Position numbers and translations under genes: made by a program
IMG/VR virus record: IMGVR_UViG_3300025164_000674
Coordinates: 1 to 26,558 of that record
Source: a virus
Lineage: Duplodnaviria > Caudoviricetes
Length of the DNA: 26,558 nt
Strand: one strand, 5' to 3'
In this document: in pieces, positions 1 through 26,558 of the stretch
Layout: each line of letters begins with the position of its first letter
How positions within the stretch are numbered: the stretch's first letter is position 1
The notes under the pieces: model-generated
Told to the model about the DNA's origin: nothing
Database searches by the model: none
What the model saw: only the letters and a program-made list of their open reading frames with translations

Positions 1-142
1 GTAACACATCCAACATATAGGTCTACATACCGTATAAAAATTTAAATTATATAGGCTACGATACCTAGGCAGTGTAACGAGCGTAACAAGTGTTACACCG
101 GTACCTCGGGTGACCCGTTAAGCCGAAAACGGTACCCGGCGC

Positions 143-198
143 CCCCGTCACGTCGCCCCCGGTGCCCCGTCACGTCGCCCCCGGTGCCCCGTCTCGCC
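143..198. repeat. 22-bp tandem repeat (CCCCGTCACGTCGCCCCCGGTG), about 2.5 copies
   Basis: Read directly. It contains ACGTCGCC, the reverse complement of the GGCGACGT core of the adjacent array. Confidence 0.85.
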
Positions 199-480
199 GG
201 CGACGTACGCCGACTGCGTGGCGACGTACGCCGACTGCGTGGCGACGTATGTCGACTGCGTGGCGACGTACGCCGACTGCGTGGCGACGTATGTCGACTG
301 CGTGGCGACGTATGTCGACTGCGTGGCGACGTACGTCGACTGCGTGGCGACGTATGTCGACTGCGTGGCGACGTACGCCGACTGCGTGGCGACGTACGCC
401 GACTGCGTGGCGACGTACGCCGACTGCGTGGCGACGTACGCCGACTTGACCGGCGACGTATGCCGACTTGACCGGCGACG
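199..480. repeat. 21-bp tandem array GGCGACGTAYGYCGACTGCGT: 11 copies, then two 22-bp variants and a partial copy
   Basis: Units counted by hand: 199-429 in 21-nt steps, 430-473 ending TTGACC, partial copy 474-480. No unique spacers. Confidence 0.95.
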
Positions 481-510
481 AGGTACCAGGAGACTACGGC
501 GCTACACTGT

Positions 511-573
511 CACATCGCCACGTCGCCACGTCGCCACATCGCCACATCGCCACATCGCCACATCGCCACGTCG
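511..573. repeat. 8-bp tandem repeat CACRTCGC, about 8 copies
   Basis: Read directly; inverted relative to the GTGGCGACGT core of the 21-mer array. Confidence 0.9.
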
Positions 574-578
574 ACTCG

Positions 579-587
579 TGGTATAAT
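579..587 (+). promoter_or_regulatory. Extended -10 promoter (TGG-TATAAT), likely giving a leaderless terS mRNA
   Basis: Perfect TATAAT at 582-587 preceded by TGn; GTG start 6 nt downstream with no Shine-Dalgarno. Confidence 0.7.
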
Positions 588-593
588 ACAACC

Positions 594-1076
594 GTGGGCA
601 GACGATTGCACCTAACCCCTGAGTTGACCCGACGGATCTGTGACGCGATCGGTCAAGGGAACTACGTCGCCGTGGCGTGCGAGGTATCCGGGATAGCCCG
701 GACGACGTTTTACGGGTGGATGCGGCGGGGGAAGGCGGCCAAGTCCGGCCCGTACGCTGAATTCGTCGCTGCCGTCCTGCAAGCCGAGGCCGAGGCCGAG
801 ACGTACTACGTCGGCGTCGTCCACCGTGCGGCCGCCTGGAATTGGCAAGCGGCTATGACCTGGTTGGAGCGCAAGCACCCCGACCGGTGGGGCCGACGGG
901 CGCGGGTCGATGTACGGACGGACTGGCGGCAGGAAGTCGTCGACCTCCTGCGGCAGGGGAAGGTCACGAAGGAGCAGGTCGTCGAGCAACTCGGCGACAG
1001 CCTGGCAGCGGAGCTGTTCGAGTCCGCCGGCGTCGGCGTCGACGAGGCCCCGGCGACCGGCGGGGAGGCAGCGTGA
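594..1076 (+). CDS. terS: Terminase small subunit (HTH-containing)
   Basis: HTH-like VACEVSGIARTTFYGW and WQAAMTWLERKHPDRWG motif typical of TerS; immediately upstream of TerL. Start moved from 468, which lies in the repeats, to GTG 594. Confidence 0.8.
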   Translation: MGRRLHLTPELTRRICDAIGQGNYVAVACEVSGIARTTFYGWMRRGKAAKSGPYAEFVAAVLQAEAEAETYYVGVVHRAAAWNWQAAMTWLERKHPDRWGRRARVDVRTDWRQEVVDLLRQGKVTKEQVVEQLGDSLAAELFESAGVGVDEAPATGGEAA

Positions 1077-2782
1077 GCCAGTCGAGGGAGACAGCGTTGG
1101 AGAACAACCTGTCCCACCGTGCCTGGACGTCGCTCAAGTACGAACAGCTGGTGCGAACGACGCAGCGCCGGGGCTTGGCTAAGTTCGAGACGTTCCGGAA
1201 CGACCCGGTCGGCTACGCCCGGTTCGCCCTCGCCGTCTCCCTTTGGGGGAAGCAACAAGAGATCGCCCGAAGTGTGCGGGACCACAAGCGGACGATCGTC
1301 GTCTCGTCGCACGGGGTCGGGAAGACGTTCGCCTGCGCCGTGTTGGTCAACTGGTTCTTCGATGCGTTCAAGTCCTCGGTCGTGGTGTCGACGGCCCCGA
1401 AGGCAGGGCAGGTGAAGGACCTCCTGTGGAAGGAGATTCGGCGCCTCCGCCGGCACCCCCCGTTCCCCGATATCCTCCAGCTCCGGGACCCCGACGACGC
1501 CGCACACTACGCCGTCGGGATAACCGCTGCCAGGGACTTGACGACCGACGTGTTCGGCTCGCCGAGGGCGCAGGGGTTCCACGCCGAGCACCTGCTGTAC
1601 GTGCTAGACGAGGCCCCGGCCGTCCCGCTGGCTATCTGGAACGCTGTCGACGGCGTCGTTGTCGGTGGGGAAAACCGGGTGCTGGCCGTCGGGAACCCGA
1701 TCGTAACTGCCGGCCCGTTCTACCAGGCCACGAAGTCCCCCCAGTGGAACGTGATCCACGTGTCGGCGTTCGAGCACCCGAACATCCTGGCAGGCCTCGT
1801 GGGTACCGAGGAACCCTACCCCGGGGCCGTGTCCCTCGAGTGGGTGTGGGAACGCCTGGCGGATCCGTACTGGTGCGAGCACGTCGGGACGCCGGCCTCC
1901 CCCGAGGCCCGGGAGGACGCCCGAATGCGGGGGGCGTTCGAGTTCCCGCCCGGCGGGGACGACTGGTTCGTCCCGACACCGATCGCCGAGAGTAAACTCC
2001 TCGGCCGGTTCCCGACGACGACCGAGGACACAGTGTGGTCGTTGGCGCACCTGGAGACCGCCGTCACCCGGGAGTTAGCCTGGGCAGCGACCGACCCACT
2101 GGAGTTCGGCCTGGACGTCGCCCGGTTCGGGTCCGACAGTACCTCCCTTCACACTCGCCGGGGCCCGTGCAGCCTGGCCCACGAGACTTGGCAGAAGACC
2201 GCCACTACGGGGACGGTCGGCCGGGTCGTAGACCGCGTCCGGTCCCACCTTGGGTCTCCGGCAGGGGCCGCCCCAGCGGCGATCGTCCGGGTCGACAGCA
2301 CCGGCCTCGGGGCCGGGGTCGTCGACCAATTGGCCGAAGCCCTGGCGTTCGACGAGCGGGTTACGGTCGTCGAGGTGAACGCCAGCGACCGGGCGCGGGA
2401 CCCCGAACGGTTCCCGAACGCGCGGTCAGAAGCGTGGTTCGTCGCCGCCACGCGGGGTGCGGAGGGTCGCTTGGACTTGACCCGACTCGAACCACGCGAC
2501 GTCGATTCGCTCCAGAGTCAACTCACGGCCCCGAAGTACGCGTACGACAGCGCCGGGCGGCGGGTTGTCGAACCGAAGAAGGACACGAAGGCTCGGATCG
2601 GTCGGAGTCCGGACGACGCCGATGCCTTCAACCTGGCGTACTACGGGGGGCACGGTGGACCGGGGTTGGTGGGCGCGGCCGACGGGCTGGACCGGAGGTC
2701 GACTTGGGCCGACCGGCGGGCCGAGGGAGTCGAGGGGAGTCGCTGGTCGACCGGGGTCGGTGGAGGGAGGCGACGGTGGTAG
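1073..2782 (+). CDS. terL: Terminase large subunit
   Basis: Walker A SSHGVGKT, Walker B LYVLDEA, coupling motif VGNP, nuclease motifs GLDVARFGSD and SPDDADA. GTG 1073 overlaps the terS stop (GTGA) and has a GGGGAGG RBS. Confidence 0.95.
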   Translation: MSQSRETALENNLSHRAWTSLKYEQLVRTTQRRGLAKFETFRNDPVGYARFALAVSLWGKQQEIARSVRDHKRTIVVSSHGVGKTFACAVLVNWFFDAFKSSVVVSTAPKAGQVKDLLWKEIRRLRRHPPFPDILQLRDPDDAAHYAVGITAARDLTTDVFGSPRAQGFHAEHLLYVLDEAPAVPLAIWNAVDGVVVGGENRVLAVGNPIVTAGPFYQATKSPQWNVIHVSAFEHPNILAGLVGTEEPYPGAVSLEWVWERLADPYWCEHVGTPASPEAREDARMRGAFEFPPGGDDWFVPTPIAESKLLGRFPTTTEDTVWSLAHLETAVTRELAWAATDPLEFGLDVARFGSDSTSLHTRRGPCSLAHETWQKTATTGTVGRVVDRVRSHLGSPAGAAPAAIVRVDSTGLGAGVVDQLAEALAFDERVTVVEVNASDRARDPERFPNARSEAWFVAATRGAEGRLDLTRLEPRDVDSLQSQLTAPKYAYDSAGRRVVEPKKDTKARIGRSPDDADAFNLAYYGGHGGPGLVGAADGLDRRSTWADRRAEGVEGSRWSTGVGGGRRRW

Positions 2783-3009
2783 GCGGCGTGCTGGTTATAG
2801 CGTTCGTCGTCGGGTTCGTACTCGGGCGGGGCCAGCCGGCGTCGGGACGGGCCCACGATGCGGTCTCCCGGGTAGCCGTTACGGCCCAACGGTTGGCGAC
2901 GACCCTTCGGCGGCACGGGGTAGTAGGCGACGTGGTATCGGACGTGGGGGACCTCGTCGAGGACCTGGCGGGGCTGGAAGCAGTGATCGGGGAGGAGTGG
3001 AGTGCGTAA
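2776..3009 (+). CDS. Small hypothetical protein with an N-terminal transmembrane segment (77 aa)
   Basis: GTG 2776 with GGAGGGAGG RBS; hydrophobic VLVIAFVVGFVLG; fills the terL-portal gap and overlaps both neighbours. Confidence 0.65.
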   Translation: MVGGVLVIAFVVGFVLGRGQPASGRAHDAVSRVAVTAQRLATTLRRHGVVGDVVSDVGDLVEDLAGLEAVIGEEWSA

Positions 3010-5920
3010 GCAATTATCGCCTGATCAGGTTACCCGGCTGGCAGCAGCCGCTGCCGAGGAAGGGTTCGTCGGGGCACGCTGGGCGGTCGAGTCCAACGTT
3101 CCGAAGTCGGTGGTGTACCGGGAGCTTCAGCGCATCCGGGGGGCCGACGCGTTCCAGGCCCCGCCGGCGACCGGGTACGCCACGCCGGGTCGGGACCAGA
3201 GGGTACCCGAGTTGAAACGGGGGGACGCGTTCAAGGAGTTCGGTTCGACCGGTCTCGCCCGGTTCGGGGGGTCGGTGTTCGAGGACTACGACCGCAAGTG
3301 GCGATCCTTGACTGAGATGGTCAAGCTCGTCAAGGAGATGCTCGACCACCCGATCGTCGCCGCCGTAATGTTCGCCGTCGAGATGAGCATGCGGGGCGTC
3401 GAGTGGACGGTGGAGGCCGGCGGCGAGACTCCCGCCGACGAGGAGGCGGCCGAGTTCCTCCGGCAATGCATGGAGGACATGGCTCACTCGTGGGACGACC
3501 ACGTGTCGCAGGCGCTGGCGTTCGTGCCGTACGGGTTCGCACCGTTCGAGATCGTTTACAAACGGCGGAAGGGCGGGGACACCGACCCAGCTTCCAAGTA
3601 TGACGACGGGCGGGTTGGGTGGCGGAAGTTCGCCTTCCGGGCGCAGGACACGCTGACCCCTGGCGACGAGTGGGTGTTCGACGAGCACGGTGGGGTCGCC
3701 GCGTTGAACCAGTCACCGCCGCCCGACTACAGGCGGGTCACTGTCCCGGTGGAGAAGTTAATACTGTACCGCAGCACTGCCGCCAAGAACAACCCGCAGG
3801 GGCGCAGTGTCCTGCGGGCCGCGTACGTCCCGTGGTATTACTCCAAGAACATGCAGGAGATCGAGGGGATCTCGGCCGAGCGCATGGGGTCCGGGTTCCC
3901 GGTCGTGTACCTCGGAGAGGGGACAAAGAAGGTCGGGGCCAACAGTGACTTCGAGTCGGCCAAGGTCGTCGTCCGTGACGTCCGGTCGGACGAGCAGTCG
4001 GGCATCGTGTTCCCGTACCAGAAGCAGGGCGCCGACGGGAAGGGGATCCTCTTCGAACTCGTTTCCCCGCCGAGTCGGGGCGCCGTTGACTTCAACCAGA
4101 TTATTAACCGGTATAACCAACAAATAGGTCAAGTCGTTCTCAGCCAGTTCATCTTCCTCGGCCTCACGGAGCAGGGCACGCAGGCGTTGGCCGTGCGGTT
4201 AACTGACTTGTTCTCAGCCGCTGTGTCGGCGTGGCTCGGGATGATGGCGGAGACGCTGAACCGGTTCGTCGTGCCCCGCCTCTTCCGTCTCAACGCGTTC
4301 GACGGTCTCACGGACTACCCCCGCTTCGTCACCGGCCAGGCCGGCCAGGTCGACGTCGGGTCCGTCGTGAGCGCTATGGCCCAGGCGGCCGGGTCCTCCC
4401 TCCTCGTCCCTGACACCGGAGTCGAGGCCGAGGTCCGCCGCCTCCTCCAGCTCCCGGAGAAGCCAGTGCAGGTCCAACAGCCGACCATACCGGGTGAACC
4501 AACCACGCCTGTTCCCGCAGCGCCGCCCGACGTCGAGGCCACAACCGGGGACAGTACAGCGGATAACGGCGGGGACAACGGTGGGGGCAAGGAAACGGCA
4601 TCCGAACGGTTTTACTCCGAGGACCAGGCCCGCGACGAGGGAGGGAAGTGGACCGAGGGAGGCGGGGGTAGCGGCGAAGGCGGCAATGACCGCGTAAACG
4701 AGACGCCGATAGACACCGGGAACAGTAAGGATCCTAAATGGTACAAGTCGCAACGAACCGGAATCGAAGAAACCTTGAAGACTACGTACAGCACCGTCGA
4801 GGCAAAGGATCAAGCCGGCAGTAGTTGGATTACTCAAGACGGCTCAATCGTGAACGTTGGGACCGGGACTCACGTTCTTTCCGCACTGGAAGCGGCTAAT
4901 AGGGCGAACGTCAAATTAGACCTAACTTCTAAAGAAGGCGTCGAGTCGCAATTCGTTGCGAACGGGGTAGTTCGTGTGAACGCAACGAGTACGTATTTGG
5001 CGCTGAATTTTAACCCTAAGGTAACCAGTACTGCCCAAAGACAGTCAATGATTGACTTAGTATACTTGGCTGAGCTCGCAGGGCGGTCTATTACAGTCCA
5101 TGCAAACGACACAGCACTGTACGGGACGGCCGTAGAATCGGCGCTCAAACTCTTGAAGAAAACAAACTACAACGTTGACAACGCGACCGAAGTCGAAATC
5201 ATGCGGGCGCGGATCGGCGATTATATTGACCTCTTCTACTCCGAGGACCAAACCCGCGACGAGTCAGGAAAGTGGACAAGCGGCGGCGGTGGAGGCGGTA
5301 AAGCCGGCGACGACGGTGCAGCATCCGATCGACGCGCAAACCCAAAGTTGGCTGGGGTGTACGGGCCCGACCCCAAGACGTGGAAACCTTACAAGGACGA
5401 GCTCAAGCGGATTTACCCCGATGCTAAGGTCGGTCGTACCAGCTTCGACGAGCGGGAGTTGCTGGGGGAGTACGTCGGCGGAGAAGCCTATACTATCCTC
5501 AACGGGAACGCTCGGGCAGCGGAGGCCGATTACGACCTGAGTGACGACGTTCGCATGATGGATGGGATCTTTGGTAAACTCGGGGTGTCTACCGAGGACG
5601 TCGTAGTGTACAGGGGACTCAAGGGGACCCCGGGCGGAGACTTGAAGATCGGGGCCGTGATCGCCGACAAGGGATTCATGTCGACTACGTTCAATCCGGG
5701 TGTAGCCGCTGCTTGGACCGAGACTTCGAACCAGGGTTGGATAATGGAGATAGTAGTCCCAGCGGGGAACCCGGGTATCCCCATCGACCGGTGGCTCAGT
5801 AGCGCCGAGGAGATGGAGACAACCGAGGCGGAGTTACTCTTACCGCGGAACACACCGTTGGAAGTCCAAAGCGTCGACGTAGAAACGCGCACCCTTCGGG
5901 TCCAAGTGGTGGGCCCATGA
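3002..5920 (+). CDS. Portal protein (DUF935/Mu gp29-like) fused to an unknown cargo domain and a C-terminal ADP-ribosyltransferase
   Basis: Position after terL; portal motifs PYGFAPFEIVY, NPQGRSVLRAAY, ERMGSGFPV, LNRFVVPRLFRLN. C-terminus has the VIP2/C3-like R-S-E signature: VYRG (R 5612), GFMSTT (S 5681), EAELLLPR (5825-5833). Confidence 0.9.
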   Translation: MRKQLSPDQVTRLAAAAAEEGFVGARWAVESNVPKSVVYRELQRIRGADAFQAPPATGYATPGRDQRVPELKRGDAFKEFGSTGLARFGGSVFEDYDRKWRSLTEMVKLVKEMLDHPIVAAVMFAVEMSMRGVEWTVEAGGETPADEEAAEFLRQCMEDMAHSWDDHVSQALAFVPYGFAPFEIVYKRRKGGDTDPASKYDDGRVGWRKFAFRAQDTLTPGDEWVFDEHGGVAALNQSPPPDYRRVTVPVEKLILYRSTAAKNNPQGRSVLRAAYVPWYYSKNMQEIEGISAERMGSGFPVVYLGEGTKKVGANSDFESAKVVVRDVRSDEQSGIVFPYQKQGADGKGILFELVSPPSRGAVDFNQIINRYNQQIGQVVLSQFIFLGLTEQGTQALAVRLTDLFSAAVSAWLGMMAETLNRFVVPRLFRLNAFDGLTDYPRFVTGQAGQVDVGSVVSAMAQAAGSSLLVPDTGVEAEVRRLLQLPEKPVQVQQPTIPGEPTTPVPAAPPDVEATTGDSTADNGGDNGGGKETASERFYSEDQARDEGGKWTEGGGGSGEGGNDRVNETPIDTGNSKDPKWYKSQRTGIEETLKTTYSTVEAKDQAGSSWITQDGSIVNVGTGTHVLSALEAANRANVKLDLTSKEGVESQFVANGVVRVNATSTYLALNFNPKVTSTAQRQSMIDLVYLAELAGRSITVHANDTALYGTAVESALKLLKKTNYNVDNATEVEIMRARIGDYIDLFYSEDQTRDESGKWTSGGGGGGKAGDDGAASDRRANPKLAGVYGPDPKTWKPYKDELKRIYPDAKVGRTSFDERELLGEYVGGEAYTILNGNARAAEADYDLSDDVRMMDGIFGKLGVSTEDVVVYRGLKGTPGGDLKIGAVIADKGFMSTTFNPGVAAAWTETSNQGWIMEIVVPAGNPGIPIDRWLSSAEEMETTEAELLLPRNTPLEVQSVDVETRTLRVQVVGP
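4610..4669 (+). repeat. Dispersed coding repeat, copy 1 (FYSEDQARDEGGKWTEGGGG)
   Basis: Matches copies at 5234, 6811 and 7947 at DNA and protein level. Confidence 0.95.
5228..5299 (+). repeat. Dispersed coding repeat, copy 2 (DLFYSEDQTRDESGKWTSGGGGGG)
   Basis: Direct alignment with the other copies. Confidence 0.95.
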
Positions 5921-7833
5921 ACTTACGACAGGTAGCGAAGTTTGAGGAGTACACCCCCCGAGCCGTAAAGACGGTACGGCCAAGTCGGTTCCTGAACCCG
6001 CGGCAAGTCGGGGAGTTCGAGCACTTGACCCTCAGGACCAAGGAACCCGTCGCGTTGTTCGCCGCTACCCGCGGCACGGGCGCCGAGAAACTCCGCCGGT
6101 GGGAGCGGGCGACGAACGAGTACCAGCTAGCCCTCGGCACGGCCTACGACGAGTGGGCGACCGACACGGCCGACGCGCTCGACGAGGCCGAGACCGATGC
6201 CGAGCGGGACGAGATCCTCGATGAGGCCCTCCTGGCCCTGGCCCTCCTCCTGAAGAACCTCCAACGGGAGGCGGTCTACGGTGCCGTCTCCCTCGGGACC
6301 GGCGGTCGACCGCCGACACCAGCCCTCTTGCAGCGGGTCGCGGGGCATCTTGCCGGGGCGGAGGACGCAATCGAATCGTCCCTCGTCTCCGACATCCGCT
6401 TCCGAGTCAGGGCGGCCCTTCGTGACCCCGACGTGCTGGCTAGCGGCGCGATCGCGTTCCTCGGCGTTCTCATGGCAAAGCGAGCCCGCGTCGAGTCGTA
6501 CGCCGGAGTCGCCTGGTCGACGACTCAAGTAGCCGTCGGGGAGACGGCCGCCGATGCAGCCGAGCAGGGGGGCGACGGGCGGGTTGGGTGGCAGCGCGAC
6601 GAGCAGGCAAAGCACTGTGACACGTGCCTGGCGTTCGGCGAGGACGCACCCGGCGTGCGGGAGTACGAGTCGTGGGACGCCCTCCTCGCCGAGACAGGCG
6701 GGGTCGTTCCCGGGCATGGGACGACGTGTGATGGGAACTGTCGGTGCTCCATCCTCGTCCACAACGCCAAGACGGACGAGTGGGAACGACCCGGCGACGG
6801 CGTCGACCTGTTCTACAGCGAGGACCAAGCCCGCGACGAGTCGGGGAGGTGGACCGACGGTGGAGGCGGCAGTAGCGCCGAGAATAAGGGCGAGGGTAAG
6901 GGGGGTCGGGGTGGAACAGGCCCGGGTGGGGGTGCGGGTATCGCGACCCCCTTCGTCGTAGGACAGACACCGCTACCCCCGGGTCACGACGCGGTGAGGG
7001 CAGCCTTTGACCGCGGCGTAGAAGTCGCGTACTCTGCGGCGATCAGGAACGGGGTGATCCCGGCTACCGCCGGCTTGGAGGCCGTAGCGGCGGTTGGGGC
7101 AAAGTACCTCGTTACAGAACAACTGGCCGCCACTATGGGTGTGTCGCCCGAGGTCGCCTCAAACTTAGTCCGCCAATGGGCAGAATCCTCCAACGGCAAC
7201 GACTATAGGTCGTTGTGGATGCAGGCAGTAGCCGCGGACGAATTCGGGGTACCGTTGTCCGACTGGCAACGGGAAAGACTGAGCAACGTGGAGGCCGAAC
7301 GAGCGGAGCACAAGATTGCGGACAGGGTTACCGTAGACATGCCGATTGCATTGATCGGGGTTAACCCAGTTAGACTTATGACTCCTATCGAAAAAGAGCG
7401 GTACGCGACAATCCGGAACCTCGGTCCTACTGCCCCGGATCCGTTCGGAGGTCAAAAACAGGAAGAGGTTGCCGGGGCGTTCTTGCGGGCGCAGTACGAC
7501 GCAACGCAAGAGTACTTCAAGGCCGCCGGGGTCACCGAGGTCGTCCTGTACCGGGGGCAAAGGTTCCCCGAAGGGACCAGCCTATCGGTAGGCGATGTAA
7601 TACCTGGAAACCAGAACGCACTGAACTCCTGGTCCTCCTCCGAGAAAGTTGCAGCGACTTTTACTTCGATTGCACCGGCTGAATCCGGTGTGTTGGCCGC
7701 GGTCGTTCCTGTTGACCGTATTCTTTCGACTCCGTTTACCGGGTACGGTTGCCTGAAAGAAGAGGAGTACGTGGTACTCGGGAATAGCGACGATAAAGTC
7801 GCAGTTCATAACCTACCAGTGGGGCTGCCATGA
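5917..7833 (+). CDS. MuF/SPP1 gp7-like head morphogenesis protein with a C-terminal ADP-ribosyltransferase-like domain
   Basis: Follows the portal with an ATGA overlap; MuF-type Cys motifs HCDTC and CDGNCRC; C-terminal LYRG (R 7552), NSWSS (7627), KEEEYVV (7759-7767). Confidence 0.85.
   Translation: MNLRQVAKFEEYTPRAVKTVRPSRFLNPRQVGEFEHLTLRTKEPVALFAATRGTGAEKLRRWERATNEYQLALGTAYDEWATDTADALDEAETDAERDEILDEALLALALLLKNLQREAVYGAVSLGTGGRPPTPALLQRVAGHLAGAEDAIESSLVSDIRFRVRAALRDPDVLASGAIAFLGVLMAKRARVESYAGVAWSTTQVAVGETAADAAEQGGDGRVGWQRDEQAKHCDTCLAFGEDAPGVREYESWDALLAETGGVVPGHGTTCDGNCRCSILVHNAKTDEWERPGDGVDLFYSEDQARDESGRWTDGGGGSSAENKGEGKGGRGGTGPGGGAGIATPFVVGQTPLPPGHDAVRAAFDRGVEVAYSAAIRNGVIPATAGLEAVAAVGAKYLVTEQLAATMGVSPEVASNLVRQWAESSNGNDYRSLWMQAVAADEFGVPLSDWQRERLSNVEAERAEHKIADRVTVDMPIALIGVNPVRLMTPIEKERYATIRNLGPTAPDPFGGQKQEEVAGAFLRAQYDATQEYFKAAGVTEVVLYRGQRFPEGTSLSVGDVIPGNQNALNSWSSSEKVAATFTSIAPAESGVLAAVVPVDRILSTPFTGYGCLKEEEYVVLGNSDDKVAVHNLPVGLP
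6805..6870 (+). repeat. Dispersed coding repeat, copy 3 (DLFYSEDQARDESGRWTDGGGG)
   Basis: 6819-6869 matches 7955-8005 at 50 of 51 nt. Confidence 0.95.
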
Positions 7834-8198
7834 TAGACTTAGAAGATTTAAACTCCGACTGGATTAAGCTCGTCCCCGGTGCCAAGGACGCCGATCTTGC
7901 GGCCCACGCTGCATTACGCCGGCGGTACGGCAGGGCCTCAGACTTGTTCTATTCCGAGGACCAAGCCCGCGACGAGTCGGGGAAGTGGACCGACGGTGGA
8001 GGCGGGCGCAAGGACCCCGGTACCGCCGACAAGTTGCCGAAGGCCCAGGACAAGCGGACTGGGGGTCCCGACCCAACGCCACCCCTCCCGCAGCGGAAGG
8101 ACCAGACCCCCAACCCCGGGAAGGTCCCTAGGTCGCGGGCGGTGACGACGGACGACAAGAACAAGGATAAGAAGCGGGGTGGGGGCGGAAGACCCTAA
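7830..8198 (+). CDS. Small protein: 37-aa N-terminal peptide, tag copy 4, then a basic low-complexity tail
   Basis: ATGA overlap with the MuF-ART stop; contains DLFYSEDQARDESGKWTDGGGG in frame. Confidence 0.75.
   Translation: MIDLEDLNSDWIKLVPGAKDADLAAHAALRRRYGRASDLFYSEDQARDESGKWTDGGGGRKDPGTADKLPKAQDKRTGGPDPTPPLPQRKDQTPNPGKVPRSRAVTTDDKNKDKKRGGGGRP
7941..8006 (+). repeat. Dispersed coding repeat, copy 4 (DLFYSEDQARDESGKWTDGGGG)
   Basis: Direct alignment with copy 3. Confidence 0.95.
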
Positions 8199-8257
8199 TC
8201 GTCCCCGGGGTCACCGTACCAGCAGTGGGTGACTGTAGTACTACCCCGCCGAATCTA

Positions 8258-8266
8258 TGATATAAT
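8258..8266 (+). promoter_or_regulatory. Extended -10 promoter (TGA-TATAAT) for the protease/capsid genes
   Basis: TATAAT at 8261-8266 in an intergenic gap, preceded by TGn. Confidence 0.7.
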
Positions 8267-8291
8267 GTAATCGGAGCCCAGTCGGGGCTAC

Positions 8292-8328
8292 GGAACGCGA
8301 GCCACGCGAGGTGGTTCGTTTTTATTCC
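8292..8328 (+). terminator. Terminator/attenuator-like hairpin in the 5' leader
   Basis: GCGAGCCAC-gcgag-GTGGTTCGT followed by TTTT, between the promoter and the AGGAGG RBS. Confidence 0.55.
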
Positions 8329-8340
8329 AGGAGGGAACGA

Positions 8341-9669
8341 GTGCAGAGAACCTCTCCGGAGTCGGCCGTCTTCGAGTCGCTTAGCACCGACTTCACCAAG
8401 TCATTCAAGTTAATCCCGTCCGGGCAGTGGTACCGGGGGGACCGAGTCCTCGACATCACCGAGGCGCGCCTGAACGAGGTCGCCCGGAACTTCGCCGCCG
8501 GCCTACCGCGGTACCGCGTGCCGATTAACTTGGACCACGAGGACACGAGCGGAAAGGTCGGCACTGTGAAGGCAGTCGCCGTTCGGTTGGACGACGACGG
8601 CAAGCCGGCCCTGTACGTCACCGAGTTCGAGTTGACGAACAAGGGGCGGAAGGCCGTAGACGAATCCGGGTACGACTCGCTTAGCGCCGAGGTATACTGG
8701 TCGCTGAACGGTGCGACCTACCAGGACCCGAAGACGGGCGTCGAGTTCGACAACGTGCTGGTCGGCGTTGCCCTCACGCCCCGGCCGTTCTTCGGGCACG
8801 GGGAGGTCGCGCTTTACAGTGCTGACCGATACTACTCTGAAGATCAGGAACGCGACGACGATAAAGAAGAGTACTTTGGTGAGTACTCTCCCGAGTACCG
8901 AAAGCAATTAGCCGAGGAGGGACGGGCCCTCCCGGACGGGAGTTACCCAATCGAGACGAAGGCTGACCTGGCGAACGCAGTCCAGGCGTACGGGCGGGCC
9001 GGGGCGAAGGCGCCGGTGAAACGACACATCCTCAAGCGCGCCAAGGAATTAGACGCGGAGGACTTGATCCCGGCCGAGTGGTCTGGGAAGGAGGAGGCAG
9101 GAATGACAGGCAAGACACCGGAACAGTTGGCAGTCGAGCAGTCGGCGGCCGAGAAAGCGGCGGCCGAGAAAGCGGCAGCCGAGCAGTTGGCGGCCGAGAA
9201 AGCGGCAGCCGAGCAGTTGGCGGCCGAGAAGTCGTTCGTAGAAAAGACGTTAACCGAGCAGTTGACGGCCGAGCGAGCCCGCACCGCGGTACTCGAGATC
9301 AGGGTAGAACAGATGGCCGCGGGAATCCGTACGTCCGAGCTCAAGCGAGTGGCCGAGGCGTTCGTTGCCCTCCCGGTCAACCCGGACGAGTTCGCCACCA
9401 AGTTCCAGGCCCTGGAGAGGGTGGACAAGACGCTGGCGGAGTGGTTCACCGGGCAGTTTGCGGCGTTCGACAAGGTGCTGACCGAGGCCGGCCTGCTGAA
9501 CGAGCTCGGTAATGGACGGAACGGGGACCAAACCCCGGCCGAGCAGTTCATCGGGCTCGTCAACGCGACCCTGAAAGAGAAGTTCGCTGGGAACCCGGCC
9601 AAGTACAGCGAGGCACTGGCCGTGACGAGCAAGGCCCACCCTGATCTCGCAAAGGCCTACACCCTGTAG
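8341..9669 (+). CDS. Prohead protease-scaffold fusion (Mu I/gp32-like)
   Basis: PINLDHE, YDSLSAE and [11 protein letters not shown] protease motifs; coiled-coil scaffold with AAEK/EQL repeats. Start placed at GTG 8341 after AGGAGGGA. Confidence 0.85.
8824..8865 (+). repeat. Degenerate tag, copy 5 ([13 protein letters not shown])
   Basis: YSEDQxRD is conserved but with different codons; lies at the end of the protease domain. Confidence 0.8.
9142..9231 (+). repeat. 15/30-bp coding tandem repeat ([10 protein letters not shown]) in the scaffold region
   Basis: GCGGCCGAGAAAGCGGCAGCCGAGCAGTTG is repeated. Confidence 0.85.
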
Positions 9670-9684
9670 GCGGAGGAGGAGACA

Positions 9685-10107
9685 ATGGCTTCGTATTTCG
9701 ATGGCGGGTTCGACGGTAGTTTCGTCGCTGATACTGACTTGACGACCCACCAGTTCAAGCTCGCGAAGGCGGCCAGCATCGTCGGGAACGCCGGCCTCGC
9801 AGACAGTGGGTCGAACCCGTACCCGATCGGCGTGCTGCAGAACGACCCGAGCGCTGGGCAGGAAGCCCGGATCCGGATGATAGGGTTCACGAAGGCGATC
9901 GCCCGCGTGACGACCTGCGTCCTCGACCACGGTGCTTGGCTGAAGGGTGCCAGCGACGGCCTGTTCGAGCCGTTGACGTCGATCACCGGGACCGAAACAG
10001 CGATCGGCCGGTGGTTTGGGCCGGGTAACACCACGGTGGACGCGTCGATCATGGGTAACGTCCTCGTGTTCATCACAAACGCCTCGGCCGGCCAGTCGGC
10101 CAGCTAG
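9685..10107 (+). CDS. Capsid cement/decoration protein (DUF2190-like)
   Basis: Between scaffold and major capsid; IGVLQNDPSAGQEARIRMIG pattern; GGAGGAGG RBS. Confidence 0.7.
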   Translation: MASYFDGGFDGSFVADTDLTTHQFKLAKAASIVGNAGLADSGSNPYPIGVLQNDPSAGQEARIRMIGFTKAIARVTTCVLDHGAWLKGASDGLFEPLTSITGTETAIGRWFGPGNTTVDASIMGNVLVFITNASAGQSAS

Positions 10108-10131
10108 GGGTAAGAGGAGAAGGAGGAGACG

Positions 10132-11055
10132 ATGCCCAGTCCTACCGCACGACAGAGTCACATCGACGTTGCCCTGACGAACGTCGCGGTCGCGTACTCC
10201 AACGCCGCGTACATCGGAGGTCAAATCTTCCCGCAGGTGCCCGTCGCCAAGCAAACGAACAAGTTCTTCACGTTCCCCAAGGCATCCTGGTTCCGGGACG
10301 AGGCGGCGATCCGCGCCCCCGGTGCCCGCGCCCGCCGGGCCGACTACACCCTCTCCACAGACAGTTACCTGTGCCTGGAGAAGGCCCTGGCGCACCAGGT
10401 CACGCAGGAGGAGATGGAGAACAGCGACGACCCGTTGACCCCGTTCGTCCGGGCGACGGAGTACGTCACCGACCAGATCCTCAAGGCTCAGGAGATCGAC
10501 GTGCTGGACCTCGTGTTCGGCACCGGCTGGTCAGCGAGCGTGACGCCCGGCACGTTGTGGAGTAACGACGCGGCTGACCCGATCGGGAACATCGAAACCG
10601 CGGTCTTCACGATCGCTCAGTCGATCGGCCGTTCGCCGACGACCGCCGTGATCGGCCGGGGCCTGTGGCGCTACCTGAAGAACCACCCGGACGTGGTCGA
10701 CCGTGTGAAGTATGCCGCCGGTCCGAGTGACCCGGCCATCGTGAGTCTACAGTCGATCGCCGCCCTGATCGGGATCGGTCGCCTGTTCCTCTCCGAGGCT
10801 GTGAAGGACTCCGGGAGCGAGGGAGCGGCCTCCAGCGTAAACTTCATCGCCGGCAACCACATGTGGTTCGGGTTCGTCGCGCCCAGTGCGGCGCTGACCG
10901 TCCCATCCGCCGGCTACCAGTTCACCTGGAAGCAGCGCGAGACAAATCGGTACGTCGAGGACCAGGAGCACGCGGACGTTGTAGAGGTCCGAGCATCCTG
11001 GGACACCAAGATCACCGCGCCGGACGCCGGTTACCTGATCAAGGACGCCGCGTAG
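10132..11055 (+). CDS. Major capsid protein (HK97 fold, lambda gpE-like)
   Basis: HIDVALTNVAVAYSN, IFPQVPV, PSAGYQF and DAGYLIKDA motifs; 307 aa; strong RBS and GC-biased codon use. Confidence 0.9.
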   Translation: MPSPTARQSHIDVALTNVAVAYSNAAYIGGQIFPQVPVAKQTNKFFTFPKASWFRDEAAIRAPGARARRADYTLSTDSYLCLEKALAHQVTQEEMENSDDPLTPFVRATEYVTDQILKAQEIDVLDLVFGTGWSASVTPGTLWSNDAADPIGNIETAVFTIAQSIGRSPTTAVIGRGLWRYLKNHPDVVDRVKYAAGPSDPAIVSLQSIAALIGIGRLFLSEAVKDSGSEGAASSVNFIAGNHMWFGFVAPSAALTVPSAGYQFTWKQRETNRYVEDQEHADVVEVRASWDTKITAPDAGYLIKDAA

Positions 11056-11057
11056 TC

Positions 11058-11110
11058 CTGACCCCTCGCCGGGGACCGACCGGGGCGGTCGGTCCCTGCG
11101 GGGTTCGGGG
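11058..11110 (+). terminator. Strong GC hairpin after the capsid gene (terminator or mRNA stabiliser)
   Basis: GGGACCGACC-ggggc-GGTCGGTCCC, extendable outward; no U-tract. Confidence 0.55.
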
Positions 11111-11125
11111 GAAGGGATAACACAC

Positions 11126-11479
11126 ATGCCCGCAGAGAAGCAACGACTTCGACTCCTATTGAGTCGCCTGGTCCTGGGCGGGGCGAACGACGACGCTGTA
11201 ACCGGCCTCCTCGCCGGGTCGGCGGCCTTCGTCGTCCCCGCGTTCGACGGCACTACCGCCGGGTCGACCGAGCGGGTGGTCGCCACGATCACCGGGATGA
11301 CGGCGTGCCACCGCATGGTCGCCACTCCCCAGAGTATCGGCCCCTGCGTCGTGCTGGTGTCCGTCTGCCCGGGAACCGACAATGCCAGCGCCGTGTTCGG
11401 CCTGTCTAGCGGCTGCGTCGTCGGAGCCGTCGCCGGCTCCACGATCACCCTGGCGTACGTCGCGTTCAAGCGACCCTAG
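11126..11479 (+). CDS. Hypothetical virion protein
   Basis: ATG with GAAGGGA RBS; beta-rich small-residue composition; in the head cluster. Confidence 0.7.
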   Translation: MPAEKQRLRLLLSRLVLGGANDDAVTGLLAGSAAFVVPAFDGTTAGSTERVVATITGMTACHRMVATPQSIGPCVVLVSVCPGTDNASAVFGLSSGCVVGAVAGSTITLAYVAFKRP

Positions 11480-11488
11480 GCGGCAGCC

Positions 11489-11782
11489 GTGTCACAATTG
11501 TTGCCGAGACCATCCTCCGGGAGTATCCTGACGGGGGCTGCATCGGTCCCCGGGGGTACAGCCGGAACCCCAGCGTGGTTCTACATCGTCGCCGGGGCGG
11601 CTACCGGGGGCGGAAGTGCCCTACTGTACAACGACACTGCCTGTACCGCGGGGCGGGAGGTCGTGCTCCTGCGGGCCACTGCGAACGAGCAGGGTCCCCA
11701 GGTGGGTCCGTTCTTCGCCACCTGCACCCTGTACCTGGGTCCGGTCAGTTCCGGCAGCGTAGTGGTCTGGACGGGGCCCTAA
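11489..11782 (+). CDS. Hypothetical virion protein
   Basis: Tightly packed in the operon; composition like neighbouring structural genes. Confidence 0.65.
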   Translation: MSQLLPRPSSGSILTGAASVPGGTAGTPAWFYIVAGAATGGGSALLYNDTACTAGREVVLLRATANEQGPQVGPFFATCTLYLGPVSSGSVVVWTGP

Positions 11783-11865
11783 TCGTTCGGTAGGGCGGTG
11801 ACAATCCCTAGGCCGGCCCCGGCACTGACGTCGGCGCCGGCCCATCTTGTTATCGGGAGTCCAGC

Positions 11866-12180
11866 ATGCCGATACCCATCGTACCCGAAGCAGATATCTT
11901 GGAGGTCATCCGGAGAATGGGGCCGACCCTCCCGGTCGACGCGGTGCCCCAGGTCACCCTGACCGCCGTCGTGTCGCTCACGAGGGAGTTCCGCGACCTC
12001 CGGGTGGCCGTCGAGGGGCACGTTGCGGACCAGAACCTGCACTCGCCCCGCGGGCTCCTCCTGCGGCGGGACGTCATCTTGCCGATGGTGACGACCATAC
12101 TGGTGGGTGCGACCGTGGTTTACGCGTTCTACAACTCCATCGACCTGAAGTCAATCCTCGCTATTCTGGCCCTGAAGTAA
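11866..12180 (+). CDS. Hypothetical membrane protein with a C-terminal transmembrane segment (possibly holin-like)
   Basis: GGGAG RBS; hydrophobic VILPMVTTILVGATVVYAFY. Confidence 0.6.
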   Translation: MPIPIVPEADILEVIRRMGPTLPVDAVPQVTLTAVVSLTREFRDLRVAVEGHVADQNLHSPRGLLLRRDVILPMVTTILVGATVVYAFYNSIDLKSILAILALK

Positions 12181-12201
12181 AGAGTTTTACTAGGAGGACT
12201 C

Positions 12202-12711
12202 ATGGCCTACAGTACCTGCGCGACGGTCGCCGCACTAATCCCGAACCTGCTGAACAACGCGGCGTCGTTCGACAACCTCCCGACAACGGTCGTGCCGGGG
12301 TCGACCGCACTCGTCCGGTTCATGTCCGCCGGGTGCTCCCTCATCGAGACCCGCCTCGTCTCCCTCGGGTACGGGGTACCAGTCGCGGCCGGGAACCGCC
12401 TGTACGACCTCCTGGCCGACGCCGAGGCGTCCTACGCGGCCTACCGTGCGGAGCAATCCCGCGGGTCCCCGCGCACCGGGCCAGGCACGCGCTCGCGCGC
12501 GGAGGGGTTCAAACAGCACTTCGAGGACACGCTGGAGTCCCTGACTACGATGGACTTGACTCAGGCGGGGGCGGCCCTCGGGTACGCCGGGGCAGGATGG
12601 TACGTGGGTGGCACCTCCCAGGCAGAGAAGAACCTGGTAGAGTCCGACGGTAACCGGGTTGACCCACGGTTCTTTCGAGATCAATTCGCAAACATAAAAG
12701 CGGCTTCTTAG
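12202..12711 (+). CDS. Head-tail adaptor (Mu gp36/HK97 gp6-like)
   Basis: MAYSTCATVAAL start and IETRLVSLGYGVPV pattern; AGGAGG RBS; position after capsid genes. Confidence 0.65.
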   Translation: MAYSTCATVAALIPNLLNNAASFDNLPTTVVPGSTALVRFMSAGCSLIETRLVSLGYGVPVAAGNRLYDLLADAEASYAAYRAEQSRGSPRTGPGTRSRAEGFKQHFEDTLESLTTMDLTQAGAALGYAGAGWYVGGTSQAEKNLVESDGNRVDPRFFRDQFANIKAAS

Positions 12712-12712
12712 G

Positions 12713-12718
12713 TATAAT
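12713..12718 (+). promoter_or_regulatory. -10 box (TATAAT), likely giving a leaderless endonuclease mRNA
   Basis: TATAAT is 6 nt before GTG 12725, which has no SD; same spacing as at terS. Confidence 0.6.
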
Positions 12719-12724
12719 AGTATC

Positions 12725-13399
12725 GTGAGTGATACGGCGACTATTTACGCCCTTGTGAACCCGAGGGACGCGCGGGTTCGGTACGTCGGGAAGGCAAACG
12801 ACCCCGAGAAGCGGGCCGCATCGCATGTGGGCCGGGCGGCTAAGACCCTCAAGTTCAACCTTGGGATGGGCGCTTGGCTGCAGGGTTTGAGGGCGGCCGG
12901 GTTGACCCCCGGGGTTTTGGTCCTGGAGGAGGTTCCGAGGGACTCGTGGGAGGCGGCGGAGGTCCGGTGGATCAAGGACCTCAAGGAGTCTGGGTTCGAC
13001 CTACTGAACCTTCACTCCGGGGGGGCAGGCAGTACTCGTGCGTGGAATAAAAACAGGCGTCTATCCTTGAGTCATTGTGCTAATATCGGCCGGGCGAATA
13101 AAGGTAAGGTTCTAACGGCAGAACATCGAGCAAAGATTGCCGCCGGTCATTTAAGGATAGTACCGTGGAACAAGGGTATCCCTACTCCTGAGAGTACTAG
13201 GCAGAAGATTAGCGAGGCAAACAGATTAGCGTTTAGCCAAGTTAGTACACGGCTTCTCTTATCCAAGAGGACTAAGGAGTACTGGGCGAACCTCAGCAAC
13301 GAGGAACGGGCAGCTCGTAAGAAACTAACGCGTGACGGGATAGCCCGCCGTCAATTCGAGCGCAAGAAAGAGGGTGGTCAGCATGGCAGTTCCGCGTAA
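12725..13399 (+). CDS. Free-standing GIY-YIG homing endonuclease with NUMOD3-like repeats
   Basis: IYALV...RYVGK...R...H, later E and N (EAAEVRWI, LLN); KGKVLTAEHRAKIA and NKGIPTPESTRQKISEA repeats; AT-richer 3' half. Confidence 0.85.
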   Translation: MSDTATIYALVNPRDARVRYVGKANDPEKRAASHVGRAAKTLKFNLGMGAWLQGLRAAGLTPGVLVLEEVPRDSWEAAEVRWIKDLKESGFDLLNLHSGGAGSTRAWNKNRRLSLSHCANIGRANKGKVLTAEHRAKIAAGHLRIVPWNKGIPTPESTRQKISEANRLAFSQVSTRLLLSKRTKEYWANLSNEERAARKKLTRDGIARRQFERKKEGGQHGSSA

Positions 13400-14919
13400 A
13401 CCGACGCCCAAGACTGGGATCAACGTCGTGTACCTCTACGCGGACTCCTGACGGGGTCCGCTGAGGAGTGGAACTGTTCGTGTAAGAACCGCACTGGCGT
13501 TGTCACCTAGTCAGTAATGCGGTGAACTGGGCCAACGAGCGGGACCCGGTGGGTTCACCCCACCAGGCCCGGTTGTACTACCTTCGGACGGCCCTTGACC
13601 TCGACAACCCAGTCGTGCAGTCGAAGCTCGGGTGGGCAGACGTGCTGGTGTTCCAGCGGAACATCGTCACGCCTGACGTGTGGGCTGCGATGGATTACTG
13701 GCGGGCCCTCGGTAAGGTCGTCCTCGTCGACCTTGACGACCACTACCCCCACATCCCGGCGTCAAACCCCGCGCACCCGTACTGGGCGCAGAACGTGCTA
13801 GGTTTGGACCCGGAGCCCGTCGCCGCGCTGGAGGAGGGACTCCGACACGCGGACGCCCTTCTCGCGCCGAACCGGCTGATCCTCCGGGACTGGGCGCACG
13901 TCGTCGACGGGTACTATTGGCCGAATTACCTCCCCGGCCCCGACTACTGGGACCTCGACAAGTTCCGCAGGCCCCCCAGTGCACTGGACGTCGAGTACTT
14001 GTCCCGGCCGGCCCCGGAGGGATCGACCGAGCCACTCCTCCTCGCCAAGGAGCGGGAGGGGAGCGCCGGCCAAGTCGTCATCGGCTGGGGTGGGAGTATC
14101 AGCCACGTCGACTCCTTCCGCTACAGTGGCGTCCTCCCCGCGCTGTCGCGGCTCCTCCGGGATCGGCCGAACGTCGTGTTCAAGTTCTGCGGCCACGAGG
14201 CGCGGCTCGACCCGTACTTCGCTGCGTTACCCGCAGCCCAGGTCATCCGGCAACCGGGAGTCTTCCCGGCCCATTGGCCGAAGGTCGTCGCCACGTTCGA
14301 CGTCGGGATCGCGCCGCTCGACCTCCGACCGTGCCCCGGGGGAACGGCCTCGGCCGTAGAGGGATACGCCTACGACGAGCGGCGGTCGTGGTTGAAGCTC
14401 GTCGAGTACGTCGGTGCCGGCGTACCGTTCGTGGCCTCCCGGGGTGAACCGTATCGGGACCTGGCCCGGTTCGGGGCGGTCGTCGACAATACCGAGGAGG
14501 CATGGTACGACGCCCTCCGATCGAGGGTCGACTCGATCGGTGCCTTCCGGGAGGAGGCCGCCAAGTACCGCCGGTGGGCCATGAAGCGGTTGACAGCGGA
14601 GGCAAACGTACCCGAACTGATGCGGATGCTGGACATAGTCGGCAAGACCTCCCAAGCACGTGCCGGCCGGAACCTCCCGAATACCACTTACGTCGAAGCG
14701 GGAGAACCGGTCGCCGACCAGCCGACACTGTCTTACCGTAGCGGTGACCCGCTGGAGACCGGGGTAGCGGCAACGACGAACCAAGCCCGGGAACTGGCCG
14801 CCACCCTTGCCATCGACCACACCCTGTACTACAAGGGCCTACTGTTAGGCGCTATCCTGGAGTACCCGTTGACCGAACGATTCAACATCGCACTGGTTCA
14901 GGAGCCCCCCGGTGTCTAA
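13383..14919 (+). CDS. GT-B glycosyltransferase (GT4-like). The 5' end is interrupted by two 11-nt inserts: 504 aa if recoded, otherwise the open part is 13522-14919
   Basis: ADVLVFQR, VDLDD, IGWGGSISH, FDVGIAPL and SWLKLVEY...GVPFVAS motifs. ATG 13383 has an RBS (GAGGGTGG) while GTG 13522 has none; removing 2x11 nt gives one continuous frame. Confidence 0.75.
13446..13459 (+). other. Candidate translational bypass element 1 (TCC-TGA-CGGGG-TCC)
   Basis: Matching codons 11 nt apart; stop immediately after the first; 9-bp stem 13440-13448/13453-13461 with a UGAC loop. Confidence 0.55.
13479..13491 (+). other. Candidate 11-nt insert 2 (TGTAAGAACCG)
   Basis: Removal joins WNCS to HWRC; GTTC/GAAC stem with a TAA-containing loop; CG repeated at the borders. 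Confidence 0.5.
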
Positions 14920-16120
14920 TAAGCCTACCCTCGTTACGATCGGGTCCGACGTCCAACGGTCGTTGTGGGCGCCGTTGGCCGAGACCTTCGACCTCTTGTT
15001 CGTGAACTCCCAGGCGGGGGCGGCCGCCCGGGGGCTGGGGGTCGAGTGTAGACTGGTTCAGGACGTTGTTACCGGGGAGGTCGAGGGGTCGGCCCGGGCG
15101 GCGGCCCTTCGGCTCGTATCCGAGTACGTTCACTCGTTCGAAGAACGTCGGCCCCACTTCGTCCTCGGCCACCCCCGCCTCGACGGCGACGGGTTGACCC
15201 AGTGGTACTACCCCCTCCTCCTGGACGCCGTCACCCAATTGACCGTGCAAACGGAGGCGATCCTGGCGGCGGTAGCCGGTAAAACGGTAGCCGGGATCCT
15301 CCTCCACGAGGACGTTACGCACATCGGTCGACTGCTGGCTGCTATCGGGACCGACATTCTCCGGGTCCCGGTGATCCACGTCCCTCACGCTAGTCACTTC
15401 CTGTCCCCGACAACGGCTGACCTTCACTCGCGGGTCTACAGTACCCACCTTGCCCTCCCCGGGGAGTACGCCCGGGACTGGTACGCCGCGGCCGGCGTAC
15501 CCAGCACCGTAATTCGGGTCACCGGTGCCCCGCAGTGGGACGAGTTGTACGGGGATCCGTCGCCAGTGATCCCGAGGGACGCTGCCCGCAGAACCCTGCA
15601 CTGTCCCCCGGAGGGGGAGGTACTGGGTTACGCCGGGACGTGGGCGCAGTACACAACCGTGTGGGGTAGGGGGCAGGAGGATGTATGGGATGCGGCCCGT
15701 ACCGTCTTCCGTGAGGCAAAGCGGCGGGGGGCGTACGTCGTTGTCTCCCTCCACCCCCACGAGTCCTCAGACCACGTCGCGCTGTACGCCGATCTCCTCC
15801 GTAAGAGCGGGGCCGCCGGGTGCATTACCCGCGGGACCAGAGGGTTCGTCCTCGGGGCCGTCGACGCCCTCATCGTCCACTCGTCAAACTTCGGGGTCGA
15901 AGCGCTCGCTGCCGGTGTCCCGGTCGTCGATTACTGGCTGTGCGGGGCGCAATACCCCGTCAGGGCCCGCGTGCCAGGTACTTGGGGTGACACCCTCGGT
16001 GCCCAGTTGGACGTCGTATCGGGGTCGACCCCCGGGCGGGAATTCGTTCGGTACGTGAATCACGACGACGACGGCGGAGCGACGACTCGGGTCGTGGCGG
16101 CCGTGAAAGAGTGGGTGTGA
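14912..16120 (+). CDS. GT-B fold protein (UDP-GlcNAc 2-epimerase/glycerophosphotransferase/capsule-modification-like)
   Basis: VPVIHVPHA, IRVTGAPQWDEL, SLHPHE and SSNFGVEALAAGVPVV motifs. Confidence 0.7.
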   Translation: MSNKPTLVTIGSDVQRSLWAPLAETFDLLFVNSQAGAAARGLGVECRLVQDVVTGEVEGSARAAALRLVSEYVHSFEERRPHFVLGHPRLDGDGLTQWYYPLLLDAVTQLTVQTEAILAAVAGKTVAGILLHEDVTHIGRLLAAIGTDILRVPVIHVPHASHFLSPTTADLHSRVYSTHLALPGEYARDWYAAAGVPSTVIRVTGAPQWDELYGDPSPVIPRDAARRTLHCPPEGEVLGYAGTWAQYTTVWGRGQEDVWDAARTVFREAKRRGAYVVVSLHPHESSDHVALYADLLRKSGAAGCITRGTRGFVLGAVDALIVHSSNFGVEALAAGVPVVDYWLCGAQYPVRARVPGTWGDTLGAQLDVVSGSTPGREFVRYVNHDDDGGATTRVVAAVKEWV

Positions 16121-16121
16121 G

Positions 16122-16775
16122 ATGGACGTATTACGCGCCCTCCTGCTAGAGGGGGGTACAATCCTGCCGGCTGAGTACGGTCAAAACGGTGAGTTGGAGA
16201 CGGACGAGTTACTCGCCCTTGTATTCTTAGTTAAACGACTCCGACCCCGACACGTGTTCGAATTCGGAACGTTCCGGGGGACGACGGCCCTGACTATCGC
16301 GGCTAACGCGCCGAGTGGGGCCACGGTGTGGACGTTGGATACGGTGTCCCTCCCGAAGAGGTGTATCGGTCACAACGAGGAGTACCACCCAGACAGGACG
16401 ACCGTCGGCAAGGCATTCCTCGACCGGTCGTTGTACCGGGGTAGGGCCGTGATGCAGTTGTGGGGTGACTCATTGGAAACTGACCTCACCCAATTCTACG
16501 GGTTAATGGACCTCGTTCTCGTCGACGGTGGTCACGACCCCGAGACAGTTCGACACGACGTCCTGGAAGCCTGGCGATTACTCCGGGACCCCGGAGGCGC
16601 GTCTACCTTGCTCGTGCACGATTGTACCCGGGTCGCAGCCGTCCTTATGGCAGTGCAGGACGTGATCCTCCTCAAGGCAGCGCGAGACTTGATGAGTCTC
16701 ACCACGAAAGCAACCGTCGTTAGGGAGTTGGCGATAATCGGGGAAGCCGCGGCGAGGGTCTTCTGTGATTATTAG
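16122..16775 (+). CDS. Class I SAM-dependent methyltransferase (Methyltransf_24-like)
   Basis: VFEFGTFRGTT, TLD, GDS and DLVLVDGGH motifs; LLVHD. Confidence 0.85.
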   Translation: MDVLRALLLEGGTILPAEYGQNGELETDELLALVFLVKRLRPRHVFEFGTFRGTTALTIAANAPSGATVWTLDTVSLPKRCIGHNEEYHPDRTTVGKAFLDRSLYRGRAVMQLWGDSLETDLTQFYGLMDLVLVDGGHDPETVRHDVLEAWRLLRDPGGASTLLVHDCTRVAAVLMAVQDVILLKAARDLMSLTTKATVVRELAIIGEAAARVFCDY

Positions 16776-17310
16776 GGTCGATACGCGGGACTTGGAACTC
16801 CTTGGAAACCGACTCCGCAAGGCACCATCGTGGATCCCGGAGTTCATCGACCGAAACCTCGAGGGGTTAGGCCGCCGAGTCGCGTACCTAATGCGCGTAC
16901 AACTCAAGCCTCACAGGTACACCGGGACCCTGGAGGGCAGCGTAGTTTCTCAGTACTTCAAGGAGGCCAAGCGGGTTGAGGTCGGCCCGACGGCGAAGCG
17001 AGGTAAGTGGGATGCGGGGACCCTCCTCCAACAGGGGACGGGACCGATAGATCGGGTACCCTTCGAACCAATCCGCCGGTGGGCAGAATTCAAGGGTATT
17101 CCGGCGAGACCGATCTGGTATACGATCAAGACAAAGGGAGTCAAACCGCACCCGTTCGTAATGGAGACACTGGAACGGGGTGACGTCCAAACCGCAATCT
17201 GGAACACCGCCAAGAGGATCGGGTTGGACATCGTATCCCACGCCAAAACGTACAAGACAGGCGGGGGTACCGTCACGCTGGGGTCAACCATCACGGTAGA
17301 GGAGGATTGA
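16765..17310 (+). CDS. Neck/tail-completion protein (HK97 gp10-like)
   Basis: YTGTLEGSV, QQGTGP, IRRWAEFKG and GVKPHPFV motifs. Confidence 0.75.
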   Translation: MIIRVDTRDLELLGNRLRKAPSWIPEFIDRNLEGLGRRVAYLMRVQLKPHRYTGTLEGSVVSQYFKEAKRVEVGPTAKRGKWDAGTLLQQGTGPIDRVPFEPIRRWAEFKGIPARPIWYTIKTKGVKPHPFVMETLERGDVQTAIWNTAKRIGLDIVSHAKTYKTGGGTVTLGSTITVEED

Positions 17311-17759
17311 TGGGCTTGCAGACGGTAAGAAATGGGTTGGTAGGAACAATCCAAGGATTCGGTCGTTGGGCGGCGTCCGAGGTCAGCACGTGCGACTTCG
17401 GGGTCGCCGAGATGAGCGCCTCTTGCGTGATCCTGTCCCCCGGTACAACGATCCAGCGACCCACGGCGTACGGGACTATGGGAGCAACGTCCGGGTGCCG
17501 CCACAAGGAGGTCACCCACGAAATTAGCGGGTACATACTGGTAAAAGATACAGGAGACCCTACCGCCCTTCTCAGCGCTCTGTGGCAGGGAGTAGATGAC
17601 TTCATCGACAGTGTCGGCTACGACGACACGCTCGGTGGTACAGCAGAAGCCGCGTTGGTCACAAGGGTATCCCGACCCAGTCCCGACGCGTTCATTACCA
17701 GCGGTAACCACGACTGGGGTTACCTAACGTTCACGGTACAGGCTACAGAGTACCGGTAG
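17310..17759 (+). CDS. Tail terminator-like protein
   Basis: DDTLGGTA motif; position between the gp10-like gene and the tail tube; GAGGAGG RBS. Confidence 0.6.
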   Translation: MGLQTVRNGLVGTIQGFGRWAASEVSTCDFGVAEMSASCVILSPGTTIQRPTAYGTMGATSGCRHKEVTHEISGYILVKDTGDPTALLSALWQGVDDFIDSVGYDDTLGGTAEAALVTRVSRPSPDAFITSGNHDWGYLTFTVQATEYR

Positions 17760-17768
17760 AGACAACTA

Positions 17769-17777
17769 TGGTATAAT
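17769..17777 (+). promoter_or_regulatory. Extended -10 promoter (TGG-TATAAT) for the tail genes
   Basis: Intergenic TATAAT at 17772-17777 preceded by TGn. Confidence 0.7.
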
Positions 17778-17783
17778 CGTATT

Positions 17784-17852
17784 GGGCCGGGGACGACGCG
17801 GCCACGGGGTACAAGCTATGTACCCACCGTGGTCGTTTTTCGTCTTCGGCCC
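17784..17852 (+). promoter_or_regulatory. Long structured leader hairpin with an embedded terminator-like element (or a small RNA)
   Basis: Nested pairing GGGCCG/CGGCCC, GGACG/CGTCT, GCGGCCACGG/CCGTGGTCGT, GGTACA/TGTACC; begins at the expected transcription start. Confidence 0.6.
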
Positions 17853-17874
17853 GGACTACTCTACGGGAGGGTCG

Positions 17875-18087
17875 ATGAACCAACCTGATTCGTATTGCCC
17901 CCTATGCGGGGAACGGAATTTACCCCACGTTCGTTACCACAAGCGACAGTGGGTATTCTGCCCGGTAGGAGCCACCAGCCCAGCGGACGCGCACACCGCG
18001 TATCCGCTAGACGGTCTCCACAGGGACCAAGTAAACGCCCCGGTAGCGGGGCAGGAGGAAATTGATGGCACAAGTACACGGGAGTAA
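17875..18087 (+). CDS. Small Zn-finger-like protein (70 aa)
   Basis: ATG 17875 with GGGAGGG RBS; CPLC...C...H. Confidence 0.6.
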   Translation: MNQPDSYCPLCGERNLPHVRYHKRQWVFCPVGATSPADAHTAYPLDGLHRDQVNAPVAGQEEIDGTSTRE

Positions 18088-18493
18088 GGGTGTCCTCTGG
18101 TTGGACGACCAGAGTGGTACCTGTCGGAATGTCTCTGGCGACGTCACGACCATCACGTTCAACCGGACGAAAAACAACCCAGAATCGACGACCCTCGGGA
18201 AGAACACCGTCCAGCGGATTGACGGTCTCCGGGACCTGACGATGGACGTGAGCGCCATCTTCAACTCCGGACCAGTCCCGGCAATCGGCTCCCTATTGGA
18301 CGAGATGTACGGTGGGTCACTCGTGTCACGGGCGCAGTACTGCCCCGGGGGGTCAGTGTCGGGTTGCCCCGTCTACACGGCGTCGATGCTGCTCCAGAGT
18401 TACCAGAACAGCACCCCGGTTGACGGTATCTCGGTCTTGTCCTTCGGGCTGGCGATCGCCGCCGGGTCAGTGACAGCCGCCTGCCTGACGTAA
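18065..18493 (+). CDS. Major tail tube protein
   Basis: HGSKG start and ESTTLG...IDGLRDLTMDVSAIFN pattern; upstream of chaperones and tape measure; AGGAGG RBS. Confidence 0.8.
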   Translation: MAQVHGSKGVLWLDDQSGTCRNVSGDVTTITFNRTKNNPESTTLGKNTVQRIDGLRDLTMDVSAIFNSGPVPAIGSLLDEMYGGSLVSRAQYCPGGSVSGCPVYTASMLLQSYQNSTPVDGISVLSFGLAIAAGSVTAACLT

Positions 18494-18504
18494 GGAGGGG
18501 TACG

Positions 18505-18831
18505 ATGCCCGTAAGGGTGCAGTTCGCGCGGGAACCTTACCCCAACGTTTGGGTAGAGTTCCGGGACGAGCCTTGGCCGTTCAGGGACCGCAGACTCATC
18601 ACCGAGTCAATGGACGACGTCGTGACACTGAGCATCGTCCTCCCGTATATCACCGGCTGGAACCTGGTGGACGTTGAAGGGAACCCGGTCCCGGTGACGA
18701 TCGACCCAAAGGGGTTGGACGCCGTGGACGACCGCTACATCATTCCGTGGTTGATCCGGTCGTGGTTCACGGCGCGGGCCGACCGCAACGTCCTCCCAAA
18801 AGGATCAGGGGGCACCTCCGGGAGTTCCTAA
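18505..18831 (+). CDS. Tail assembly chaperone (gpG-like)
   Basis: ITGWNLVDVEGNPVP motif; position; slippery site near the 3' end. Confidence 0.8.
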   Translation: MPVRVQFAREPYPNVWVEFRDEPWPFRDRRLITESMDDVVTLSIVLPYITGWNLVDVEGNPVPVTIDPKGLDAVDDRYIIPWLIRSWFTARADRNVLPKGSGGTSGSS

Positions 18832-19067
18832 CGCAGAACGGGCCGGCACCGTTCGACGTCGTCGTGGCGAAGGTTGCCCAACGGTTCGGGTGGACACCGT
18901 CGCAAGTAGAAGCGGAGGACGAGGGTCGGGTCCTCCGTTTGCTACAGGTGCTGCACTTGGTGGACGGTTACCGCGCCGTCCTCGACGCTGTAGGGGCCCA
19001 CCGACCGGGAATTGCGTCACAGTCCGCGTGGGAGGCCTACAAGGAAGTGGTGAAGGGCGATGACTGA
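18795..19067 (+). CDS. -1 frameshift extension of the chaperone (gpGT-like)
   Basis: C-CCA-AAA heptamer at 18795-18801 in XXXYYYZ register; the -1 frame reads AQRFGWTPSQVEAE and overlaps the tape measure start. Confidence 0.8.
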   Translation, partial: PKRIRGHLREFLTQNGPAPFDVVVAKVAQRFGWTPSQVEAEDEGRVLRLLQVLHLVDGYRAVLDAVGAHRPGIASQSAWEAYKEVVKGDD

Positions 19068-21144
19068 GAACATCAGAACCAACATCGTCGTCGAAGCCCA
19101 GGTCCGTCAGGCCGCCGAGCAACTGGCCTTGGTTGGCCGTTCGTTGGCGACAACAGCTGCCGCGGGTAAGGCTTCCCAAGGAACCCTGGCCGGGCTCCTG
19201 TCCACGATTAGTCAGGTGAAAACCGGGTACCTAGCCGTGGCCGCTGCCGCCGGCGTTGCATTCGCTACCCTCCGGAAGGGGTACCAACAGGTCGTCGGCG
19301 AGACGATGGAGTACGCGATGCAGGTGCAGCGGCTCCAGCGGACGATCGGTGCGACGGCCGAGGACGCCAGCAGGCTGATCCAAGCCGCGGACGACATGGG
19401 ACTCTCTGTCGGGGCACTTCAGGTGGCAATGCGCCAAGCGATCCGGCGGGGGTTAGACCCAACCGCGGAGGGGCTTGGGAAGCTTGCTGATCAGTACATT
19501 GCGATCCAAGATCCTATGGCACGATCCCGATTCCTGCTCCAGTCATTTGGTCGGGCTGGCCTCGAGATGGGAAAATTACTGGAGAAGGGGTCAGCCGGTA
19601 TCCGGGAGATGGGGGAGAACGCCGAGGAATTGGGGCTCGTGCTCTCCCAGGACAGCGTAGACGCCGCCGAGGAACTCCGGTTGGCCCTCGACCAGTTGAA
19701 CGATGTCTTCACTGGTCTGAAAACAACCGTGGGTACCGGGGTTATCCCCGTATTCGCTAGTTTCCTCCAGTTCGTGGACCGGACGATTAACCTCCTGAAG
19801 AACGCCGACAGCCCGCTAGACTTTTACGCGGCGATGGGGAAGGTAGCGTTAGCCGAGAAGGCGGTCAGGGACGAGGCAGCCAGGCTCGCCCGGTTCTTGA
19901 AGGACGACGTGATCCCCGGGTTGAGCGATACCGAGGAAGCCGCAACCGACGCGGCCACGGTGATGGACGACCTCAAGACCGCACTCTCCCGCCCGATCGA
20001 GGGAAACACGGAGTCGTTCCGTAAGTCAATTACGGAGTTGAAGATCGAGGAGCAGGGGATCCTCGACCGACTGCTAGAACTCAACGCACAGAAGTGGTTG
20101 ACCGCGGCACAGAAGAAGGAACTGAACGACCTACTCGGGAACCTTCGGGGCGTGTACGACCAGGTGGACAACGTCACGGACGCCCACAACCGGCAGACGA
20201 AACAGATCCTCCTCAACCTCTTCCAGCAGCGGTTAGCTATGACGGACCTCCCCCTCGCCGCACAGGCGGAGGCGATCGCCAAGATCGCCGTGAAGTGGGG
20301 ACTAATGGGAGAGGAGACGGCCGATACGCTGGACGATATCGGCCTAGCGATCGACAACTTCCTGGAGAGCGGTAACCTCGACGTCCTCGGGTCAGCTCTC
20401 GACCGGGTCGCCCGCGACCGGACGGTGTCGTTCGTCGCCGAGTTCGAGACCCCCGGTGCCCCGAAAACCTGGTCACGACCGTCGGGCCCAAGGCCGGACG
20501 CCGGCGTGAACAACGGTGGGATACCCAAACCATCTGGGGATGCCCTCGAGGGCGGGATAACCCACAACCAGTTTGGGGGTCCACTCGGTTATGCGACTCT
20601 CGTCGGAGAAGCCGGTGCCGAGATGATCGTAGACGGGTACGTCTACCCGGCCTCGGTTACCCGCCAACTCCTCTCCGACGGTTTTGTACCGGATTCCAGG
20701 CGGGCTACGGGGGGTATGATGACTGACGGAGGCGCGGGGGGAAGTTCCCCGGTGTACTACAGTTCCCCGACGAAGGCGACGAGGAAGGGTACCTCGTCGT
20801 CGAAAGCCAGGAATACGCGCACTACTACATCTGGTAGGACGGCGTACAGCGAGGCCACCGTAACAGGTATAACCGCGTCGGACCTGGCCGTCGTGATCGC
20901 AGCAACAAGTGCGGTCGCTACGGAGCAGATGGGCCTTGTCTCCGGGCAGGTCTCGCAAGCCGTGAAAGGCGCCGAGCGGGTCGTCAACGCCACCATTGCT
21001 GGAGACACCCTCCAGGCCGCCGCGAACCTTCAAGGGAACCGGGAGATCGTTGCGGCAGTCGGGGGTCTCCGGGAGGACCTCGCCCGGTATACCCAACAGG
21101 TGAAGGTAGGATTCCGCGACGCCGTGTCGGCGTTATCGGGGTAA
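19060..21144 (+). CDS. Tape measure protein
   Basis: Ala/Leu-rich helical 694 aa; FGRAGLEMGKLL and LVGEAGAEMIV motifs; follows the G/GT pair. Confidence 0.9.
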   Translation: MTENIRTNIVVEAQVRQAAEQLALVGRSLATTAAAGKASQGTLAGLLSTISQVKTGYLAVAAAAGVAFATLRKGYQQVVGETMEYAMQVQRLQRTIGATAEDASRLIQAADDMGLSVGALQVAMRQAIRRGLDPTAEGLGKLADQYIAIQDPMARSRFLLQSFGRAGLEMGKLLEKGSAGIREMGENAEELGLVLSQDSVDAAEELRLALDQLNDVFTGLKTTVGTGVIPVFASFLQFVDRTINLLKNADSPLDFYAAMGKVALAEKAVRDEAARLARFLKDDVIPGLSDTEEAATDAATVMDDLKTALSRPIEGNTESFRKSITELKIEEQGILDRLLELNAQKWLTAAQKKELNDLLGNLRGVYDQVDNVTDAHNRQTKQILLNLFQQRLAMTDLPLAAQAEAIAKIAVKWGLMGEETADTLDDIGLAIDNFLESGNLDVLGSALDRVARDRTVSFVAEFETPGAPKTWSRPSGPRPDAGVNNGGIPKPSGDALEGGITHNQFGGPLGYATLVGEAGAEMIVDGYVYPASVTRQLLSDGFVPDSRRATGGMMTDGGAGGSSPVYYSSPTKATRKGTSSSKARNTRTTTSGRTAYSEATVTGITASDLAVVIAATSAVATEQMGLVSGQVSQAVKGAERVVNATIAGDTLQAAANLQGNREIVAAVGGLREDLARYTQQVKVGFRDAVSALSG

Positions 21145-21147
21145 ACC

Positions 21148-23382
21148 GTGACCGTAAAACCGATAGTCTCTATCGAAATAGAGCTAAGCGGCAGTGGCGC
21201 CGGGTGGACAGACATCAGCCCCGATGTCACCGGGACCACATACGGGGAGTACGGTATCCGGTCGAACCGGTTCCTAGACCGAGTCGGGTCGACAGGCCTC
21301 CTGTCGTTCTACCTCCGGAACGACCCCGGGAACAGTGGCGGACTCCTCGGCTATTACTCCCCAAACCACGCCAACCTCCGGCCGGGATTTGCCCTTAACA
21401 TTCGGGCACGAGTAAAGTTCGCCTACAGTGGAAGCGTCTTCTACCGCAACCTGGGGAGGGTGCAGGATATCGCCCCGGAGACCGGGAAGTTCGGCCCACG
21501 GCGGACCCGCGTGATGGTGACCGACTGGTTCGAGGACGCCGCCCGTAACCGCACCCTGGCCCAGTGGCCTACGCTCGTCAATACCCCGCCGAACGAAGCG
21601 ATCGCAAAGATGGTGGGGGCCGCAAACCTCCTCCCACCGGCCTCGGCCTTGAACGCCGGCCAGGAGCGGCTAGCGTACGCCGGCGACATCGGCACGGGGG
21701 ATAAGACGACTCTCCTCGGCGAATTGACGAACCTCACGAATAGCGAGTTGGGGTACGCATACATGCGGGGAGACTCGACCGTGGGCGGGACACTCGTGTT
21801 CGAGGACCGGCACTCCCGGATCCGGGCTGCCTCGTCCTCGGCCTCCCTGAACGATACGATGACCTCGTTCGAGGTTATCCGGCCCCAATCGCGAGTCGCT
21901 AACCGGGTCGGGGTCACCGTCCACCCCCGCGACGTCGATGCCGCCGGAACGTGCCCAGTCGTCTTCTCCCTGACGTACGTCCCGACAATCCCCGCCGGAG
22001 CGAGTCTAACGGTCCTCGGGGAGTACACCGACCCAGCGGCGGCTGACCGGAAAGTGGGGGCCGCTAGCGTCCTCGTTCCGGTTGCGCCGGACGACTACCA
22101 GGTTAGCTACTCCCCGACCGGGTCGGCCGACAAGTTGACGTTCGACCAGAAGGGGCGGGTCCTGGCGACCTGCCCGACGCACCTCCTCGGGTACTGGACG
22201 CTGGGAAATACTCGAGGCGCGTGTGTATTCAGCGAGACTGACCCGCTTCGGGTAGCGTCTGGTAGTTATACTGGGGTCACTGTTGGGGCTACCGGGATAG
22301 GCGACGGCCGAACAGCAACGTGCGCACTGCTCTCAGTTGGGGGCGTCAACCATGTAGATTTACTCACGTCAGCAACGTGTAAGTGGGCCTCCAGCCCGAT
22401 GGACGGGACTGTATCTTTATGGTTAAAAGGAGACTCCGCGTCGGCTTGGACGACAGCCAGTAATTTGTGGATGTTTGCCCTCCGGACTGAGGATGGTAAC
22501 CAGACAATTCAATTCCGGAAGCCAAGCGTCGAGATCGCTGAGATCCGCTCTAGTGTGAATCATCTAACAAGTGTCACGCTACAGACGTTCCCAACCGCAA
22601 ACACTGATTGGTATCACTTTGCGTTGGCTTGGAGTTCTGTAACGCGTGCAGCTAGCGCGTACTTGAACGGGGTGTTCAACACTGGTACACCGGCATCAAC
22701 CCTCGGTACCTCCTGGACAGCGTCTTCCCCATCCCTCCGGCTGTATGCAATACCAAATTTCAATAACTTCCCAGGTACATACGCACACTGTGCCATTTGG
22801 GACGTGGCGCTCGCCGCTAGCCACATCCTGGGTATCTACCTATCCTCGTCCGGTGGGGTCAACCTGGACGCCGACATCGGTGGCCGGGCGATCCGGTACT
22901 CGATCGTGAACCAGAACCCAGTGCCGGTGTACGTCACCACCCTCCAAGCCCGGGGCCGGGCGGTGCGGGACTTCCAACCTACGACGCACGTCGCCGGCGA
23001 CCCGCAAGGAGTCGTGAGCGAGACAAACCTAGACATGCCCTACAAGCAGTCGGCTCTGGACGGCCAGGCGGCGGCGGGCTTTGTCCTATCCGTCCTCGGG
23101 ACACCCGTCACGGACGTGGAGTCGGTCCGGTTCCTGGCTAACGAGTCGGACGCCCTGATGCGAACGTTCCTGAACGGGGAGCCGGGGAGCCGAATTCGCC
23201 TCCAGGAGACGGTCTCCGGGATCGACGCCGACTACTACGTCAACGGGGTTGAGTACCAGGTCAGAGAAGACTACAGCATCGAGTGCACGTGGCTCGTCGT
23301 CCCTGCCCTGAACGTGGCGTACTGGGCGTTGGGGACTGCCGGGTACTCCGAAGTCGGGTCGACAACGACGGTGACGTACTGA
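21148..23382 (+). CDS. Tail tip/hub protein with an internal LamG (concanavalin A-like) domain
   Basis: WTDISPDV start, GTLVFEDRHSR; internal GTVSLWLK, DWYHFALAW, AYLNG and AIWDVAL LamG motifs. Confidence 0.75.
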   Translation: MTVKPIVSIEIELSGSGAGWTDISPDVTGTTYGEYGIRSNRFLDRVGSTGLLSFYLRNDPGNSGGLLGYYSPNHANLRPGFALNIRARVKFAYSGSVFYRNLGRVQDIAPETGKFGPRRTRVMVTDWFEDAARNRTLAQWPTLVNTPPNEAIAKMVGAANLLPPASALNAGQERLAYAGDIGTGDKTTLLGELTNLTNSELGYAYMRGDSTVGGTLVFEDRHSRIRAASSSASLNDTMTSFEVIRPQSRVANRVGVTVHPRDVDAAGTCPVVFSLTYVPTIPAGASLTVLGEYTDPAAADRKVGAASVLVPVAPDDYQVSYSPTGSADKLTFDQKGRVLATCPTHLLGYWTLGNTRGACVFSETDPLRVASGSYTGVTVGATGIGDGRTATCALLSVGGVNHVDLLTSATCKWASSPMDGTVSLWLKGDSASAWTTASNLWMFALRTEDGNQTIQFRKPSVEIAEIRSSVNHLTSVTLQTFPTANTDWYHFALAWSSVTRAASAYLNGVFNTGTPASTLGTSWTASSPSLRLYAIPNFNNFPGTYAHCAIWDVALAASHILGIYLSSSGGVNLDADIGGRAIRYSIVNQNPVPVYVTTLQARGRAVRDFQPTTHVAGDPQGVVSETNLDMPYKQSALDGQAAAGFVLSVLGTPVTDVESVRFLANESDALMRTFLNGEPGSRIRLQETVSGIDADYYVNGVEYQVREDYSIECTWLVVPALNVAYWALGTAGYSEVGSTTTVTY

Positions 23383-23392
23383 GGAGAGAACA

Positions 23393-23842
23393 ATGGCTTA
23401 CGTAACGCCTTCCACGCTCATGACTGGGTGCCTGGTCACGGCCGCCCGGTGGAACCAGGACGTCGTCTCCAACCCTGAGGCGCTGAACCCCGGCGGTTGG
23501 TCCGTAGTACTCGGGGACGGGGTCAGTGTGATCCCAACGGGTTCGGCCCTGGACGTCGAGGTGCCGTTTAACTGCACCCTATCGGCGTGGGGGATCTACC
23601 AGAGCCCGTCCGGCTCCCTCGAGGTCACGCTGTGTCGGATGACCTACGCCGGGTTCCCGGCGACAGCGAGTGTCATCGTCGGGTCGTCACCGATCCGCTC
23701 GTCGTCTGCCCTCAAGGCCCAGCAGACGACCCTGACATCCTGGAGCACGTGCCTATCCCGGGGGGATGTCCTCCGGTACGGCGTCGTCGGCGCCAGCGTC
23801 GTCACCCGGGCAACCGTTAGCCTGCAGGCGGCGAGAGTTTAG
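23393..23842 (+). CDS. Minor tail protein
   Basis: MAYVTPS...VTAARWNQDV N-terminal motif common in tail-fibre-associated proteins; GAGGAG RBS. Confidence 0.7.
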   Translation: MAYVTPSTLMTGCLVTAARWNQDVVSNPEALNPGGWSVVLGDGVSVIPTGSALDVEVPFNCTLSAWGIYQSPSGSLEVTLCRMTYAGFPATASVIVGSSPIRSSSALKAQQTTLTSWSTCLSRGDVLRYGVVGASVVTRATVSLQAARV

Positions 23843-23845
23843 ACC

Positions 23846-24523
23846 GTGACCATAGCCGTCGTCACGTCCGGATGCGTCGCAGCGGGTAGCGCCGACGTGT
23901 CGTCCCTGACCGTAGAGTGCACCGTCCCCCAGGGTCTGGCCGGGGCCGCTGTCTTCGTTGGGGTGGCGGCCGGCGGGGGCATGGCGGGGACGTCCGTCCG
24001 CCTGGTCGGACAAGATTTTTCTCTGGTTGCGGCCCTTACCCACGCCACATATTACAGGTCGGAGTTGTGGGCACTGTACAACCCCCAGCAAGTCGGGCCG
24101 TGCACACTCACGATTACCTTCAGCGCTGCAGAGCAGCACGCCGCAGGGTTTGTCGTCGTGAGGGGCGTCGACGTTGCAAACCCAATCCGGTCGTCGTCCA
24201 CCGGGGGTGCAGGTCCAAACGGTGATGGGGAGGCGAACATAGCGATTGCCAGTGCCGTCGACGACCTAGTACTCGACCACGTGTTTTACGGGGACAACGT
24301 CGGAACGAACCCGTCCGTGGGTCCCAACCAAACGGAGCAATACCACGCACGGTCAGGGAAAACCGGCCCAACCAACCAATCCGAGTCCGCCGTCTCGACG
24401 GAGGCAGGTGCGGCCACGGTTTCCATGACCTGGTCCGGTAACGGGACTCGAGTGTTCTCCCACTGCGTCGTGTCGATCCGGCCCCTCGTCGGTAAGCCAA
24501 ACCAGGCGGTCGTTTTGGTGTAA
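23846..24523 (+). CDS. Putative tail-associated beta-rich protein
   Basis: Last gene of the operon; Ser/Thr/Gly/Val-rich; SELWALYNP and VRGVDVANPI patterns. Confidence 0.65.
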   Translation: MTIAVVTSGCVAAGSADVSSLTVECTVPQGLAGAAVFVGVAAGGGMAGTSVRLVGQDFSLVAALTHATYYRSELWALYNPQQVGPCTLTITFSAAEQHAAGFVVVRGVDVANPIRSSSTGGAGPNGDGEANIAIASAVDDLVLDHVFYGDNVGTNPSVGPNQTEQYHARSGKTGPTNQSESAVSTEAGAATVSMTWSGNGTRVFSHCVVSIRPLVGKPNQAVVLV

Positions 24524-24524
24524 G

Positions 24525-24554
24525 AAAAGGGGCGTCGCCTACTGGCCACGCCCC
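24525..24554 (-). terminator. Intrinsic terminator between convergent genes
   Basis: AAAA-GGGGCGT...ACGCCCC hairpin; U-tract on the - strand. Confidence 0.65.
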
Positions 24555-24587
24555 GGTACGCCTTATTCAATTGTCGATCGGTTGGTA

Positions 24588-24899
24588 CTACTCCCCTTCT
24601 TCGATGTCTGTCGCGGTAACCACGGCACCGAACCGGTGGGCGAGCGGCTTCAACGCGTAGAAGTACCCGAGGATAGCCCCCGCCGCACCTACGACGGCGT
24701 CCAATGCGTACGCGATGTACGGCGCACTCGCCGGGAGGAAGTGTTCAAGTGACTTCAACGCGAGGAACACCCCCGCGGTGATCCACGGTGTTCGCCCCAA
24801 CCACGCGGCATCGGTGACACCAGACACCTTCAAGGCCTGGACTACCAGTACGACGAACCCCGCCAGGGAGATCCCGGCTACGACCAAGTCATTCGGCAC
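24588..24899 (-). CDS. Small membrane protein with about 3 transmembrane segments (holin-like)
   Basis: GTG start after AGGAGG; three hydrophobic stretches; VQALK pattern seen in small holins. Confidence 0.6.
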   Translation of the reverse strand: MPNDLVVAGISLAGFVVLVVQALKVSGVTDAAWLGRTPWITAGVFLALKSLEHFLPASAPYIAYALDAVVGAAGAILGYFYALKPLAHRFGAVVTATDIEEGE

Positions 24900-24900
24900 G

Positions 24901-26286
24901 TTATTCCTCCTGTGAACCCTCAACGGTCGGGGGCGGTTCCCCCGGTACGATTATACCCCCGTTCTTATCCTGCTCCTTCCCTTCCTTACGGTCTTCCACT
25001 TTGAATACCCGGCGTAACTCCTTCCCGTCGGCGGTGCTAAACTCATCCACCCCAGGTACCGGCCAATCCCGCCAGTCGTCCGCGCGCTCGGGGAACGGCA
25101 CGAATCGGAACCCAATTTCCCCTAGGTCCCCGTTGTCCCGGAACCGGAGTTGCAGGATCGTTCCCCCGACGTGGGGGGTCAATCCCAACCGTTTCGCAAG
25201 GTTCGTCTTACCTTGAAACGCCCCGCAGTGGAGTCCGTAAAAGGGCGGTTCTGGGACAAAGATAGCAATGTGGACGTGCCCAGCGGCCAGGATAGACGAA
25301 ACGACCCCGCCTTGCTCTTGTTCCAAAAGGATCTTCCCGAGAGCCTCGAACGCTTGTTGCTCCATGGCTTTCTGCATATGGTACGACTTCGCGTAGGCGA
25401 TCGACTTCTTCGGGTGCCACAGCCGGAGGTGGACTCGGTCGGTTAATGGGATGCTCCAAACGTCGTACCCTCCGTAAACCGCGTCCTCCCTGAGGTTGCA
25501 GAACATCCGGATCGGGTCCATCCCGGTGGATACGACGTGCGCCCAGTCGTGGTTCCCCCCCATAACGTAGTACTGTACCCCGGCGACGTGGGGGAGACAA
25601 TCAACCGCGATCCGTACTTGCATGGTGGTAGACTTCCACGCTGTATCCCGGGAAAACGGGCGGGTACTGGGGATAAGGTCCTCTGCCTGCCCCCGGTAAA
25701 CGTTCACCCCGGTCGTGAGGTCCCCCGGTTGGAAGAACTTGGTAACCCCGAACCGCTCGTTGGCATACTTTACGAACGAGGCTACGGCGGTTGGTTGACT
25801 GTACCGGTCCCCGTAGTGTGGGTCGGAGACAAAAGCAACATTGAACTCTTCCCCCAACTCCGAGGCCAAGTCTATTACCGGTTGTACAACCCTGGGTCGG
25901 GACGAGACGTCTACGGTAATACGGTCCCCGGCGGTTGCCACAAGGTACCCAGCAGCGTCCATCTCCCCCAGAAGGCGGGATACGGTAGCCGGGGATCGGT
26001 CGAACTTGTTACACAATGCGACAACGGAACGGGGGGTGTCCTTGAGGAACTCGAACAACTGCTGGAAAGACGGGTCGGTAACCGCAGCGAGCGGTGCGTC
26101 AAGGGAGGGAAACGCCGGGACGGTCGTACTCAGACTACCGTACTTCACACGACACGCGTCCGCCGACCGGCGCCCCAAAAAACTTGCTTGCGCGACTTGA
26201 GACCAAGTTACGTACCCAAGACGGACCCTCTCTCCCTCGTAGTTTAAAATCTGTATCTCTTTCTCGGACCAAGCGGCGTTGTTCAC
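24901..26286 (-). CDS. Calcineurin-like metallophosphoesterase with N-terminal Myb-like and winged-HTH domains
   Basis: SDPHYG, PGDL, GNHD, LWHP and AGHVH motifs; WSEKE...WSQVA...RSADACRVKY; LCNKFDRSPATVSRLL; AGGAGG RBS. Confidence 0.9.
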   Translation of the reverse strand: MNNAAWSEKEIQILNYEGERVRLGYVTWSQVAQASFLGRRSADACRVKYGSLSTTVPAFPSLDAPLAAVTDPSFQQLFEFLKDTPRSVVALCNKFDRSPATVSRLLGEMDAAGYLVATAGDRITVDVSSRPRVVQPVIDLASELGEEFNVAFVSDPHYGDRYSQPTAVASFVKYANERFGVTKFFQPGDLTTGVNVYRGQAEDLIPSTRPFSRDTAWKSTTMQVRIAVDCLPHVAGVQYYVMGGNHDWAHVVSTGMDPIRMFCNLREDAVYGGYDVWSIPLTDRVHLRLWHPKKSIAYAKSYHMQKAMEQQAFEALGKILLEQEQGGVVSSILAAGHVHIAIFVPEPPFYGLHCGAFQGKTNLAKRLGLTPHVGGTILQLRFRDNGDLGEIGFRFVPFPERADDWRDWPVPGVDEFSTADGKELRRVFKVEDRKEGKEQDKNGGIIVPGEPPPTVEGSQEE

Positions 26287-26312
26287 CGTTTCCTCCTGGG
26301 TAAGGTATTCCT

Positions 26313-26318
26313 ATTATA
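26313..26318 (-). promoter_or_regulatory. -10 box (TATAAT) upstream of the phosphoesterase
   Basis: GTATAATAGGA on the - strand, about 25 nt before the start codon. Confidence 0.55.
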
Positions 26319-26477
26319 CTACGAAACCCGCCCCGCTATTCACTGCATTACACGGGAACACGTCTAAACAACCGCCGGGTAGCGCCTTTCGGAGGTACCG
26401 CCCGATTGCCCTAGGGAACCGCACCTTCGTTTATTGGCTTCTTTTCGGCGGTGGCTCCCCCTCCTATTCTTGATCCT

Positions 26478-26486
26478 ATTATACCA
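26478..26486 (-). promoter_or_regulatory. Second extended -10 (TGG-TATAAT) on the - strand
   Basis: Same GTATAATAGGA context as the site at 26313. Confidence 0.5.
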
Positions 26487-26558
26487 CAGATATTACCATA
26501 AATATTACAGATTAGCCGGTCCGGGAGCCTTTTACTTTAGGAGTACCGGTACTATCCC

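Follow-up and report, generated by a model that had tools for sequence, protein, structure and literature searches.

Short in-frame stop inserts split a phage glycosyltransferase gene family and point to a new form of translational bypassing

Results

A glycosyltransferase gene split over three frames

The window, i.e. the entire stretch of 26,558 nucleotides analysed here, is a 26.6-kb virus record carrying a tailed-phage morphogenesis operon with genes for terminase, portal, major head protein, major tail protein and tape measure. A GIY-YIG gene, a split glycosyltransferase gene, a second GT-B-like gene and a methyltransferase gene are placed between the probable adaptor gene and the tail genes. 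The features referred to below are as follows.

12202-12711: probable head-tail adaptor gene, so labelled from its position (no family match)
12725..13399, + strand: free-standing GIY-YIG homing endonuclease gene overlapping the glycosyltransferase start (PF01541, E 5e-5; phrog_314 homing endonuclease, E 5e-10)
13365..13379, + strand: extended Shine-Dalgarno (SD) sequence of the glycosyltransferase start (duplex -17.9 kcal/mol, the strongest of 19 window starts scored)
13383..13448, + strand: coding piece 1, 22 codons, take-off codon TCC at 13446-13448, predicted strand β1
13440..13461, + strand: 9-bp RNA hairpin, with its 5' arm in coding piece 1, loop UGAC, and its 3' arm in the insert and landing codon
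13449..13459, + strand: insert 1, 11 nt, TGA-C right behind the take-off codon, landing codon TCC at 13457-13459
13460..13480, + strand: coding piece 2, 7 codons, EWNCS motif, own start codon absent, take-off codon TCG at its end
13481..13491, + strand: insert 2, 11 nt, sense codon TGT behind the take-off codon, near-matched landing codon CCG at 13489-13491
13492..14919, + strand: coding piece 3, remainder of the glycosyltransferase (GT-B, GT4-like), with an open frame up to its stop (14917-14919)
14912..16120, + strand: second GT-B-like gene, intact in the window

The coordinates and frames given in the first-pass annotation are exact: the frame opened by ATG 13383 runs for 22 codons up to TGA 13449, seven codons follow at 13460-13480, the third frame continues from 13492, and omitting 13449-13459 and 13481-13491 yields a single stop-free frame of 504 aa. 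Insert 1 likewise has the design described there (TCC|TGA...TCC), with the stop after the take-off codon and an identical landing codon within a 9-bp hairpin, and the TAA of insert 2 is indeed not in the incoming frame, belonging instead to the outgoing one. Insert 2 has TGT and no stop as its A-site codon and matches take-off to landing codon at 2/3 bases, versus the exact match of insert 1. TGT is not clearly a starved codon in the window (12 TGT versus 22 TGC in 4595 codons), and another TGT sits two codons ahead of that of insert 2. The contiguous motif in related proteins named by the annotation was also borne out: the spacing of the joined frame (xxD-3aa-EWN-2aa-WR) is found in 69 of 120 homologous proteins and is kept in 69/71 scored intact homologs, the homolog P0013 runs uninterrupted through the motif (YLYADSAEEWNCSEWRC), and each of the residues E, W, N, C and S of EWNCS is at least 90% conserved among 75 aligned homologs.

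Assembly error was rejected at the contig level, since a separately assembled 61-kb contig (L001), which equals the window at 21393/21395 bases, includes both inserts. The cluster of the downstream protein has 6 members on 22 contig records (JGI, ENA, Logan), with 5' DNA from L001 alone.

Fold and setting of the enzyme

PF13692 is present in 45/82 homologs of the glycosyltransferase, and the AlphaFold2 model of the intact homolog P0013 (54% identical; mean pLDDT 93.8) resembles the GT4-type enzymes PimB', MshA, PimA and BshA (Foldseek, E 1e-13 to 1e-11). The ESM Atlas supports the GT-B/GT4-like assignment with 0.98, and a PDB sequence search returned no relative of the glycosyltransferase. The modelled enzyme has the two Rossmann-like domains and other features of a GT4-like glycosyltransferase with GT-B fold, in which residues 8-13 form β1, residues 14-21 a loop and residues 22-40 helix 1. 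Because pieces 1 and 2 encode β1 and the start of helix 1, a product of the annotated alternative start GTG 13522 would be without them, and by the P0013 model this start would delete β1 and most of helix 1. The SD score of GTG 13522 is -1.6, i.e. it has no ribosome-binding site. The place of the gene between head and tail genes suggests the virion as the enzyme's target; capsid glycosylation is mentioned for mycobacteriophages in the literature.

Cellular homologs reside mostly in Anaerolineae and other Chloroflexota, a mere hint at the host. The host search found a homolog in 3/401 genomes of the class to which genome G003 belongs, all three distant. Cultured phages match the glycosyltransferase at 21-26% only; a viral scan with the single protein as query gave no match, and a repeat of the viral scan with a second alignment gave the same 33 contigs. 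As for the neighbours, close relatives of the GIY-YIG gene lie upstream in the insert-bearing loci L002 and L081 and in the insert-free locus L044. The window's own copy of the second GT-B-like gene has no Pfam or PHROG match; its homolog in L081 matches PF04464 (Glyphos_transf), and that in L043 carries a 6-nt insert (CAT|TAG CAT).

Inserts are a recurrent trait of the phage family

We fetched 141 loci and aligned their DNA to a motif profile with DNA insertions allowed, and then to the whole protein. Dropped before counting were 24 loci whose names and translations marked them as duplicate contigs, loci ending before the motif, the false calls L071/L111 and L137, L017 (motif absent) and L064 (single TAG substitution), as well as, as artefacts, the 49-nt calls made for L076/L090 and the long ones made for L053/L100. 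Of the remaining 62 non-redundant phage-like loci, 58 show the motif in full; the other four are the window, L081, L058 and L046. Inserts occur in 25 of the 62 (one insert in 15 loci, two in 9 and three in 1) and in 0/22 chromosomal homologs. The resulting 37 distinct inserts span 4-18 nt, with 19 of them being 4-6 nt long; 36 occupy 11 codon boundaries in the glycosyltransferase gene, of which ten lie within ~16 codons of the N-terminal motif and one, used in L040 and L046, inside a DLDD motif ~80 codons later, and the 37th is that in the neighbouring gene of L043. Taking the inserts out always restores the motif spacing of the family. Since inserts at the same site may share ancestry, 37 may overstate the number of independent events.

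The site of insert 1 is also used in L056 (9 nt), L059 (15 nt), L090 (18 nt) and L021 (5 nt). At the site of insert 2, L056 and L059 likewise have TCG|TGT and land exactly on TCG, L032 has TCT|AGT, and L043 and L048 have TCT|TGA. The inserts do not constitute a single conserved cassette, and the equal length of the two inserts in the window, which had been offered as an argument against random decay, is a coincidence given the range of lengths in the relatives.

When 13 further families, among them capsid, portal, tail and tape measure genes, were scanned in a frameshift-aware manner over ~49,700 aligned codons, no stop-first insert came up; what the scan did return were long indels that had been split, artefacts at alignment ends and, in L081, a single 1-nt indel. 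Nor was a stop-first insert seen in the families of the adaptor, the methyltransferase and the endonuclease. The scan is local, missed 5 known 5' glycosyltransferase loci and may overlook inserts near gene starts.

Stops, landing codons and hairpins

An in-frame stop stands directly behind the last conserved codon in 31/37 inserts, and at least once at each of the 11 boundaries used. Random inserts with the same placement freedom give a mean of 1.3 such cases and a maximum of 6 in 2000 draws, and random tandem duplications give 5.7% per insert. The 6 inserts without a stop include insert 2 of the window. Among the insert stops 24 are TGA, and the next base is C in 18 of these 24, versus 36/182 natural TGA stops of the same contigs; a C following UGA is described as disfavouring termination in prfB (PMC5009743). 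Since in-frame stops are read only by the ribosome, the signal carried by the inserts is translational.

Take-off codon and final insert codon are identical in 13 cases, agree at two bases in 17 and at one base in 7, so that a match of two to three bases is observed in 30/37 inserts versus a null mean of 7.2 (maximum 15). Part of this agreement may be due to an origin of the inserts by slippage duplication, and plain re-pairing accounts badly for the seven one-base matches (e.g. TGG to TAC, TAT to GAC). By frame, 17 inserts are +1, 9 are +2 and 11 are in-frame; stop readthrough may be an alternative for these 11.

The hairpin at insert 1 (-17.8 kcal/mol) beats 99.5% of random inserts sharing its first and last codon, and the surrounding 76-nt region has a folding z of -2.1. 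The hairpin that had been proposed for insert 2 (4 bp) is not above chance, with 69% of random inserts folding equally well. Among the inserts of at least 9 nt, a hairpin stands out in 5/15, insert 1 included, and is absent in 10/15, insert 2 included. All four second inserts with a sense codon after EWNCS (window, L056, L059, L032), which may be of common ancestry, are located 16-17 nt behind a strong hairpin of the first insert. The GAGGAG upstream of insert 2, suggested as a signal, does not generalise across the family. An internal SD as general stimulator was rejected, since SD-like strength 5' of the take-off codon is inconsistent (median -4.95 versus -3.7 in insert-free genes).

Insert-bearing genes have strong ribosome-binding sites

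SD strength was scored against a generic anti-SD 15-mer. A score of -10 kcal/mol or stronger is reached by 18/21 insert genes versus 9/36 insert-free genes (Fisher p 1e-5, uncorrected for kinship), with medians of -19.4 and -7.1, respectively. The exceptions are L081 (true value -15.8 after a mis-parse), L040 (cut at the contig end) and L067 (real). The contrast holds in 7/8 sister comparisons chosen from the tree, the pair L039/L047 being strong on both sides. The first take-off codon lies 11-35 codons behind the start.

Selection and history

In 12 pairs with at least one insert-bearing member, pN in the motif is 0-0.25 versus a pS of 0.42-1.39, and in the rest of the gene 0.006-0.24 versus 0.21-0.87. 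For the window, computed separately, pN of piece 1 is 0.0 in 5/6 pairs over the last 7 motif codons, the short and thus noisier piece 2 has pN > pS in 1/6 pairs, and the rest of the gene has a pN of 0.30-0.34 versus a saturated pS. These substitution patterns indicate that the coding pieces are under purifying selection, and the relaxed dN/dS in the downstream part that had been named as the sign of a pseudogene was looked for and is not seen, pN being well below pS instead.

A FastTree of the unbroken downstream part (67 proteins) implies 11 changes of the insert label, and well-supported branches force at least 10 gains or losses. Clean differences between sisters are found for L039 versus L047 and L023 versus L020 (single 4- and 6-nt gaps), and the sisters L090 and L076 have inserts at different sites. 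L032 and the insert-free L033 are divergent on the 5' side and near-identical on the 3' side, the inserts marking the changeover (motif pS 0.62 versus 0.21 for the rest). Recombination of the 5' module is likely (L032 versus L033), and the number of independent origins is therefore uncertain.

Discussion

Our finding that conserved coding pieces with a colinear predicted product are separated by non-coding blocks, taken together with the stops, landing codons, tree and selection in the family, strongly supports the proposal of the first-pass annotation that the gene may be read by ribosomal bypassing. We estimate a probability of roughly 0.75 that ribosomes hop both 11-base inserts to make the full enzyme. 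The very strong ribosome-binding site would load ribosomes at ATG 13383, and after 22 codons peptidyl-tRNA-Ser would reside on UCC with a slowly released UGA-C in the A site; a slow A-site codon follows the take-off codon at insert 1 and in 31/37 family inserts, insert 2 having TGT. Some of the ribosomes would then slide forward by 11 nt to pair again with the following UCC. After seven further codons, a second hop would lead from UCG to CCG, here in the absence of a stop and possibly pushed by the hairpin of site 1 refolding 16 nt behind the P site. Pairing of mRNA exiting the ribosome is proposed as the drive for forward movement in a preprint on gene 60 (10.1101/2024.12.09.627546), and by analogy this model would fit second inserts placed behind the hairpins of first inserts. 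Ribosomes that do not hop would release a dead-end peptide of 22 or 38 residues, and two unassisted serial hops could perhaps provide very little protein. The stretches examined yielded no trans-acting factor, and neither the window nor 14 loci yielded a phage tRNA or suppressor tRNA. That loss of bL9 might render the host prone to hopping received no support, as bL9 is present in 5/5 Chloroflexota genomes with a homolog.

Three other accounts of how the gene is read must be weighed against bypassing, and we consider recoding by +1 or -1 frameshifts and stop readthrough, which would add a few residues to a tolerant loop, to be improbable. The 4-nt TGAC inserts and the sites CTT|TGA C of L011 and L040 do reproduce the shift site of prfB, a site in use in candidate hosts (it is present, with its UGA-C, in 4/4 Chloroflexota prfB loci examined); residues 14-21 are a loop in the P0013 model, 4-nt inserts fit a +1 frameshift adding one residue, and in-frame 6-nt inserts fit readthrough. 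A single shift, however, cannot cross the 11 nt of insert 1, because it would begin with the stop in the A site and would have to reach the +2 frame; moreover, the fixed motif spacing of the intact homologs speaks against added residues, and many breaks fall inside β1 or helix 1. Still less credible is that the gene is switched off or decaying, or yields a functional shorter product begun further downstream, with the inserts as knock-outs of a dispensable gene. Dispensable accessory genes may disappear, a single TAG stands inside the gene in L064, and many database homologs are called with foreign or downstream starts; but the downstream frames continue unbroken as far as the usual stop or the end of the contig, with the apparent break in L040 being a third stop-first insert and that in L090 an alignment artefact. 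Furthermore, pN is far below pS in the broken 5' motif and in the rest, random lesions would not be stop-first 84% of the time, the strongest SD of the window belongs to piece 1, and truncation would delete β1.

Removal at the RNA level, either as micro-introns, which the annotation had raised as the alternative, or by cleavage at a stalled stop codon and re-ligation, appears the least credible of the three. It would account for a precise excision despite the 7/37 poor landing codons, hairpins exist at some sites, and a larger intron-like element of ~206 nt is present in the same motif of L081. That element, inside the Trp codon, we take to be a putative group I intron from its core motifs; it has no Rfam match. 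Yet 19/37 inserts have a mere 4-6 nt and their signal is tied to the reading frame, so that the micro-intron alternative is left without support: a shared terminal sequence is absent apart from the in-frame stop, neither window insert shows bulge-helix-bulge geometry on inspection by hand, there is no Rfam match in the window or 9 loci, and no ligase or endoribonuclease family match was obtained among 69 neighbouring proteins scanned.

If ribosomes do bypass the inserts, it is of interest what purpose this serves. An expression gate, which lowers the output of the enzyme or ties it to release-factor-2 activity, is a tentative answer to which we assign just under an even chance, and we favour it narrowly over immunity against a homing endonuclease because of the strong loading, the weak stops, their arrangement of one to three in series, and the confinement to glycosyltransferase genes among those scanned. 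Immunity, in which the inserts are selected to break the DNA target of the nuclease while hopping repairs the damage and the strong SD compensates, is possible at somewhat longer odds. In its favour, the GIY-YIG gene of the window overlaps the glycosyltransferase start, GIY-YIG, HNH and LAGLIDADG genes lie directly upstream in relatives, L081 holds its intron-like element inside the motif, the 5' divergence of L032 and L033 switches at the inserts, and the gene 60 insert has been reported to block nicking by MobA (bioRxiv 2022.08.31.505936). The association is weak, however, in that visible upstream DNA has a nuclease gene at 4/15 insert versus 3/32 insert-free loci (GIY-YIG alone 3/15 versus 2/32, p 0.31); three loci with a nuclease (L044, L053 and L025) are insert-free, inserts are also found ~80 codons downstream (L040, L046) and in a neighbouring gene (L043), and the UGA-C bias would suit gate and immunity alike. 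The two purposes are compatible, as immunity may be what first brings inserts in, and they may then be retained in genes whose strong SD makes up for the loss. It is then tempting to speculate, although we regard this as rather doubtful, that stacked and freely evolvable UGA-C stop-hops (4-18 nt, one to three per gene) constitute a general translational valve fed by a maximal ribosome-binding site, by which a probably virion-modifying glycosyltransferase would be made only when RF2-dependent termination is slow. Hops of 4-18 nt would then need almost no dedicated signal, and the hairpin left by the first hop would drive the second at a sense codon. If true, this would include the first natural in-frame stop-hops, and hopping would be made routine by host ribosomes or a phage factor.

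In the terminase genes of the Streptomyces phages phiHau3 and StrepC.1, two 10-nt gaps occur in one gene (Antonov et al. 2023, PMC10732093); the 10-nt hop was observed for one site of phiHau3 by mass spectrometry in E. coli, the rare sense codon UUA is the trigger, 3/100 genes are affected at two sites, and a regulatory role has been proposed. The glycosyltransferase family shares with phiHau3 the short gaps within conserved junctions in some family members only. In contrast to the UUA of phiHau3, which is found in 0/37 inserts, its triggers are mostly stops (UGA-C), in 25/62 loci and at 11 sites with 4-18 nt, and they are coupled to a strong start-site SD. In T4 gene 60, a homologous cassette of the 50-nt class at one site, with a nascent-peptide signal and a mini-SD, always comes from MobA (Manning and Atkins, bioRxiv 2022.08.31.505936). 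Insert 1 resembles it in take-off codon, A-site stop, take-off hairpin and matched landing codon, and a homing endonuclease gene adjoins the split gene in both; the glycosyltransferase family differs in that its inserts are short, numerous and unrelated to one another, with as many as three in one gene and most lacking a hairpin, and in its weak link to nucleases. Its host gene encodes a GT-B glycosyltransferase and not Topo2L, and the neighbour in the window is GIY-YIG. The notion of miniature gene 60-like elements suggested by the annotation is correct only in part, since the family has no single cassette, a hairpin that stands out in 5/15 and an exact landing in 13/37. The gaps of the glycosyltransferase genes are too short for an SD within the gap. 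The system would work like phiHau3 and, at insert 1, like gene 60, and is a member of neither type because UUA, a topoisomerase, MobA and a single cassette are all absent.

Similarities extend to other recoding systems. Stop-hops were known from synthetic constructs, and the 2016 review, in the sections available, gives no natural in-frame case (Atkins et al. 2016, PMC5009743); matched codons flank the stop in the glycosyltransferase genes as in those constructs (e.g. CTT|TGA CTT, AGG|TGA AGG). The byps of Magnusiomyces involve an unassigned codon, 12/15 mitochondrial genes and relaxed ribosomes (PMC5009743). Many glycosyltransferase inserts likewise have imperfect landing matches, but among the genes scanned they occur in just two, both of glycosyltransferase type. 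The prfB gene of E. coli, encoding RF2, has a +1 shift at CUU-U, an internal SD placed at a constant distance and UGA-C at codon 26 (PMC5009743). The early in-frame UGA followed by C (~codon 11-35) is common to both, and output would in both cases rise at low RF2, whereas jumps of 4-18 nt, varied take-off codons and the lack of a consistent internal SD set the glycosyltransferase genes apart.

The comparative evidence strongly supports that the inserts are a real feature and that they represent a new form of translational bypassing; in the open-licence PubMed Central and bioRxiv literature we found no paper on this glycosyltransferase family. Very few natural examples of bypassing are known (T4 gene 60, the terminase of phiHau3 and the byps of yeast mitochondria), and the sections of the 2016 review at hand call for regulatory examples (PMC5009743). 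The family offers 37 natural variants in one short motif, along with near-identical insert-free sisters as controls, by which hop distance, landing fidelity, stop context, initiation strength and serial hopping become testable in simple reporters. Finally, the inserts expose a blind spot of gene calling at the N-termini of this family: because they split the start of the gene, about a third of its database entries (~41/119 homologs) carry an N-terminus that gene calling has placed at a foreign or downstream start.

Inserts and possible exchange in the glycosyltransferase genes

A 6-nt stop-flanked insert (CAT/TAG CAT, L043:12344-12349) lies mid-gene in the second GT-B-like gene of a related contig, and is the sole insert found outside the main glycosyltransferase family. 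Within that family, the DNA of loci L032 and L033 changes abruptly from divergent to near-identical exactly at the second insert, and this sharp switch suggests that the 5' module was exchanged by recombination or conversion.

In locus L081, an insertion of ~206 nt (9749-9953), preceded by T and ending in G, splits the Trp codon of the conserved EWN motif. Its core words look group-I-like, and an Rfam search of the insertion returned no match. The same gene also carries a 6-nt stop-first insert, and the GIY-YIG gene upstream of it is close to that of the window.

Two other endonuclease genes lie immediately upstream of a glycosyltransferase, on the opposite strand:

L048:5984-6586 (-), HNH endonuclease
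L025:9003-9869 (-), LAGLIDADG endonuclease

Similar inverted-repeat leaders, common to L025, L032, L021 and L090, precede the glycosyltransferase and are possibly remnants of such endonuclease cassettes.

Other genes

Window 3002-5920, portal protein (portal part, PF06074) fused to a long C-terminal extension
Window 24901-26286 (-), metallophosphoesterase/exonuclease-like protein with N-terminal helix-turn-helix
L184:15133-15378, Acb2/Tad1-type hairpin domain (PF24729, E 8e-17)

An ADP-ribosyltransferase domain lies in the C-terminal part of the portal ORF (match to PF03496 at E 3.5e-12). The portal ORF and the ORFs at 5917-7833, 7830-8198 and 8311-9669 have in common a repeated peptide that starts with FYSEDQ. 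At the left end of the window (162-586), ~21-nt units form a tandem array with three open frames. The gene at 24901-26286 is oriented towards the lysis end of the operon. The Acb2/Tad1-type gene, probably an anti-defence gene, is encoded in an insert-bearing phage, near an MT-A70 methyltransferase (11592-12701).
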